From an uncultured Verrucomicrobiae bacterium (lineage in GTDB: Bacteria > Verrucomicrobiota > Verrucomicrobiia > Chthoniobacterales > Terrimicrobiaceae): a DNA stretch of 64,000 nucleotides. Made by a program: the position numbers and the translations under genes. Position 1 is the first letter of the stretch. Each line of letters begins with the position of its first letter. This document shows, one piece after another, positions 1 to 64,000 of the stretch. The stretch is from NCBI GenBank assembly GCA_963706955.1, contig CAVPOC010000008.1, positions 192,001 to 256,000 of the forward strand. Direction: 5' to 3'. The notes under the pieces were generated by a model. The model had not been told where the DNA came from, did not search any database, and saw only the letters and a program-made list of their open reading frames with translations.

Positions 1-962
1 AGCAGCCTCCACAGGGCGATCACTTCCACGGCGAACAGCACGCAGAGAATGCCGACTCCTTTGAAGGTGACGGCGCTCGCGTTTCCTTTGGGAAACAGCC
101 ACCAGCCAAACCAATTTACACAAAGCGGCATGGTGAGGAAACTGGTCAATGCAACACTGATGGCATTGCCGATGAATGTCCCCAGCGAGGCATGAATGCC
201 GAGATTCGCCAGAACCGGACTGAGGAATTTCATCTCGAGCATGACAATCGGAAACAAACCGAGGAGGACCAACATGGCGGCTTTCCAATTCGGGGGACCC
301 TCGCCGGTCATTGGGTCGATGGGCACCCAGCCAGGAAATGCGGTCGCGAGCCGCATAAGTTCCTCGCTCTCGATGAACTCTCTCGTCTCGGACAGAAGGA
401 CCCTGCGCTCGGGTGCGTTCATCCAGGCTTCGAGGTGCTCGGCGGAGTCGTAGCGGAGAATTGAAGTCCAGTGGCCGTCGCCGCCGCCCGCTGGCGGTTG
501 AAGATACATGCCTCGGTAGCCTGGATATTGGGCCTGCGCAGCCTGAATGCTTGCGGCCCATTCACGATAGCGATCTGCCATCCCGGGTCGAACCTTGGAA
601 AAGATGACTTCAGTGACTTCGGTCCCTGGAACCGCTCCCGTTCCATCGGTGCTGACCGTTTCTCCAAAATTCCCGCCATCAACCAGCGGCACGACTTCGC
701 CAAGAATTTTGCCGCGTTCAGCCGACTGTTTCCAAGCGGTGAGACTCGCCTCGGAGTCAAAATTAACAATGATGGTCCAAGGTATCTCTGGTCTGCCGTT
801 GGGGGGCGGCACGATGTCGGTGCTGATAAAGCCGGGGAATTTGGAAATGGCAGCGGAATGTCGCGCCTGCCACGCCGCGAAAGCTTCCTCGGAACCAGGA
901 TGAACTCGAGCTGTCGAAATCAGGACGGCCGGCTTGTTCATTGCTGGTGGCGCAGTTGTCAT
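1..962 (-). CDS. Antibiotic biosynthesis monooxygenase (ABM)-domain membrane protein, COG3224-like; runs off the left edge
   Basis: Not in the ORF track; both ends translated by hand in the same frame. ATG at 962 gives MTTAPPAMNKPAVLISTARVHPGSEEAFAAWQARHSAAISKFPGFISTDIVPP (ABM fold). The C-terminal part reads GPPNWKAAMLVLLGLFPIVMLE...IGNAISVALTSFLTMP...WFGWWLFP, the hydrophobic tail typical of this family. Confidence 0.8.
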   Translation of the reverse strand, partial: MTTAPPAMNKPAVLISTARVHPGSEEAFAAWQARHSAAISKFPGFISTDIVPPPNGRPEIPWTIIVNFDSEASLTAWKQSAERGKILGEVVPLVDGGNFGETVSTDGTGAVPGTEVTEVIFSKVRPGMADRYREWAASIQAAQAQYPGYRGMYLQPPAGGGDGHWTSILRYDSAEHLEAWMNAPERRVLLSETREFIESEELMRLATAFPGWVPIDPMTGEGPPNWKAAMLVLLGLFPIVMLEMKFLSPVLANLGIHASLGTFIGNAISVALTSFLTMPLCVNWFGWWLFPKGNASAVTFKGVGILCVLFAVEVIALWRL

Positions 963-1277
963 TCCGCAAATCTCAAATGGATAGCGGCCAAACCTCCGTC
1001 AGGCCCCGGAGGGGGGCGATGGCATCCGCCGTCTTCTCCGCCATGGTTAGTCGGTTTACTCCGGCGATTCGCCTTCACGACTCTAAGCTTCCTCATGCCC
1101 GATCTGAACAGACGGCAGGGCGATGCTCTTTCGCAGCTTAGAATCGAAGAGGCTTGAGCTGCGATGATCACTGATTAAGCCTGACGTTGGTTTTCTTGAG
1201 CGATAGGCAAGCTCGCCGTTCTGTCGCAGAATCGCTTGGCAGCGATCCCCTCTAATTCCATTTTGCTCGGGTTTGCC

Positions 1278-1871
1278 TTAGTAGGGATGCCGATCCGGCT
1301 TGTTCTGCCAGGCTTCGCATGCTTTGAGCGCATATTCGCGTTCGAAATCGGGGAAGCATTGAATCGCTTTGCGCTCCTTCCAAGGGAGACGGAAATCAAT
1401 GTATTGAAATTCGTCGTCGAACCCGATCTTGCTGGTGTCTTCGAGGCGGGTGCCAAAATAGACACGATCGATCCGCGCCCAATAAATGGCACTCATACAC
1501 ATTGGACAGGGAGCGCCATTGACGAAGAGGTCGCACCCCTTGAGCATCTGGGCGCGTTCCGGCACCGGATCCGGAGAGCCCGGCGGCCGCGGAATCATCT
1601 TGAGATTGCCTTCATAATACTCAGAACCAAGAATTTCCTTACGATTAATGCGAGAGCAGGCGTCGATGATAGCGGTCACTTCAGCGTGATAGACAGGAAT
1701 GCCAGTCAAGAGAACTCGGTTCTGGCCGCGGCCGATGATCTCGCCATCCTTTACAATAACGGCTCCGAACGGTCCGCCCCACCCTTTCTCAACTGACTCG
1801 ATGGCCAGCTTGGTGGCTTCGTGGAGGAACTGTTTCTTGTATTCATCGCTATCGGTTTTTACTGCGCTCAT
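1278..1871 (-). CDS. Nucleoside/guanine deaminase, cytidine-deaminase fold (B. subtilis GuaD-like)
   Basis: GGPFGAVIVKDG, HAE and PCPMC zinc motifs, then SAIYWARIDRVYF and GFDD. Start taken at MSAVKT. Confidence 0.85.
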   Translation of the reverse strand: MSAVKTDSDEYKKQFLHEATKLAIESVEKGWGGPFGAVIVKDGEIIGRGQNRVLLTGIPVYHAEVTAIIDACSRINRKEILGSEYYEGNLKMIPRPPGSPDPVPERAQMLKGCDLFVNGAPCPMCMSAIYWARIDRVYFGTRLEDTSKIGFDDEFQYIDFRLPWKERKAIQCFPDFEREYALKACEAWQNKPDRHPY

Positions 1872-2328
1872 ACTGTTTGGTCGGTGGTTGTTTTGCTTTT
1901 GGGATCTGGAAAGTCGGCGGACTAACTTAGTGATTTCGGTGCTCGCTGATGCGGTCAATCGCGGCTCTCATCGAGGCGCCTGCCATCGCGTAGGTTCAGG
2001 CACTGCGAGCAGCGCGACAGAAAGGGGAAAGAGGGTTCTCAAGCAGGGAAAGTGCGATCGATGATGAGACCCCGCGGGGACTTTGCCAAGTAAAAAAAGA
2101 CAGCGGCATATATGCGTGATTTAAGGATGGCACGCTAGAGCTAAAGGTTTTCGGCCGCAGCGACATGCAAGCGATGCAATGCAGCGCGATAGCATAGGAA
2201 AATTCATTGTCGGAAGATTCAAAGTGTCGGGCTAGGCAATGCGAACCGGCGCTGGATTGCTCGGCGTGTGCTTCTTAGGACAGAAAGACACTCGCCACCT
2301 GCCAAAGAAGGCGATCTTATGGATCAGG

Positions 2329-3117
2329 ATGCACTTCCTGACTGCACTTGCTAACGCGTTTGTGGAAGCTGCTGGGGTCGAAGCAGTCTCCTGGGGAGGA
2401 TCAGCCGCTTTGCAGAGAGCTGATGCTTTGTCGGACTACGATTTGTATGTTTATTCGCGAACCCCAGTGCCGCTGGAAGTTCGTGAGAAGATCATCTCCA
2501 GCCGCGCCTGCCGCTATCAGCTCGATAACGCATTCTGGGAGCTGGAAGATGACTGGACCGAACCAAACGGGGCAGAGTTCAATGCGATGTACCGATCATG
2601 CCAGGAAGCAGAAGAGGAACTCGAGCGGCGTCTTAGACGACATGTGGCTTCCCTCGGATATACTACCGCATGGTGTTTTAGTATAAGCCATAGCCAGATT
2701 CTCGCTGATCCGAATGGCTGGCTCGCCAATCTTGGTCGGCAAACCCGAGAGCGGTATCCAGCCGGTCTTGTGCAAGCAATTCTCCGGAAGAACCGACCCG
2801 TCCTGGGTGGCGGAATGCAATCCTGCTACCTTAAGCAAATCAGGGCTGCGATCGTTCGCCACGATCCAGTCAGCCTTAATCACCGCGTCGCGGCGTGGCT
2901 GGCGAGCTATTTCGACATCCTCTTCGCAATTAACGGCCGGTTGCATCCGGGAGAGAAACGTCTGCTTAACTACACTGAGGAATTGCCCATTCTTCCGGAG
3001 GGTGCGTTGACCGACGTGGGTGACCTATGCGTTTTGGCTGGGAAACTCGACGAAGGGATCACAGATCACGTTGAACGAATGCTGGCACGGCTGGATGAAA
3101 CGATTGCTCGGTTGTGA
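2329..3117 (+). CDS. Nucleotidyltransferase-fold protein, DUF4037-like
   Basis: GGS...ADALSDYDLYVY (GS/DxD motif) and C-terminal SYFDILFAINGRLHPGEKRL. Confidence 0.75.
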   Translation: MHFLTALANAFVEAAGVEAVSWGGSAALQRADALSDYDLYVYSRTPVPLEVREKIISSRACRYQLDNAFWELEDDWTEPNGAEFNAMYRSCQEAEEELERRLRRHVASLGYTTAWCFSISHSQILADPNGWLANLGRQTRERYPAGLVQAILRKNRPVLGGGMQSCYLKQIRAAIVRHDPVSLNHRVAAWLASYFDILFAINGRLHPGEKRLLNYTEELPILPEGALTDVGDLCVLAGKLDEGITDHVERMLARLDETIARL

Positions 3118-3135
3118 AATGTGCCGGCTCACTGG

Positions 3136-3161
3136 CGCCGGTGGGGACACTGCCGCTACAG
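3136..3161 (-). repeat. GTAG-type REP, single imperfect copy
   Basis: Reverse complement is CTGTAG-CGGCAGTG-TCCC-CACCGGCG. Lies between convergent genes. Confidence 0.75.
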
Positions 3162-3185
3162 CTTTAAGTTCAAAGCTAAGCTCGC

Positions 3186-3800
3186 TTAATACTTCCAGAG
3201 ATTGCCGCGACTAGCGTCGGAAAAGACCTGTGAGCTTAGCATGTAAGACATGGGGGGATCCGGCAGACTGCTATCGTCGAGGACCGGCAGGGTCTTCCCG
3301 ATCGTCGCGTCCCATGGCTGGCTCCTCGCAATGTGGATCGGCGTGCCCACACGGACTAATTGGAAAGTCTTGCGCGCAGCATCGATTGGCATGCGGACAC
3401 AGCCGTGCGTGCTGGGATATGGTTTCACAAAGCCCCAATGCAGGCCGTAGGCGGACTTGAACTCCATCCAGTATGTCATCGGATAGCCTGCTCCCGGACT
3501 GCTCTGCCGGCGGCGATTCGCCACCTTGAGATAGATGGTGTAGTTGCCATGCGGAGTCGGGTCGGACGCCGTGCCCACAGTCACCGGAGTAGCGAGAAGG
3601 ACGTTATCACCTTCGACCACATACAGCCGCTGCGCTCCCGTGCTGAGCTTGAGCTTCACGGCGGAGGGATTTCTCGGCTGTTGCACCGGTGGATCAAAAG
3701 AAAACGAATTCGGGGTGTTGGAAGAAACGACCGCGCAGGCACTCAGCCCAATCGCGAGTCCGACCGACATGGCGGCGAGAAGCAAACGGGATACTTTCAT
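3186..3800 (-). CDS. L,D-transpeptidase (YkuD family) lipoprotein
   Basis: Lipobox LSAC; TPHGNY; GLHWG...STHGCVRM catalytic His/Cys motif. Confidence 0.9.
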   Translation of the reverse strand: MKVSRLLLAAMSVGLAIGLSACAVVSSNTPNSFSFDPPVQQPRNPSAVKLKLSTGAQRLYVVEGDNVLLATPVTVGTASDPTPHGNYTIYLKVANRRRQSSPGAGYPMTYWMEFKSAYGLHWGFVKPYPSTHGCVRMPIDAARKTFQLVRVGTPIHIARSQPWDATIGKTLPVLDDSSLPDPPMSYMLSSQVFSDASRGNLWKY

Positions 3801-4017
3801 TCAGTTTAAAACAACGCCGAATCGTGCAGCATGCGCGCGAGCAGTCAAGAGCATGATAATTCTTGAGATGCGATTTCTTAAAGCCAGCCGGAGGACCATA
3901 CTCAAGGATCGGCGTCCGGAAGACGTGTGTGCGGTCGTTGAGGCGATTTCTCGCTGAGATGAAATGAAATTGAGTGCATCACCGAACGTTCGGGTCCCGC
4001 AGGGCGCGAAGATCCGG

Positions 4018-5373
4018 TCACGAGCTCCAGCGAATCTCGATGCGAAGCAGTTGATTCTGCAAGGTAGCTCGACAGGTTGCGCCGAGCCGCTCGGTGCAGG
4101 CAGCCACGACGGCCAGGCCTAAACCGGCGTGCCCCTTTTCGGAACGCGCTTCTGATTTTCGCCAGAACCGTTCGAACAGATGGGGAATGTCTTCCGCCTC
4201 GAGCTCGGGCGCCTCATTGCTTACCGCCAGGCAATCGGTTGATGCCTCCACGAGCACGTGTGCTCCTTTGGGTGCGTGGTTGACCGCATTTCCAAGCAGG
4301 TTATTTAGAATCGCTGTCCACAGGAGCGGGTCGGTTACGATTGCGGTGTTCTCGACCTTGGTGTCAATGGTCAAAGCTCGCTTTTCGGTCGACTCAACGA
4401 CCCGGGCCACGCAACTGCGGACACTTTCGACCAAGTCAAGTTTCGCGGACTCTACGTGAACCCTCTCGTTTTCCGCGCTGGAGAGCAGCGACAGCTTATC
4501 GAGCAACGCTTCATTCTCGGCGATCGCTTCGAGCATTTCTTCGCCATGGCGGCGATTGAATTCCTGGGGCCAATTGGTCACCAATTCCGTCATCACCTTG
4601 AGTTCAGTGAGTGGGGTGCGCAGTTCGTGAGCAGCGTACGAGCTAAAGCGACGTTCACGGTCGAAACCTGCTTCGAGCCGTTCGAGCATTTCATTGAGCT
4701 TTTCGGTGATGGGCTGCAATTCCTTCGGCAGTTGGGCGGTCGGGAGACGTTGGTGCAAGTGCGCCGCCTGTATGCTGCGCAGTTGACGGCCGAGGTCGTC
4801 AAGAGGTCGGAGGCCTAGCTTGAGGCACATGTGCACCAGGAAGACGGTCAAAATCAGGCCTGCCAGTCCAACGCCTGCCAGGATTAGAACTATGGAGTGG
4901 AGCGATCGTTCCAACCCACCGCTATAGCTTGCCACAATCACCCTGAGCGTTCCTGACTGCGTTGACTCCCCGGATGGGAATGATTTCGAGAGCGCTCTTC
5001 CGCTCCGTCCGTCGGGAAGTTTGATGGCGCCATATGCTGGCAAAGTCTTAACGTCGTGGGAGATCAAGTGATCGCCTCCCAAGGAGGGCGATTTTTCTAA
5101 CGTCCGCCCGTCTGGTCCCAACACCTCAAAGAAATCTCCACCGGCGCGCGAACCAAACCCCGCGAATTCCTGCACGTTGAGATCGATTTCCAGATCTTGC
5201 TCGTCCAGGTCCGCCGCGACGATAAGCGCCTGGGCCTTGGCGGCAAGGGTGGCATCGAACTGGGCTGTCAAGACAGCCCGGATCGTCCAGTAGAGAGCGA
5301 CTCCGCCGCCGAGCAGGAGAAGCGCGATGCCACCACATACGAGAAGCGTCATGCGGCGGCGGATCGAGATCAT
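4018..5373 (-). CDS. Sensor histidine kinase, QseC/CusS-like (2 TM, HAMP, HisKA, HATPase)
   Basis: H-box AAHELRTPL, N-box NNLLGNAVNH, F-box LFERFWR, G2 GLGLA. Overlaps the response regulator stop. Confidence 0.9.
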   Translation of the reverse strand: MISIRRRMTLLVCGGIALLLLGGGVALYWTIRAVLTAQFDATLAAKAQALIVAADLDEQDLEIDLNVQEFAGFGSRAGGDFFEVLGPDGRTLEKSPSLGGDHLISHDVKTLPAYGAIKLPDGRSGRALSKSFPSGESTQSGTLRVIVASYSGGLERSLHSIVLILAGVGLAGLILTVFLVHMCLKLGLRPLDDLGRQLRSIQAAHLHQRLPTAQLPKELQPITEKLNEMLERLEAGFDRERRFSSYAAHELRTPLTELKVMTELVTNWPQEFNRRHGEEMLEAIAENEALLDKLSLLSSAENERVHVESAKLDLVESVRSCVARVVESTEKRALTIDTKVENTAIVTDPLLWTAILNNLLGNAVNHAPKGAHVLVEASTDCLAVSNEAPELEAEDIPHLFERFWRKSEARSEKGHAGLGLAVVAACTERLGATCRATLQNQLLRIEIRWSS

Positions 5374-6044
5374 TGCGGGTGCAGAACGTAGCCAAGTCCT
5401 CGGCGCGTCTGGATAATCGAGGCGCCGCCTGCCGAAGCCAACTTTTGTCGCAGCGAATAGACAGCCGCATCCACAGCATTGCTTAGGGGATTGTCGCTTT
5501 CGGAGTAGATGTGCGCTTCGATTTGCTCCCGGCTAAATACTTGTCCCGGTTTGCGAGCCAGGCACTCAAGAAGGGAAAATTCTCGCGCGGTCAAGACAAT
5601 GTGCTTTCCAGCGCGGACCACCTTCTTGGCTGCCAGATCAATCTCGAGATCGCCCACCTGGACGCGGGAGTCGGCCTGACCGTACCGCCGGCGTCGGACG
5701 ACAGCCTCGAGACGAGCGTCAAGTTCCGCAATGGCAAACGGCTTCGTCAGGTAGTCATCTGCACCAAGGGCGAGTCCTTTCACGCGATCATCAAGTCCGT
5801 TGAGCGCCGTCAGGATGATGATGGGTGTGTCTTTTCCACGCCGGCGCCATCGTTCGAGCAAATGAAGCCCATTCTGTTTTGGGAGCATAAGGTCGAGCAC
5901 GATGGCATCATAGCCATGGATTCCGACAAGGGTTTCTCCTTCTTCGGCATCTTGCGCCTCATCGACGGCATGGCCAAGGCGCGTCAGCGCCTTGGCCAGC
6001 GTCGTGCGGAGGCGGTGCGAGTCCTCAACGAGGAGCAGGCGCAC
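5370..6044 (-). CDS. OmpR-family response regulator
   Basis: LLVEDS, DLMLP, GADDYLTKPF, LTAREF and winged-helix IQTRRGLGY. Confidence 0.95.
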   Translation of the reverse strand: MRLLLVEDSHRLRTTLAKALTRLGHAVDEAQDAEEGETLVGIHGYDAIVLDLMLPKQNGLHLLERWRRRGKDTPIIILTALNGLDDRVKGLALGADDYLTKPFAIAELDARLEAVVRRRRYGQADSRVQVGDLEIDLAAKKVVRAGKHIVLTAREFSLLECLARKPGQVFSREQIEAHIYSESDNPLSNAVDAAVYSLRQKLASAGGASIIQTRRGLGYVLHPQ

Positions 6045-6091
6045 GGAAAGACAGAATGCGAAGTTCCGATTTGTGCGGGCTCATTGACGGG

Positions 6092-6574
6092 TCAGTCCTC
6101 CGGATCTTCAGTTTGGTTGATCAGGGTGCCATCCTCAGCGATCAAGACATCTAAATCGGGGGCCTTGTGTCTGTCGATTTCCAACGAGTATATGGTCTTC
6201 CCATCGGTGACCTCGCGGTCGACGCCATCATCGAGCTCTCCTCCGGCGGGCACAAGCTTTGCAGCAGCCTCGCGGACGGCGGTGGGGGCGTCAGCAAGGT
6301 CGATTTCCTCACGCGTTTTGATCAGTTTGCCATCGCTTCCGACAAGCATTTTCAGGTCGTCCCTCCTGCCGGGCAGATCAATTTCCGCCACATAGAGCGT
6401 GCGATCGTCGATGGTGATCTTTTTTACCTCGTCGACTTTGCCGTCCCGCGCATTGGCGCGAATTGTCTCCTGAACATTGGCGGGGCATTTCTCCAACTCG
6501 ATCTCATTATCGGCGCGCAGAGAAAAGGCAGTGCCCAGAAGAGCAAGAGCAATCAGAATTTTGGGTGATTTCAT
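6092..6574 (-). CDS. Secreted PepSY-like (BLIP-like) repeat protein
   Basis: Signal peptide, then two repeats (LEKCPANVQETI...DGKLI and LADAPTAVREAA...DGTLI). First gene of a PepSY-RR-HK operon. Confidence 0.75.
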   Translation of the reverse strand: MKSPKILIALALLGTAFSLRADNEIELEKCPANVQETIRANARDGKVDEVKKITIDDRTLYVAEIDLPGRRDDLKMLVGSDGKLIKTREEIDLADAPTAVREAAAKLVPAGGELDDGVDREVTDGKTIYSLEIDRHKAPDLDVLIAEDGTLINQTEDPED

Positions 6575-6913
6575 AGTATCTATTTATTTGTTGAGTTTGC
6601 GGTCGCGGTTGCAACCTGCATGGGCACTCTTGCACGCCAAGATGATGACAAGATGAGCGGTAGCCAAAAATTTTACCGACGCAGCCGCTTGTTTCGCAAG
6701 CAAGGCATTTTCTTCGACCTCCTCGTCGGCGAGAAAGTGCATTTCAGTCTTCTTGACGCATTTGGTCAGGCGCGGACGCGGATGGAACCGTTTGAACTCG
6801 CCGTCGCAACGCTCGTCACTATGCATCTTCTCGAAGAGATCAATAAACCTATATTACTAAGCAGACATGCCTATTCTCGGCCTCTGTTCTAATTAGCGAA
6901 AGACGAAAACAAC

Positions 6914-7087
6914 ATGAAAACACCCGAACTCTCGGAACTCAGTGCTTTGGAAATGCAATCCGTCAGCGGCGGCGTGGCACGTGCCGCCGGCAGACGCGGC
7001 GGTGGGCGCTTCATTTTCCTTCTCCTTCTCCTACTCCTCGGCCGGAGTCGCGCTCCTGTTGGCGATCCTGTCGGAGCCCAGCGCTAA
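6914..7087 (+). CDS. Putative 57-aa precursor peptide with double-glycine leader
   Basis: MKTPELSELSALEMQSVSGG|VARAAGRRGGGRFIFLLLLLLLGRSRAPVGDPVGAQR. The leader matches the ELSxxELxxVxGG consensus; the upstream region is A-rich. Below the ORF-track length cutoff. Confidence 0.65.
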   Translation: MKTPELSELSALEMQSVSGGVARAAGRRGGGRFIFLLLLLLLGRSRAPVGDPVGAQR

Positions 7088-7166
7088 TGGCTCATCGTTG
7101 AAACCGTTGAGGGTTTCGGCGAGAGGTCGGGCTGCGAGCCAAACAGCGGGAGCTTAGAAGCAGTGG

Positions 7167-7973
7167 CTAATCCGCCTGGAATTCGGAAAACGCCTCCACC
7201 GCGAAGCTAACGACCGGTTCTGCTTTTCCCTTCACGTATTCGGAGGGCAGTTCCCGCAATTTGAAGCGTCCGTCGAGCGCGGCGCGAACATCGGCGCTGA
7301 TCAAGATACCGACGCCATGCTTGCGGGTGAGGCTTTCAATGCGCGCGGCAGTATTCACGACATCGCCGATGACGGTGTATTCGAGATTCTCCCGCGAACC
7401 GACCACGCCCGCGACCACATTTCCGCTGTGAACTCCGATCCGCACATCCAGTGGAGGAAGGCCTTCGTTTCGCAGATCCTCATTGTAAGCGCTAATGCTA
7501 TCGCGCAAAGCGACCGCGGCGATGACGGCATCCATCGCATGCCAGGCATTGCTTTCTGGCGCGCCGAAGATTGCCATTACCCCGTCGCCAATGAACTTGG
7601 CCACGTGACCGCCATGATGCGTCACGGCGGTGCTGGCAGCTTCGAAGTAGCCATTAAGAATGCGGACGAGGGTTTCCGGGCTCAAAGTTTCGCTCAAGGC
7701 TGTAAATTCGACGATATCCGCGAAAAGGACGGTTACTTGCCGAGTCTCACCGGAGGTCGACACCCCGCGCTTGATCACCTCCTCGACGACACGTTGCGGC
7801 GCGAATTGATGAAAGGCCTGCTGTAAATTCTGCAGATCGACGGTCGCCTTTTCACGGGCTGCCCAAAGAAGATTCGCTCTCCTTTTCACACGAAAAAGAG
7901 AGATGGCGATGGCCGCGTTGAGGAGGACCGATGCGGCGGCGATACCGATCAAGGCCCTGGACCATTTCAACAT
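7167..7973 (-). CDS. Class III adenylate cyclase with a single N-terminal TM helix
   Basis: VLFADIVEFT, KFIGDG, RIGVHSG, YTVIGDVVNTAARIE; Lys/Thr specificity pair. Start overlaps the upstream stop (ATGTTGA). Confidence 0.9.
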   Translation of the reverse strand: MLKWSRALIGIAAASVLLNAAIAISLFRVKRRANLLWAAREKATVDLQNLQQAFHQFAPQRVVEEVIKRGVSTSGETRQVTVLFADIVEFTALSETLSPETLVRILNGYFEAASTAVTHHGGHVAKFIGDGVMAIFGAPESNAWHAMDAVIAAVALRDSISAYNEDLRNEGLPPLDVRIGVHSGNVVAGVVGSRENLEYTVIGDVVNTAARIESLTRKHGVGILISADVRAALDGRFKLRELPSEYVKGKAEPVVSFAVEAFSEFQAD

Positions 7974-9052
7974 CGGTGGAGCAGAATACTCATGCGCGCG
8001 AGACCATTGGCGTAGCATATCAACCCAATGACCTCGAGCACCACCTCCCGCTTTATCCCAGCGGCAAAGGTCTGGGCAACCTCTTGCAATCGCCTGGTTT
8101 GGTAGCGAACTGTCTCGCGGGCGAAACCCAAAACCTTTTGTTCAAAGGAATTTAGTTTCGGCGACGTCAGATAGCTTAGCACGTGCTGGATCTCCGGATC
8201 GGTCCAGCCGTCGCCGCGGAGAGCTTCGGTCGCTTCGGCTTCGCAAGCCTGACACCCGAGACCACGGGCCACCACCGCAAAGATAAGCGCCTTTACCCGT
8301 CTTGAAGTAATGGTGGAATTCCAGGCTCCATTGAGAACCGTAGCGAGCGCTGCGCTCGCCGGAGAACCTTCCAATGCCCGAACAATGCCGGCACCGGGAC
8401 CACTGAATTCAGCAGGATACGGAACGCTTTGAACGGAAGAAAGCGCCGTGCGAAATTCCTTTCGGGTGAACGGTCGTTTCAACTTGTCGAACCAGTTTGC
8501 GTCGATTTCTTCCAATTGAGAGGGTGGCACGGCGAGCAGCGTCGCCAGCCTGTTTCCCCCCGCATTAAGACCGGCAAGATAGGCTATTTCGGCGATCTCG
8601 AGCTGCGAATAACCGGCGGCCGTGAGTTCGCGCAGGTCGCTTTCTGACGGACGCGGCGCCGACCGGGAGACCTTGCGAGCAAATTCCAAGGCTGCTTGCT
8701 CCTTGTTCGTCAGTTGGTTGGTGGCGAAACTCTCTTCCAATTCTCGAATCAAACCTTCGGGATAGCCCAAAATCTTCAACATGCTTCGGAATGCGCCATA
8801 ACAATGTCGACAAGAGCTATCCATTGCCACAACCATGCTGATGAAAGCTCTCAAAGGGACTGAGATACCCGGAGTGACGCGAGCTTCCCCGATTTGTTCC
8901 GCATCCATCAACCAGCGAACCGGGGTAAGATACTTCGCCAGGTTCGAGGCGAAGCCGAAGCGCCTGACGACTTCCCTTTCCCAGGCCGGATCCGCAATTG
9001 CCGGCAGCAACGGGACGTCGCACCAATCAATTTGGTCGAGCGAGTAAGCCAT
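7967..9052 (-). CDS. Double AhpD/carboxymuconolactone-decarboxylase-fold protein, copy 2 (361 aa)
   Basis: Two modules: ISMVVAMDSSCRHC...LTNKEQAALEFARKV...GYSQLEIAEI and LIFAVVARGLGCQAC...FEQKVLGFARET...VVLEVIGLI. Confidence 0.75.
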   Translation of the reverse strand: MAYSLDQIDWCDVPLLPAIADPAWEREVVRRFGFASNLAKYLTPVRWLMDAEQIGEARVTPGISVPLRAFISMVVAMDSSCRHCYGAFRSMLKILGYPEGLIRELEESFATNQLTNKEQAALEFARKVSRSAPRPSESDLRELTAAGYSQLEIAEIAYLAGLNAGGNRLATLLAVPPSQLEEIDANWFDKLKRPFTRKEFRTALSSVQSVPYPAEFSGPGAGIVRALEGSPASAALATVLNGAWNSTITSRRVKALIFAVVARGLGCQACEAEATEALRGDGWTDPEIQHVLSYLTSPKLNSFEQKVLGFARETVRYQTRRLQEVAQTFAAGIKREVVLEVIGLICYANGLARMSILLHRC

Positions 9053-9280
9053 CGCATCGACACTTAACAGCCAGCGCAACAGGCAAGCAACAGGAACCAT
9101 TAAACTTTAAGGTTTGTCCGCCCGACTCGCAAGGGCGCCTAACACCCGCAGATCAATAGCTCGCCCTCGGAAGTTTCACGCCGCAGTTAGGCTCCCAATC
9201 ATCTCGAGGCTTGGGTCTGTCGGGTGGCGTAGCCGGGCGTCCGCCTCTGCGCGTTCAGAGTTTCCGACGGCCGATCCGCC

Positions 9281-9364
9281 TCAGAGAGACCGGAGCGGCT
9301 CGGGTCGTTCGATGGCGAAGGACGAAACGGCGATGCCGATGGAATCCCGAAACGAATTCAGCAT
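9281..9364 (-). pseudogene. Decayed remnant of the adenylate cyclase 5' end
   Basis: ATG overlaps the copy-1 stop exactly as the cyclase ATG overlaps copy 2. MLNSFRDSIGIAVSS aligns with cyclase MLKWSRALIGIAAAS and stops after 27 aa. Confidence 0.55.
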
Positions 9365-10443
9365 CGATGGAGCAGGATGCTCATGCGCGCGACGCCGTTA
9401 GCATAGCTTACCAAACCAATGATCTCCAGCACCAGCTCCCGTTCAAGTCCCTTTGCAAAACCCTGCGCGAGTTCTTGCAGTCGCCGGGTCTGATAGCGAA
9501 CCGTCTCCCTGGCGAAACTCAACACCTTGCGTTCGAAAGGGTCGAGTTTGTTGGAGGTCAGGTAAGTTAGAACGTGCTTAATCTCCGGGTCGGTCCAGCC
9601 TTCGGCGCGAAGAACTTCGGTGGCTTCGGATTCACACGCCTGACAGCCGAGACCACGGGCAACCACCGCGAAAATCAGCGCCTTGACGCGCTTTGAAGTT
9701 ATGGTGGAATTCCACCCGCCATGGAGAATCGTCGCCAGCGCGGCGCCTGCCGGCGAACCTTCCAGAGCTCGAACAATCCCGGCACCCGGACCAATCGATC
9801 CCGCCGGAAAAGGCATGTTGACCACGTAAGAGAGCGCCGTCCGGAATTCTTTTCGCGTGAACGGCCGTTTTAACCTTTCGAACCAATTTGCGTCGATTTC
9901 TTCGAGCGGGTCTGGCGGCAAAGCGAGCAGGGTGGCCAGGCGGTTACCCGCGGCATTGATAGCCGCCAGATAGGCGATCTCAGCGATCTCGAGCTGTGAA
10001 AAGCCTACGGCCTTTAATTCTCGCAGGTCGCTTTCTCCTGGGCGCGGCGCTGACCGGGAGATCTTGCGTGCGAACTCCAGAGCGGCTTGCTCCTTGTTCG
10101 TCAGTTCGTCGCCGGCAAGACTCTCTTCCAATTTTCGGATTACACCCTCGGGATATCCCAAGATCTTCAACATGCTTCGAAATGCGCCGTAGCAATGTCG
10201 ACACGAGCTATCCATCGCTACTGCCATGCTGATGAAAGCCCGCAAGGGAACGGAGATGCTCGGTGTCACCCGAGCCTCGACGAGTTGCTCCGCCTCCATC
10301 AACCAGCGAACCGGGGTAAGAAATTTTAGCACGTTCGATGCAAAGCCGAAGCGTCTAACAATTTCCCTTTCCCAGGCCGGATCCGGAACCGCCGGGAGCA
10401 AGGGAACCTCACACCAATCAATCTGCTCAAGCAACGAAGCCAT
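9358..10443 (-). CDS. Double AhpD/CMD-fold protein, copy 1 (361 aa)
   Basis: Same length as 7967..9052 and roughly 80% identical by eye; SCRHC and GCQAC are conserved. Confidence 0.75.
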   Translation of the reverse strand: MASLLEQIDWCEVPLLPAVPDPAWEREIVRRFGFASNVLKFLTPVRWLMEAEQLVEARVTPSISVPLRAFISMAVAMDSSCRHCYGAFRSMLKILGYPEGVIRKLEESLAGDELTNKEQAALEFARKISRSAPRPGESDLRELKAVGFSQLEIAEIAYLAAINAAGNRLATLLALPPDPLEEIDANWFERLKRPFTRKEFRTALSYVVNMPFPAGSIGPGAGIVRALEGSPAGAALATILHGGWNSTITSKRVKALIFAVVARGLGCQACESEATEVLRAEGWTDPEIKHVLTYLTSNKLDPFERKVLSFARETVRYQTRRLQELAQGFAKGLERELVLEIIGLVSYANGVARMSILLHRC

Positions 10444-10552
10444 TCGTTTCGTACTTAACAGCGAGCGCCGCCGGCAAGCAAACAGGAAGCGTTAATGTTC
10501 ACCGCACGCAGCGTGCATCCCTGGACCCGCGGCGCTGGCTCAAACCACGAGA

Positions 10553-10858
10553 TCAATAACTGGCATCGGGAGGGTCGATATTGGCAAACTTCACACCACG
10601 TCGCGGATCCGCCATCATCTCGGCTACAGTATCTCGCCAGGTGGCGTAGTGTGGCGTCCGTTTGTGCGCCTCCGGAGCTTCCGGCGTCCGGTACGCCTCA
10701 GAGAGAACAAAGCAGGTTGGGTCGTCGGATTGTTGAAGGACGTCGAATCGGGCAATTCCCGTTTCGTTTCGGCTCGCCTGAGCATTGGCCAACGTCGCTG
10801 CCATGAATGCCTCCACCTGATCGGGCTTAACTTTGACGTGAACGTGAACAACCAGCAT
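10553..10858 (-). CDS. ABM-family protein (LsrG/YgiN-like)
   Basis: VKVKPDQVEAF...E.G..RFDVLQ...F.L.E.Y...AHK.TPHY..WR. Confidence 0.85.
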   Translation of the reverse strand: MLVVHVHVKVKPDQVEAFMAATLANAQASRNETGIARFDVLQQSDDPTCFVLSEAYRTPEAPEAHKRTPHYATWRDTVAEMMADPRRGVKFANIDPPDASY

Positions 10859-10981
10859 GCAGCCAGGATAGCTCTCAGGCTGCCGATCGAAAGGAGAAAC
10901 TGGCGGCTAAACAGCTCCAGCTTCTTCCCAAGCCCACCGGGAGCTCTAGACGCAGCCGAGAAAACCGATAACATCGAGCGC

Positions 10982-11824
10982 ATGGCAGTGGCGGCCGCGA
11001 CGACTTCTTCCAGGCGGCCGAGCGTCCCGAAAAAGTACGGTCCCACGCGGGTTGAGCGCTGGGTCTTCGGACTCTGGACCGCGCTGGTCTTTGCGTTTCT
11101 TTACATACCGATCCTGCTTCTGATTGTCTTTTCGTTCAACAGCTCGCGTCTAAACATTCGCTGGGAGGGATTCTCCTTAAAGTGGTATGCGGCTCTTCTC
11201 GAGAACCGCGCCCTGCTGACCGCCTTTCAGAACAGCTTGATCGTGGCAGCGGTGACCACCATTCTGGCCACTCTGCTGGGCACGATGGGCGCGTGGATGC
11301 TCTACCGCTATCGCTTTCCATTCCAGCGCACGATCGGCTTTCTCATTTTCATCCCGATGGTGATCCCTGAAGTGCTCATGGGAGCGAGCTTACTGGCGGA
11401 ATTTGTCCACCTTCTTAAGCTGCCGCTTGGCTATACGACGCTCATTATTGCACACACCACTTTTTGTTTTCCGTTTGTGCTGGTCGGGATCCAGGCGCGG
11501 CTCCACGGTTTAGATCCCTTCCTTGAAGAGGCTGCCCTCGACCTGGGAGCGACGCCGGTTCAGGCCTTTCGGCTCATCATCGTTCCCTATCTCACGCCCG
11601 CGATTGTCGCCGGCGCGCTCATGTCCTTTACCCTCTCGCTGGACGAATACATCGTCTCAGTATTCACCACCGGCCCGCATTCCCAGACGCTCCCCCTCAA
11701 GGTTTATGGGATGGCGAAAGTCGGCCTTAATCCCCAGCTGAACGCCCTCAGCACGATTTTTGTCATCGCAACGGTCGTGCTTGTTTTGTTGAGTGAGCTG
11801 CTCGCTCGCAGAAAAAGTTCATGA
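10982..11824 (+). CDS. potC: Spermidine/putrescine ABC transporter permease
   Basis: FLYIPI...FSFN...GFSLKWY, EAA motif LEEAALDLGA, SFTLSLDE. Confidence 0.85.
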   Translation: MAVAAATTSSRRPSVPKKYGPTRVERWVFGLWTALVFAFLYIPILLLIVFSFNSSRLNIRWEGFSLKWYAALLENRALLTAFQNSLIVAAVTTILATLLGTMGAWMLYRYRFPFQRTIGFLIFIPMVIPEVLMGASLLAEFVHLLKLPLGYTTLIIAHTTFCFPFVLVGIQARLHGLDPFLEEAALDLGATPVQAFRLIIVPYLTPAIVAGALMSFTLSLDEYIVSVFTTGPHSQTLPLKVYGMAKVGLNPQLNALSTIFVIATVVLVLLSELLARRKSS

Positions 11825-12954
11825 AAGAAGTCGCTCGTCATGTGGTATTGCCATTTTTCGCGGTCCTCGCGCTCTTCGGTTGCGAGAAAACGCCCGCACC
11901 GCCTTCTGCCAGCCCACCGGCTACGCCCAGCCCGGCTACAGCCAACCTCGCATCGCCGGCGACCTTGCCAGCAAGCGAATCCGGCGACGCCGAGAAGACT
12001 CTCCACATTTTCTGCTGGTCGGAGTATATCCCGCAGCAGATCGTCGATGCGTTCAGCGAAGAGAGCGGCCTCAAGGTATCGGTGGAGACCTATTCCTCCA
12101 ACGAGGAGATGCTCGCCAAGCTATTCGCTGGAGGTGGCAATTATGACATTATCCAACCGAGCGAGTATGTGATCGAAGGGTTGATCAAGGAGGGCCTGCT
12201 CACCCCCATTGATCACGCGAGAATGCCGAACATGAAGAATCTCGCCCCCGAGTTTACGAACATGTCATTTGATCCCGGCAACAAATATTCGGTTCCTTAC
12301 ATGGCCGGAACCGTGGGCATCGTTGTGAATTCCGAGTTGGTTCAGGACGACATTAAGGGTTACAACGACGTCTTCCAGGAGAAGTTTGCCAAGAACATCG
12401 TCATTCTCGATGACGCGCGAGAGATCGTCAGCTGGGGACTCGAAAGTCTGGGAATTCCGGTCAACGAAGTCTCGGACGAGAATTTGGCCAAGGTAAAGCC
12501 GGTCCTGGAGACATGGCTCCCCCTCGTCAAGGTCTTCGATTCGGATAGCCCGAAAACAGCGCTTCTCAATGGAGATGTCGCCCTGGGAATCGTCTGGGCG
12601 GGCGAGGGCGCCATATTGCTCAACGAGGATGAGAAGTTTAAGTGGATCGTCCCGGCGGACGGCGCACATCTTTTTGTCGACAGTCTGGCAATTCCGAAAT
12701 CCGCGAAGCACGTGCAGAACGCCGAGTTGTTCATCAACTACGTGCTCCGACCGGAAGTGAGCGCCAAAATTTCCGAGGCGTTTCCGTACTTGAACCCAAA
12801 CGTTGCGGCGCGCGAGCTGCTTACGCCGGCGCAGCGCAAGAATCCCGCCAGCTACCCAACCGCTGATCAGCTCGCCAACATGCAAACGTTCAAGGATGTC
12901 GGCGAACAAGCCACCAAGATCGACGAACTGGTGACCTCGTTGAAAGCGCAATGA
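11821..12954 (+). CDS. potD: Spermidine/putrescine ABC substrate-binding lipoprotein
   Basis: Lipobox LFGC, Pro/Ala linker, WSEYI, SSNEEM, DPGNKYSVPY, DSLAIPK. Confidence 0.85.
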   Translation: MKEVARHVVLPFFAVLALFGCEKTPAPPSASPPATPSPATANLASPATLPASESGDAEKTLHIFCWSEYIPQQIVDAFSEESGLKVSVETYSSNEEMLAKLFAGGGNYDIIQPSEYVIEGLIKEGLLTPIDHARMPNMKNLAPEFTNMSFDPGNKYSVPYMAGTVGIVVNSELVQDDIKGYNDVFQEKFAKNIVILDDAREIVSWGLESLGIPVNEVSDENLAKVKPVLETWLPLVKVFDSDSPKTALLNGDVALGIVWAGEGAILLNEDEKFKWIVPADGAHLFVDSLAIPKSAKHVQNAELFINYVLRPEVSAKISEAFPYLNPNVAARELLTPAQRKNPASYPTADQLANMQTFKDVGEQATKIDELVTSLKAQ

Positions 12955-12955
12955 G

Positions 12956-13837
12956 ATGATAGCTTCTGATCGAGCAGCATCAAGCCAAGCCGCCGCCATC
13001 TTCAAAAGGCGTCCGGGTCTGGTGGCCTGGCTTGTGCTCGCGCCGCTGCTCGCTTGGCTGGTCCTCTTCGTCATCGTTCCAACAATCATGCTCGTCCTCC
13101 TGAGCCTCGGTGAGCAGAAGGGCCTGGGAACCGTCCATTTCACTTTCACTCTGAAAAACTATGTGCGGGCTCTCGATTGGACGTGGCTAAAGGTGTTGGT
13201 TATCTCGGTGGGATATGCCCTGGTGACCACTGGGATTTGCATGGTGATTGGCTTTCCGGCGGCATACTTTATCGGGCGTTCGTCGGAACCACTTCGCAAC
13301 GTCCTTCTCACTCTTGTGATGATCCCGTTTTGGACCAGCTTTCTGATCCGCACCTACGCGTGGATCACGATTCTAAGCAAAGAAGGGGTCCTCAATGCCC
13401 TCCTGGTCTCGGCACGAATTATTCCTGAGCCGATCGGAATTCTCTACACTCCCTTCGCCGCGGTGCTGGGATTGGTTTACAATTTCCTGCCCTTCATGAT
13501 TCTGCCGATCTACACGAGCGTCGAGCGGTTGGACAGCGCGGTAATCGAAGCGGCTTATGATCTCGGCGCGAGCCCTTTGCGCGCCTTTTCACAGGTGATC
13601 ATTCCCCTCACCCAGCCCGGTATCGTCGCTGGCGCGCTTCTGGTCTTTGTTCCCTCGATTGCCATGTTCGCGATCACAAATCTGATGGGCGGAGGCGACC
13701 CCCCGACGATCGGCGATGTCATTTACAAACAGTTTACCTCAGGCCGTAATCAGCCCTTTGGAGCTGCCCTGGGTTGTCTGCTCCTTCTCATCTTCTTCCT
13801 CTCGCTCTGGATGACCCGGCGACATCGAGCGGAATAG
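12956..13837 (+). CDS. potB: Spermidine/putrescine ABC transporter permease
   Basis: PFWTSFLIRTYAW, LPFMILPIY, IEAAYDLGA. Confidence 0.85.
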   Translation: MIASDRAASSQAAAIFKRRPGLVAWLVLAPLLAWLVLFVIVPTIMLVLLSLGEQKGLGTVHFTFTLKNYVRALDWTWLKVLVISVGYALVTTGICMVIGFPAAYFIGRSSEPLRNVLLTLVMIPFWTSFLIRTYAWITILSKEGVLNALLVSARIIPEPIGILYTPFAAVLGLVYNFLPFMILPIYTSVERLDSAVIEAAYDLGASPLRAFSQVIIPLTQPGIVAGALLVFVPSIAMFAITNLMGGGDPPTIGDVIYKQFTSGRNQPFGAALGCLLLLIFFLSLWMTRRHRAE

Positions 13838-13909
13838 GTCCTGCTTCCCCTCCCATACGTCACGCAAAATTCCCTGCACAAAAAATCGACTCTCTGGTCA
13901 ACGACAGCC

Positions 13910-15313
13910 ATGCGCAAAACAAAAATCATCTGCACACTCGGGCCCGCCACCGATTCCCCCGAAAGGCTTCGCGCCTTGATTATGGCGGGAGCAAACATCT
14001 TCCGCCTCAACATGAGCCACGCCCCCCACGAATGGGTGCGGACAGTAGTTAAGGACATTCGTAAGATTTCCACTGAGCTGGGCGTCATGACTGGCATCCT
14101 CCTCGATACACAGGGACCAGCGATTCGGACGGGCGACTTGCCAACCAAGCTCAACCTTCGACCCGGCGATATTTTTGATTTCACTGTGCGCGGCGAAAAG
14201 AGCGAGGATGTGCATTCGGTTGACGTCAACTATGAAGGGCTCGTCAACGACATTTCCGTAGGCGACGTTGTGCTAGTCGACAATGGCGTGATCCACATGA
14301 AAGTCCTTTCCAAGGACTATCATCGCATTCGCTGCCAAGTGCTCACCGAGGGGGTCCTGGGATCGCGGCGTCATATCAACCTGCCCGGAGTCAAGGTCAA
14401 CTTGCCGCCTCTTACCGAGAAGGACCTTGCCGATGTCGAACTCGGAGTCTCCGTCGGAGTTGACTACGTGGCTTTGAGTTTTTGCCGTCAAGCTTCAGAC
14501 ATCGAGGCCCTTAGACGGGTGCTCGGCGAGTTGGGTAGCCAGGCGCGAGTCATCGCCAAAATCGAGGATCAGCATGCCGTTAGCGTAATCGACGACATTA
14601 TGGAAAAGTGCGACGCGATCATGATTGCACGGGGCGACCTTGGCATCGAGTGTCCGATGGAAGAACTCCCGATCATCCAACGGCGGACGGTGATGAGGTG
14701 CATTCAGACGGGTCGACAGGTAATCGTCGCCACCCACATGCTCGAGTCGATGATCGAAAATCCAGTTCCGACGCGCGCAGAAATCACTGATGTAGCGAAC
14801 GCCGTCTTCGAGCAGGCGGACGCGATCATGCTGAGCGGTGAGACCACGGTCGGAAAGTATCCCGTTGAATGCGTGCAGGTATTTGATCGCGTCGCAAAGA
14901 GAATGGAGCAAACGGGCGGGGCGGGCTTTCACCGTGAGGCTGAGACGACAAGCATTCGCCATAAGGCCGTCCGTGCCGCGGTGGAACTGGCTAACTCGCT
15001 GCCGGACTCAAAGATTGTCGTCTTCACGCGGCGCGGCTTCATGGCCGACCACTTCAGTCAGATGCGACCGGCGCAGGCTCCGATCTATGCGTTCACCCCC
15101 AGCGAAGAGGTGGCTCGCCGTCTCACCTTGAATTGGGCGACGATTCCCATCGTGATGCGATTCGATCTCGATCCCGAGCACACTGTCGCGGAAGCAGAAA
15201 AACTCTTGCTCAACCGTGGACTTGCCCAAATTGGCACACAGCTGGTTGTTTTAACCGACATTCTCACCGGCAACGAGCGCTACGATTCCATTCAGCTGCG
15301 CCGCGTCGTCTAG
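13910..15313 (+). CDS. pyk: Pyruvate kinase
   Basis: RKTKIICTLGPA, RLNMSH, IAKIE, ARGDLGIE, DAIMLSGET. Confidence 0.97.
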   Translation: MRKTKIICTLGPATDSPERLRALIMAGANIFRLNMSHAPHEWVRTVVKDIRKISTELGVMTGILLDTQGPAIRTGDLPTKLNLRPGDIFDFTVRGEKSEDVHSVDVNYEGLVNDISVGDVVLVDNGVIHMKVLSKDYHRIRCQVLTEGVLGSRRHINLPGVKVNLPPLTEKDLADVELGVSVGVDYVALSFCRQASDIEALRRVLGELGSQARVIAKIEDQHAVSVIDDIMEKCDAIMIARGDLGIECPMEELPIIQRRTVMRCIQTGRQVIVATHMLESMIENPVPTRAEITDVANAVFEQADAIMLSGETTVGKYPVECVQVFDRVAKRMEQTGGAGFHREAETTSIRHKAVRAAVELANSLPDSKIVVFTRRGFMADHFSQMRPAQAPIYAFTPSEEVARRLTLNWATIPIVMRFDLDPEHTVAEAEKLLLNRGLAQIGTQLVVLTDILTGNERYDSIQLRRVV

Positions 15314-15332
15314 GGTCCAGGAGACGCTCGGA

Positions 15333-15983
15333 TCACGTCACCCTCGAGGAACGCCATATTCTTTTGATTATCCGCTCCGGAAAACTCGGGAGGCCATAGC
15401 CATTCAGCCGTGCGAGAAGATATCCGGCGACACAGCCGCCCAAATGAGCAGCATGTCCAATCCACGGCTCGAAACCGAGAAGCAAAAACAACAAGGATGA
15501 TCCGATGAGACCCCAAGCAAGATATTTCGCGCGCAGGCGCAAGGGGATGACGAAAAAGAGCAGCATCACGATTTGCGCCTCGGGGAATATTGTGGCAAAG
15601 GCTAGGATGACACCACAGACTGCGCCGGACGCACCGAGCAAAAGGGACCTCCCTCCGTCCAAGAGGAGTTGGGCGATTCCTCCGGCGAGCGCGCAAGCAA
15701 AGTAGAGAGCAACAAACCGGCCTGTTCCCATTACCCGCTCGACGATCCGTCCCGCAAACCAAAGTCCGGCCATATTAAAAAGCAGATGCCAGATATTCCC
15801 ATGCAAGAACGCGTGTGTGATCAGTTGCCACCAGGCGCCCTGCTCCACGCCTTGACTGCTTAAGCCATAGCGCTCCAGCAGTGTTTCGTTGAAATCGGGT
15901 CTGAGCAGCTGAAAAAGAAAAACCCCGCAGTTCACGGCGATGAGAACCCCTACCGCGCTAATCCGCCTCCCGCTTTGCGTCAT
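15333..15983 (-). CDS. Rhomboid intramembrane serine protease
   Basis: HAFLHG..HLLFNM, GASG catalytic Ser, AHLGG catalytic His. Confidence 0.92.
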   Translation of the reverse strand: MTQSGRRISAVGVLIAVNCGVFLFQLLRPDFNETLLERYGLSSQGVEQGAWWQLITHAFLHGNIWHLLFNMAGLWFAGRIVERVMGTGRFVALYFACALAGGIAQLLLDGGRSLLLGASGAVCGVILAFATIFPEAQIVMLLFFVIPLRLRAKYLAWGLIGSSLLFLLLGFEPWIGHAAHLGGCVAGYLLARLNGYGLPSFPERIIKRIWRSSRVT

Positions 15984-15992
15984 CGGCGAAAC

Positions 15993-16892
15993 TTATGCGG
16001 ATTTGTTTGCCGTGTCCAATTCCGGCGGGACAAGAACCTCCAGCTTCCCGGCAGAGAAGCCAAACTCGTATGGCAGGGTTCCAGTGAGCTCGCCATCAAT
16101 TTCCACGGGCACGGGCTCACGACTGGTCAGCCGAAGGCCCCGACTCTGAAAGTACTCGACATCAGGAAGCGCGGGATGATTGCCGAAAGCAATCGCCTGA
16201 AAATAGCGGATCAAATCCCAATGACTTCGATTTTGAAAAACCAACACATCGAGCAGCCCGTCATCCAGTCGTGCGTCCTTAAAAACGACAAAGGGACCAC
16301 CGTAGAATCGCCCGTTTCCGACGAGCACGAAGCTTCCCTCGCGTGCGGCACTATCGACCGGCTCGATGCAAATTTTCGGAGGCTGGCGAGCGGCCACTTG
16401 GGCGAGCGTCAGCAGGTAGCTCACCGGGCCGAGCACTTTTTTAGAATCCGGAGTGGTTTGCCGGACCACTTCGGCATCGAGACCGACTCCGGCGAGTTGA
16501 ACAAAATATTCGTGGTTGGCCCGTGGGAGATCGACCAAGCGCGAATAGCCCGCTTCGATCACCTGCCAGGCCTTGGCAAGATTGTTTTGGGGAATACCCA
16601 ATTCGGCGGCGAAGACGTTCATCGTGCCGACTGGGAGGATGCCAAAATGAACGGCTGCGCCTCCGATGCCATTGACTACTTCGTTGATTGTTCCGTCCCC
16701 ACCAGCGGCAACAATGGTGCCATATCCTTGGTGCACCGCGCGGGCGGCAAGGCCTCGGGCGTCGCCCGGGGAGCCGGTACTTCGCACGAGCACATGGTGC
16801 GAGAGCGCCGCAATCTTGTCGCGCAAGGCTTTGGCGCGTTCGCCGCGGGCCGCCGGATTCAAAATGACAAGGATTTTGTGCTTCTTGTTCAC
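15993..16892 (-). CDS. Diacylglycerol/lipid kinase family (YegS/BmrU)
   Basis: NPAA, GGDGTINEV, LPVGTMN, GNGRFYGG, IDGE. Confidence 0.92.
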   Translation of the reverse strand: MNKKHKILVILNPAARGERAKALRDKIAALSHHVLVRSTGSPGDARGLAARAVHQGYGTIVAAGGDGTINEVVNGIGGAAVHFGILPVGTMNVFAAELGIPQNNLAKAWQVIEAGYSRLVDLPRANHEYFVQLAGVGLDAEVVRQTTPDSKKVLGPVSYLLTLAQVAARQPPKICIEPVDSAAREGSFVLVGNGRFYGGPFVVFKDARLDDGLLDVLVFQNRSHWDLIRYFQAIAFGNHPALPDVEYFQSRGLRLTSREPVPVEIDGELTGTLPYEFGFSAGKLEVLVPPELDTANKSA

Positions 16893-16928
16893 GCTTCACA
16901 TTCCGGAAAAGTTTCGTAGCTTCCCCGC

Positions 16929-18320
16929 GTGCTCATTTTTGCCAAGCGTTTTCTTTTTATCGCCGCCGGTGTCATCGCATTGGCTGCGCTCGTTCTCCTC
17001 TGCATCAATCTCTATTTGCAATCCGGTGGCGTTCAGCAGCGCATCCGTGACTCTGCCCAACGCGCGCTTGGCGGGGAAGTCAATATCCGGAGCAGCATGT
17101 ATTTGCCTTGGAGCGGCTTTGTCATTCGGGGTATCACCGTCCCCGATCCGACAAATGCCAACATCAACTTCGCCGAGGTTGAGGCTCTGCGCATTCGCTT
17201 TGCGCTTCGTCCATTGATAGAGGGACGATTCGTAATCACCGAATGCACGGTGTTCCAGCCGAAGCTGGTTGTTCGCCAGATGGAAAATGGCGAATGGGTC
17301 ATTCCGTTGGGCCGCGAGCGCGTCGAGTTGGCAGAGGTGCCCAAGGAAGCGCCAACGACGTCCAAAAAAGGCGTCTCCTTCAAGACCGAGCTGCAAAACA
17401 TGCGGCTTCGTGGCGGAAGCATCGTCTTTCTCAATGCAAAAAACCGCGCGATCGTCAGCCTTGATAAGACAGACATCAGCGCGAAGATCGCCCCCGATCG
17501 TTCTGCCACTGGCACATTCGAGATCGGAAGGTCGGACTTCTTCGGCTCGCTCAAGCCGCGAAAGATCGGCGGCCCCTTCACCTGGGACGGAAACAATCTG
17601 AACTTTCCGGACATCCAGGGGTCGCTTGCCGGAGGCAAGCTGACGGGCAACTACCATATGCAAACTCGCGAGCAGCCCAGCTTCACCCTTGCCTTGCAAC
17701 TCTCAGGGGTCCTTCTGAGGAAGCTGGCAGAGGATGCACAGGTCGAACCAGGAAAGACGGAGGGCTCTCTCCAAGGCTCGCTCGACATGAACGGTGACCC
17801 GCGCGACAGTGCCTCCCTGAACGGGGTCGGGCACTTCGAGCTTGTCTCTGCGCAGCTCAAGCCGGTCGAGTTTTTGGTCAAGCTGGGCGAGTTGCTCCAG
17901 ATCGACGAACTTCAATTGCTTAAACTAAGTGATGCACGAATCAATGCGACCATCCAAGATGAGCGCGTGCACATTGACGATGTCACTTTAAAGTCGGACA
18001 ATCTCATTCTGCAGGGCACGGGGCCGGTGCGTTTTAATGGAAAAATGAACCTGAATGCGAGTTTGATGGTCAATCGCAAGCTTCAGCAACAGCTCAAGGG
18101 AGTGCTCAGCAGGAACTTCGTCGATTCGGAAGACCCTGAGTATCGGGAGCTTCCCTTCACGGTCACGGGCCGGGTTGACAATCCAAAAACTGACCTGATC
18201 GACAAGTTGGTCGGCGCCAAGGTGGGACAAGAGGTTGGCGGAATGTTGATGAACATATTACGCCCGAGCGCCTCGCCCAAGCCTGATAACACGAAAGAAC
18301 CGGCCACACAGGGAAACTGA
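16929..18320 (+). CDS. AsmA-like family protein
   Basis: N-terminal TM anchor, long beta-rich body, C-terminal LPFTVTGRVDNPK. Confidence 0.7.
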   Translation: MLIFAKRFLFIAAGVIALAALVLLCINLYLQSGGVQQRIRDSAQRALGGEVNIRSSMYLPWSGFVIRGITVPDPTNANINFAEVEALRIRFALRPLIEGRFVITECTVFQPKLVVRQMENGEWVIPLGRERVELAEVPKEAPTTSKKGVSFKTELQNMRLRGGSIVFLNAKNRAIVSLDKTDISAKIAPDRSATGTFEIGRSDFFGSLKPRKIGGPFTWDGNNLNFPDIQGSLAGGKLTGNYHMQTREQPSFTLALQLSGVLLRKLAEDAQVEPGKTEGSLQGSLDMNGDPRDSASLNGVGHFELVSAQLKPVEFLVKLGELLQIDELQLLKLSDARINATIQDERVHIDDVTLKSDNLILQGTGPVRFNGKMNLNASLMVNRKLQQQLKGVLSRNFVDSEDPEYRELPFTVTGRVDNPKTDLIDKLVGAKVGQEVGGMLMNILRPSASPKPDNTKEPATQGN

Positions 18321-18325
18321 ATCTG

Positions 18326-18880
18326 ATGCGCGTTATTGCCGGCGAAGCTCGCGGCCTGCACCTCAGCGCGCCCTCTCCGGCCATTCGTCCGACGATGGAT
18401 CGGGTGCGCGAAGCGATTTTTTCGAGCCTGGGCGAGGTTGTCGCGGATGCCCGGGTGCTCGACCTCTTTGCCGGTTCGGGTGCTCTTGGGATTGAGGCTT
18501 TGAGTCGCGGTGCGGCGTCCGCCATTTTCGTGGATGCAAACCCACGGTGTGCAGCATGCGTGCGTGAGAATCTTCGCCGGGCCAAGCTTGACGGTTCTGT
18601 CCAGGTGATGGATGCGCTGAAATTCGTCGAGCTCTATGCGGAGCCTGGTGGCTATGACTTGATCTTCGCCGATCCACCCTATGGAACGTCCGGAGCCCAC
18701 CGCGATTTTGGGAACGAGCTCCTTCGACTTCCTGCGCTCGCGCGCGCTCTCGGGGAAAATGGCATCTTCATCCTGGAACGGCTCGCCGGCAGTATCGAAC
18801 CTGAAATAGGATCCCTTTCACTTGTCCGTCTCCGCCGTTATGGCCAAACTGAGATCGCGTATTACACCCCGCTTGAATGA
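18326..18880 (+). CDS. rsmD: 16S rRNA m2G966 methyltransferase
   Basis: MRVIAG, RPT.DRVREAIF, LDLFAGSGALGIEALSRGA, DPPY. Confidence 0.95.
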   Translation: MRVIAGEARGLHLSAPSPAIRPTMDRVREAIFSSLGEVVADARVLDLFAGSGALGIEALSRGAASAIFVDANPRCAACVRENLRRAKLDGSVQVMDALKFVELYAEPGGYDLIFADPPYGTSGAHRDFGNELLRLPALARALGENGIFILERLAGSIEPEIGSLSLVRLRRYGQTEIAYYTPLE

Positions 18881-20205
18881 CTGCGGTTCGCATCCTTTAT
18901 AATCTCGCCTTTCCGTTCGTGCTGATCGCTCTGCTGCCGAGCTTTCTCTTTCGCATGCTGAAGCGAGGAAAATACCGGCACAAATTTGGACAGCGGTTCG
19001 CAATTTATTCATCGCGCGTTCGCCGGAAGCTGTCGCGTGGAGGCTGGACTTGGGTGCATGCAGTCAGCGTCGGAGAAGTTTTGATTGCCTTGAAGCTTAT
19101 TCGGGAAATGAGGACCCGTGATCCCCAAGTTCCGGTGGTGCTCTCGACAACCACATCGACCGGATACGCATTGGCGAGCAAGGAAACCGGGGACTATCTG
19201 GAAGTCATCTACAATCCGCTTGATTTTTTTTGGACGGCTCGGCGCGCGGTCCGTCTGATTCGGCCGCGCAAACTAATTCTCGTGGAGGCCGAGGTCTGGC
19301 CAAACCTGACGGCCGAGGCCAGAGCGCGGGGGGCCATCCTGGCTCTCGTCAATGCGCGGCTCTCCGTTCGTTCAGAATCCAGATACCGAGCCATTCGGCC
19401 GCTGGCGAAGCCGATCTTCAACCAGCTCGATCTTCTTTGCGTCCAAGAACCGGCCGAGGCGCGACGTTGGCGACGTTTGGGTGTAGAAACTCGAAAAATC
19501 CTCTGCACCGGCAGCATCAAGTTTGATGACCAGACGGAGGACCGGCGGGCCTCGCAAGATTTTCGAAACATTCTCGCGAACTTGGGTGTGGAAGAATCTG
19601 CTCCGGTTCTCCTCGCGGGAAGCACGCATGCAAGGGAGGAGTCCGTGCTCGGCGAAATCGTGATGCGACTGAGGCGTGAATTCCCGAATCTTTTCTATGT
19701 GGTTGTTCCGAGGCACGCCGAACGTTGGAAAGAAGTTCGAGAAGAACTCGAGAAGATCGGGCTGAGAGTAGCGCTGCGTGCCCACGATAACTCCAGCGCG
19801 GGCAACCCTGACACCTTGCTGGTCAATACCACCGGTGAATTGCGCGACTGGTACGATCAAGCTACCCTTGTTTTCATTGGCAAGAGTTTGACTGCCCACG
19901 GGGGACAGAATCCGGCCGAAGCCGTCGCCGCCGGCAAGCCAGTGATCTTCGGTCCAAACATGGAAAACTTCGCTTCGCTGGCTGCACAATTGGTTCGCGA
20001 GGGTGGCGCCTTGCAGGTGGCCGACGCAACGGAACTCGAAGAGGAGTTAGCCAGACTTCTTCCGGACAGTCAGACACGCCGCCAGCTTGCGGCAAACGCC
20101 GCCCGGTGTCTGCAGGGGCACTCTGGAGCGACGGCTCGAACCTGCGACGCCCTGGAAAGGCTTGAAGCGTCACGGTCGCGACCGCAGCTCAATTCGGTAG
20201 CATAA
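18877..20205 (+). CDS. waaA: 3-deoxy-D-manno-octulosonic acid (Kdo) transferase
   Basis: WVHAVSVGE, EAEVWPN, NARLS, GSIKFD, AGSTH, VPRH.ER, GGQNP.E. Confidence 0.93.
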   Translation: MTAVRILYNLAFPFVLIALLPSFLFRMLKRGKYRHKFGQRFAIYSSRVRRKLSRGGWTWVHAVSVGEVLIALKLIREMRTRDPQVPVVLSTTTSTGYALASKETGDYLEVIYNPLDFFWTARRAVRLIRPRKLILVEAEVWPNLTAEARARGAILALVNARLSVRSESRYRAIRPLAKPIFNQLDLLCVQEPAEARRWRRLGVETRKILCTGSIKFDDQTEDRRASQDFRNILANLGVEESAPVLLAGSTHAREESVLGEIVMRLRREFPNLFYVVVPRHAERWKEVREELEKIGLRVALRAHDNSSAGNPDTLLVNTTGELRDWYDQATLVFIGKSLTAHGGQNPAEAVAAGKPVIFGPNMENFASLAAQLVREGGALQVADATELEEELARLLPDSQTRRQLAANAARCLQGHSGATARTCDALERLEASRSRPQLNSVA

Positions 20206-20284
20206 GCATCGGATCACCGAGTGTAGTCCGATGCCGCAGGCTCTACGCGCCAGCGTTGCGCGGATCTCATCCGCGAGCGGCATT

Positions 20285-20343
20285 CTGTAGCGCCGATGTC
20301 CCCATCGGCGAGGGCATCGGCGGTGGGGACACCGCCGCGACAG
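20285..20343. repeat. REPIN-like inverted doublet of GTAG-type REPs
   Basis: CTGTAG-CGCCGATG-TCCC-CATCGGCG, 7-nt spacer, then CGGCGGTG-GGGA-CACCGCCG-CGACAG. Between convergent waaA and gatB. Confidence 0.8.
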
Positions 20344-20351
20344 GCTCGCGC

Positions 20352-21809
20352 CTAAGAACTAAGCTTCTTCTGGAGGATCTCGCCGGCGACCTGAGGGTTG
20401 GCTTTCCCCTTCGATAGTTTCATCACCTGGCCCTTGAGAAAGTTAAGGGCCGCGACCTTCCCAGCCTTGAAATCCGCCGCAGGTCCGGGGTGGGCTTTGA
20501 TGACTTCATCGGCCAACGCCTCGATGGCTGAGGTGTCGCTCATCTGCTCAAGACCCTTTTCCTTCACAATTTCAGTCGCTCTCCGACCACTCGCGAACAT
20601 TTCCGCAAAAACTTCCTTGCCTTGCTTCGAGTTGATTTTTCCCTCGTCAATCAAGTTTACCAGTTCATCGAATGCCACCGGGGTGACCGGACATTCGAGA
20701 ATGGTCTTGCCTGCTGCGACGAGGGCACTTTGGAGATCGTTAAGAATCCAGTTGGCGATGCTCTTCGGCTTTCTCGCGCCAGCGGCGGCACTCTCGAAGT
20801 AGCTCGCGGTCGCGAGATTGCTCGCCAGAACAGCGGCGTCGTATTCGGTGACACCAAAGTCCGAAACATAGCGCGCCCGTTTCTCCCAAGGAAGTTCAGG
20901 CTTCTGACGCCGGGCTGCCTCGAGAATTGTGGCCGTCTTCACGGGCAGTAGATCCGGATCAGGAAAATAGCGATAGTCGTGGGCGCTCTCCTTCACGCGC
21001 ATCAATTGGGTCTCGCCGCGCACATCGTCCCACCGGCGGGTCTCTTGCTCGAGCGTGCCTCCTGCGTCGAGAACGTCGATCTGACGGTCGATCTCGAAAG
21101 CTAAGGCGCGCCGCACACCGGAAATGGAGTTCAAATTCTTCAGTTCGATTTTGGTCCCCCACTTTTCGATTTCCGACGGACGAACCGAGACATTGACGTC
21201 ACAGCGAAGCTGTCCCTTTTCCATGTCGGCATCGCTGATCCCGCCGTAGACGACCAATTGCTGGAGGACGCTGAGATACGCAAAAGCTTCGTCAGGACCG
21301 GCGATGTCAGGCTCGCTGACGATTTCGAGGAGCGGTGTTCCGGCGCGATTGAAATCGATGCCGGTCGAGTTTTCCATGTGGAAGCTCTTGGCGACGTCTT
21401 CCTCGAGATGGATTCGCACGAGGCGGATCTGCTTGTCCTTCGTGGCGATCGATTTTTGGGCATCCTTGGGATAAGCGAGGTCGTGCAGCGGAACAACCCC
21501 GCCCAAGCAAAACGGCAGATCGTATTGGCTGATCTGGTAGTTCTTGGGCATATCCGGATAGAAGTAATTTTTGCGGTCGAATTTACACACTTCGGGGATA
21601 TCGCAACCGAGCATCAGCCCGGCCAACGCGGTCAGACGCAGGGCCTCTTCGTTCATAACCGGGAGAGCGCCCGGAAGACCGAGACAGACAGGACAGACGT
21701 TAATATTCGGCTCGGCGCCATGTTCCACTGCACAGCCGCAGAACATTTTTGTCCGCGTCTTCAGCTGCACGTGAACTTCCAGACCGATCGTGGCGATGTA
21801 TTTCGACAT
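20352..21809 (-). CDS. gatB: Asp/Glu-tRNA amidotransferase subunit B
   Basis: IGLEVHVQL, CPVCLGLPGALP, FDRKNYFYPD, NRAGTPLLEIVSEP, YRYFPDPDL. Confidence 0.97.
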   Translation of the reverse strand: MSKYIATIGLEVHVQLKTRTKMFCGCAVEHGAEPNINVCPVCLGLPGALPVMNEEALRLTALAGLMLGCDIPEVCKFDRKNYFYPDMPKNYQISQYDLPFCLGGVVPLHDLAYPKDAQKSIATKDKQIRLVRIHLEEDVAKSFHMENSTGIDFNRAGTPLLEIVSEPDIAGPDEAFAYLSVLQQLVVYGGISDADMEKGQLRCDVNVSVRPSEIEKWGTKIELKNLNSISGVRRALAFEIDRQIDVLDAGGTLEQETRRWDDVRGETQLMRVKESAHDYRYFPDPDLLPVKTATILEAARRQKPELPWEKRARYVSDFGVTEYDAAVLASNLATASYFESAAAGARKPKSIANWILNDLQSALVAAGKTILECPVTPVAFDELVNLIDEGKINSKQGKEVFAEMFASGRRATEIVKEKGLEQMSDTSAIEALADEVIKAHPGPAADFKAGKVAALNFLKGQVMKLSKGKANPQVAGEILQKKLSS

Positions 21810-21813
21810 GGGT

Positions 21814-22701
21814 TTACCGCGGTTTCTTTGGCGACCGGGATGGCGAGGGTGACGGAGAAGGTTGTGGAGATTCCAGCGCGAATTTCAATGCGGCGGAGAG
21901 ATCGACTTTTTTGAGTTGCTCAGCAACGACGGGATCTTTCAAGGCAGCGGCAACGGCTTGATTGTTGAAAAGCTCTAAAACGTTCTTCTCTTGCCAGGCT
22001 CGGATCAAATCCGGATCATTAACGAGGTTGGCGACGCGGGGATTCTGCAAGACCTCCTGAATGCTAGGATATTCGAGAAACCGCCGCATTTTTTCCTGAT
22101 CACTGATCAAGGCTCCGATCTGCGCGGCGAGCCGGTGAAACTGCGGAGGCAAGGGGTCGGCCGATGCGAGAAGCGGCCCCACCGGGCCGAGTTCGAGCGA
22201 TTTCTTAAGCTGGACCAAGCCAGCCGTCAGTCTGGCTTGGAAATCAGGGGCTTCGGCCAGTTTCCTGTCTTCCACTCGAGATTCAAGCAAGGCACCGAGG
22301 CTACGCACGATGGAAATGCTCCCCAGAAGAAGTGCCAACCCGAACAAAAAGCCGAAAAGCGCACCCCCCACCCGCCAAATGAAACTAAGCGGTCCAAAGG
22401 CATAATGCTCAGTCTGTTTGAAGGTCAATGCTCCGACCAACCAGATCGCGAAGAACAAAAACAGCCCCAGGCCACCTCCCACGACCACACCCACGACAAA
22501 TCCCGGAAGATAGCGAAGGCCCCCGAAGGGCGCTGCGGCAAGTTCCGCCGCCAGAGAGCCCAGCACGAAGCACAGGAGAATTGCGGCCAGGTTTACTCCG
22601 CTGCGGAAGAGTCCGGCGCGCCATCCGCGCCAGGTCTGCCAGACGAGAAAAACCAGGCCGACACAGAGGAAGACCGTTTGCCAGAAGGGTGATCCGCCCA
22701 T
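21814..22701 (-). CDS. CvpA-like membrane protein with soluble C-terminal domain
   Basis: GWRAGLFR near the N-terminus, four hydrophobic helices, R.GGALFGFL.G. Confidence 0.55.
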   Translation of the reverse strand: MGGSPFWQTVFLCVGLVFLVWQTWRGWRAGLFRSGVNLAAILLCFVLGSLAAELAAAPFGGLRYLPGFVVGVVVGGGLGLFLFFAIWLVGALTFKQTEHYAFGPLSFIWRVGGALFGFLFGLALLLGSISIVRSLGALLESRVEDRKLAEAPDFQARLTAGLVQLKKSLELGPVGPLLASADPLPPQFHRLAAQIGALISDQEKMRRFLEYPSIQEVLQNPRVANLVNDPDLIRAWQEKNVLELFNNQAVAAALKDPVVAEQLKKVDLSAALKFALESPQPSPSPSPSRSPKKPR

Positions 22702-22704
22702 GAG

Positions 22705-23796
22705 TTACCGGGGCAGGCAGTCCTGTGCGCGCTGGCGCAAGGCGTGATCACAGAGCACCAGAGCCGCCATGGCCTCAACCATGGGCACCGCACGCGGGAG
22801 GACGCACGGGTCGTGGCGCCCTCTGGCGGCGAGCTCGGCGTTTTCTCCGGACACAGTGACGGTTTGCTGAGGTTTGGCGATAGTAGCGGTCGGCTTGAAG
22901 GCGATGCGAAAGACCAGCGGCTCTCCATTGCTGATACCCCCCTGGATTCCGCCTGAAAAATTCGTCAACGTTCGCACTTGCGTTCCCTTCATGCGAAAAG
23001 CGTCGTTGTGCTCGGAGCCTTTCCATCGGGATCCCGCAAATCCCGAGCCTATTTCAAAGCCCTTGGTTGCGGGAAGGCTAAGCATCGCCTTGGCCAGGTC
23101 CGCTTCCAGCTTATCAAAAACCGGCTCGCCCAAGCCGGGTGGCGCCCGCCGAATCACACCCTCGAGCACGCCACCGACAGAGTCTCCCTCGCTCCGAACC
23201 TGTTTGATCCGCTCGATCATCTTGGTCGCCGCGACGGTATCCGGACAGCGGACGACATTGGCTTCGACTTCGCGGGAGGTCACGGTTTCCGGATTCACCT
23301 CGGCTTCGATATCGTGAATCGACGTCACATAGGCTAAAATCTCGATCCCCGGGAAGAGATTGTTGAGGAGCTTTTTGGCCACGGCGCCGGCGGCGACCCG
23401 ACCGATCGTTTCACGCGCCGATGCGCGCCCGCCTCCCTGCCAGTTTCGTATGCCATATTTCGCCTGATAGGTGAAATCGGCATGCGATGGTCGATACATG
23501 GTTTCCATTTCCTTATAGGCCTCGGGGCGGGCATCGGTATTTTGAACCATGATCGAGATTGGAGTGCCCAGGGTTAATCCCTGAAAGACGCCCGAAAGAA
23601 TTCGACACACATCTTCTTCCTTTCGGGGCGTGACAATATCGCTTTGTCCCGGCCGCCGGCGGTCGAGATCGGGCTGGATGTCCTGCTCCGAAAGCGCCAG
23701 GCGCGGAGGACACCCATCGATCACCACTCCCACCCCGCCTCCGTGAGACTCACCCCAGGTGGCGATGCGAAACACCTCTCCAAAGAAACTAGCCAT
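22705..23796 (-). CDS. aroC: Chorismate synthase
   Basis: [44 protein letters not shown]. Confidence 0.97.
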
Positions 23797-23961
23797 GTCG
23801 CAAGACCAATACGAGTTCGCCACAGGAGGTGACAGGAGAAAAATTATCTGTCATCAGCGCATGCGGCGTCCAGAATTATTAAATTCACTACCATGACTCG
23901 CCTCCTTTACCGGGAGGTGCTCATTATTTCCGAAGCTGTCAAATAATCTCGTTGGGAGCAT

Positions 23962-24277
23962 TGAATCGCGCCTTCGGCGCTGCCTAATTGTATGGATTGG
24001 CGTTTCCTGGGGCGTTGCCCCAGGCTGACATTGAGTAGCGCCTGTGGCGCTAGACTGAAAGAGGGCATACAACCGTAGGCGGCGTTAGTCGTCGTCGCAA
24101 GACCTGCCCTTGATCGGCCAACGACCTGCCGATTGAGCGCCAATCGCGCGGCGTCATACCAGCCTCGGGCGGCGCCCGAAAATCCCGTGCACGGACAATC
24201 GCAGAGCGCTGGAAGCGCGACGCAGCAATTTCCTTCAGCCCAAGCTGAAGCTGAGTGGCGCCTGTGGCGCTAGGCTC
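23962..24277. repeat. Cluster of degenerate ~90-bp multi-hairpin palindromic repeats (REP-like, second family)
   Basis: Copy A at 23962-24052 (TGAATCGCGCCTTCGGCGCT...CCTGGGGCGTTGCCCCAGGCTG...GCGCCTGTGGCGCT), inverted copy B at ~24135-24224, partial copy C at ~24229-24277. Confidence 0.65.
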
Positions 24278-24414
24278 CCATATAGGGGTCCAAATCGTCG
24301 CTAAGTGCGTGCTGAGTACAGGGTGCAAAATTCGAGACCTGTGGAGGCGCTTGTGCCAAGCGCCCATCGATTTGCCGCGCGTTTGAAACAAGCGCCCCTG
24401 ATAAACAAACTCCC

Positions 24415-24487
24415 TGTCCCCAGGTGGAGTCGAACCACCATCTGAGCTTTAGGAGAGCCCTGCTCTATCCGCTTGAGCTATGAGGAC
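24415..24487 (-). tRNA. tRNA-Arg (anticodon CCT)
   Basis: GTCCTCA/TGGGGAC acceptor stem, GCTC/GAGC D-stem, GGGCT-CTCCTAA-AGCTC anticodon arm, GGTGG-TTCGACT-CCACC T-arm. CCA is not encoded. Confidence 0.93.
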
Positions 24488-24510
24488 GTGGGCTGGCCGA
24501 GCGACAAAGC

Positions 24511-24897
24511 TTAGTCGAGCACGGCCACGCATTCAATCTCGACATCAAACCCCAAGAGCTGCGCGCCGATGGTCGCCCGCGCGGGCTTCGACTCGCCAAA
24601 GTAACGCACGTAAACTTCGTTCATTTCCTTGAAAGTCTCGCGTGTCAGACTCGACAAGTAGACTCTGCAACTGACGACATCGTCAAGCGATGCACCTCCC
24701 GCGGCGAGAACGTTTTTCATATTCTCCAAAACCAATTGCGTCTGTTGCGAGATGCTGCCGGATTCAATCTTGCCGGTCGCAGGGTCATAGGGCGTCATTC
24801 CGGAAACGAAGAGGAATTTCCCGCTGGCAGCGACCGCCAGCGAATACGGCCCCAGAGCGGGTGGAGACCCAGGAAAGGCAGCGAGAGGACTCTTCAC
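24511..24897 (-). CDS. RidA/YjgF/UK114 family protein
   Basis: GPYSLAV, FVSG, MNEVY..YF...KPARATI, VEIECVA. GTG start overlaps the upstream stop (GTGA). Confidence 0.9.
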   Translation of the reverse strand: MKSPLAAFPGSPPALGPYSLAVAASGKFLFVSGMTPYDPATGKIESGSISQQTQLVLENMKNVLAAGGASLDDVVSCRVYLSSLTRETFKEMNEVYVRYFGESKPARATIGAQLLGFDVEIECVAVLD

Positions 24898-25601
24898 GAC
24901 CTCCTTGTATCTACGCCTTTCAAAAGCGCAACTTCCCGCTTCCCGAGAGCTCGCCACTCTCCCGGTTGAAGCGTCCCTATCTTTAAATCGCCGATGCGCG
25001 TCCGGATGAGCCGCTTCACTTCGTAACCCAGTTTGAGGAACATTAGGCGGATTTGACGCTTGATTCCCTGGCGGAGAATGACCTTGACCACGGAGGGGGC
25101 AACGATCTGAACTCGCTCGATCCTGGCACGCCCCCCTTCGATGACGAAGCCGCGCAAGAGCTTTGGAATTTGTTGGGCCTCGAACGGCCTATCGAGAAGC
25201 ACTTCATACTCTTTTTCCACTTCGTGCGCCGGGTGCGTCAGACGATGGGAAAGTGCACCGTCGTTGGTAAGGAGGATTAAACCTTCGCTTTCCTTGTCGA
25301 GCCGTCCAACGTGGAAGAGGCGGCCAAGATGTGCTGGAACGAGGTCAAAGATGGTTCGACGTCCACGTTCGTCGGACCGTGTGCAGACAACCCCTTTCGG
25401 TTTAAGCAAGAGGACGTAAACCGGCACGACCGGTCGCAGTGGAGGCTTTCCCGCGACGCGGACTTCGTCTCCGGGATTCACCACCGTGGCCAAGTCGCGA
25501 ATGAAATGACCATTGATCGAAATCTTGCCCTCTCTGATGAGGGCCTCGCAGGCGCGCCGTGATCCAAGACCGGAGGCGGCGAGAAACCGATTCAAGCGCA
25601 T
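24894..25601 (-). CDS. rRNA pseudouridine synthase (RsuA/RluB/E/F family)
   Basis: S4 domain RLNRFLAASGLGSRR, KPKG, VGRLDKESEGL, RQIRLM. Confidence 0.92.
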   Translation of the reverse strand: MRLNRFLAASGLGSRRACEALIREGKISINGHFIRDLATVVNPGDEVRVAGKPPLRPVVPVYVLLLKPKGVVCTRSDERGRRTIFDLVPAHLGRLFHVGRLDKESEGLILLTNDGALSHRLTHPAHEVEKEYEVLLDRPFEAQQIPKLLRGFVIEGGRARIERVQIVAPSVVKVILRQGIKRQIRLMFLKLGYEVKRLIRTRIGDLKIGTLQPGEWRALGKREVALLKGVDTRRS

Positions 25602-25648
25602 TGGAGCACCGCGCAGGCGAGGGAAGCAACGGTGGCGCTACCTTGAGC

Positions 25649-25804
25649 TTACTCTTCCGGCTTTGTCTTGGGCAATCCAATCACTCGCTGGCCCTCTTTG
25701 AACTGCCCGCGCTTTTTCATAACCTCCACGCGCTCGAATCGCTTCAGCACGCTGCGCTTGGCTTTGATTGCGCCCTTGCCCTTCAGGCTTGGATGTTGAC
25801 TCAT
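25649..25804 (-). CDS. PVC-superphylum small basic (signature) protein
   Basis: 51 aa, MSQHPSLK...KRSVLKRFERV..MKKRG......VIGLPKTK, the pattern of the Planctomycetes/Verrucomicrobia/Chlamydiae small basic protein. Confidence 0.85.
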   Translation of the reverse strand: MSQHPSLKGKGAIKAKRSVLKRFERVEVMKKRGQFKEGQRVIGLPKTKPEE

Positions 25805-26071
25805 GGGGCGCAAAATCTGGATCAAATCGCCGGAAAAGCAACCCAAATCGCCAGCAGCGCTACCGACATCAAATCCAGACCGCTAACACTTGAGACACGC
25901 GCCTGCCTTAGCTTACGGTCCGCCGGCAAACCGCTGAGAGACGGCCGATTTTCAAAGTCCGAGAAGAGGTGACTGGAAATGTCCTATCGCCAGAGGACCA
26001 TTCGTCGTAATTCAAAGAACGACGCGGGGCTTACTCCACCGCAGGTTCTCTCAACGGAAAGGAACAAACAA

Positions 26072-26506
26072 ATGCGAGTGATGGTGATAGTCAAAGCGAC
26101 GAAGAATTCCGAGGCGGGCGTGATGCCGAGCGAGGAACTACTGACCGCGATGGGCAAATTCAACGAGGAGCTGGTAAAGGCGGGCGTCATGCTGGCTGGA
26201 GAAGGCCTTCACCCAAGCAGCAAGGGTAAGCGCGTGCGGTTCGCGGGCGGGAAAAAGAGCGTCATCAATGGTCCGTTCGCCGCGACCAATGAGCTCGTCG
26301 CCGGATTCTGGATTTGGCAGGTAAAATCGATGGAGGAAGCGATCGAGTGGGTGCGCCGTTGTCCAGACCCGATGCCCGGAGAGGAGGCGGAGATCGAGAT
26401 TCGCCCGTTCTTCGAAGCGGAGGATTTCGGCGCAGAGTTCACTCCGGAGTTGCGCGCACAAGAAGAGCGCCTCCGCGATCAAATCGAGCGGCAACAGGCA
26501 CCGTGA
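26072..26506 (+). CDS. YciI (DGPF) family protein
   Basis: MRVMVIVKAT, GEGLHPSSKG, NGPFAATNELVAGFWIW, EIRP. Confidence 0.9.
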   Translation: MRVMVIVKATKNSEAGVMPSEELLTAMGKFNEELVKAGVMLAGEGLHPSSKGKRVRFAGGKKSVINGPFAATNELVAGFWIWQVKSMEEAIEWVRRCPDPMPGEEAEIEIRPFFEAEDFGAEFTPELRAQEERLRDQIERQQAP

Positions 26507-26530
26507 AGGCGGGGCTTCGTCGCGGGTCGT

Positions 26531-26556
26531 CGGCGGTGGGGACACCGCCGCTACAG
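26531..26556 (-). repeat. GTAG-type REP (perfect consensus copy)
   Basis: Reverse complement is CTGTAG-CGGCGGTG-TCCC-CACCGCCG. Between convergent genes. Confidence 0.8.
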
Positions 26557-26565
26557 CTACGACGA

Positions 26566-27108
26566 TTAGACGAGGCCGAGCTTCATGCGACCCTCTTCGC
26601 TGATCATCGATTGGTTCCAAGGAGGATCCCAGACCAGCTCTACCTCGGCATCATCAACTCCTTCAATTTCGAGGATCTTTTGCCGGGCATCGGCGGCGAT
26701 CGCCGGGCCCATGCCGCAGCCGGGTGCCGTCAAGGTCATCCGCACGAGCACGGAAGTTCCGCCCAACTCCGAAGAATTCACACGACAGTCGTAGATAAGG
26801 CCTAAATCGACGACGTTCACCGGGATTTCCGGGTCGAAGACAGTCTTAAGCTGCGTCCAAACCGCCTCCTCGGCAGTGCCCTCATGCTTTTTCGGTGCTT
26901 CGCTAGCCGTCAGCGAATCGAATCCGAGCGCGTCGCCATCCTTGAGCTCGATGCGCGCAAGCCCACCTGGCGTTGCCACAGTGTAAGTTCCACCGAGGGA
27001 TTGGGTGATAATCACGTTCATTCCTTCGGGAAGAACGATGGGATTTCCGCTTGGGATCTGGATCGCGTCGCAATCGCGCGTCAGCGAAATTTCGCGATGA
27101 TCATTCAT
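26566..27108 (-). CDS. sufT: Fe-S cluster assembly protein SufT (long DUF59 form)
   Basis: TQSLGGTYTV, VFDPEIPVNVVDLGLIY, MTLTAPGCGMG, LVWDPPWN. Confidence 0.9.
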   Translation of the reverse strand: MNDHREISLTRDCDAIQIPSGNPIVLPEGMNVIITQSLGGTYTVATPGGLARIELKDGDALGFDSLTASEAPKKHEGTAEEAVWTQLKTVFDPEIPVNVVDLGLIYDCRVNSSELGGTSVLVRMTLTAPGCGMGPAIAADARQKILEIEGVDDAEVELVWDPPWNQSMISEEGRMKLGLV

Positions 27109-27560
27109 GGTTGAAGCTTAATCTTGACGCTCTTTGGCGAAGCGAATTGATCGAGCAAGCTGGGGACGGTGGCAGGCGCAATCGCTTCTTCGCCTCCAAG
27201 CGCGTTTCGCAATGCGCCCTCAACGAGCTGGGCACAATGGATCTTCATCGGTGGCAGCTTGCCCAGCGGCGAAGCCAATTCCTCTCCAGACATAGCCAGG
27301 GCCTCAGCGGGGGTTTTGCCACGAATGAGCTCGGTGGCGACGCTGGCCACGGCGATGGCCGTCTGGCAGCCAAAAGCCTGGAAGGTGGCCTTATCGATGA
27401 CCTTGTGGCCATCTTCCTCTTTGAACTTCACCCACATTCGAAGCATATCGCCGCAGTTTTCACTGCCAACCGTGCCAATGGCATCAGCACCCGACATCTC
27501 TCCGACATTTTGCGGATCGTGCACCGCAGCCTGGATTTTGGCTTCAATATCGTCGCTCAT
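27105..27560 (-). CDS. IscU/NifU N-terminal-like Fe-S scaffold
   Basis: PQNVGEM, CGD, AFGC, KIHC: all three U-type cysteines are present. Confidence 0.85.
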   Translation of the reverse strand: MSDDIEAKIQAAVHDPQNVGEMSGADAIGTVGSENCGDMLRMWVKFKEEDGHKVIDKATFQAFGCQTAIAVASVATELIRGKTPAEALAMSGEELASPLGKLPPMKIHCAQLVEGALRNALGGEEAIAPATVPSLLDQFASPKSVKIKLQP

Positions 27561-28090
27561 TCCAGGGTATAGCGCGGGAGGTTGGGATTGACCTGCACAC
27601 TCCAGGCATCGATGCCGCCGCGCATGCATTTAATGTTTGTGAAGCCGTGCCCGGCAAAATACGCCGCAGCGTCAAGGGACCGTGCACCCTTATGGTCGAC
27701 GAAAACCAGGAAGCTCTCCTTGGGTTTGCTCCCTAGAATCTGCTGCATCAAGTTGTGATCGAGGAACTGGGCTCCCTCGATATGGACTGCTTCGTATTCT
27801 TCGCGGGTTCGGATATCGAGCAATTCCACCCCGTTTCCGTCGAGTGACTGCTTAACTTCGAGTGGAGAAATCATCATACTCTCGTCCTCCGCCGATGCGC
27901 GTCGGATGGTTTCCACTACTTCCTCGGGGTCAAGACCGTCATTGCGGGAGCAAACCTCCGCGAGAGTTTCGTCAGGCCGAAATCCGCAGCTGGCGCACCC
28001 ACCGATGTGATAATTGCGAAACAGCGCGCGCTGAGCTCCAGGAAACGCCTCCAGAAGCTCACCCATGGTCATATCCACCGTCGAAGTCAT
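27557..28090 (-). CDS. Rhodanese-like protein with N-terminal DUF1858-like CxxC domain
   Basis: GELLEAFPGAQRALF..HIGGCASC...ETLAEVC, then LLDIRTREEY...HIEGA...GGIDAWS. Confidence 0.75.
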   Translation of the reverse strand: MTSTVDMTMGELLEAFPGAQRALFRNYHIGGCASCGFRPDETLAEVCSRNDGLDPEEVVETIRRASAEDESMMISPLEVKQSLDGNGVELLDIRTREEYEAVHIEGAQFLDHNLMQQILGSKPKESFLVFVDHKGARSLDAAAYFAGHGFTNIKCMRGGIDAWSVQVNPNLPRYTLE

Positions 28091-28168
28091 CACTCCCAGA
28101 GTATCCGACTGTCGCTTGATTTCAACTATCGGCTCGCCCCTCCGCAGTTCTCCAATTATGATGGGACA

Positions 28169-28810
28169 ATGAAATTGCGCGCTTTGGACGAAGCCCGTTG
28201 GATCCTTGGGATCCTCGCAGTCTGCTGCGTTGCTTCCCTCGTCTTGTTGCCGCCCGCTGCAATTTTCTTTGCCGGACTTTTCCTGTTTTCGCTCTATTTC
28301 TTTCGAGACCCCGAGCGTCAACCCCCCGCTGACGAGAACCTCGCGGTAGCCCCAGCCGACGGAGTGGTCGTAGAAGTTAAAGAGACCGGCGAAGATCATT
28401 TGCTCAAAGCCAAGGTCAAGCGCATCGCCATTTTTCTCTCGGTGTTCGACGTCCACGTGAATCGCGCGCCAATCGCGGGTAGAATTACCCATTCCGAATC
28501 AGCCAATGGCCGATTCCTTGATGCGCGTAATCCTTCCAGCGCTGATGTGAACGCACGGCGCACCTGGGCAATCCAAGGAAAGGAGAAGACGGTGGTGGTG
28601 CGCCAAATCACGGGAGCCATCGCCCGGCGAATCTGCGCGTGGAAAAAGGTCGGAGATTCGGTGGAACGCGGGGAACGCTTCGGCATGATTCGCTTCGGTT
28701 CGCGCACCGAAATTGATCTGCCCATCGAAGCAGAAATCCTCGTCAAACTCCGAGAGAGAGTCCGAGGCGGAGAGACACCGATCGCACGACTTAAACCGGG
28801 CAAGGAATGA
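28169..28810 (+). CDS. psd: Phosphatidylserine decarboxylase proenzyme
   Basis: FFRDPER, SVFDVHVNRAP, QITGAIARRI, RFGS cleavage motif. Confidence 0.93.
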   Translation: MKLRALDEARWILGILAVCCVASLVLLPPAAIFFAGLFLFSLYFFRDPERQPPADENLAVAPADGVVVEVKETGEDHLLKAKVKRIAIFLSVFDVHVNRAPIAGRITHSESANGRFLDARNPSSADVNARRTWAIQGKEKTVVVRQITGAIARRICAWKKVGDSVERGERFGMIRFGSRTEIDLPIEAEILVKLRERVRGGETPIARLKPGKE

Positions 28811-29622
28811 ACTCGCACGAAGAGCCAAAGATCTACCTGCTGCCGAACTTGATGACGGCCGGCAACCTCTTTTGCGGTTTTGCGGCGGTTTTGCGCATCA
28901 TCGAGGCTGCGTTGGTGATTCAACAGGGAGGATCAGCCGTGGCCCTCTACCACCAGGCACTTACATTTGTTCTCGGCGCCTGTCTTTTTGACCTTCTTGA
29001 CGGTCGCCTCGCCCGTCTCGGAGGGAGCGAAAGCCCTTTCGGCCGGGAGTTTGACTCACTGGCCGATATAGTCTCCTTTGGAATAGCACCTGCCCTATTG
29101 GTTTATCAGATCGTGCTTCGCGATTTCTATCGGACGGGTTGGTTGATCGCGTTTGTTTACCTTCTGTGCGGCGCGCTCAGGTTGGCCAGGTTTAATTGCT
29201 ACGCCAGTGCAAGGAACGGCAAGCCACAGGAAGATTTTATCGGCTTTCCCATTCCCGCCGCAGCCGGACTGATCGCGTCGCTGACCCTCTTCATGCTTTG
29301 GCTGGAAGAGGGTTCCAAAGAGATCGGGGCCTGGAAGTTCGCCTTGGCGGGCCTGATGCTCTTCCTGTCGTTCATGATGTTTAGCCGGGTGCGCTATCCC
29401 AGCTTTAAAGGGCTCGGCTGGAGGACCCAGCGATCGATACCGCGGTTTTTGCTGATCATTGTGGTCCTGGTCTTCAGCGCGATGTTTTACGAATGGATGC
29501 CGGCGTTGCTCTTCGTGACCTTTCTCGTTTACGGTTTTGTCCGTCCGTTTATTTCAAAGGCGCTGCGCCGCGAACTTGAGGAAGAAGAGGAGGACGATGT
29601 CAACGAAGAGTCGGCCAAGTAA
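28807..29622 (+). CDS. pssA: CDP-diacylglycerol-serine O-phosphatidyltransferase
   Basis: LPNLMT.GNLFCG, DLLDGRLAR...GREFDSLADIVSFG, LRLARFN. Confidence 0.93.
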   Translation: MNSHEEPKIYLLPNLMTAGNLFCGFAAVLRIIEAALVIQQGGSAVALYHQALTFVLGACLFDLLDGRLARLGGSESPFGREFDSLADIVSFGIAPALLVYQIVLRDFYRTGWLIAFVYLLCGALRLARFNCYASARNGKPQEDFIGFPIPAAAGLIASLTLFMLWLEEGSKEIGAWKFALAGLMLFLSFMMFSRVRYPSFKGLGWRTQRSIPRFLLIIVVLVFSAMFYEWMPALLFVTFLVYGFVRPFISKALRRELEEEEEDDVNEESAK

Positions 29623-29657
29623 GGGTTCTGGCGCTGCAGATAGTCTCCGCGTCGGTG

Positions 29658-29722
29658 TTGTAGCGACGATGTCCCCATCGTCGATCCTTCAAGCGCCGCC
29701 GGTGGGGACACCGGCGCTACAG
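29658..29722. repeat. REPIN-like inverted doublet of GTAG-type REPs
   Basis: TTGTAG-CGACGATG-TCCC-CATCGTCG ... CGCCGGTG-GGGA-CACCGGCG-CTACAG. Between convergent pssA and hppA. Confidence 0.8.
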
Positions 29723-29750
29723 GGAATGTCTTCCGGCGAGCGATTCCCGG

Positions 29751-31856
29751 CTAGAAGAAAATCGGGATGATGAGGATGGCAACGATGTTCACCACCTTGA
29801 TCATGGGATTGATGGCGGGACCGCTGGTGTCCTTGTAGGGATCTCCGACGGTGTCGCCCGTGACCGCGGCCTTGTGTGCTTCGGAGCCTTTGCCGCCGAA
29901 ATTTCCCTCCTCAATGTATTTCTTGGCGTTATCCCAAGCCCCGCCACTCGAGGTCATCGAAATACCCATGAACAAACCGGTGACGATGCTCCCGACCAGG
30001 ACACCGCCCAGGAGCTTCATGCCATCGGGAATGGCGGCGACAACCACAACTGCCACCACCGGAAGCAGTGCCGGCACGATCATTTCCTTGAGGGCGGCTT
30101 TGGTGACGATATCGACACACGTGCCGTACTCAGGGGTGTCGGTGCCCTTGAGGATGCCTGGATGTTGATTGAGTTGCCGGCGCACTTCAGTGACCACCGC
30201 GCCAGCGGCACGCCCGACTGCATTCATGCTGAAGGCAGAAAAGAGATAAGGCAGCAGCCCTCCGAGAAAAAGGCCGATGATAATCTTCGGGTCCTTTAGG
30301 GAAAAAGAGAGGGCTTGTTCAATTTGGGCCGGGTCCATGTGCATCTTGCTCGCCGGACTCAGGAGATGGTGCTTGAGGTCGACAAAATACGAGCCGAAGA
30401 GAACGACTGCAGCCAGGCCGGCGCTGGCAATGGCATAACCCTTCGTAACCGCCTTCATGGTATTGCCGACCGCATCCAGTTCGTCGGTGATGGTTCGGAC
30501 CGTCTTGGGCAAACCACTCATCACCGCTATGCCGCCGGCATTGTCTGTGATGGGCCCGAAGGCATCGAGCGAGATAATGATGCCTGACATCGAGAGCATC
30601 GCCATCACGGCGACAGCGATGCCATAGAGACCGGCCGCGCTGTGGCTCAGCCAAATCGATGCCGCAATGCAAAGCACCGGCAAGGCCGTTGCATGCAGGC
30701 CCACCCCGAGACCGGCGATAATGTTCGTCGCGTGTCCGGTAACGCTCGCTTCCGCTATCTTGCGAACCGGCGAATAACTGGTCGCGGTGTAGAAGTTTGT
30801 GATAAAAACTGCTGCTCCCGTCATCAAAAGGCCAATCAGCGAGGAAAAATAGATCCCACTCGCCGGATAGATCATTTCGGCACCGCTCAAGACATCGCGG
30901 GCCGTTAGACCCCTCGGAAAGAGAAGCATCGTCAGAGGCCAGAAAAGAACCGCGCAGATGAGAGCGGTGACGACGACTCCGCCGATAAGAGCATTGGTCG
31001 GCGTTGTATTGGAAACATTGACAAAGAAAATGCCAATGATCGAAGCGATAATTGCCGCTCCCCCAAGCAGAAATGGAAAGACCACAGGCGCGCCCAGACC
31101 GGCGGTAAGCGCCCCCACAAGCACAGTGCCAATGAGAGAAACTGCGTAGGTTTCGAAGACATCAGCCGCCATTCCAGCGCAATCGCCCACGTTGTCGCCG
31201 ACATTGTCGGCGATGGTCGCTGGATTACGCGGATCGTCCTCCTCGAGATTGGATTCCACCTTGCCAACGAGATCCGCCCCCACGTCGGCCGCCTTCGTGT
31301 AGATTCCGCCACCCAGGCGCGCGAAGACCGAAATCAGCGATGCGCCCAAAGCTACCCCGACGAGGCTGGCGATCGACTTGTCACCATTTATCCAGGACAT
31401 CAGTAGCCAAAAAATACCGACGGAAAGCAGCGCGAGTCCGACAACAAGAAGCCCGGTAACTGCCCCGCCATTAAAGGCGGCTTGAAGAGCCTTTTTGCGG
31501 TTCAGAGTGGCCCCTTGAGCTGTGCGAACATTGGCGACGACAGCGACCCGCATCCCGATGTAACCAGCGCTAAGAGAGCAGATTGCGCCCAAGACAAACC
31601 CTGCGGCCGTGGAAAAGTCACGGAACACCCACAGCAGGAAAAAAATGACGGCAGCTATGGCGCCGATGGTTACGATTTGTCGATTGAGGTAGGCCTGGGC
31701 TCCTTCTTGAATCGCACCGGCGATCTGGAGCATACGCTCGTTTCCTGTCGGCAAGGCCATTACCTGTTTGATGAGGAAGACAGCCCCGCCCAAGCCGAGA
31801 AGGCCGCACAAAAGGGCAATTACCATGCCTAGAGAAGCCAGAAATCCAGATGACAC
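29751..31856 (-). CDS. hppA: Membrane-bound proton-translocating pyrophosphatase (probably K+-independent)
   Basis: [56 protein letters not shown] has Lys at the K+-dependence position. Confidence 0.95.
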
Positions 31857-31969
31857 AGGGCGCTTAGGTATTGAAGGGCCGCAGAGTTTAGCCCGACGCC
31901 GCCGTGACGCAACGATGTTTTGCAGGTCCCAGTAAACTGCGCATAGCCCAATCCGTCGCGGGTAGACTT

Positions 31970-32881
31970 CTAGCCTGAATTTGAGCCTCCGCTACTGACG
32001 ATTGCGAGGATCGCCTTTTGGGTATGCAAACGGTTCTCTGCCTGGCGAAAAATCGTGTCGGCGTGTTCCTCGAAAATGTCCTCGGCGATCTCCTTTCCTC
32101 GATATGCCGGCAAGCAGTGTAAGACCAGGGCATCGGGCGCTACCGAGAGCAAATCGCGGTTGATCTGATACTTTTGCAACTGCGCCATGCGCAAGGCCGA
32201 CTCGCTCTCCTTTCCCATGCTCACCCAGACATCTGTATAGAGGACACCCGCGCCGCGGGCTGCTTCCAGCGGATCTTCAAAGAATTCCACGTGGGTGGAA
32301 ACACCGTTCGCCAGCTCCGGCGGCGGCCGAAATTTCTCGGGAGTCGCGACACGAAGTTGAAAATTGCATCGGACGGCCGCCCACATCCATGACCGAGCTA
32401 CGTTGCAATCGCCATCCCCGATAAATGCTACCGGGCTCCGCTCAAGCGAGCGTCCGCTCTCTTCGATCGTGAACAGATCGGAGAGGATCTGACATGGATG
32501 CTCGGCGTCCGTAAGCGCGTTGATAGTCGGAATGCCGCTGAACTTCGCGAAATCCTCGACATCGCTTTGCGCGAAAGTCCGGATGACCACGCCGTGCAGC
32601 ATTCGTCCCATCACCCGCGCAGTGTCCTTGATTGGTTCGCCGCGGCCGAGCTGGATATCGCCGCCTGCCAGGAACATGACCGTTCCTCCTAATTCGCGAA
32701 TCCCCACTTCAAAGGACACCCGCGTTCGCGTCGACGATTTCGAGAACATCAATGCCCAACATTTGTCTCGCAGCGGATGCGCAGCGTGCGAACCTCGGTT
32801 CGCCTTGACGGCGTGGCTGAGAAAGACAATGCGCTCAATTTCGTCGCGACTCAGCGACTCAATGGAAAGAAGATTTTTCAT
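31970..32881 (-). CDS. argF: Ornithine carbamoyltransferase
   Basis: [24 protein letters not shown]. Confidence 0.95.
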
Positions 32882-32962
32882 GAAGTGACTAGGAACCCGT
32901 CAGAGCTGGGATAAAGAATAACAGAGGTGCGACATGCCTAAATTTCCAAGCCGAAGGACGAG

Positions 32963-34159
32963 CTAGGCTGCGCTTAACGAATGCCCGATCTTTTCCAAGG
33001 CCTCATCGACCTCGGCAGCGGTCACGTTTAGGGGAGGCAGGAACCGAATGACGCGTTCTCCTGCCGGGATCACTAGCAATCCAAGCGCCATCAAATTCTT
33101 AACAAAGGGGATAGCGACATTCGCATCAGTCTCATCCGCGAGTTCGAACCCCACCATTAAACCAATTCCCCGGACTTCTCGGATCCGCGGACTTTTGAGT
33201 CCGAGCAGGCCGTCACGAAGCCGTGCACCTTGGACGACGGCGTTTTCGCAAAGCCGATCACGTTGAATTATCTCGAGCACCTTTGCAGCGGCGGCACAAC
33301 AGACCGGATTGCCACCGTAGGTGGTGCCGTGGGTGCCAGGTCCGAGCAGATCGCAGACCCCGCGCGAGCTAGTAGCCCAGAACGCACCGAGAGGAAATCC
33401 ATTGGCGATCCCCTTGGCCCAACTCACGCCGTCGGGCATCACGTTGGGATCCACACTTTTCCAGCCACACCAGTCTCCCGTGCGGCCGAGACCGCATTGG
33501 ATCTCATCAAAAAGCAGAAGGAGATCGTGGCGGTCACAAATGAGGCGCAGCCCCGCAAGAAAGTCGGCACTCGCGACATGGATACCTCCCTCTCCTTGCA
33601 CCGGCTCCACCAGAATAGCCGCGGTCTTCGGTCCAATGGCAGCAGAAACGGCATCCAAATCCTGGAAAGGAAGATGAACGAAGCCATCCAGCAGAGGGGC
33701 AAAGCCCTTCTTAATCTTCTCCTGAGCGGTTGCGGAGATGCCCGCCATGGTTCGGCCGTGAAAGGAGTTCTTAAAGGTGAGGATTTCGTAGCGCCCGGCA
33801 GCGTTTCCGAACTTGCGAGTGAGTTTGATCAATCCCTCGTTTGCCTCGGCGCCGCTGTTGCAAAAAAAGACCTTGCCAGGCCCGACCAATCCTACCAGGC
33901 GGCGGGCGAGTTCGGCTTGAGGGCCCGTCCGATACAGGTTGGATGTATGGACAAGGGTCGAAGCTTGTTTGCTCACCGCCTCGGTAATCTCCGGATGGGC
34001 GTGACCGAGCGAACACACGGCAATTCCCGCGCCAAAGTCGAGGTATTCCTTCCCATCAAAATCCCACACGCGACAGCCCGCGCCACGTGCGATGTCGAGT
34101 TCGAATCTCCCATACGTGGGCATGACAAACTCACTGTAGAGAGAGGCAAGTGCGGCCAT
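32963..34159 (-). CDS. argD: Acetylornithine aminotransferase
   Basis: NSGAEANE, SFHGRT, EPVQGEGG, DEIQCGLGRTG, AKG, HGTTYGGNP; immediately upstream of argF. Confidence 0.9.
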   Translation of the reverse strand: MAALASLYSEFVMPTYGRFELDIARGAGCRVWDFDGKEYLDFGAGIAVCSLGHAHPEITEAVSKQASTLVHTSNLYRTGPQAELARRLVGLVGPGKVFFCNSGAEANEGLIKLTRKFGNAAGRYEILTFKNSFHGRTMAGISATAQEKIKKGFAPLLDGFVHLPFQDLDAVSAAIGPKTAAILVEPVQGEGGIHVASADFLAGLRLICDRHDLLLLFDEIQCGLGRTGDWCGWKSVDPNVMPDGVSWAKGIANGFPLGAFWATSSRGVCDLLGPGTHGTTYGGNPVCCAAAAKVLEIIQRDRLCENAVVQGARLRDGLLGLKSPRIREVRGIGLMVGFELADETDANVAIPFVKNLMALGLLVIPAGERVIRFLPPLNVTAAEVDEALEKIGHSLSAA

Positions 34160-34231
34160 TAGGAAGTTGGATCGCTTAAGGCAGGATGCGTCGATCAATT
34201 TCTCTTACGGAGGAGCTCGACCGAACGACCA

Positions 34232-35665
34232 TCAAACAGCTTCGCCGTAGGAACTCTCCACGCGCTCGGCCACATCCCGATACCCGTAGTCCACTTCGTA
34301 AATCTGTTTCATGCACTCGATGGACTTTTCTTCCTGGGACATCTTTTCGTAAACCAGCCCAAGGTTGTAAACGATTTCTTTTTTGATGTTGTCCATCTGA
34401 GCCAGCTCACTCGCCGCTGCAGAGAGGATATTGGCGGCCAGATCGAACATTTTGCGTTCGGTGTAGCATCTCCCCAGCAAGTTCATCGCCCGAAGCCGCA
34501 CGTTCGGATTTTGCCGCGCCCGCTGAAGTTCGGAGATCGCATCCTTGTAGTTACCGAGGCTGACGAAAATTTCGCCGAGCTCAAAGCGAAGCTGCAGGTC
34601 GGTCGGGTTGCGTTCGACGCGCTTTCTCGCTTCCTCAAGGAAGAGCTCAGCGCGCTGTCGCTTCATTTCCTCAAGCTGGCTCGCCTGCTCGGAGTCTACC
34701 GCGCCAGCTGGGACCGAGGCAACAGCCTCCTCAAGCCTGGCAATCACCTTATCCAATTGTTTGATTCGAAGGTCGGAGACCTTGCGAACCAAGGCAAAGT
34801 CGGTGTACTGCGAGAGTTGGGCCGCATAGCCGAACCAAGTGACGGCATTTTCCAGATCGTTCTTTTCCTCGTAAAGTTCGGCGATGCGGCGAGCGGTGTC
34901 GAGATTCTCAGGGTCCTGAACATATTTCTCGGCGAGCTCTCCAAGCAGGAAGTCGATCATGTCATCACCGCGATAAACCCTCGCCTGCTGTTCGAGGGCG
35001 ATCGCCTGATCCTTGTCTTTGATCAAATCACGATACGTGGTCTCCTCGCGTTCCCATCCTCCTCTTTGCATCGAAGCGGCCGCAGCGGCGTCTTTGCCAC
35101 CTTTGACAGCCGCGAGATCGTTGGGATTAATTTCCAGAATCTTTCCATAGACATCGCCCGCTTTCGATGGGCGCTCATTTTCCATGTAGAGCCTGGCAAG
35201 CTCATGCATGGTCTTCGTGTCCTTTGGATTTCCGGCGACGATCGTTTCGAGGGCAAAGAGGGCCGTCTCCGGCATTTTGGCCGCGAGAGCCGCTTCCTTC
35301 AGCAGAGTATTTGCCTGCGGGCCGTAGGGTTCGGACTCAAGCATTTTCTCGATCGCATCCAGCGCGTTCACAGGATCTTTTTTCACTTGGCTCTGAATCC
35401 TCATCATCGAAAGAGAGGCGCTGGACAGACTGTGCATCCTCACGGCGCTGGACATACTGCCGAGAACGCTCCGTTTCGCTCCCGACTTGGCCACCGCCGC
35501 CTTGCGCGCAAGCTGGCGCCCGAGGAGGAAATCCGGATGAGCCCGTAGCACAGCCTGCAGGAGCTGAATCGCGTAGGCGTAATTTCGAAGCTCCATTGCG
35601 CTCAGCGCCTTCAGCCAGGTCGCTCTTTGGCTTTCCGGCAGGTCTTTTTCCGATTTCACAGCCAT
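34232..35665 (-). CDS. Tetratricopeptide-repeat protein
   Basis: Multiple TPR-like helical repeats (e.g. LRFELGEIFVSLGNYKDAISEL, YNLGLVYEKM). Start taken at MAVKSEKDL. Confidence 0.75.
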   Translation of the reverse strand: MAVKSEKDLPESQRATWLKALSAMELRNYAYAIQLLQAVLRAHPDFLLGRQLARKAAVAKSGAKRSVLGSMSSAVRMHSLSSASLSMMRIQSQVKKDPVNALDAIEKMLESEPYGPQANTLLKEAALAAKMPETALFALETIVAGNPKDTKTMHELARLYMENERPSKAGDVYGKILEINPNDLAAVKGGKDAAAAASMQRGGWEREETTYRDLIKDKDQAIALEQQARVYRGDDMIDFLLGELAEKYVQDPENLDTARRIAELYEEKNDLENAVTWFGYAAQLSQYTDFALVRKVSDLRIKQLDKVIARLEEAVASVPAGAVDSEQASQLEEMKRQRAELFLEEARKRVERNPTDLQLRFELGEIFVSLGNYKDAISELQRARQNPNVRLRAMNLLGRCYTERKMFDLAANILSAAASELAQMDNIKKEIVYNLGLVYEKMSQEEKSIECMKQIYEVDYGYRDVAERVESSYGEAV

Positions 35666-35723
35666 AGCATAAGATGTGCGATTCGCCGGTGGCTTCAACG
35701 TGCTTTCCCGACGTGCCTCCTCG

Positions 35724-36033
35724 CTAACGGTTTGCCGGCGCCGGACCAGGAGTGGGCCGGTTTGTTGCCGGGCCGGCCGGCGGCGCCTTCTGAGCCGGAG
35801 AACTTGTCGGGATGGGCGAAGAGGCCGGCGTCGGAGATGATTGACCGGGCGGGCGAGCCCGTGCGCTCTCTTCCCTGGAAAGCACCGACCCGACGAAAAA
35901 CAGAAGTGCATTCCACTCGCACCTTTGCTCCCTCGGGGAACCTTGCTGACCCATGCTCAAAGAGAACGACAAAACCAAAAGTTAATACGGCGAGAAGAAT
36001 CAGCCTGACGACGAATCTGAGCAAAAATCTCAT
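35724..36033 (-). pseudogene. Small membrane protein, apparently frameshifted near 35918
   Basis: ATG at 36033 overlaps the upstream stop (ATGA). MRFLLRFVVRLILLAVLTFGFVVLFEHG...GAKV continues more plausibly in another frame as EWNALLFFVGSVLS plus a Pro-rich tail. Confidence 0.45.
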
Positions 36034-36950
36034 CGCAAGAACTCTGATGTGATGAAAAAGCCGCGCCTCAACGATTCGCCCGGCGCAATTCTTTGGATTC
36101 CGATCTTTTCTTCGAATTGTTTGGGCGGGTTGCTGTCCGGCAAACCCCAGCACGGCTCGATGCAGATGAAGGTCGGCTTGTCGGCCCAAAGGGTCACGAA
36201 TGGAACTTCCGAAAAGTCAAAACCGATGCGTCTGCCAAGATTCGGATCTTCGAGCACAATAATTCGCTTGGACACACCCTCCAGGCCAACCAAATAGGAA
36301 TCGGGCAGCTTGGCTTTGGCAAAGGGCATTTCGCCACCGGCAAATTCAATTTTCTCGGTGCGGCCATCGAGGAAATTTCCCGGCGCAAAGTAGCGCACGT
36401 AGGTTCCTGGCGGGAGCAGAACTTTGCAGTCGTCCAACGACGACACCGCAAAACCTGGGTGCAGACCAAAGCTTACATGCGCATCCAGCTCGGCTTCCTC
36501 ATTCGTGAAGAGAAATTCGATCCTCAGCCCGTCGCTCAAAAGTGCGTAGCTCAAGGAGAGCGAGACTTTGAGCGGATAGGCGTCCGGCGGAACGCGGCTG
36601 GCAGGAACCCGATAGACGAGCGCTGCGCCACTAACCTCGGGGGGATCGAAGACGAAGTGGCGCAAAAAACCATGATTACCGCCGCGAATCGTGAAGCCAC
36701 GATAATTCGATTGTTCCTTCCAAAGCCGATGAAGAAAATATCCCATGACGGTGGCATGATTCGCCCAACCGGAATCTGGAGGTGCGGTTTCGCCATCGCG
36801 ATAAAGAAATCCCTGCCACTCGCCAGCCGGATCCCGCCTTGCCAAGGAGATCATCTCTGCTCCGGTCCGACTTACGGCAACCCGGAGATCGGAGGTTTCG
36901 AGAATATCCAGTGTGACGCCATTTTTCTGAAGCGTTTGGGAGGCTGCCAT
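36030..36950 (-). CDS. Aldose 1-epimerase / galactose mutarotase-like protein
   Basis: GAEMISL, NHGFLR, FGLHPGF, FICIEPC. Confidence 0.8.
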   Translation of the reverse strand: MAASQTLQKNGVTLDILETSDLRVAVSRTGAEMISLARRDPAGEWQGFLYRDGETAPPDSGWANHATVMGYFLHRLWKEQSNYRGFTIRGGNHGFLRHFVFDPPEVSGAALVYRVPASRVPPDAYPLKVSLSLSYALLSDGLRIEFLFTNEEAELDAHVSFGLHPGFAVSSLDDCKVLLPPGTYVRYFAPGNFLDGRTEKIEFAGGEMPFAKAKLPDSYLVGLEGVSKRIIVLEDPNLGRRIGFDFSEVPFVTLWADKPTFICIEPCWGLPDSNPPKQFEEKIGIQRIAPGESLRRGFFITSEFLR

Positions 36951-37007
36951 GCCGATGATCAGAGCAGATTTCTTGCAGCAATTCAAATTCTCCCTCCATA
37001 TTCCGGT

Positions 37008-37400
37008 GTGCAGCGCCGCCAACTGCTCGAGCGAATGAAATCGCTCGGCGTGCGAGCCGAGGATCTCGAGGAGACCTTCTCGCGCTCGGGAGGCCCCGGA
37101 GGCCAGCACGTCAACAAGGTCAGCTCGGCCGCCACACTTCTTCATCGCCCCACGGGGATCAGTGTGACCGCCTCCGACAGCCGCTCGCAGGCCGCGAATC
37201 GGCAGTTGGCACTTGGTCGTCTCCTCGACCTGCTGGAAAGACATGCCGAACGATCCCGTCAGGCGCAATCGGCGGCAGTTTCAAAAGCTCGCCGACAAAA
37301 AGCCCGTCGCTCTCGCCAAACCAAAGCCGAGATGGCGGAAGGCAAACGGCGCCGCGCCCAGGTAAAGAAACTGCGCCGCAAGGTTGAACCGGAGGCGTGA
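37008..37400 (+). CDS. arfB: Alternative ribosome-rescue peptidyl-tRNA hydrolase (ArfB/YaeJ-like)
   Basis: FSRSGGPGGQHVNK, RSQ..NR..A, basic C-terminal tail. GTG start is uncertain. Confidence 0.8.
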   Translation: MQRRQLLERMKSLGVRAEDLEETFSRSGGPGGQHVNKVSSAATLLHRPTGISVTASDSRSQAANRQLALGRLLDLLERHAERSRQAQSAAVSKARRQKARRSRQTKAEMAEGKRRRAQVKKLRRKVEPEA

Positions 37401-37492
37401 AGCGCGTCCTTGCGTTCGCAAAATTCCGCGATGAAACGCATGCGGAAAATTAACTTCCAGTGCATCACCGGCGCTCATAGATTCGGCGCGTC

Positions 37493-38380
37493 ATGGACCT
37501 GCTCGCGTGTGATCTCCCGGGAATCACGAAATATCGCAGCGGCAAAGTTCGCGAAGTCTTCGACCTTGGAGAGAATCTTCTCCTCGTTGCCACCGACCGG
37601 ATCTCGGCGTTCGACTGCATCCTCCCAAACGCCATTCCCCATAAGGGGGAGGTGCTCAATCAAATTTCGGCGTTTTGGTTTGAGAAACTCGACTTCGTTC
37701 CCAACCATGTCGTCGCGACGCACTTTCGTTTATTTCCAGCCAGCCTCAAACCATTTGAAGACCAGATTGCAGGCCGTTCGATGATTGTGAAGAAAACCGC
37801 GCCGCTGCCCGTCGAGTGTGTCGCCCGCGGCTATCTCGCAGGATCTGGTTGGAAGGAATATCAGGAAAAAGGAAGTATTGGCGGAAATGGCCTCCCCGAT
37901 GGGCTTCGTCAGAGCGATCGTCTCCCAGAGACCCTTTTCACGCCGGCAATCAAGGCGACCTCGGGCCATGACGAGAACATTAGCTGGCGGGAATGCCGAG
38001 CTCTCTTAGGAGACGACATCGCGCTGCAAGTTCGTCAGTGGACGATTGACCTCTACGAGCACGGTCGAGCCTATGCCGCGCAGAGCGGGATCATTGTTGC
38101 CGACACCAAGTTCGAGTTTGGAGTCCTCGACGACGAAGTCATACTGATCGACGAATGCCTCACGCCCGATTCCTCGCGATTCTGGGCCGCAGACACATAC
38201 TCCCCCGGAAGCAGTCCGCCCTCTTTCGACAAACAATTCGTGCGAGACTACTTAGAATCGGTGAACTGGAACAAGCAGCCGCCGTCTCCCTCGCTCCCGC
38301 CCGAGATCATCGCGCGCACCTCCGAGAAGTACCTCGATGCATACGGCCGCCTCACCGGGCTTCGGCTGGCCCCTATTTAG
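37493..38380 (+). CDS. purC: SAICAR synthetase
   Basis: GKVRE, TDRISAFD, ECVARGYLAGSGW, ADTKFEFG, TPDSSRFW, DKQFVRD. Confidence 0.96.
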   Translation: MDLLACDLPGITKYRSGKVREVFDLGENLLLVATDRISAFDCILPNAIPHKGEVLNQISAFWFEKLDFVPNHVVATHFRLFPASLKPFEDQIAGRSMIVKKTAPLPVECVARGYLAGSGWKEYQEKGSIGGNGLPDGLRQSDRLPETLFTPAIKATSGHDENISWRECRALLGDDIALQVRQWTIDLYEHGRAYAAQSGIIVADTKFEFGVLDDEVILIDECLTPDSSRFWAADTYSPGSSPPSFDKQFVRDYLESVNWNKQPPSPSLPPEIIARTSEKYLDAYGRLTGLRLAPI

Positions 38381-38440
38381 ACAGCGCCATCTCACTCGAC
38401 GATCAGGCGGCTCGATTCAACCTCGCGCGGTTCCGCTCGC

Positions 38441-39331
38441 ATGGAACAGTTGATCGATCAATTCATTCTCTATCTGGCGACCGAACGTGGGCTCTCGACC
38501 AATTACCAGCTGTCGACCCGACGTTCTCTGGAAACGTTCGCGAAATGGCTGGTCGCGTCGGCCAAAGTTTCCACTTTCGAAGACATAAGAGCGGGCCACT
38601 TCGCCGAGTATCTGACTTGGCGAAAGCGGGCGGGGCTGGCGACCGCGTCGATCAAACTGGAAGCAATCGCACTGAGGGTGTTCTTTCGCTTTCTGCTCGC
38701 AAGAAAGATTCTCTTGAGCAACCCGGCGGAGAACCTGGGGCTTCCCCGGATCGAAAAATATTTGCCGGAGACGCTGGACGCCGCGGCAATCAAGCGCCTG
38801 CTTGAAAGTGTCGGCGACACCGACGCGCTCGGCTTGCGCGACCGAGCGATGCTCGAGCTGCTTTACGCGAGTGGCCTGAGAATTTCTGAGCTCTGCACGA
38901 TCAGACTCGAAAATCTCGATTTAGAGGAAGGGATGATCCGCGTGACCGGCAAAGGAAACAAGACCCGCCTGGTTCCGGTCGGGTCTGAAGCGTGCCGGGC
39001 CTTGGGCCGATACTTGGAACTCGAAAGACCAAGACTCGTTTCGCGGCGCACGGGAGCGGAGGTCTTTCTCTCCATCCGCGGAAGAAAGCTGACTCCGCAA
39101 CGGGTGTGGCAATTGATCAAGGCTTACGCCGCGCGTGCCGGGCTTGACGCCAACGTCTACCCTCACCTTTTCCGGCATAGCTTCGCCACCCACCTACTCG
39201 CTGGGGGGGCTGATCTACGCATCATTCAGGAGATGCTTGGTCACGCCGACATCTCCACAACGCAAATTTACACGCACGTGGACTCCACCCATTTGAAGAC
39301 TGTCCATCGGAAGTTCCACCCTCGCGCCTAG
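38441..39331 (+). CDS. xerD: Site-specific tyrosine recombinase, XerD-type
   Basis: RDRAMLELLYASGLRISEL, GKGNKTRLVP, PHLFRHSFATHLL, IQEMLGHADISTTQIYTHV, HPRA. Confidence 0.85.
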   Translation: MEQLIDQFILYLATERGLSTNYQLSTRRSLETFAKWLVASAKVSTFEDIRAGHFAEYLTWRKRAGLATASIKLEAIALRVFFRFLLARKILLSNPAENLGLPRIEKYLPETLDAAAIKRLLESVGDTDALGLRDRAMLELLYASGLRISELCTIRLENLDLEEGMIRVTGKGNKTRLVPVGSEACRALGRYLELERPRLVSRRTGAEVFLSIRGRKLTPQRVWQLIKAYAARAGLDANVYPHLFRHSFATHLLAGGADLRIIQEMLGHADISTTQIYTHVDSTHLKTVHRKFHPRA

Positions 39332-39635
39332 GAGACTGTTGAAAAACTCACGTATGCCACGTTGCTGCCAATTTTCGGAAGATCGCAAGGAGCCAAGCGC
39401 AGGTCGTAGCCGCAGTGCTACGGACAAGCTTGGCGACACCGCGAGGGCCGAAAATTAGCGCAACCCGGAGGGCGCGAACTCTTTGGGGCACCTTGGAAGG
39501 GTGAGGGGCCCCTTCCCCTCACGGGCGTCGCTCCTCAGTTACAGCCCCTTGAGGGGATGCTCCTTCGTCGCTTCACCGATATCTACCCCAAAGAGCTCGC
39601 GCGTGACATGCGTGAGTTCTTCAACAGTCTCCTAG
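39328..39635. mobile_element. MITE-like non-autonomous element flanked by CTAG
   Basis: 34-nt terminal inverted repeats including CTAG: CTAGGAGACTGTTGAAAAACTCACGTATGCCACG versus the reverse complement of the right end, 3 mismatches. No transposase; nested internal stems. Confidence 0.75.
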
Positions 39636-39672
39636 GCGAAACGCCAAGCGCCTCGCATGCTCGCAGTAAGTG

Positions 39673-40383
39673 TCAGCGACGGAGGGAAAGAAGAATACGC
39701 AAGATGTACCAGAAGAGGAGCGCTATCGAAGCAAACAAAGAGAGAGAGGCAGCCACATACTGATCTGTCCGGTAATGCAGAAAGACGTTAGAAGTGCTGT
39801 ATAAAATAGCCGCGCCCGCAAAGAGCACCATTATGCCGGCAAAGAATGTTCCGAGATTAAAACCGAATAGAATGCTCGCCACAATGGTGCCCAGAGCGAC
39901 GAAGCTTCCGACGATGAGCGCTCCGCGCAGAAAGGAAAAATCGATACGCGTTGTCACCACCACGGCCGTCAAACCAAGAAAGAGGCCGATAGTAATCATC
40001 GCGGCCATCGGAATCACTTCGGGAGAGCTGTAAAACGCCGCGACGTATAAAATGGGGATGAAAATGATCGCCTGAGCGACGACATATAGCGCCAGTCCCG
40101 CATACTGAAGTGTCAGGCTGGCCCCTGAATTCGCCCAGGATTCAGCAAGCCAAGAGACGCCCATAAATAACGCCAGAACGATCAGCCACGAATACTGCGT
40201 GCCGACCATGAGCTTTATCATCGCCGGCGCCATCGCGGAGTTTAGGAAAACCGCCTCCAGGGCGACAAATGCCAAGATGGCGGCAGCCAGGTGCGCGTAA
40301 GTCCTGCGGATAAAACGAGAGCGCTCGATTGGTGGCGCCTCGGCGACAACCACGAAGGGGTTAGTGTAGGCACGTTGATTCAT
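39673..40383 (-). CDS. Bax inhibitor-1/YccA family membrane protein
   Basis: RSRFIRRTYAHL, about 7 TM helices, DFSFLRG, YVAASLSLF. Confidence 0.85.
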   Translation of the reverse strand: MNQRAYTNPFVVVAEAPPIERSRFIRRTYAHLAAAILAFVALEAVFLNSAMAPAMIKLMVGTQYSWLIVLALFMGVSWLAESWANSGASLTLQYAGLALYVVAQAIIFIPILYVAAFYSSPEVIPMAAMITIGLFLGLTAVVVTTRIDFSFLRGALIVGSFVALGTIVASILFGFNLGTFFAGIMVLFAGAAILYSTSNVFLHYRTDQYVAASLSLFASIALLFWYILRILLSLRR

Positions 40384-40457
40384 AAGCTAAACAAGAGTAA
40401 ATTCCCGAGCGTGCCGCCCAACGCAAGCCTTTTCAATGGCTACCTGGCACTGCCCAC

Positions 40458-41798
40458 TTAGATTTCGGCCAGCGACGCGTCCAAGACATCAAGCACAAAG
40501 TCTGCATCTGCCTGAGTGATGCAGAGAGGCGGAGCGATCCGAATGACGTGGCCCCACAAGCCACCTTTCCCTAACAAGAGTCCGTTATTGCGGGCCTTCT
40601 CAAGGACCCGGGCGCACGCAGCTGTGGCCGGTTCCTTGGAGCCGCGATCCGTAACTAATTCCACGCCCAGCAAGAGTCCTTTGCCACGGACGTCGCCGAC
40701 TACCCTATGCTTCAACTTCAGCTTCTCGAGTCCGGATAGTATGTGAGTGCCTAATCGACAAGCATTCTCCTGCAACTTCTCGCGTTCGATTACTTCCAGC
40801 ACCGCTTTACCGACGGCCATGCCGACCGGATTTCCTCCAAACGTGTTGAAGTGAATCCGTTGCGCCAACACCCGCCCGATCTCCGGAGTCGTCACGACCG
40901 CCGCTAGTGGGTACCCGTTGCCAATCCCCTTCGCCATCGTGACGATATCGGGGATGACCTCTTGTGTTTCAAAGCCCCAAAAATGGCTCCCCATGCGGCC
41001 AAAGCCAGTCTGCACCTCATCGGCAATGCAGAGACCACCAGCCTCGCGAACAAACGCATACACAGCCTGGAGGTAACCGTCGGGAAATAGAACACATCCG
41101 CCAACCCCTTGAATAGATTCCGCAATAAAAGCCGCGACACGCCCGGGCGTAGCAAAATCGATCAACTGCTTAACGTCGGCGGCAAACTTGATGCCTGCTT
41201 GCGCATCGTCACGCGAATAGGGCCCGCGATATGGGTCGGGTGCCAAGGCGTGGTGAACGCCGAAGCTATGCGGAATGTTAAATTTCCAGGTGCTCTGCGC
41301 CGTCATGGAAAGTGCAGCAGCATTTCCGCCATGATAAGCATTGCGCAGGGCAATGACGTCATAATTGCCCGTGTAGGCTCGCGCCATAAGAAGGGCGAGA
41401 TCATTGGCTTCGGAACCCGAGTTGACGAAATAGCAGACTTTTAAATCGGGCGGCAGCTTCGAAGCCAAATGCCGGGCATACTCGCCGACTGCGGGATGGA
41501 GGTGGATCGTTGTCGCGTGCTGTAAGGTTCCCATCTGGCGTCGCGCGGCATCGATAACTTCCGGATGCCGATGCCCGACGCTGATAGTGACGATCCCGCC
41601 GAACGCATCCAAATACCGTTTGCCGGTTTCGTCCCAGACATACTGCATCCACCCCTCAACCAGCATGAGCGGCTTCTGGTAGTAGAGAAAAATTCCCGGA
41701 TTCAGGAATTCCCGGCGGAGCGCAAGCACTTCATCGGCAGTGGGTCCGTGGTACGTCCTTGGCTGAAAATCACAGCAAGGGAGCGAAACTTCCCTCAT
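40458..41798 (-). CDS. Class III PLP aminotransferase (AGXT2-like)
   Basis: [48 protein letters not shown]. Confidence 0.9.
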
Positions 41799-41938
41799 CG
41801 CGCGGCTGCCAGCGTAAGTCGTGCCTTGTCGCCAGAGTTCACAGGTGCCCGGAAAGGAGCGCGGCTAATTACAAACGCCTTCTCGGAGTGCACGAGCGGA
41901 GGACTAGCGAAGCGATGCCCAGGCCGTTGCAGAGGACT

Positions 41939-42895
41939 TCACTCCTGAAACCGTCCCATTTGGCGGAACTTGTTGTAACGACGCTGAACGAGTTTATCTA
42001 CGGGAACTTTTTCGAGCTCGTGCAAGGCGGCGACGATGGCTTCTTTCAAATTCTTGCCGGTCTCGGCGGGATCTCGGTGGGCGCCACCGACTGGTTCCGG
42101 CACAACTCCGTCGATCACGCCGAGCTTGAGAAGTTCGGTGGCATTGAGCTTGAGCGCTTCAGCGGCTTCGGGTGCGTGTTTGCGGTGCTTCCACAAAATA
42201 GCCGCGCAACCTTCCGGGCTGATGACCGAATAGTAAGCATTTTCAAGCATCAGGACGCGGTCGGCGACTCCTATTCCAAGCGCTCCGCCGGACCCTCCCT
42301 CTCCGATGACCACGGCCACGATCGGTGTTTTCAAAATCATCATTTCGCGAAGATTTACGGCGATCGATTCGGCGATATGCCGCTCCTCCGCGCCAATTCC
42401 GGGATACGCGCCGGGAGTGTCGATAAGTGTCACGATCGGACACTTGAACTTTTCTCCCAGCCGCATCAGCCGAAGGGCCTTGCGATATCCCTCCGGATGC
42501 GGGCTGCCAAAGTTTCGTAGCAAATTCTCTTTGACGTCCCGGCCCTTCTGCTGCCCGATGAGCAGGCATTTGATCCCCTCGATTCTCGCCAGGCCGGCTG
42601 GCATCGAGGCATCGTCGCCGAAAAGACGGTCTCCCTTAAGCTCGAGAAAATCTGTAAAAGCAAGCTCGACGTAGTCGAGAAAGAACGGGCGTGCCGTGTG
42701 GCGTGCCATCTGCACCCGTTGCCAGGCGGTCAGATTTGCGTAGGTCTCTTTTCTGGTCTCTTCGATCTTTTCCTGGATCATGCGCACTTCCGGATCAAGG
42801 TCGATATCCTTGCCGTGAAGATGACGCTTGAGTTCTTCGAGCTTCTGCTCGAGCTCAACCAGCGGCTTCTCAAAATCGAGAATCTGGGACTTCAT
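41939..42895 (-). CDS. accA: Acetyl-CoA carboxylase carboxyltransferase alpha subunit
   Basis: LDFEKP, PEGYRKALRLM, IDTPGAYPGIGAEER, GEGGSGGAL, YSVISPEGCA. Confidence 0.97.
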   Translation of the reverse strand: MKSQILDFEKPLVELEQKLEELKRHLHGKDIDLDPEVRMIQEKIEETRKETYANLTAWQRVQMARHTARPFFLDYVELAFTDFLELKGDRLFGDDASMPAGLARIEGIKCLLIGQQKGRDVKENLLRNFGSPHPEGYRKALRLMRLGEKFKCPIVTLIDTPGAYPGIGAEERHIAESIAVNLREMMILKTPIVAVVIGEGGSGGALGIGVADRVLMLENAYYSVISPEGCAAILWKHRKHAPEAAEALKLNATELLKLGVIDGVVPEPVGGAHRDPAETGKNLKEAIVAALHELEKVPVDKLVQRRYNKFRQMGRFQE

Positions 42896-42909
42896 GAAAT
42901 AGAGACGTG

Positions 42910-43722
42910 CTATTGGATGGTGACGGGAGATCCACGAGAAACGAGAAGAAAAATTTCCTCCACGTCGTCTTGGGCCACGATAATACCGGGCGGAGGATTC
43001 TCGGCGCCTTCCGGAAGGCTGCGAATAGCGAGGCCGGCGGAGCCGAGCATCACCCAGCGCTCACTGCCGGAGTAGTTCTTGTCGCCAAAGGCGACCCGAT
43101 TCGATCCTCGCAGCGCAATTTTATCGGCCACTTTCGTCTTCGCAGAGGTGGCAACACCCGGGGTCTTCAGCGAGAGGGTTCGATATTCCTTGAAGAACTG
43201 GCCCTTATTCAAAAGAGTGACAGTGCCAGCCTTACGGTCGACCACTACGCTGATGTCTAGTTGTGGAATAACCAGAGGTTGTCCGATCTTCAGATTGATG
43301 GTCTCCATCTTGTTGGCGCGAAAGATCAATTCCGCATTGCTCTTGAATTTCGCCGCGATTTTCACAAGCGAATCCCCCTTTCCCACGGTGTAGGAAATTT
43401 TGTCCGGAGACGGACTCCGCGAAAACACTTGGGCGCTATTTATTCGGCCCAAGGCGGCCTTCGCCTCGGACAGCTTTGGAGCGGTCGGATAGTTGCGAAT
43501 GAAATCTCCCCAAGCGGCTCGAGCCCCCTCAACGTCGCCTGACTGCTCCAGAGCGGCCGCCTTCTGAAAGATGGGCAAAGTGTAGTCGGGGATCTCGCCT
43601 GATGCTGCCGCCGCCTTGTCCGCCCGGTCGAGTTGTCGCGGTTTCCAGTAGAGCTCGTAACCAAAGTAAGCCGATCCGCCAAGAATCAAGCCAACCAGCA
43701 CGAGGATGATAAGCGTTCGCAC
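42910..43722 (-). CDS. Membrane-anchored LysM protein with TPR-like segment and degenerate YkuD-like C-terminus
   Basis: N-terminal TM; LysM YTVGKGDSLVKIA...LKIGQPLVIP; C-terminal DVEEIFLLVSRGSPVTI. Confidence 0.7.
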   Translation of the reverse strand: MRTLIILVLVGLILGGSAYFGYELYWKPRQLDRADKAAAASGEIPDYTLPIFQKAAALEQSGDVEGARAAWGDFIRNYPTAPKLSEAKAALGRINSAQVFSRSPSPDKISYTVGKGDSLVKIAAKFKSNAELIFRANKMETINLKIGQPLVIPQLDISVVVDRKAGTVTLLNKGQFFKEYRTLSLKTPGVATSAKTKVADKIALRGSNRVAFGDKNYSGSERWVMLGSAGLAIRSLPEGAENPPPGIIVAQDDVEEIFLLVSRGSPVTIQ

Positions 43723-43799
43723 GATTGAAACGTTCTAAAGCAACTCCTGCAGGAGGCATTAGAGCGACTCATCGGGCGTTTGCAAACGCTGAAATATGC

Positions 43800-44324
43800 T
43801 CAGATCAAGCCGCGCTTCTTCCATTCATCGAGGTTCTCGGCCGTCGAGTGCTGGATGAGATCCATCGTGAACTTGAGCAGGCAAACCTCCCACGCCTCAT
43901 CAACTCCGGCGATCAACGCGGCGGTAGGATCGCTCTTAGTATCCAAGTTTTCCTTGAGATTGCCTAAGACCGCCTCCATCGAGTCGCGGACGATGCTTTG
44001 TTCCAGGTCCGATTTGCGGAGCTGAAACCCATATCGCAAGATCCTGAAGGAATCAGAATGCTGCTCGACCCAGTCTGCATAATCCCGCGCCTTATTGCCA
44101 AAACCCTCAAGGAGAAGCTTGGAAAAGTGGTGCGGCGACATGATCCGCGGCCGCTCCGCATCGATGCGACCACCGCGAATGCGGACGGCGTTCACCTCGT
44201 CCATCAATTCACTGACGAGAAGAAATCGGAAGCTCGTCGAGCCAAACGTCTCGATGCGGCGTTGAGGTTGGACCACGACGCGAGTGTTCTCCATCGCGTA
44301 ATGGAAGTCGTGCTCCTCGATCAT
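43800..44324 (-). CDS. Hypothetical protein (174 aa)
   Basis: Clean ORF co-oriented with its neighbours and with typical composition; no motif recognised. Confidence 0.7.
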   Translation of the reverse strand: MIEEHDFHYAMENTRVVVQPQRRIETFGSTSFRFLLVSELMDEVNAVRIRGGRIDAERPRIMSPHHFSKLLLEGFGNKARDYADWVEQHSDSFRILRYGFQLRKSDLEQSIVRDSMEAVLGNLKENLDTKSDPTAALIAGVDEAWEVCLLKFTMDLIQHSTAENLDEWKKRGLI

Positions 44325-45112
44325 TCAGAAGATAATAGGGCTCCTTCTCTTGTGCGCAACAGAAGTCTCGGAATTTGACAAGAGGAGCTTTTCTGCTCTT
44401 TAGCTCACTTAGTGAACATCGCCCTGAGCCTCTTTTTCCAGTCTCTGCACAGGATATCAGGCGATTTGTTCACCTGTTACCTACGATCCTGTAGGCGACA
44501 AACCCAAAAAACCGAACAATGTGGTCATCAAGGTCTCGTTACCGAACCGAATGGCTCACGTCATGCAGAGGACAGACCACGGCTCGCTGCCGCGACTGCC
44601 ATTGGCACGCCGATCAACCCCAGGCCACGGACTCGCTTTCGGGTTATGCGAGAAATCGAGAATAGCGCTCAAATACTTAGGCTTCTGGGGAAGCGAGACA
44701 AAATCGTGCCCGGGAAGAGCTCACCGAGGTCGGGCTCCGATTACTGCCATGTCGGATTTTCCATTCAGGACTGGGTTGAGTGGATGCCTGCAAACGGTTT
44801 CACGTCGGGTGCGTCTGGCTGTGTCGGAACACAAGGCTGCCTGCGCCGGCATCAAAAACCGCACGTGAGTTTTTCACGCTCGCCGGTGTCAGGACGCCGG
44901 TATACATTGCTCAAACTCAACCGAAGACGCAACCTAGGCAAGAACGCTCCGCGCCCGCAAGACTACAACGATCCCGATCCGCTAAGGAACATTCTGATAC
45001 TTTCGCAGGCCTTTAAAGGCGACCCAACCCAATCTTCGAGAGAATAACCCTGAGCACTCCCGCGCCACCAACCAGTAATCCCCCGCGCGTTAATCTACGT
45101 ACGCCCGACGTC

Positions 45113-46261
45113 ATGTCGCGCGTGCAGGCGGAGGTGGAAAGCCATTATCGAAGCGGATTGGTCGAACGAATTCGCGCGCACGGAGGCGTCCTTCAGCAGG
45201 GCGGAACCATCATCCGCTTGGCCAAGCAGTTTGGTTTTTGTTACGGAGTCGAGCGCGCAATCGATCTCGCCTACGCGGCGCGCAAGGTCTTTCCCGATCG
45301 TCGCATCTCATTATTAGGCGAAATTATTCACAACCCGGAGGTAAACGCCCAACTCGCCGCCATGGGCATTCGCTACCTTCCCGCTCACCCGGATGACGCG
45401 CAAATCGCGGAGCTCGTTGGTGAGGATGTGGTCATCGTGCCCGCCTTCGGTGCGGAGGTTGCCACCGTCGAGGCGATCAAAGCGCGAGGATGTCAGATTG
45501 TGGACACCACGTGTGGAGATGTCATGAGTGTTTGGAAGCGGGTGCGCCAGAACGCTTCGGAGCAGGTTACCAGCATCATCCACGGGAAGTCGGCTCATGA
45601 GGAAACCATGGCGACGGCTTCTCGTGCGCTTGGTCGTGACGGCAAAGGGCATTACCTAGTGGTTCTGGATCTCGATCAGACGGACCTTGTTTGCAAGTAC
45701 ATCCGGGAAGGGGGGGACAAAGCGGGTTTTCTCAGCAATTTTCAGCGCGCGCATTCCCCCGGATTTGACCCCGATCGCCACCTCGAGCGTGTCGGTGTGG
45801 CCAATCAAACGACGATGCTACGCAGCGAAACCGAGGAGATTCAGCGGCGTATCCGAGATGCTATCGCGGCACGGGACGGCCATACCGCGAGTTTTCGCTT
45901 CTTCGATACGATCTGCGGAGCGACGCAGGAGCGTCAGGATGCGCTTTTCCAGCTCTTGGACGAGTCACTCGATCTTCTGATTGTCGTCGGAGGGTATAAC
46001 AGTTCCAACACGACACACCTGGCGGAGATCGGCGATCGGAACCTCCCTACATGGTTCATCCGGAACGCAGGGTGCATGATTTCGACCCAGGAAATCCACC
46101 ACTTCGATATTCACCTGAAAAAAGAGGTAACGACCGCGGATTGGCTTCCCGCAAAGGTTCCGCTGTGCGTTGGGATCACGGCCGGCGCAAGCTGCCCGAA
46201 TAATTTGATCGAGGAGACCCTCAATCGGATTCTCGTCCTGCGAAACGAGGCTACGGTCTAA
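45113..46261 (+). CDS. ispH: 4-hydroxy-3-methylbut-2-enyl diphosphate reductase
   Basis: FGFCYGVERA, IIHNP, DTTC, NQTT, DTICGATQERQ, SSNT, GITAGASCP. The true start may be slightly upstream (in-frame CTG at 45050). Confidence 0.95.
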   Translation: MSRVQAEVESHYRSGLVERIRAHGGVLQQGGTIIRLAKQFGFCYGVERAIDLAYAARKVFPDRRISLLGEIIHNPEVNAQLAAMGIRYLPAHPDDAQIAELVGEDVVIVPAFGAEVATVEAIKARGCQIVDTTCGDVMSVWKRVRQNASEQVTSIIHGKSAHEETMATASRALGRDGKGHYLVVLDLDQTDLVCKYIREGGDKAGFLSNFQRAHSPGFDPDRHLERVGVANQTTMLRSETEEIQRRIRDAIAARDGHTASFRFFDTICGATQERQDALFQLLDESLDLLIVVGGYNSSNTTHLAEIGDRNLPTWFIRNAGCMISTQEIHHFDIHLKKEVTTADWLPAKVPLCVGITAGASCPNNLIEETLNRILVLRNEATV

Positions 46262-47250
46262 GGTGAAAACTGCGCGAACAACTGTTCTCTTACTTTCGCG
46301 AAGCTGACCTTCTCAAGGGCCAGCTCCCGCGCGCGAGAGAGGGTTGCGGTGTAGTATGGATCGTCTTCAAGCAGTCCCTTCGCCACGTTTACGGCGGACT
46401 GGACCGACAAACTCGTTCCGCAAAGCTCTGGAAAAACAAGCCTGTCAATTGCCCCGTCTCCACCGACGCAGGGCAAGCCACAGAGCAGAGCGTCTCCAGC
46501 GACCTGTCCCGGCACGCCGCTGCGGTCTAGCTGAAAGACAATTCGATGTCGCGCCATCAGGCGAAGGTATTCGGGATAGGGAAGCTTCCCGGGGACAATG
46601 CGGAAGCCTGGCGAAATGGCGCGCAGCAAGCGAGCGCCGGTCCACCCTTCCGTATTGATGACCGTAATCGGGTGGTTAAACCCGGAGAGGCTGCTCAGCG
46701 CGAGAAAGTGATTTCGGGAGGGAGTGGCGAACTCGCGTGTGCCAACAAAAATGCCGACTCTCTCCGAGATCGGGATCGAGAAGTCCCAGACCGTCTCCTC
46801 AACGGGATATGGGGTTGGAATGAAGTCGCCGCGAACGCAACCCGCTGATTGATATAAGGGAACGAGATCAGGCGTGCTGGAAAGAAAACCGTGGGCTTCT
46901 GCGCAAACAGCGCGAAAGCGGCTCGCAATACGTGGCCGCTCGAGTGCGCGGGCGACCTGTGGCAGACCCGATTCCTTCCAGGAAACCAGCACCCGGTTTC
47001 CGCGCTTGCGGAGACTGCGGACAGCCTGGAGGGCATCGCCAAGTCCACTCTTGCGAAGCAATACCAGGACACTTTCCACGGCAGCAGGTATCTGCCCACA
47101 TCCGCGATAGAAAGCGCCGCGGCAGCAAGCCGCGTAACCATGGTAGTTTACCGGGGGATGACCGGGATCTGCCGGAGATCCTGCTCCTTGCGCAAAGATC
47201 CTGGTTTGGTCGCGGCCACCCGGATTCACGACTGCAAAGGAGAACTCCAA
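46258..47250 (-). CDS. Hypothetical protein, possible GT-B glycosyltransferase-like fold
   Basis: C-terminal YPEYLRLMARHRIVFQLD...GQVAGDALLCGLPCVG resembles the GT-B nucleotide-binding motif. TTG start is inferred. Confidence 0.5.
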   Translation of the reverse strand: MEFSFAVVNPGGRDQTRIFAQGAGSPADPGHPPVNYHGYAACCRGAFYRGCGQIPAAVESVLVLLRKSGLGDALQAVRSLRKRGNRVLVSWKESGLPQVARALERPRIASRFRAVCAEAHGFLSSTPDLVPLYQSAGCVRGDFIPTPYPVEETVWDFSIPISERVGIFVGTREFATPSRNHFLALSSLSGFNHPITVINTEGWTGARLLRAISPGFRIVPGKLPYPEYLRLMARHRIVFQLDRSGVPGQVAGDALLCGLPCVGGDGAIDRLVFPELCGTSLSVQSAVNVAKGLLEDDPYYTATLSRARELALEKVSFAKVREQLFAQFSP

Positions 47251-47251
47251 G

Positions 47252-48040
47252 TCAGTTCTCCGGCCGCATCCTTTGTTTGTTCCTTTCCCACAAGGCATTC
47301 ATGTCTTGTGCGGAAGTTTGCTCGAGTTTCCCTCCGTCGGCGGCAATATCGGCCTCAAGGGCTCGAAATCGTCTGGCAAATTTTCGGGTCGCCGCGGCGA
47401 GGGCCAGCTCGGAGTCGACACCCAGCTTTCGGGCAACGTTGACCACGCTGAAGAAGAGGTCTCCCAACTCCTCCTCGATGGTCGGCTGCCCCTCGCCTCG
47501 GATCGCCTCGCGGAGTTCCTCAACTTCTTCCTCGACCTTGTCGATTACTTGAGAGGCATCCTCCCAATCAAATCCGACGCGCGCCGCTCTCTTTTGGACC
47601 TCGTCTGCCAGCAGAAGGGCAGGAAACGCTGCGGGCAAACCGTCCATCACGGAGGAAACAGCGCCCTTCTCAACGCGTTTAATCGACTCCCAGAGCCGCA
47701 CTACTTGAGAGCTCTCGGTCGCCTGGACGCTCCCGAAGACATGCGGGTGGCGCCGAATCAGTTTGTCACAGACTGCTTCGACGACATCTTCCAAGGCGAA
47801 GGCCTTCCGTTCCTCGCCCATCTGGGCATGCATGACGACATGAAGGAGCAAATCGCCAAGTTCCTCTCGCAAGTTCGCGTCGTCCGCTTTCTCGATTGCC
47901 TCGATCGTCTCGTAACATTCCTCAATGAGCGCGGCACGCAAGCTCTCATGGGTTTGCTCGCGATCCCAGGGGCAGCCTCCCGGTGCACGCAGTCGGGCGA
48001 CGATTTCCCTCAATCGGGAGACGTCGCTCACCTCAGACAC
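47252..48040 (-). CDS. mazG: Nucleoside triphosphate pyrophosphohydrolase
   Basis: GGCPWDREQT, EECYE, EELGDLL, RRHPHVF, GFDW, second EELGDL. Confidence 0.95.
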   Translation of the reverse strand: MSEVSDVSRLREIVARLRAPGGCPWDREQTHESLRAALIEECYETIEAIEKADDANLREELGDLLLHVVMHAQMGEERKAFALEDVVEAVCDKLIRRHPHVFGSVQATESSQVVRLWESIKRVEKGAVSSVMDGLPAAFPALLLADEVQKRAARVGFDWEDASQVIDKVEEEVEELREAIRGEGQPTIEEELGDLFFSVVNVARKLGVDSELALAAATRKFARRFRALEADIAADGGKLEQTSAQDMNALWERNKQRMRPEN

Positions 48041-48755
48041 GCCAAAGCGAACTTCTGGTCCCGCTAAACTCGCTGACTTCCTCGGAAGAGTTGCGTGAGA
48101 CGTGAATGATCAACCCAGCCACGGTCAGAATCGTCCCGAAAAAGATAAGGCAGGCAAACCAGGCCGGCAGCGCCTGAACGGAAAGAGCGCGGTAGAATGC
48201 GCCGAATGAGTCGATTGGCTCACTCGCGTGAATTAAGACTTTCAAGGTCCAAGCGACCATGATGATCGCGAAAATGAAAACGTAGTTACGCTTCAGTCTG
48301 CGCCCAACAGCCTCGATCTTGCTGATTTTGAAGGAGGGTAAGATTAGATCCTCGCAAACCAATCGGCGCCACTCTCCGGCAAGCAGGTTTGGACTTTGCG
48401 AGATCATCGGCACCAGAAAATGCGACTCCAGCATCCGCACGCGACCTCGAAACGCGTCATAGAACCGATAGCGGCGCGCCTCAATCCAAAGGAGGACCCA
48501 GACAAAGGCCAGATTGAAGAAAAAGACGATGTGCGGAACCGCAGCAAACGAAAACGACACGGTAATGATCGAGGTGGTGCTGGTGATTGCCCACGTGGTC
48601 GTCACATCCAAGCGCTGCCGCCAAATCATGATCCGGCCCAACTCGCCGCGATAAAAGTGAATCATCGCGTTGACGTAGCAAGCGTCCTTCAAGTTGGGCA
48701 ACGGCATGCCCGAGGTGTCGGTCGACGATGCCCTGCTCGGCGATTCGGTGGTCAA
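48033..48755 (-). CDS. DUF2270-type membrane protein
   Basis: HFYRGE..R...WRQRLDVTTTWA, IEARRYRFYD, RRLKRNY. Confidence 0.8.
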   Translation of the reverse strand: MTTESPSRASSTDTSGMPLPNLKDACYVNAMIHFYRGELGRIMIWRQRLDVTTTWAITSTTSIITVSFSFAAVPHIVFFFNLAFVWVLLWIEARRYRFYDAFRGRVRMLESHFLVPMISQSPNLLAGEWRRLVCEDLILPSFKISKIEAVGRRLKRNYVFIFAIIMVAWTLKVLIHASEPIDSFGAFYRALSVQALPAWFACLIFFGTILTVAGLIIHVSRNSSEEVSEFSGTRSSLWRV

Positions 48756-49588
48756 TCGCGGCGCTCCTTCGCAAGAAGAGCAGCCCGAACCCGCTCCAGC
48801 TTTTCCCGCTCTCCGCGTGTCAAACTTCCAATCCCCTGTCTGGCGATCTTCTCCAGAATTGGGTCGATGGATTCATACAATTCGCCCTCTTTGACAGGCT
48901 CGCGATTTGCCGGTTTGCTGCGGCGTTCGGGCCGTCGGAGCGGAAGATTGGAGACAGAGGGTAACGAGAAAGTGCGGACTCCCTCTCGCATCATCCAGAG
49001 TGCCGCCACGCCGCACGACCACCAGAGGATCGAAAGATTGATCCATTGCTTGTAGGCAAGCATCTGCAAAGTGTAAATTCCCAAGAGAGCTATCGCGATC
49101 CAGCGCGCCTGAATTCCAAAGAAGATCTCGGCGCCAGGATAAATCATCACAAATGCGACGAAAACCGCGAAGTGGACTGCATCGGAGCCGTAGTAGGTCC
49201 CGCTCTCAATTCCCAGGAAGCTGAGAAGTGACAATAGAACCGGGATGGCGAGGACGAGCGCCGCATAGAACCAAGCAAATGCCTTCCGGCCAATGAACTT
49301 CTCGACGTCACGTCCAAAGAATGCCAGCAAGACCAGCTGGATAAGGGTGAAGATCTCAGGCCGGTTGACAAAGGCATAGGTGGCAAATTGCCAAAGATGC
49401 AGTTTGCCGACGGATTGTGGCGAAAATGCCAGCAGCCCAAAGAACCACTCCGCGCCGGAAGCCAGTGCCAGGGCTGTGAACACCATCATCAGGCCATGAG
49501 CGAACGCGATGGCGGTCGAGAGATAAACCGGAACCCTGCCAACCCAAGTGAGCGGCTCACACTGCTCAAAGTTCCGGTTTGCTATCAT
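48752..49588 (-). CDS. Rhomboid-like membrane protein with C-terminal DUF6576-like domain
   Basis: LWQFATYAF, multiple TM helices, IDPILEKIARQGIGSLT.GER..L. Confidence 0.65.
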   Translation of the reverse strand: MIANRNFEQCEPLTWVGRVPVYLSTAIAFAHGLMMVFTALALASGAEWFFGLLAFSPQSVGKLHLWQFATYAFVNRPEIFTLIQLVLLAFFGRDVEKFIGRKAFAWFYAALVLAIPVLLSLLSFLGIESGTYYGSDAVHFAVFVAFVMIYPGAEIFFGIQARWIAIALLGIYTLQMLAYKQWINLSILWWSCGVAALWMMREGVRTFSLPSVSNLPLRRPERRSKPANREPVKEGELYESIDPILEKIARQGIGSLTRGEREKLERVRAALLAKERRD

Positions 49589-49831
49589 CGAACGGCTCCA
49601 ATCTACTCCCGACAACGCGTGAAACAAGAAGGAAACGTTCCCGCAGGCGCGCAAAATTCAAGGGGTAAATGGACCAGTTTCCCGAGACGCACTTCGACCG
49701 GTTCCTGCAGAAATCACCGCCAACTCGTCAACGGGAACCGAGGTCGCGTTCGGCCTTTTGATAGCAGGTGCGCGGTTCGCGGGAGCGCTTTTTAGCGTTG
49801 AAAGTAATCACCGCATTGGCAACGCTGCGCC

Positions 49832-51589
49832 GTGCTCGAGCTCCGCAATGTCTCCCTCTCTGTAGAACAAGATGGCGAGCTAAAGCCGCTGATTGCGGAC
49901 GTCACCACCACATTCCCTCGGAGCCATTTTGCGGCGATTCTTGGGCCCTCGGGATGTGGAAAAAGCACCCTGCTTAAGGTCATCACCGGCATCGCGCACG
50001 GCACCGAGGAGGGCCAAATCTATTGGGATGGACGTGACCTCATCCAACACGATTTCTCGCCCTCGGAAATCGGTTATGTGCCTCAATTCAGCATCGCCCA
50101 CGAGGATCTCACGGTGCGAGAATGCGTCTCGTATTCGATAAAGCTGCGGGTTCGCGGCATGGGTGGAGACGCCCTTGAAGAAGCGATCGCGCGCATCCTG
50201 GAGGAGGTCAACATGACCGAGTCTGCCGACCGGCTTGTCCGCGTCCTTTCAGGTGGCCAAAAGCGCCGCCTGGCGCTGGCCATGGAACTTGCGAGCAAGC
50301 CAGCCATGCTCCTCTGCGATGAAGTGACGAGCGGGCTGGACCCCCAGTCTGAAGACGAGATCGTCAACCTGCTTCGGGGACTGTCGCGGTCCGAAGGGCG
50401 GACAGTTCTTTCTGTGACACACAGTCTGAACCATTTGGGATTCTACGACTCTGTGCTGGTCCTCTTCCGGGGCATCGTCGCCTACCACGGCCCGCCGGAA
50501 TTTCTTGCCCACTACTTTCATTGCGAAGACCCTCACGACCTCTTCAGCCAGCTTACCAAACGCGAGGCAGCCGAGTGGGCGGACTCCTGGAAAAAACATC
50601 GCCATCCTTTCGAGGAGGCCATGGCGGGACAAGTTCCGGAGAGCCTTGAAGAACTGAGCTACGAGAGTCCTCCTGACGAAGAGAAAACCGAGGTCGAAGC
50701 ACCGGCCGAGCCCGAGCGTGCGCCGCCGTTGCCCCAACCTGGCCTGGTCAGCCAATTTATCACCCTAACCGCGCGGAGATTTCTGATCTTCTGGCGCAAC
50801 AAAGCTCAATTCTATCTCCAGCTCGGTTTGATTTTCGGTTTTCCGGTCTTGGTTGCAATCTTCGCTCTGGAGGGTTTGCCGGCCGTCCAAAACTTGTCCA
50901 TGGGGATGAAGCTCAACGCGGTTCAGGAGCTCCGTGAGAACATGGATTTCCTGGTGCAAGCAAGCAAGATTGGAAGCCTTGTTTCCGGCATCGTCATGTT
51001 TCAAGTTGTTCTGCTCACGCTGATGGGAGCGAACAATTCAGGGCGCGAGATCGCTGCCGAGCGCCTGGTCTTCGAGAAGGAAAAACTCTCTGGTCTGCGG
51101 CCATCGAGCTACATTGCAAGCAAGGCGGTGTTTCTCCTGGTCCTGGTGGTGGCGCAGTCGCTCTGGATGGGACTTTTTGTTCACTTTGTTTGTGGCTTTC
51201 CCGGTGAGTTATTCGAACAACTCCTCTTCCTTTTCCTGGTAAACGCCGCCATGACTTCGGTCTGCCTGGCTATTTCCAGCATTATGGATTCGGCCGAACA
51301 GGCGTCGCTGGTATCAATTTACCTCGTCGGATTTCAACTTCCGCTTTCCGGCGCAGTGCTGGCGCTGCCCGACTGGATCGATGCGATCACCCGGCCATTC
51401 ATAGCAGCATACTGGAGTTGGTCTGGCGTCTTGCAAACACTGCGAGGTGAACGCTACTACGACATTGTGCAAACCGTCATCCAGACGGAACTTTCGCCGG
51501 CAATTCTCTGTCTCTGGGTCCTTGGATCACACATCGTGATAGGTCTCTTCGCCACCTGGCTCGGTTGCAACCGCAGCCGCTTGAACTGA
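49832..51589 (+). CDS. Fused ABC transporter ATPase/permease (ABCG/ABC-2 type)
   Basis: GPSGCGKST, GYVPQ, LSGGQKRR, CDEVTSGLD, then TM domain with REIAAER..FEKE. Confidence 0.9.
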   Translation: MLELRNVSLSVEQDGELKPLIADVTTTFPRSHFAAILGPSGCGKSTLLKVITGIAHGTEEGQIYWDGRDLIQHDFSPSEIGYVPQFSIAHEDLTVRECVSYSIKLRVRGMGGDALEEAIARILEEVNMTESADRLVRVLSGGQKRRLALAMELASKPAMLLCDEVTSGLDPQSEDEIVNLLRGLSRSEGRTVLSVTHSLNHLGFYDSVLVLFRGIVAYHGPPEFLAHYFHCEDPHDLFSQLTKREAAEWADSWKKHRHPFEEAMAGQVPESLEELSYESPPDEEKTEVEAPAEPERAPPLPQPGLVSQFITLTARRFLIFWRNKAQFYLQLGLIFGFPVLVAIFALEGLPAVQNLSMGMKLNAVQELRENMDFLVQASKIGSLVSGIVMFQVVLLTLMGANNSGREIAAERLVFEKEKLSGLRPSSYIASKAVFLLVLVVAQSLWMGLFVHFVCGFPGELFEQLLFLFLVNAAMTSVCLAISSIMDSAEQASLVSIYLVGFQLPLSGAVLALPDWIDAITRPFIAAYWSWSGVLQTLRGERYYDIVQTVIQTELSPAILCLWVLGSHIVIGLFATWLGCNRSRLN

Positions 51590-51788
51590 TTTTTTCACGT
51601 GAAAAGGCGTTGACAATACACGCCCATTGCATTTCCTTTGCCCATCATTCGATTCGGCGGGCACGTCCGGTGTCGCACTTTTCATCGAATCTAATAGTTT
51701 CCATTCTCAACTAACCCTTTGCCAGCTAGGGAGCCCCGCAAGGTCACCTTATGCCGGCATTTTGGATTTTTCATAATCAAATACCCTC

Positions 51789-52547
51789 ATGGCCGGCCAC
51801 AGCAAATGGTCGAAAGTCAAGCGTTTCAAGGGGGCCTTGGACGCCAAGCGAGGCAGGCTCTTCTCGAAACTCTCCAAGGAAATTACCGTCGCCGCCAAGC
51901 TAGGAGGAGGCCATCCTGCGAGTAATCCGCGGCTCCGCGCTGCCATTCAGGCTGCCCGGACACAAAGTATGCCTAATGACAACGTTGACCGCGCCATCAA
52001 GAGGGGGACCGGAGAGTTTGGTTCACAGCCGGTGGAGGAAATCGTCTACGAGGGCTATGCTCCAGGAGGCGTGGCTTTGGTCGTCGAAGCGGCCACAGAC
52101 AACAAGAACCGAACCGCGGCGGACATTCGCTCCATCTTCGCCAAAAATCACGGCAACCTTGCCGGGCCGGGGAGCGTATTGTTTTTGTTCCATCGCAAAG
52201 GGCAGATAACCATTCCCCTCTCCCTAACCGGTGAGAATCATTTGTTCGAAATCGCCGCGGAAGCAGGCGCAGACGACCTCACGACCGACGATGAACATCA
52301 CATTATTACGACTCCGCCCGACCAACTCTACGCCGTTTCGGAAGCCTTGAAAAAGGCTTCTATCGAACCCGATTCCCAGAGACTCACCTATGTTGCCGAA
52401 TCTTCCGTAGCCATCGAGGATCCGAAAACCGCCGTCCAGGTTCTGCGACTCTGCGACGCTCTCGACGACTGCGACGATGTCCTTAGCGTTCACACGAACT
52501 TCGATATCCCAGAGGGCATCCTCGCTGAGGTCCAGGAAGAACTTTAA
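51789..52547 (+). CDS. yebC: YebC/PmpR family protein
   Basis: MAGHSKW, NPRLR, YEGYAPGGVA, TDNKNRT. Confidence 0.95.
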   Translation: MAGHSKWSKVKRFKGALDAKRGRLFSKLSKEITVAAKLGGGHPASNPRLRAAIQAARTQSMPNDNVDRAIKRGTGEFGSQPVEEIVYEGYAPGGVALVVEAATDNKNRTAADIRSIFAKNHGNLAGPGSVLFLFHRKGQITIPLSLTGENHLFEIAAEAGADDLTTDDEHHIITTPPDQLYAVSEALKKASIEPDSQRLTYVAESSVAIEDPKTAVQVLRLCDALDDCDDVLSVHTNFDIPEGILAEVQEEL

Positions 52548-52552
52548 TTACC

Positions 52553-53926
52553 ATGACTGAAGAAAATACGAATCTCGAAGCGGTCGGAACTCAGCCGACC
52601 CCTAAGCGCCTCTCCCGCAAAAGCGCTCCTCCGCGCACGAGGCAGAAACGGTCTTCGCGAAAACCAAAAGTCTCCGAGAATGGTACCACCCCTCCGACTG
52701 AGGAAGTCGCTGCACCGGTGGATGCGCCGCCGACTGTGCAAATGTCTGAGCCGGTTGCGAGTGATCCTCCATCGGTTGAAACGGCTCCACCGGCTGTTGT
52801 TCCACTGCAGCCGCCGCCGGCTCCGCCGACTTATGCCGAAGGCGTCGTTGAGGTCTCCGGCAAGGGGTTTGGCTTCCTCCGCGAGCCTCGGCGAAACTTC
52901 TCGCAGTCCAACAACGATGTTTTCGTCACTCCCGAGGTGGTGCGCAAGCACGCCCTGCGCGATGGCATGTGGATCAAAGGTGAGACCAGGCGTGGCAGTC
53001 GCGGGCCACAACTCTTCAAGTTGGTCGAGATCGAGGGGCGCGATCCTGAGCGCTTTCAGAATCTACCCGTCTTCGAAGAGCTGACTACCATTAGTCCCAA
53101 CAAGAGAATTCGTCTTGAGACGACGACCGACCGCTATACGACGCGGGTGATGGATCTCATGACTCCCATTGGCAAGGGGCAACGCGGCTTGATTGTCGCT
53201 CCGCCGCGAACCGGTAAGACAACTCTTCTCCAGCACATCGCCGACGCGGTGGTCAAAAACCACCCGGAGATGAAGCTGATCATCCTGCTGGTGGATGAGA
53301 GGCCCGAGGAGGTCACCGAAATTCGCCGCTCGGTGCCGAGCGCGGAGCTGATGGCCAGTTCCAACGATTCCGATATCAAGACGCACACTCGCATCGCTCA
53401 ACTCGCTGCCGAACGGGCCAAGCGGCTGGTGGAAATGGGGCAGGACGTCTTCATGTTGATGGACTCGCTTACCCGGATTGGTCGCGCCTTCAATAATGCT
53501 CAGGGCGGCGGCGGCCGCACCATGTCTGGGGGCGTGGACTCGCGCGCCCTCGAGATCCCGCGCAAGATCTTCGCCGCCGCTCGAAATACCGAAGAGGCCG
53601 GCTCGTTAACAATCATGGCCACCGCCTTGATCGAGACCAACAGTAGGATGGACGAGTTGATCTTTCAGGAGTTCAAGGGGACGGGGAACATGGAGCTCGT
53701 TCTCGACCGAAAAATCAGTGATCAGCGCATTTACCCGGCCGTTGACATCTTCCTGTCAGGAACGCGACGCGAGGAGCTCCTGCTCTCGGCAGAGGATCTT
53801 CACAAAATAAGCGTCATTCGGCGCGGTCTGGCCGGCCACAAGCCCATCGAAGCGATCGAGCGATTACTGTTCTTCATACGTAAGTATCCGACCAACGTGG
53901 AGCTGATCAGGAACATTCCCGGTTGA
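52553..53926 (+). CDS. rho: Transcription termination factor Rho
   Basis: GFGFLR, PIGKGQRGLIVAPPRTGKT, DERPEEVT, FQEFKGTGNMEL, SGTRREELL. Confidence 0.97.
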   Translation: MTEENTNLEAVGTQPTPKRLSRKSAPPRTRQKRSSRKPKVSENGTTPPTEEVAAPVDAPPTVQMSEPVASDPPSVETAPPAVVPLQPPPAPPTYAEGVVEVSGKGFGFLREPRRNFSQSNNDVFVTPEVVRKHALRDGMWIKGETRRGSRGPQLFKLVEIEGRDPERFQNLPVFEELTTISPNKRIRLETTTDRYTTRVMDLMTPIGKGQRGLIVAPPRTGKTTLLQHIADAVVKNHPEMKLIILLVDERPEEVTEIRRSVPSAELMASSNDSDIKTHTRIAQLAAERAKRLVEMGQDVFMLMDSLTRIGRAFNNAQGGGGRTMSGGVDSRALEIPRKIFAAARNTEEAGSLTIMATALIETNSRMDELIFQEFKGTGNMELVLDRKISDQRIYPAVDIFLSGTRREELLLSAEDLHKISVIRRGLAGHKPIEAIERLLFFIRKYPTNVELIRNIPG

Positions 53927-53958
53927 AATCACTAAGCTGTCGGTCATTGCGATTGGTT

Positions 53959-54020
53959 CTGTAACGGCCGTGTCCTCACGGCCGAGGGCTCTTCCAGCGG
54001 TGGGGGCACCGCCGCCTACA
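53959..54020. repeat. REPIN-like doublet (more diverged)
   Basis: CTGTAA-CGGCCGTG-TCCT-CACGGCCG ... CAGCGGTG-GGGG-CACCGCCG-CCTACA. Between convergent rho and trpD. Confidence 0.7.
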
Positions 54021-54022
54021 AG

Positions 54023-55027
54023 TCAGCCGGCCTTGCGAAGACGTTGCAACACATCGTGAGCCGAACCGTCGTCGAGGGCGCTAGCCGCCATTGTCATTGC
54101 CGCTGGTAAATCGGGCGCACGTCGGGAAACGACCAAGGAACACGCGGCATTGAGAACGACCATGTCGCGGCGCGGGCCGACATCTTTTCCTAGCAGAATG
54201 GCTTCCAGGGATTCTGCGTTTTCCTGGGCGTGGCCTCCCCGTAAATCCTCGATCCTGGCGGGAGCAACGTCGAGGTCCTCAGGTCGGATGACAAAGTGCC
54301 GAATGGCTCCGTCTTCCAGCGCATGAATCTCCGAGGGGCCGAGGGTGGAGACCTCGTCAAGGCCGCCCGAGCCATGCACCGCCCAACCACACTGGCGGCC
54401 CAGCAACTTGAAAGCCTCGGCATAGAGTGGCAGCAATTTGCCGTCAAAGACACCGGCTAATTGAAACTCCGGTCGTGCAGGATTCAGCAGCGGTCCGAGC
54501 AGGTTGAAGATCGTCGCGCTACCCTCCTCGGCCAGGACCTTGCGCACGGGCGCGACCGTCTTGAAAGCGGGATGGAAAAGCGGCGCAAAGAGAAAGCAAC
54601 AACCCGCCGCCGCCAAGGCGGTTTCCGGAGGCAAGTCGATGCGAACTCCCAATGCCTCCAGCACGTCCGCGCCACCGCATTTCGAAGTTATCCCGCGATT
54701 TCCATGTTTGACGACACGGGCGCCACACGCCGCGGCTACGAACATTACCGCGGTAGAAACGTTGAAAACCCCCGCCCTGTCTCCGCCCGTTCCGCAGACG
54801 TCCAGCAGGCCAGGACCGAGCAGGGTTCGACGACTGCGATTCAGCAGCACATCAACGAAGCCGACCACTTCCGACGCCGTTTCCCCCTTGGCGTGGAGAG
54901 CACGGAGAAAATCGGCGCGTTCGGAAAGCTCAACACTTTCGTCAAAGAGCGACTCACATGCCGTGACCACGTCAGCGCTCGTGAGCTCGTGCCCGAGACG
55001 AAGTTTTTCCGTAAGCGTCACCAACAT
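54023..55027 (-). CDS. trpD: Anthranilate phosphoribosyltransferase
   Basis: KGET, DVCGTGGD, FNVST, KHGNR, FNLLGPL.NP, GLDE. Confidence 0.95.
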   Translation of the reverse strand: MLVTLTEKLRLGHELTSADVVTACESLFDESVELSERADFLRALHAKGETASEVVGFVDVLLNRSRRTLLGPGLLDVCGTGGDRAGVFNVSTAVMFVAAACGARVVKHGNRGITSKCGGADVLEALGVRIDLPPETALAAAGCCFLFAPLFHPAFKTVAPVRKVLAEEGSATIFNLLGPLLNPARPEFQLAGVFDGKLLPLYAEAFKLLGRQCGWAVHGSGGLDEVSTLGPSEIHALEDGAIRHFVIRPEDLDVAPARIEDLRGGHAQENAESLEAILLGKDVGPRRDMVVLNAACSLVVSRRAPDLPAAMTMAASALDDGSAHDVLQRLRKAG

Positions 55028-55092
55028 AGTTCAAGAGAGGATGCAAACCATTGCCGCAAAGCGCAAGAGCTTGGAGCAGATGACCGCGCGAG

Positions 55093-55755
55093 TCACGTGC
55101 GCGCGAGAAACTCGAGGAACTCTTCCGCGCTCCATTGCCCGGGAATCTGCGACTTGTCGAGCCAGCCATAGTTCAAAACCGAGCCCGCCTTGGCAAAGAG
55201 CAACCGCGATGCGCGTCCAAAAGCGCCCATTCCCATGACGGCCAGCGGACTCGAGGAACGCTCGAGGAGAGTCAGCAGCCGGGAAACCTCACTGACGCTT
55301 TCCGTCTTCGTCGCAATCTTCAAAATGTTCGCACCGAGATCGCTCATCTTTGCACATGCGTCTTCAAGATCGCCAAGAGAAGGAGTCCTTTGAAAATCGT
55401 GGAATGAAAGTATTAGCGTCTTTGCGTTCTGCAAGACGGCCTCACGAAGATCAGACATGCTTTCCGCTGATCGCAGCTCCAAGTCGATTGCCGCTGCCCC
55501 GGGCAAGAGCGCCAGATAGCTCTCGCGCCGATCGTCGTCACTCATCGACCGAAGGCCGCCCTCCTCCGCGCATCGCACGGTGACGATCGCGGCCACCGGC
55601 AACTCCGCGATTTGTCGCGGCTCCGGCGGCACAGAAAGCGCGTCGACGCGGATCTCAACGGCATTCAGGCCAGGAATTCCAGCCTGCAAAAATCCGTCGG
55701 CAGTGTGGATGACGCCGACTACGTTCGGTCGGCCGGGATCGATGCTTTTTTCCAT
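55093..55755 (-). CDS. aroD: Type I 3-dehydroquinate dehydratase
   Basis: EIRVD, TVR..EEGG, IDLEL, SFHDFQRTP, LKIA, MGMG..G..SR, PGQ. Confidence 0.88.
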   Translation of the reverse strand: MEKSIDPGRPNVVGVIHTADGFLQAGIPGLNAVEIRVDALSVPPEPRQIAELPVAAIVTVRCAEEGGLRSMSDDDRRESYLALLPGAAAIDLELRSAESMSDLREAVLQNAKTLILSFHDFQRTPSLGDLEDACAKMSDLGANILKIATKTESVSEVSRLLTLLERSSSPLAVMGMGAFGRASRLLFAKAGSVLNYGWLDKSQIPGQWSAEEFLEFLART

Positions 55756-56135
55756 TTGACGCCTCCTGTCGATGCGAGGATAGAACTTCGGTCTTCCGCA
55801 AAAGGCGAGAAGTCCGTTCATGATTGCACAAAGACAGGAAAGCAGCGCTCAGTTCAATGCACTGACTAATGCCGCCCTCCTTGCCTTTTGTCGCGGAAAT
55901 CGCCGTGCAGTCGACGGTCTCTCCAGCAACCGTCTCCTCAGGGTTGAAGACCAGCGATGGGGACATCGTCGCCACAGCTGGCAACCGCGCGTTACGCTCG
56001 GCGGTCGCGCCTGCCAGCCATTGGGTGGTCATCGCGCAAGGCGTAACGCTCTCCGCCTGCCTTTTTCAGGAATCTCTCTCGAGGAACGCTCTAGTTGTTT
56101 ACTCAGACAAGCACTTCATTTAAAATTAGCCGGAC

Positions 56136-56768
56136 ATGCGTTCGCTTAAGCTTCCCTTCCAGATCCTAGCGCCAGCGATTTTCGCGATCAGCACGATCTC
56201 CGCATTTGGGCAGGCGCCAAACACCGAGTTCCGAGTCCTTACCATTCAACCACAGTTCCTGGAATCGCCGGCCTATGGCGGTGTCCGCTACGACAAGCGC
56301 GGCTCAAGGGCCAAGGAGTGGCTCGAAGTTGAAGTAACCTTCGAATGGCAACCGCGTCTAAGGGATCCCAAATACGCGGACGAGTTAACGTTCAACTATT
56401 ATATCTTGCTGAAGAACAAGTCTGCGCTCTATCCCCAGGGAACGCTACTGGTCGGTTCAGTCACGCATACCAGCATCCCTCAGGAACGCGACATGCATTC
56501 GGTCGTTTACATAAGCCCGCGAACCTTAGAACGGTTTTTCGACGGAAGGGTTCCCGGCAATGTCGATCAGGCGCTCGTTGACATCGGAGTGACCGTCACC
56601 AGGCAAGGACAGGAAGTTGCCGCGACCAGCTGGAAGAGCCGCTCCGGGAGCTGGTGGCCGCAATTTCCGCAGACCCCTGGTTTCGTTCTCAATAAGAACG
56701 AAACCCCGTTCGCACCGCTCGCGTGGGACTACTACGAAGCGATCAAGCCGCGCGCCTCCACCCAGTGA
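56136..56768 (+). CDS. Secreted Amuc_1102-like pilus-associated protein
   Basis: Signal peptide; KEWLEVEVTF, ELTFNYYILL, VYISP, LNKNETPFAPLAWDYYE. First gene of the pilM-secretin cluster. Confidence 0.7.
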   Translation: MRSLKLPFQILAPAIFAISTISAFGQAPNTEFRVLTIQPQFLESPAYGGVRYDKRGSRAKEWLEVEVTFEWQPRLRDPKYADELTFNYYILLKNKSALYPQGTLLVGSVTHTSIPQERDMHSVVYISPRTLERFFDGRVPGNVDQALVDIGVTVTRQGQEVAATSWKSRSGSWWPQFPQTPGFVLNKNETPFAPLAWDYYEAIKPRASTQ

Positions 56769-56797
56769 GGCAGAGTTCCCATTCTTGAGCCTGGGCG

Positions 56798-58579
56798 ATG
56801 GCCGCACCGTCACGAATTATTACGCTCAACCTCGGCATGCAAACGGTGACGCTTGCCGAGTTTCGCGCGAGCTCGCGCGGTGCGCTTACATTGCTCGCCT
56901 TCGCTCAAGAAGAGCTGATCGCCGATCCGGCGGCAGATGCCACTCGACCTGCGCAAATCGAGGCGGCCGTGAGTGTATTGCGCAAGGCGTTGCGAGTGGG
57001 GTCCAAGGAACGGGTTACCTTCAGCCTCCCCTCGCAGTCGGTCTTTACGCGGTTCGTGAAACTACCCGGTTCTTCCCCAGAAGAGGTGGACTCGATCATC
57101 GGTTTCGAGGCACAGCAAAACGTCCCTTTCCCGATCGATGAAGTTGTCTGGGATTATCAGATCATGGGCGAGGCCAAGGACAATCAATGGGACGTCGTTC
57201 TGGTAGCCATCAAGGCGGATCAGCTTGACGAAATAAATGCCTCCGTCAACAGGGGGGGCCTGAGAGCTCTGACCATTGATGTTGCTCCGATGGCGCTCTC
57301 CAACGCCTTTCGCTACAACTACAGCGAGCTCACCGGATGCTCGCTTCTCATCGACATCGGCGCTCGAACCACAAATCTTATCTTCATCGAGAACAAGCGT
57401 GTCTTCAGCCGCAGCATTCCCGTGGGTGGCAGCACCATTAGCGCCGCCATTGCGAAAGAACTCAAGCAGGACATAACGCTCGGCGAAAAGCTAAAGATCG
57501 AAAAAGGTCTCGTCGGTTTGGGCGGAAACTATGCGGAGCCCGATGATCCGGGCGAAGCCAAAATCTCCAAGATCATCCGGAATACGATGACTCGGCTTCA
57601 CGCTGAAATCGCCCGTTCAATTTCCTTCTATCGACAAAACCAATCCGGCGGTCCTCCGGCCCGCGCGTTTTTGTGCGGTGGCACGGTTACCCTTCCGTAT
57701 ATGGTCGAGTTCTTCAGCGAGAAGCTGCAAATACCGATCGAGCATTTCAATTCATTGCGCAACGTCACCGTAGCCAGTGAGCAGATGGCTTCCCAAGTCG
57801 CGGGACGTGCACATATGCTCGGCGAGGTCGTGGGCTGCGCACTGCGCTTTGTGGGGAACACGCCCATCGAAATCAACGTCCGCCCGCATAGCTTGGTCCG
57901 AGAGCAGGATCTTTCCCGGCGCAGACCGCTTCTGGTCATGGCAGCGATCTGCGCGCTCTTGGCTCCAGCCGGCTGGTGGCTCTACTTTAGCCACGGAACC
58001 ACCGTTACCGAGCAACGGCTTGAAAGCATCACCGTCGAAGTCAACAAGCTGGAAGCGATTGCCAGGCGCTTCGATGCGTTGCAGGGCGAAACCAAACGCC
58101 TCCAGGAGGCCGCCGCACCACTAATTCTCGCCGCCAACGAGCGTTCCGCCTGGGCGGAAATCCTGGAAGAACTCGGTTCAAGGCTGCCGCCGCGCTTCAT
58201 TTGGGTCACCGATCTAAAGCCCTTGTCTGAGGGAAGGCCCTATCCATCCACGGCGAGCACACCATCGCGGACGCCTGTGACCCAGCAGGGCCCGCCGCCC
58301 GGCTCACCGCAGCGATCCGGTCAGACCACCGCCGGGCCCGCGCGCCCGGCGATCGATGCCTTGGAAATCAGCGGCCTTTATCTCGCAAATCCCCCGAACG
58401 AGAAGGAAGCGCGTGTCATTGACGAGTTTGTCGACCAGCTCCAGAAATCCGAAGTCTTCAAGATTGAAGAAAAGGACAAAGCCAAAGCGGTGATCCAGCG
58501 CACGACACCCGATGGCCAGAGCTGGGCGTATGGCTACACCATCGTCCTTCCGCTGCGCAACCCGATCACACTCCCGTGA
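56798..58579 (+). CDS. pilM: Type IV pilus assembly PilM with fused PilN-like C-terminus (Amuc_1101-like)
   Basis: FTRFVKLP, FEAQQNVPFPIDEVVWDY, LIDIGARTT, EIARSISFY, LCGG, then a TM helix and coiled-coil periplasmic part. Confidence 0.85.
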   Translation: MAAPSRIITLNLGMQTVTLAEFRASSRGALTLLAFAQEELIADPAADATRPAQIEAAVSVLRKALRVGSKERVTFSLPSQSVFTRFVKLPGSSPEEVDSIIGFEAQQNVPFPIDEVVWDYQIMGEAKDNQWDVVLVAIKADQLDEINASVNRGGLRALTIDVAPMALSNAFRYNYSELTGCSLLIDIGARTTNLIFIENKRVFSRSIPVGGSTISAAIAKELKQDITLGEKLKIEKGLVGLGGNYAEPDDPGEAKISKIIRNTMTRLHAEIARSISFYRQNQSGGPPARAFLCGGTVTLPYMVEFFSEKLQIPIEHFNSLRNVTVASEQMASQVAGRAHMLGEVVGCALRFVGNTPIEINVRPHSLVREQDLSRRRPLLVMAAICALLAPAGWWLYFSHGTTVTEQRLESITVEVNKLEAIARRFDALQGETKRLQEAAAPLILAANERSAWAEILEELGSRLPPRFIWVTDLKPLSEGRPYPSTASTPSRTPVTQQGPPPGSPQRSGQTTAGPARPAIDALEISGLYLANPPNEKEARVIDEFVDQLQKSEVFKIEEKDKAKAVIQRTTPDGQSWAYGYTIVLPLRNPITLP

Positions 58580-59508
58580 ATTGGATTCGAGAAAATTCCT
58601 TCCTTGCGACGCTCACAGCAGTGACCCTCCTTGGCTGTGGAGCTTTAATTTTCCTAATGGTCCAGGCGATGGCGCGATTCGAGGAGACCTCGGAGGTTTA
58701 TGCCCAGGCGGTCCGCAAGCTTCACGCTCTTCAGAATCGCTCGCCGTTTCCAAGTGTCGAGAATCTGGAAAAGAGCCAGCTGCTCAAGGGGCAATACGCG
58801 GAAGAACTGGGGACCCTGCGCGCGCAGCTCGAAAGTATGCAGATGCCCGCTGCTCCGGACATCCAGCCGCAAAGATTTCAGGACGACCTCCGTGCGGCGG
58901 TCAACCTGATCACAGAAAAGGCGGCCGCGGCCGGGGTGGAACTACCCAAAGGCTTTTACCTGGGTTTCAGTCAGTACGCGAATAGCCTTCCGAATGAACG
59001 CGCTGCGCCCGCCTTGGCGCGACAACTCAGCATCATCAACAAGATCGTCACCGATCTCATCGATTTTCGGGTTCGCTCCATCGACAGCCTGGATCGGCTT
59101 CCCTTGCCCGAGGAGTCTGCGACACCGCCGGTTCCCCCGCCAGAACGCGCCGGTCAGCGCGGCAAAGAGGAAGACGCAAGTCCCGTCGGGATCATTCGCC
59201 AACCCTTCGATCTGAGCTTTACCGCGGAACAAGGCAAATTGCGCGTGGCGTTCAATTCATTACTTGGTTCTGACCAGTTTCTTCTCCTTCGCTATCTCAA
59301 TCTCGAGAATACCACTCGCGTGGGACCGCCAATCTCACGAACGGTGGCATCGGGCTCGGGATCGCGCCCCGAGCAAGTCCCGGCTGCCCGGCCCACGAAT
59401 GCCGCTCCCGCCAATAGCTTGAACGTGATTTTGGGTCGCGAATTGGTCAAGGCGTCGATGCGTATTGAAATCATCGACTTTCCACGACCTCAAGAACCCA
59501 AAACATGA
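58576..59508 (+). CDS. Amuc_1100-like pilus-associated protein
   Basis: MNWIRENSFL plus TM helix and coiled coil; FYLGFSQY, ILGRE; syntenic position. Confidence 0.75.
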   Translation: MNWIRENSFLATLTAVTLLGCGALIFLMVQAMARFEETSEVYAQAVRKLHALQNRSPFPSVENLEKSQLLKGQYAEELGTLRAQLESMQMPAAPDIQPQRFQDDLRAAVNLITEKAAAAGVELPKGFYLGFSQYANSLPNERAAPALARQLSIINKIVTDLIDFRVRSIDSLDRLPLPEESATPPVPPPERAGQRGKEEDASPVGIIRQPFDLSFTAEQGKLRVAFNSLLGSDQFLLLRYLNLENTTRVGPPISRTVASGSGSRPEQVPAARPTNAAPANSLNVILGRELVKASMRIEIIDFPRPQEPKT

Positions 59509-59515
59509 TTTGGTG

Positions 59516-60448
59516 ATGGATTGGCTTAGAAACAACTACGACAAGGCCATTCTGGCCGCGGCTTGCCTGCTCCTCCTAGTGTGTTGCGCCTTGATCATTG
59601 TCCGCGCCCGGACGTTCCCGGAGCGATTCGCCGGCCGGGACAGCTCTCAGCCGATCGACAACACCATCAAAGCGCTTCCTGCCGACGCTATAAAGATCGC
59701 CCTTAACAAGGGCAAATCGCCGCAAAATTGGATGGGTCACGACGGCTCGCTACTGGTCTCCCGTCCTTACGTTCTGATGGATGGTGCACTGATTGATCCT
59801 CTCGAAGGAAACAAGAACCTCCATGAGCCGATCAAGAACTCCTGGCTCATTAAATACGACCTACCCTACTGGGAAAGTGACATCAAGGAACAAGACACCG
59901 ACACCGATGGCTTCAGCAACCTCGAGGAATATCTGGCCGGTTCCGATCCGCGCGATAAGAACTCAATTCCGCCTTTCTATACGAAGCTGCGCCTTCTGCG
60001 CTTCATCTCGAAACCCTTCCGCCTCATCTTTACCGGCACGCCCGATGACGGACACACCTTTACCATCAATACCAAAGACCGCGGCACCAGAACCCAGTTT
60101 CTGGAGCTTGGCGAGATGATCAGAGGAACTTCATATAAGGTGGTCTCATACGAGAAAAAGACCGAGCGGAGGAATGAAACCGATTTCGACGCCTCCACTT
60201 TGACAATCGAGAATGAGCAGACCGGTCAAAAGATCGTCCTAGTGGCCAACAAAGAGGCCAATGATCCCACCTCCTTCGGCGAGTTTCTCTACGTCTACGA
60301 CAATTCGAAGATCATGGTCAAAAAGGACGATGAATTTTCTCTGCCGCCCGAGCTGGAGAGAAAGTACAAACTCATTGACATTTCAGAGAAGGAAGCCGTA
60401 ATACAAGATCAGAAAACGCGGGAGCAGCATAAGGTTCCTCCCGCTTAA
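59516..60448 (+). CDS. Amuc_1099-like protein with DxDxDG calcium-binding-like motif
   Basis: MDWLRNNYDK plus TM helix; WLIKYDL...DTDTDGFSNLEEYLAGSDP. Confidence 0.7.
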   Translation: MDWLRNNYDKAILAAACLLLLVCCALIIVRARTFPERFAGRDSSQPIDNTIKALPADAIKIALNKGKSPQNWMGHDGSLLVSRPYVLMDGALIDPLEGNKNLHEPIKNSWLIKYDLPYWESDIKEQDTDTDGFSNLEEYLAGSDPRDKNSIPPFYTKLRLLRFISKPFRLIFTGTPDDGHTFTINTKDRGTRTQFLELGEMIRGTSYKVVSYEKKTERRNETDFDASTLTIENEQTGQKIVLVANKEANDPTSFGEFLYVYDNSKIMVKKDDEFSLPPELERKYKLIDISEKEAVIQDQKTREQHKVPPA

Positions 60449-60575
60449 ATTTTGAGTGAGAGCCGCTGCCTAAGGTCTGAAGATGCGTGTCCGTCCGTGC
60501 GCATCTATTACCAGATTGGGGGAACATCTCCTCCCTGAACACCCCCGGAAACATTATCGCCCCTCTGCCTTAACG

Positions 60576-63098
60576 ATGAAGTCGCCACTCCTGACCGCAA
60601 TGATCGCCGCTTCCGTGGCGGTCGGCGTGAGCGCAAGCCTCGGCCAAGAGGGCCGCGTCGAGGGCGTGGCCGAACGTGAGATCCGCCGGCAGGAAAGCAT
60701 GGCCGGTTATGCTGAAAAGGCTATAAACAAAGGCACCGAGGCGATGATGAACCAGGATTACGAAAGCGCGTTCTCCTATTTCAAAAGTGCGGTCGACGTG
60801 CTGCCGAGCGGCGGCACCGCAGCACTCACCGTTCGTGAAACGGCTCTCGATGGCTTCTGCCGGGCCGCCGTGACGCTCACCGAGCAACGTATTTCCGAAG
60901 GTAGGTATCAAGACGCCACCACGACAATCAGTGTCATTCTCGAGGAACGCTACGCACCCGACTACGGTCCCGCGCTCGCCCTGCAGCGCAAGCTGAGGGA
61001 TCCTGATCGGTTCAATCGGGGATACACTCCCGGCTTCATTGCCAATGTCGAAGAGGTTAAGCAATTGCTCCTTGAAGCCGACGGCTTCTACGGCTCCGGC
61101 CGGTTCGACCTGGCGTTCAAACGGTACGAGCAGGTCCTCAACATCGACAAGTATAACATCGCCGCGCGCCGCGGTATGGAACGGGTCAATCTTGCCCGAC
61201 AGAGGTATGCGACCACCGCCTACAACGAGGCCCGTGGCGATATGCTTACCCAGGTGGACAAGAGCTGGGAGCTTCCCGTGCGCCGCTTCGAAGTGGGCGC
61301 CTCGACAATTATTGAACAGCCGCAGATCGACACGCGCGGAACCTCCCTGATCAATCGCAAACTCGATGAGATCATTGTTCCGCGGGTTGACTTTCGCGAT
61401 GCGACCATCCGCGAGGCCTTGGACTTTCTCAAACAGCGTTCCGTGGCGCTCGACACTACAGATCTGGATCCTACACGCCGGGGGATCAACGTCGTTCTGA
61501 AGGTGCCGGCAGACTCGCCGGAGGCTGACGCCCGAATTACTCTTTCCTTGAATGACATCCCGCTTCGCGCAGCGATCGACTACGTGGCCAAGGCCGCCAA
61601 CCTCAAACTCAAGATCGAACCGTATGCGGTCGCGGTCGTGCCGCAGTCGGAGCCGACCGATATCCTGATCACCAAAGAATACAAGGTCCCTCCCGGATTT
61701 ATCACCTCGTTGCCAGCTACGGGCCAGCCGCCTTTGCCAGGACCAGGCAGCGACACGATTGCTCCTGGCTCGCAACCCGCCATTCAGGCCCGCTCGGGTG
61801 CCAGGGAGTTTCTCGAGGCCCAAGGGGTCACCTTTCCGCCCGGTGCGAGCGCCAATTTCATTGCCAGCACCAGCCGGCTGATCATCAAGAATACTCAGGC
61901 CAACCTCGACCTTATTGACACTTTGGTCGAAACGCAGATGACAGCGCCACCGAGCCAGGTGGAGATCGAATCCAAGTTCCTTGAGGTGACGCAAAACAAT
62001 CTCAAGGAAATGGGCTTTGACTGGCTACTCGGACAATTTGCACTGCCATTCGGCTCGGGCCTCAAATATGGCGGAGGCGGCACCCAGGGCTTCGGGCAAA
62101 CCATCAATGCCAACTCGTTTCCGCTCCTAAATCCGGGTTCGACGACCGTTCCGATTGGTGCGAGCAGCGCCACCTCGGGTCCAATCACCGGGGGGAATCG
62201 CTCAGGTACCACTGCGATATCGGTGAATGCCGTCGATAGCCTGTTGTTCGCAACTCCTTTCGGCCCGGCGCCGGCACTTCTCTCGGTGGCTGGAATTTTT
62301 ACCAACCCTCAGTTTCAAGTCGTTCTCCGGGCATTGAACCAGCAAAAAGGGGTGGATCTGGTCAGCGCTCCGAAGGTCACTACCAAGAGCGGCCAGCGGG
62401 CCACCATTCAGATCGTTCGTGAATTCCGCTATCCGACCGAGTACGACCTGCCTCAGGTCACTCAGACGCCGGGATCCATCTATACGCCGGCGACACCCAC
62501 CACGCCCACGTCGTTCGAAACGAAGCCTGTCGGCATCACCCTGGAGGTTGAACCTACCGTCGGACCCGATGGCTATACCATCGATCTGATCCTTTCTCCA
62601 CGCGTGGTCGAGTTTGATGGGTTTATCAACTACGGCAGCCCGATCAACACGGTGGTGACTGTGGTCCCCGGCGTCTTCATTGATCCCATCACGGGCATCA
62701 CTCAGAGCATTTTGCCCGCAAGCGCTAATTTTGAGGTGACCCAAAACATCATCAACAAGCCAGTTTTCTCCACCCGGGAAGTCACCACGGAAGTCACCGT
62801 ATATGACGGCCAAACCGTAGTGATTGGCGGGCTGATCAGCGAGAACATTCAGAAGGTAGAAGATAAGGTCCCGATATTGGGGGATATTCCCCTCGCGGGC
62901 AGGCTCTTTCGCACGACGGCCGACCAGCATATCAAGCGAAATCTTATCATGTTCGTCACCGCCAGCCTCCTTGACCCTGCTGGCCAACCACTGATCAAGT
63001 TTGATGAAGAGGCGGAGATTTTGCCCGAACCGAGCGCCTCTGCCGTGGAACAGGAAATCATTCCCGGCGACGCGATGACCATTCCGCAACCGCAATAG
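60576..63098 (+). CDS. Secretin (Amuc_1098/PilQ/GspD-like) with N-terminal TPR region
   Basis: Signal peptide, TPR-like helices, QVEIESKFLEV, SAPKVTTKSGQ.A, GITLEVEP, DGQTVVIGGL, KVPILGDIPL.GRLF, LIMFVT. Confidence 0.9.
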   Translation: MKSPLLTAMIAASVAVGVSASLGQEGRVEGVAEREIRRQESMAGYAEKAINKGTEAMMNQDYESAFSYFKSAVDVLPSGGTAALTVRETALDGFCRAAVTLTEQRISEGRYQDATTTISVILEERYAPDYGPALALQRKLRDPDRFNRGYTPGFIANVEEVKQLLLEADGFYGSGRFDLAFKRYEQVLNIDKYNIAARRGMERVNLARQRYATTAYNEARGDMLTQVDKSWELPVRRFEVGASTIIEQPQIDTRGTSLINRKLDEIIVPRVDFRDATIREALDFLKQRSVALDTTDLDPTRRGINVVLKVPADSPEADARITLSLNDIPLRAAIDYVAKAANLKLKIEPYAVAVVPQSEPTDILITKEYKVPPGFITSLPATGQPPLPGPGSDTIAPGSQPAIQARSGAREFLEAQGVTFPPGASANFIASTSRLIIKNTQANLDLIDTLVETQMTAPPSQVEIESKFLEVTQNNLKEMGFDWLLGQFALPFGSGLKYGGGGTQGFGQTINANSFPLLNPGSTTVPIGASSATSGPITGGNRSGTTAISVNAVDSLLFATPFGPAPALLSVAGIFTNPQFQVVLRALNQQKGVDLVSAPKVTTKSGQRATIQIVREFRYPTEYDLPQVTQTPGSIYTPATPTTPTSFETKPVGITLEVEPTVGPDGYTIDLILSPRVVEFDGFINYGSPINTVVTVVPGVFIDPITGITQSILPASANFEVTQNIINKPVFSTREVTTEVTVYDGQTVVIGGLISENIQKVEDKVPILGDIPLAGRLFRTTADQHIKRNLIMFVTASLLDPAGQPLIKFDEEAEILPEPSASAVEQEIIPGDAMTIPQPQ

Positions 63099-63108
63099 CT
63101 CCCGGAAC

Positions 63109-64000
63109 ATGAAACTTCCCTTGGCTGCCATCATAATGCGCGTCGGCCTCGCTGCCACGGCAACCGTAATCTGCCTGGAGACTCAGACTCCCTCACTCGC
63201 TCAAAATCTGGAGGACGTTGCCGAAAGAGAGATCGTTCGTCGGCAAGAAGATTTGGTGGTTGCAGACAGACTGATTATATCCGGCGATAGAGCCCGGGCG
63301 GAGAAGGATTACGAGACCGCCTACGTCAACTATCTCGATGCGCTCGAAAAAATCCCGGCCGGGATCGCTTCCGATAATCTGCGCTCTTCCACCCTCTCGA
63401 AGTTTATCAAGACTGCCCTGCGCTATGCAGAGCAACTTATTGAGGATGGTCGCTACAGCGACGCGGAGAAGGTCGCCAAGACTATTCTGCTTCCCGACTA
63501 CGATCCATCGAACAAAGCGGCTATTCGATTGCTCGCCAACCTCGAGCAGCCCGATTACTACAACAAGACCGTTACGCCGGACTTCGCCGAGGATCGCGAG
63601 GAGGTCACCAAACTTCTCCACGAGGCTGACGAATTTTATCAAGTCGGGCGCTTCGATCTTGCGACCAAGCGCTACGAACAAGTTCTCAATATCGACCGGT
63701 ACAATATCGCCGCCCGCAAGGGCATGGAACAAGTCAGTCTCGCCAAAGCAAAATATTATGGAGCGGCTTACAATGAGACGCGCAGCCGTTTACTTTGGCT
63801 GGTAGATAAATCCTGGGAGCGTCCGGTCCATCGCTTTCAGCGCGGCCGCACCACAACCACGGATATTCAGGCCCGTGGAGGAGTTCGGGGGACCGAAGCC
63901 ACCATGGCCAAGCTCAACCGGATCATCATCCCGCGAATCGACTTGCGGGATACCACCGTGCGTGAAGCTGTTGAATTTCTCAAACAGCGCAGCCGAGAAC
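63109..64000 (+). CDS. Second Amuc_1098-like secretin paralog (5' part; truncated by the window edge)
   Basis: Hand-translated open frame MKLPLAAII...VAEREIVRRQE...GRFDLATKRYEQVLNIDRYNIAARKGME...KLNRIIIPRIDLRDTTVREAVEFLKQRS, collinear with the preceding secretin. Confidence 0.85.
   Translation, partial: MKLPLAAIIMRVGLAATATVICLETQTPSLAQNLEDVAEREIVRRQEDLVVADRLIISGDRARAEKDYETAYVNYLDALEKIPAGIASDNLRSSTLSKFIKTALRYAEQLIEDGRYSDAEKVAKTILLPDYDPSNKAAIRLLANLEQPDYYNKTVTPDFAEDREEVTKLLHEADEFYQVGRFDLATKRYEQVLNIDRYNIAARKGMEQVSLAKAKYYGAAYNETRSRLLWLVDKSWERPVHRFQRGRTTTTDIQARGGVRGTEATMAKLNRIIIPRIDLRDTTVREAVEFLKQRSRE

Follow-up and report, generated by a model that had tools for sequence, protein, structure and literature searches.

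What feeds a signal into a cyclase that has no sensory domain? In a 64,000-nucleotide stretch of contig CAVPOC010000008.1 (hereafter the window) from an uncultured Verrucomicrobiae bacterium, the gene for a class III nucleotidyl cyclase lies directly behind, and overlaps, a gene for a protein built from two AhpD/CMD modules (Table 1). The inputs of most bacterial class III cyclases are not known, and we know of few dedicated proteins that regulate them in trans. The original prediction, made from the sequence of the window, saw in this pair a redox-, electrophile- or metal-sensing subunit and the cyclase that it regulates. Our analysis favours a closely related reading, to which we assign a probability of about 55%: a sensorless, membrane-anchored cyclase controlled by a sestrin-fold subunit that acts as a thiol switch.

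Table 1 Features of the partner–cyclase locus, in positions of the window
Feature	Position	Strand	Evidence
Partner copy A: 361-aa double-AhpD/CMD (sestrin-fold) protein	9358..10443	(-)	ORF, Pfam PF02627, comparison with copy B
Partner copy B: 361-aa double-AhpD/CMD (sestrin-fold) protein, translationally coupled to cyclase	7967..9052	(-)	ORF, AF2 pLDDT 92, Sestrin2 Z 21.7, complex prediction
Class III nucleotidyl cyclase, 268 aa: N-terminal membrane anchor, coiled segment, catalytic domain	7167..7973	(-)	ORF, PF00211, residue alignment
27-codon remnant ORF, start within overlap ATGCTGA at copy A end	9281..9364	(-)	In-register likeness to cyclase N-terminus
Bipartite upstream motif CTTCCTGTTTGC...GCTGTTAA, directly before copy A ATG (probable promoter or operator)	10456..10489	(-)	Conservation upstream of most Terrimicrobiaceae-group copies
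Variant of bipartite upstream motif, before copy B	9064..9098	(-)	Motif comparison

The two partner genes are paralogues (81% identical, dN/dS 0.11) whose products both end LLHRC-stop, and the copy B stop overlaps the cyclase ATG by 7 nt (ATGTTGA), as originally described. Copy A ends in ATGCTGA and is followed by the remnant, which over its first ~13 codons is similar, in register, to the cyclase N-terminus; the likeness of its downstream part is weak and non-significant (score 30 vs. 23.6 ± 3.9 for shuffles, maximum 40). Longer cyclase remnants stand behind the first partner copy in two relatives (L005, E 1e-10, and L006), and the remnant is probably a leftover from duplication of the whole partner–cyclase unit. 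Copy A retains the predicted cyclase-contact residues R263, G266, L292, L295 and R312. A variant of the upstream motif also precedes copy B, which makes a separate promoter for each copy probable. The strict form of the motif occurs once in the genome, before copy A; the loose form shows no genome-wide enrichment (7 matches vs. 8–11 for control spacers), and Sigma-70 promoter and terminator scans stayed at chance level. Four RNA runs gave short, low-depth contigs only, which cannot show transcription; one of 392 nt crosses the copy B/cyclase junction. Databases name these partner genes “alkylhydroperoxidase family enzyme” or similar, and nothing else.

The arrangement is not a local accident: translational coupling of partner and cyclase is nearly obligate across phyla. 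Whether a class III cyclase is a conserved downstream neighbour was a check proposed at the outset, and one lies directly downstream of the partner at 72 of 74 evaluable GTDB loci (77 in all, three at contig ends) in at least nine named phyla, a count that includes many relatives (18 Verrucomicrobiota, 9 Variovorax). Stop and start overlap in 57 of 70 loci. Among 80 metagenome loci retrieved with a divergent query, the cyclase is adjacent in 56 of the 66 that could be evaluated. Evenly drawn samples agree: all five subfamily cyclases adjoin a partner in 301 genomes of the order containing a Variovorax locus (L055), as do 28/28 in 151 genomes of the class containing L047 (33/33 pooled), and in the latter sample 31 of 33 partner matches adjoin a whole or partial cyclase. 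The pairing is thus far beyond chance. Twelve loci have room for a cyclase next to the partner and lack one (L037, L048 and ten metagenome loci, six of which form one clade), and the partner of genome G815 also has no adjacent cyclase. Both genes are broken together in two genomes (G761 and G863) and kept but unlinked in another (G046); the fragmented genomes G047 and G050 yielded no subfamily cyclase. Of 401 genomes sampled from the L035 phylum, the centre genome alone has the partner. Cultured hosts include Variovorax and Neolewinella strains.

A fused cyclase was the other arrangement to be looked for, and the search came back empty: none of 8000 scored candidates (670–2000 aa) was a fusion at E ≤ 1e-20, which is weak evidence. 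We rejected one apparent fusion, the 514-aa P0092, as an artefact because it starts in mid-protein and has garbled segments like those of the frameshifted locus L032. Around 26 loci we found no recurring third gene beyond synteny among close relatives and no shared redox regulon; a single one of 92 flanking ORFs encodes a cNMP-binding protein. Scattered redox or detoxification genes occur among the same 92 ORFs (GST twice, MsrA, AhpC/TSA, Dyp, glyoxalase twice, SBP56 and ABM); counted without a background control, they carry no weight here.

Partner and cyclase have also evolved together. Their trees are congruent, sharing 42 of 64 splits, and 40 of 41 well-supported partner splits are compatible with the cyclase tree; distances over 40 thinned pairs correlate strongly (Mantel r 0.89, null maximum 0.26), and Bacteroidota fall at two distant points in both trees. 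Set against 39 other class III domains in a quick tree, the partner cyclases group as a single clade (SH-aLRT 99), and they are marked by a tryptophan, W144, present in 67/67 partner cyclases vs. 0/44 other class III cyclases. This residue sits in a subfamily-specific loop, N142-x-W144-H145 in the window and N-x-W-[QH] across the subfamily; D234 is kept in 60/67.

The cyclase itself is as minimal as was first supposed, a transmembrane helix, a coil and a catalytic domain. PF00211 is its sole Pfam domain (E 2.6e-31), and a single hydrophobic stretch lies at its N-terminus, where the best Kyte-Doolittle 17-mer averages 2.34 (63/67 homologues reach 1.6 or more). The coiled segment bears an F-x-x-F-A-P motif like that of the cyclase transducer element (CTE). 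The window enzyme keeps D86, K126, D130, T200, N207, R211 and K248, of which the two metal-binding Asp and the transition-state Asn and Arg (D86, D130, N207, R211) are each found in 67/67. K126 and T200 are the adenylyl-type, adenine-specifying residues; the label “cAMP module” is too narrow for the family, where position 126 is K in 27, E in 23 and T in 14 of 67. The 23 with Glu have Lys at 198, as in the guanylyl cyclase Cya2, and about a third of the partner cyclases look like guanylyl cyclases.

Modelling the pair as a complex, a check that the original prediction had proposed, gave an ipSAE of 0.68 for copy B and the cyclase (runs 0.63–0.70), against 0.26 for the best of three controls. 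The score passes the tool's mark, which 116/157 solved pairs and 2/215 mismatched pairs also reach and which is approximate here because custom alignments lie outside the tool's calibration. At least 82% of contacts recur between runs, and partner pLDDT is 85 or higher. The predicted interface is small (41–55 contacts) and places W144 on the C-terminal module of the partner; its lowest-error contacts join W144 to partner residues 293–295 and 312. Further predicted contacts at 263–266 fall on the degenerate CxxC turn, matching the DD-motif site of Sestrin2. L295 and R312 are present in 105/105 cyclase-adjacent partners; together with R263 they may also be structural, because 11 aligned orphan partners (no adjacent cyclase) retain all three.

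What kind of protein is the partner? PF02627 (CMD) is the sole Pfam domain of both copies, and the AhpD helix-turn-helix fold with CxxC is supported by Pfam, structure match and PDB sequence match. In the suggested comparison with AhpD and sestrin, the best whole-chain structural match of the copy B AF2 model is human Sestrin2 (5CUF; Z 21.7, rmsd 3.3 with 270 aligned; runner-up Z 13.5), with a Foldseek TM of 0.58. Sequence searches gave no such match: the Pfam scan (E ≤ 1) named no sestrin family, and the 17 PDB sequences matched at E ≤ 10 included no sestrin chain. An ESM Atlas search returned CMD-labelled clusters only, and TIGR01926 scores of 64.9 and 52.3 bits fall below its cut-off of 81.8. 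The halves of copy B have no BLAST match to each other. In the model, helices 251–264 and 268–280 flank RGLGCQAC.

Conservation of the cysteines is strongest in the N-terminal module. Both window copies have two CxxC motifs, SCRHC and GCQAC (C81-R-H-C84 and C267-x-x-C270), as had been noted; across 157 homologues the first is universal, C81 and C84 being the sole residues at 157/157, and the second is kept in 62. R82 is present in 156/157, and W10, W47, R89, R126, R168, R312, N349 and R353 are likewise near-invariant. The AhpD proton relay of Glu (-12), Tyr/His (+2) and His (CxxC+4) is absent as a set, the corresponding window residues being A69, H83 and F88. The relay His, read at the outset as replaced by Phe or Ala (F88 and A274 in both copies), is lost across the family (present in 11/157; second module 0/157). 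The relay Glu, also read as replaced by Ala, is so in the window (A69 and A255, in register with 3C1L/2PFX); family-wide the acid is not lost, position 69 being D/E in 88/157, jointly with H88 in nine. With these acidic residues and Y/H at position 83 in 130/157, the family may retain some peroxidase or reductase chemistry. In the C-terminal module the ancestral active site is eroded, and conserved partner columns hold no acidic motif of the DD/DDYDY hinge type.

In the mechanism that we propose, a soluble, pseudo-dimeric AhpD/sestrin-fold subunit, encoded directly upstream, would control a membrane-anchored class III cyclase dimer that has no sensory domain. The C-terminal module of this subunit is predicted to dock on the catalytic domain, where it would touch the N-x-W144 loop and the last part of the helix before it, and the N-terminal module, with C81-R-x-C84 and no peroxidase His, would most likely be the thiol switch. 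Candidate signals are an oxidant, an electrophile, a reactive sulfur species or a metal. A change at the N-terminal module would shift docking and hence the output, cAMP in this genome and possibly cGMP in one clade; binding might activate or inhibit. That the partner is a dedicated subunit regulating the cyclase in trans, as first proposed, is very probable given the computed coupling, congruent trees and private Trp together with the predicted interface. That the signal enters through the N-terminal cysteines we consider somewhat better than an even bet.

Other readings share parts of this evidence. The partner could form the same complex and sense a small, probably anionic, ligand, leaving CxxC as a structural or metal site. 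Sestrin senses leucine, and many Arg, Trp and Asn residues besides the cysteines are near-invariant. In the closest fold, Sestrin2, binding is independent of Cys125 (PMC4674687). The partner has been duplicated independently at least four times alongside one cyclase, as expected if copies diversify in input. We nevertheless judge ligand sensing unlikely, since two cysteines alone are universal and occupy the canonical AhpD redox position. An active thiol enzyme, an alkyl-hydroperoxide reductase or Bmp8-like protein co-expressed with the cyclase or gating it incidentally, would account for the retained CxxC, position 83 and partly acidic position 69, and for best sequence relatives among TIGR01926-type peroxidase-related enzymes and 2PFX/2PRR/3C1L; it is very unlikely given the rarity of the relay His, and would leave the dedicated cyclase clade, the private interface Trp and the joint decay of both genes unexplained.

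A constitutive role, in which the partner is always needed to activate an otherwise unregulated cyclase, helps it to fold or inhibits it like an antitoxin, would suit the absence of any cyclase without a partner in the even samples, and an upstream partner with overlapping stop and start is the known layout of toxin–antitoxin pairs. A scaffold, however, needs no invariant CxxC, and the extra partner copies are under purifying selection. The partner might instead be a receptor for the cyclic nucleotide; because base specificity varies while the partner core is constant, it fits better as an input than as a product receptor, and we regard either role as quite unlikely. A two-gene cassette with a patchy, horizontally moved distribution, whose cyclase matches PycC models, also recalls the anti-phage system Pycsar, a PycC cyclase beside a PycTM or PycTIR cyclic-nucleotide-binding effector. 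Yet the PycC matches cover a partial domain only, which any class III cyclase would be expected to give. PADLOC found nothing in the partner, and its six matches among the 92 flanking ORFs involve only generic models (helicase, methyltransferase, NYN or oxidoreductase). No effector neighbour recurs, 72,556 plasmids gave no hit, and 15 of 18 congeneric genomes have the module, with a fragment in a 16th. We rejected a defence role, which is extremely improbable.

Under the thiol-switch reading, the AhpD/CMD fold would join the bacterial sensor repertoire, thiol chemistry would be linked directly to cAMP/cGMP synthesis, and the pair would offer a prokaryotic model for a sestrin-like shift from peroxidase to signalling subunit. 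Pairing and predicted docking point to an undescribed route from chemical stress signal to second messenger in bacteria, in a compact two-gene system whose named docking residue (W144) and switch residues (C81/C84) make it testable in an E. coli cyaA strain. More tentatively, at a little under even odds, the pair may be a bacterial functional counterpart of sestrin, in which the N-terminal CxxC reads a thiol-reactive signal and the decayed C-half site switches a dedicated cyclase, with an output re-tuned to cAMP, to cGMP and possibly to a third specificity. The enzyme-to-signalling-subunit transition of sestrins would then have occurred in bacteria too, with the same division of labour.

Sestrins (human Sestrin2, PDB 5CUF/5DJ4) are likewise one-chain fusions of two 2PRR-like AhpD modules, and their redox cysteine lies in the N-terminal half. 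The binding that we predict at or close to the decayed C-half active site has a described counterpart in Sestrin2, whose GATOR2-binding DD motif lies at that site (PMC4674687). As its redox and binding halves are reported to act independently (PMC4674687), shared architecture is no proof that the cysteines control binding. The relay His is described as needed for Sestrin2 activity, the 2PRR relay being Glu74, Tyr88 and His93 (PMC4674687); the bacterial N half has two cysteines and no relay His. Its C half keeps the helix-turn-helix, usually with one Cys, and lacks the DD/DDYDY hinge that replaces the C-terminal helix as a defining sestrin feature (PMC11429811). Identity is 11% without a sequence-profile match, the target is a cyclase instead of GATOR2, and the double-AhpD fusion may be independent of that of sestrins.

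AhpD-like peroxidase-related enzymes (TIGR01926; 2PRR, 2PFX, 3C1L, PA0269, Bmp8) align with the N-terminal module over residues ~60–178 with CxxC in register (E 1.7e-15), whereas the partner is a fused pseudo-dimer twice as long and under the family cut-off, with the relay His lost, an invariant Arg inside CxxC and near-obligate cyclase coupling. Fused bacterial double-AhpD proteins (E. coli YciW; Rokubacteria, Corynebacterium, Comamonas) have been proposed as structural analogues of sestrin (PMC11429811). As described there, YciW differs in having cysteines 5 and 8 apart, the Corynebacterium and Comamonas proteins have cysteines in the C half only, the reverse of the partner family, and the Rokubacteria protein has closely similar halves, unlike those of the window partner; cyclase has 0 occurrences in that review. 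Class III cyclases with a CTE (Synechocystis Cya2 and its E488K variant, CyaB, bPAC) share the catalytic residues, the coiled linker, an FxxF(A)P motif where the CTE has -FGRY- and, for Cya2/E488K, a K/E switch at the base-specificity residue (PMC5995499); the partner cyclases differ in having no sensory domain in the chain, a private loop and a separate clade among the cyclases compared. A literature search of titles and abstract openings, in which subscription papers were thinly covered, returned no description of a double-AhpD/class III cyclase pair, and we know of no AhpD/CMD fold acting as a stand-alone trans sensor of a cyclase. Stand-alone sensors do act in trans on co-cistronic second-messenger enzymes elsewhere, as H-NOX with diguanylate cyclases, PilG with CyaB and GCAP with retinal GC. 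These systems resemble the pair described here in joining a separate sensor subunit to a cyclase without that input, and differ from it in fold, cofactor and target surface.

The module at this locus combines a class III cyclase with two double-AhpD/CMD paralogues, here called partner copies A and B, which are 81% identical and both under purifying selection (dN 0.11, dS 0.99). The cyclase ATG shares 7 nt with the stop of copy B, and a 27-codon remnant opening 3′ of copy A through the same overlap starts similarly to the cyclase N-terminus (weak statistical support). As longer cyclase remnants are present in relatives, the partner-cyclase unit was probably duplicated and one cyclase then lost. 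The cyclase has a single N-terminal hydrophobic segment and a coiled segment; at the end of the latter is an FxxFAP motif whose placement matches that of the cyclase transducer element. Its set of catalytic residues is complete, with K126/T200 of adenylyl type. The nearest named relatives are Terrimicrobiaceae (Verrucomicrobiota), and 16 of 18 congeneric genomes contain a match, one being a fragment. Some 19 further class III cyclase-like matches in the 4.2-Mb genome mark the organism as rich in cyclic-nucleotide signalling.

Module genes, upstream motifs and neighbouring genes in the window
Feature	Position	Strand	Remark
Partner copy A, 361 aa	9358-10443	-	ORF; Pfam CMD
Partner copy B, 361 aa	7967-9052	-	ORF; Pfam CMD
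Class III cyclase, 268 aa	7167-7973	-	ORF; Pfam Guanylate_cyc alone
Bipartite upstream motif, copy A	10456-10489	-	conserved in Terrimicrobiaceae group
Bipartite upstream motif, copy B	9064-9098	-	copy B's own motif
ABM-family monooxygenase gene	10553-10858	-	directly upstream of module; upstream in L031 too
PepSY-like secreted protein, response regulator, sensor kinase	4018-6574	-	just downstream of module
Short ORF, low-complexity Leu-rich stretch	near 6915-7088	+	between cyclase and PepSY/regulator/kinase genes

Most partner copies of the Terrimicrobiaceae group (L018-L034) carry the motif CTTCC(T)GTTTGC-N15-18-GCTGTTAA ~10-15 nt 5′ of the partner ATG. Because its strict form occurs once in the genome, it is probably a promoter or operator specific to the module, from which a very short leader would result. 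Among 92 ORFs flanking 26 loci, no third gene recurs beside the module beyond close kin, and no ABM gene outside Verrucomicrobiota.

Searches for partner homologues showed that a cyclase is their conserved downstream neighbour. Among 77 GTDB loci (from the best 80 of 282 relatives), a class III cyclase lies directly downstream in 72, spanning at least nine named phyla, with three at a contig edge and two without; two of the 72 are frameshifted (L032, L086). Where the start can be assigned, the stop/start overlap recurs in 57/70 pairs. The 40 most divergent members supplied a second query, which found 388 metagenome relatives; 80 loci were kept, of which 56 have an adjacent cyclase, 14 are too short to judge and 10 lack one. 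Six of these ten form one clade (L133, L135, L139, L149, L156, L157) whose partners keep the CxxC and predicted interface residues; in place of the cyclase they are followed by a conserved protein of ~310 aa whose start resembles a signal peptide. Since both sets were ranked by similarity, we added evenly drawn genomes. In 301 genomes of the order holding L055, the subfamily cyclase occurs in five and is partner-adjacent in 5/5; in a sixth the partner is truncated and no cyclase lies beside it. In 151 genomes of the class holding L047, 28/28 cyclase matches are partner-adjacent (one at a contig edge), and 31/33 partner matches have a whole or partial cyclase beside them. Two genomes (G761, locus L220; G863, L221) show deletions or frameshifts in both genes, and in G149 (L222) the partner is truncated and the adjacent cyclase absent; joint decay or an error of assembly may explain this. 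Genome G046 holds a partner and an NPWQ-type cyclase unlinked, as expected if they act in trans. The partner has undergone at least four independent duplications, and loci with two copies per cyclase (L035, L038, L036, L076, L017-L019, L021, L024) are ordered partner-partner-cyclase or partner-cyclase-partner.

The two genes also share a history. Trees of 67 pairs have 42/64 splits in common, 40/41 well-supported partner splits are compatible with every well-supported cyclase split, and patristic distances correlate at r 0.89 (40 thinned pairs; permutation maximum 0.26), figures inflated by kin. Bacteroidota occupy two distant positions in both trees, and therefore the genes move together. A quick tree with five poor rows left out groups 26 partner cyclases in a single clade, apart from 39 other class III domains that come from six genomes (SH-aLRT 99).

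Copy B was modelled with AF2 (pLDDT 92), and the best whole-chain match of the model is human Sestrin2 (Z 21.7, 270 residues, rmsd 3.3; Foldseek agrees), followed by single-module AhpD-like proteins (Z 12-13.5, residues 11-187). Two cyclase chains (25-268) modelled with copy B yielded a predicted interface scoring 0.68 vs 0.26 for the best control, with at least 82% contact agreement between runs and partner pLDDT of at least 85; the score mark is reached by 116/157 solved and 2/215 mismatched pairs, counts that are approximate here because alignments were user-supplied. The lowest-error contacts pair cyclase W144 with partner 293-295 and 312, and cyclase 141-143 with partner 263-266, so that the modelled interface joins the sole surface private to the partner-cyclase clade to the turn before the second CxxC in the partner C-terminal module. 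Trp144 aligns in 67/67 partner cyclases vs 0/44 others. The model, itself a prediction, supports binding of partner to cyclase. In Sestrin2 the DD motif that binds GATOR2 occupies what was ancestrally the active site of the C-terminal half (PMC4674687); by position rather than superposition, the predicted docking would parallel that site.

All 157 full-length homologues have C81 and C84, and 156 have R82. The original observation that both modules keep CxxC holds in the window but not family-wide, with C267 in 139/157, C270 in 64 and both in 62. Relative to the 2PRR residues Glu74, Cys86, Tyr88, Cys89 and His93 (as given in the available text of PMC4674687), Y/H83 occurs in 130/157, D/E69 in 88 and His88 in 11, and the second module has a relay His in 0/157. 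Loss of the CxxC-x3-H histidine is therefore general in the family, whereas replacement of the relay Glu by Ala is local to the window. An invariant dithiol lacking its relay would be more in keeping with a switch or metal site than with a peroxidase. At base-specificity position 126, the 67 partner cyclases have Lys (27), Glu with Lys198 (23) or Thr (14); guanylyl cyclase Cya2 has the Glu + Lys pattern, and E488K makes it an adenylyl cyclase (available text of PMC5995499). The Thr-type cyclases (loci include L044-L047, L049, L050, L056, L065, L070, L074, L081, L083, L087) in many cases replace the GDxVN Asp with Arg, Ser or Gly, with metal and transition-state residues intact.

We favour, at a probability of roughly 0.55, a model in which a cytoplasmic partner of sestrin fold gates a cyclase dimer tethered to the membrane; the partner would dock through its C half and sense a signal through its N-half CxxC. 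However, aligned orphans (partners with room downstream but no adjacent cyclase) retain the interface residues, the predicted interface is small, and the Sestrin2 halves act independently (available text of PMC4674687). The CxxC might instead be structural in a partner that senses a ligand, which is unlikely. More doubtful is a constitutive subunit, inhibitor or cNMP receptor, and slightly more so an ordinary thiol enzyme. A phage-defence role is very improbable.

The regulator-cyclase module is real and widespread, and apparently undescribed so far: titles and abstracts searched held no description of the pair, and the available part of a 2024 review treats bacterial double-AhpD analogues of sestrin with cyclases unmentioned (PMC11429811). 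Among known families, the partner was rejected as a sestrin (no DD hinge, no profile match) and as an AhpD peroxidase (relay His absent, score below the TIGR01926 cut-off), and the module falls outside Pycsar membership. Stand-alone sensors with a co-cistronic cyclase follow H-NOX-type logic; the module would work like these, with a partner built like a sestrin.
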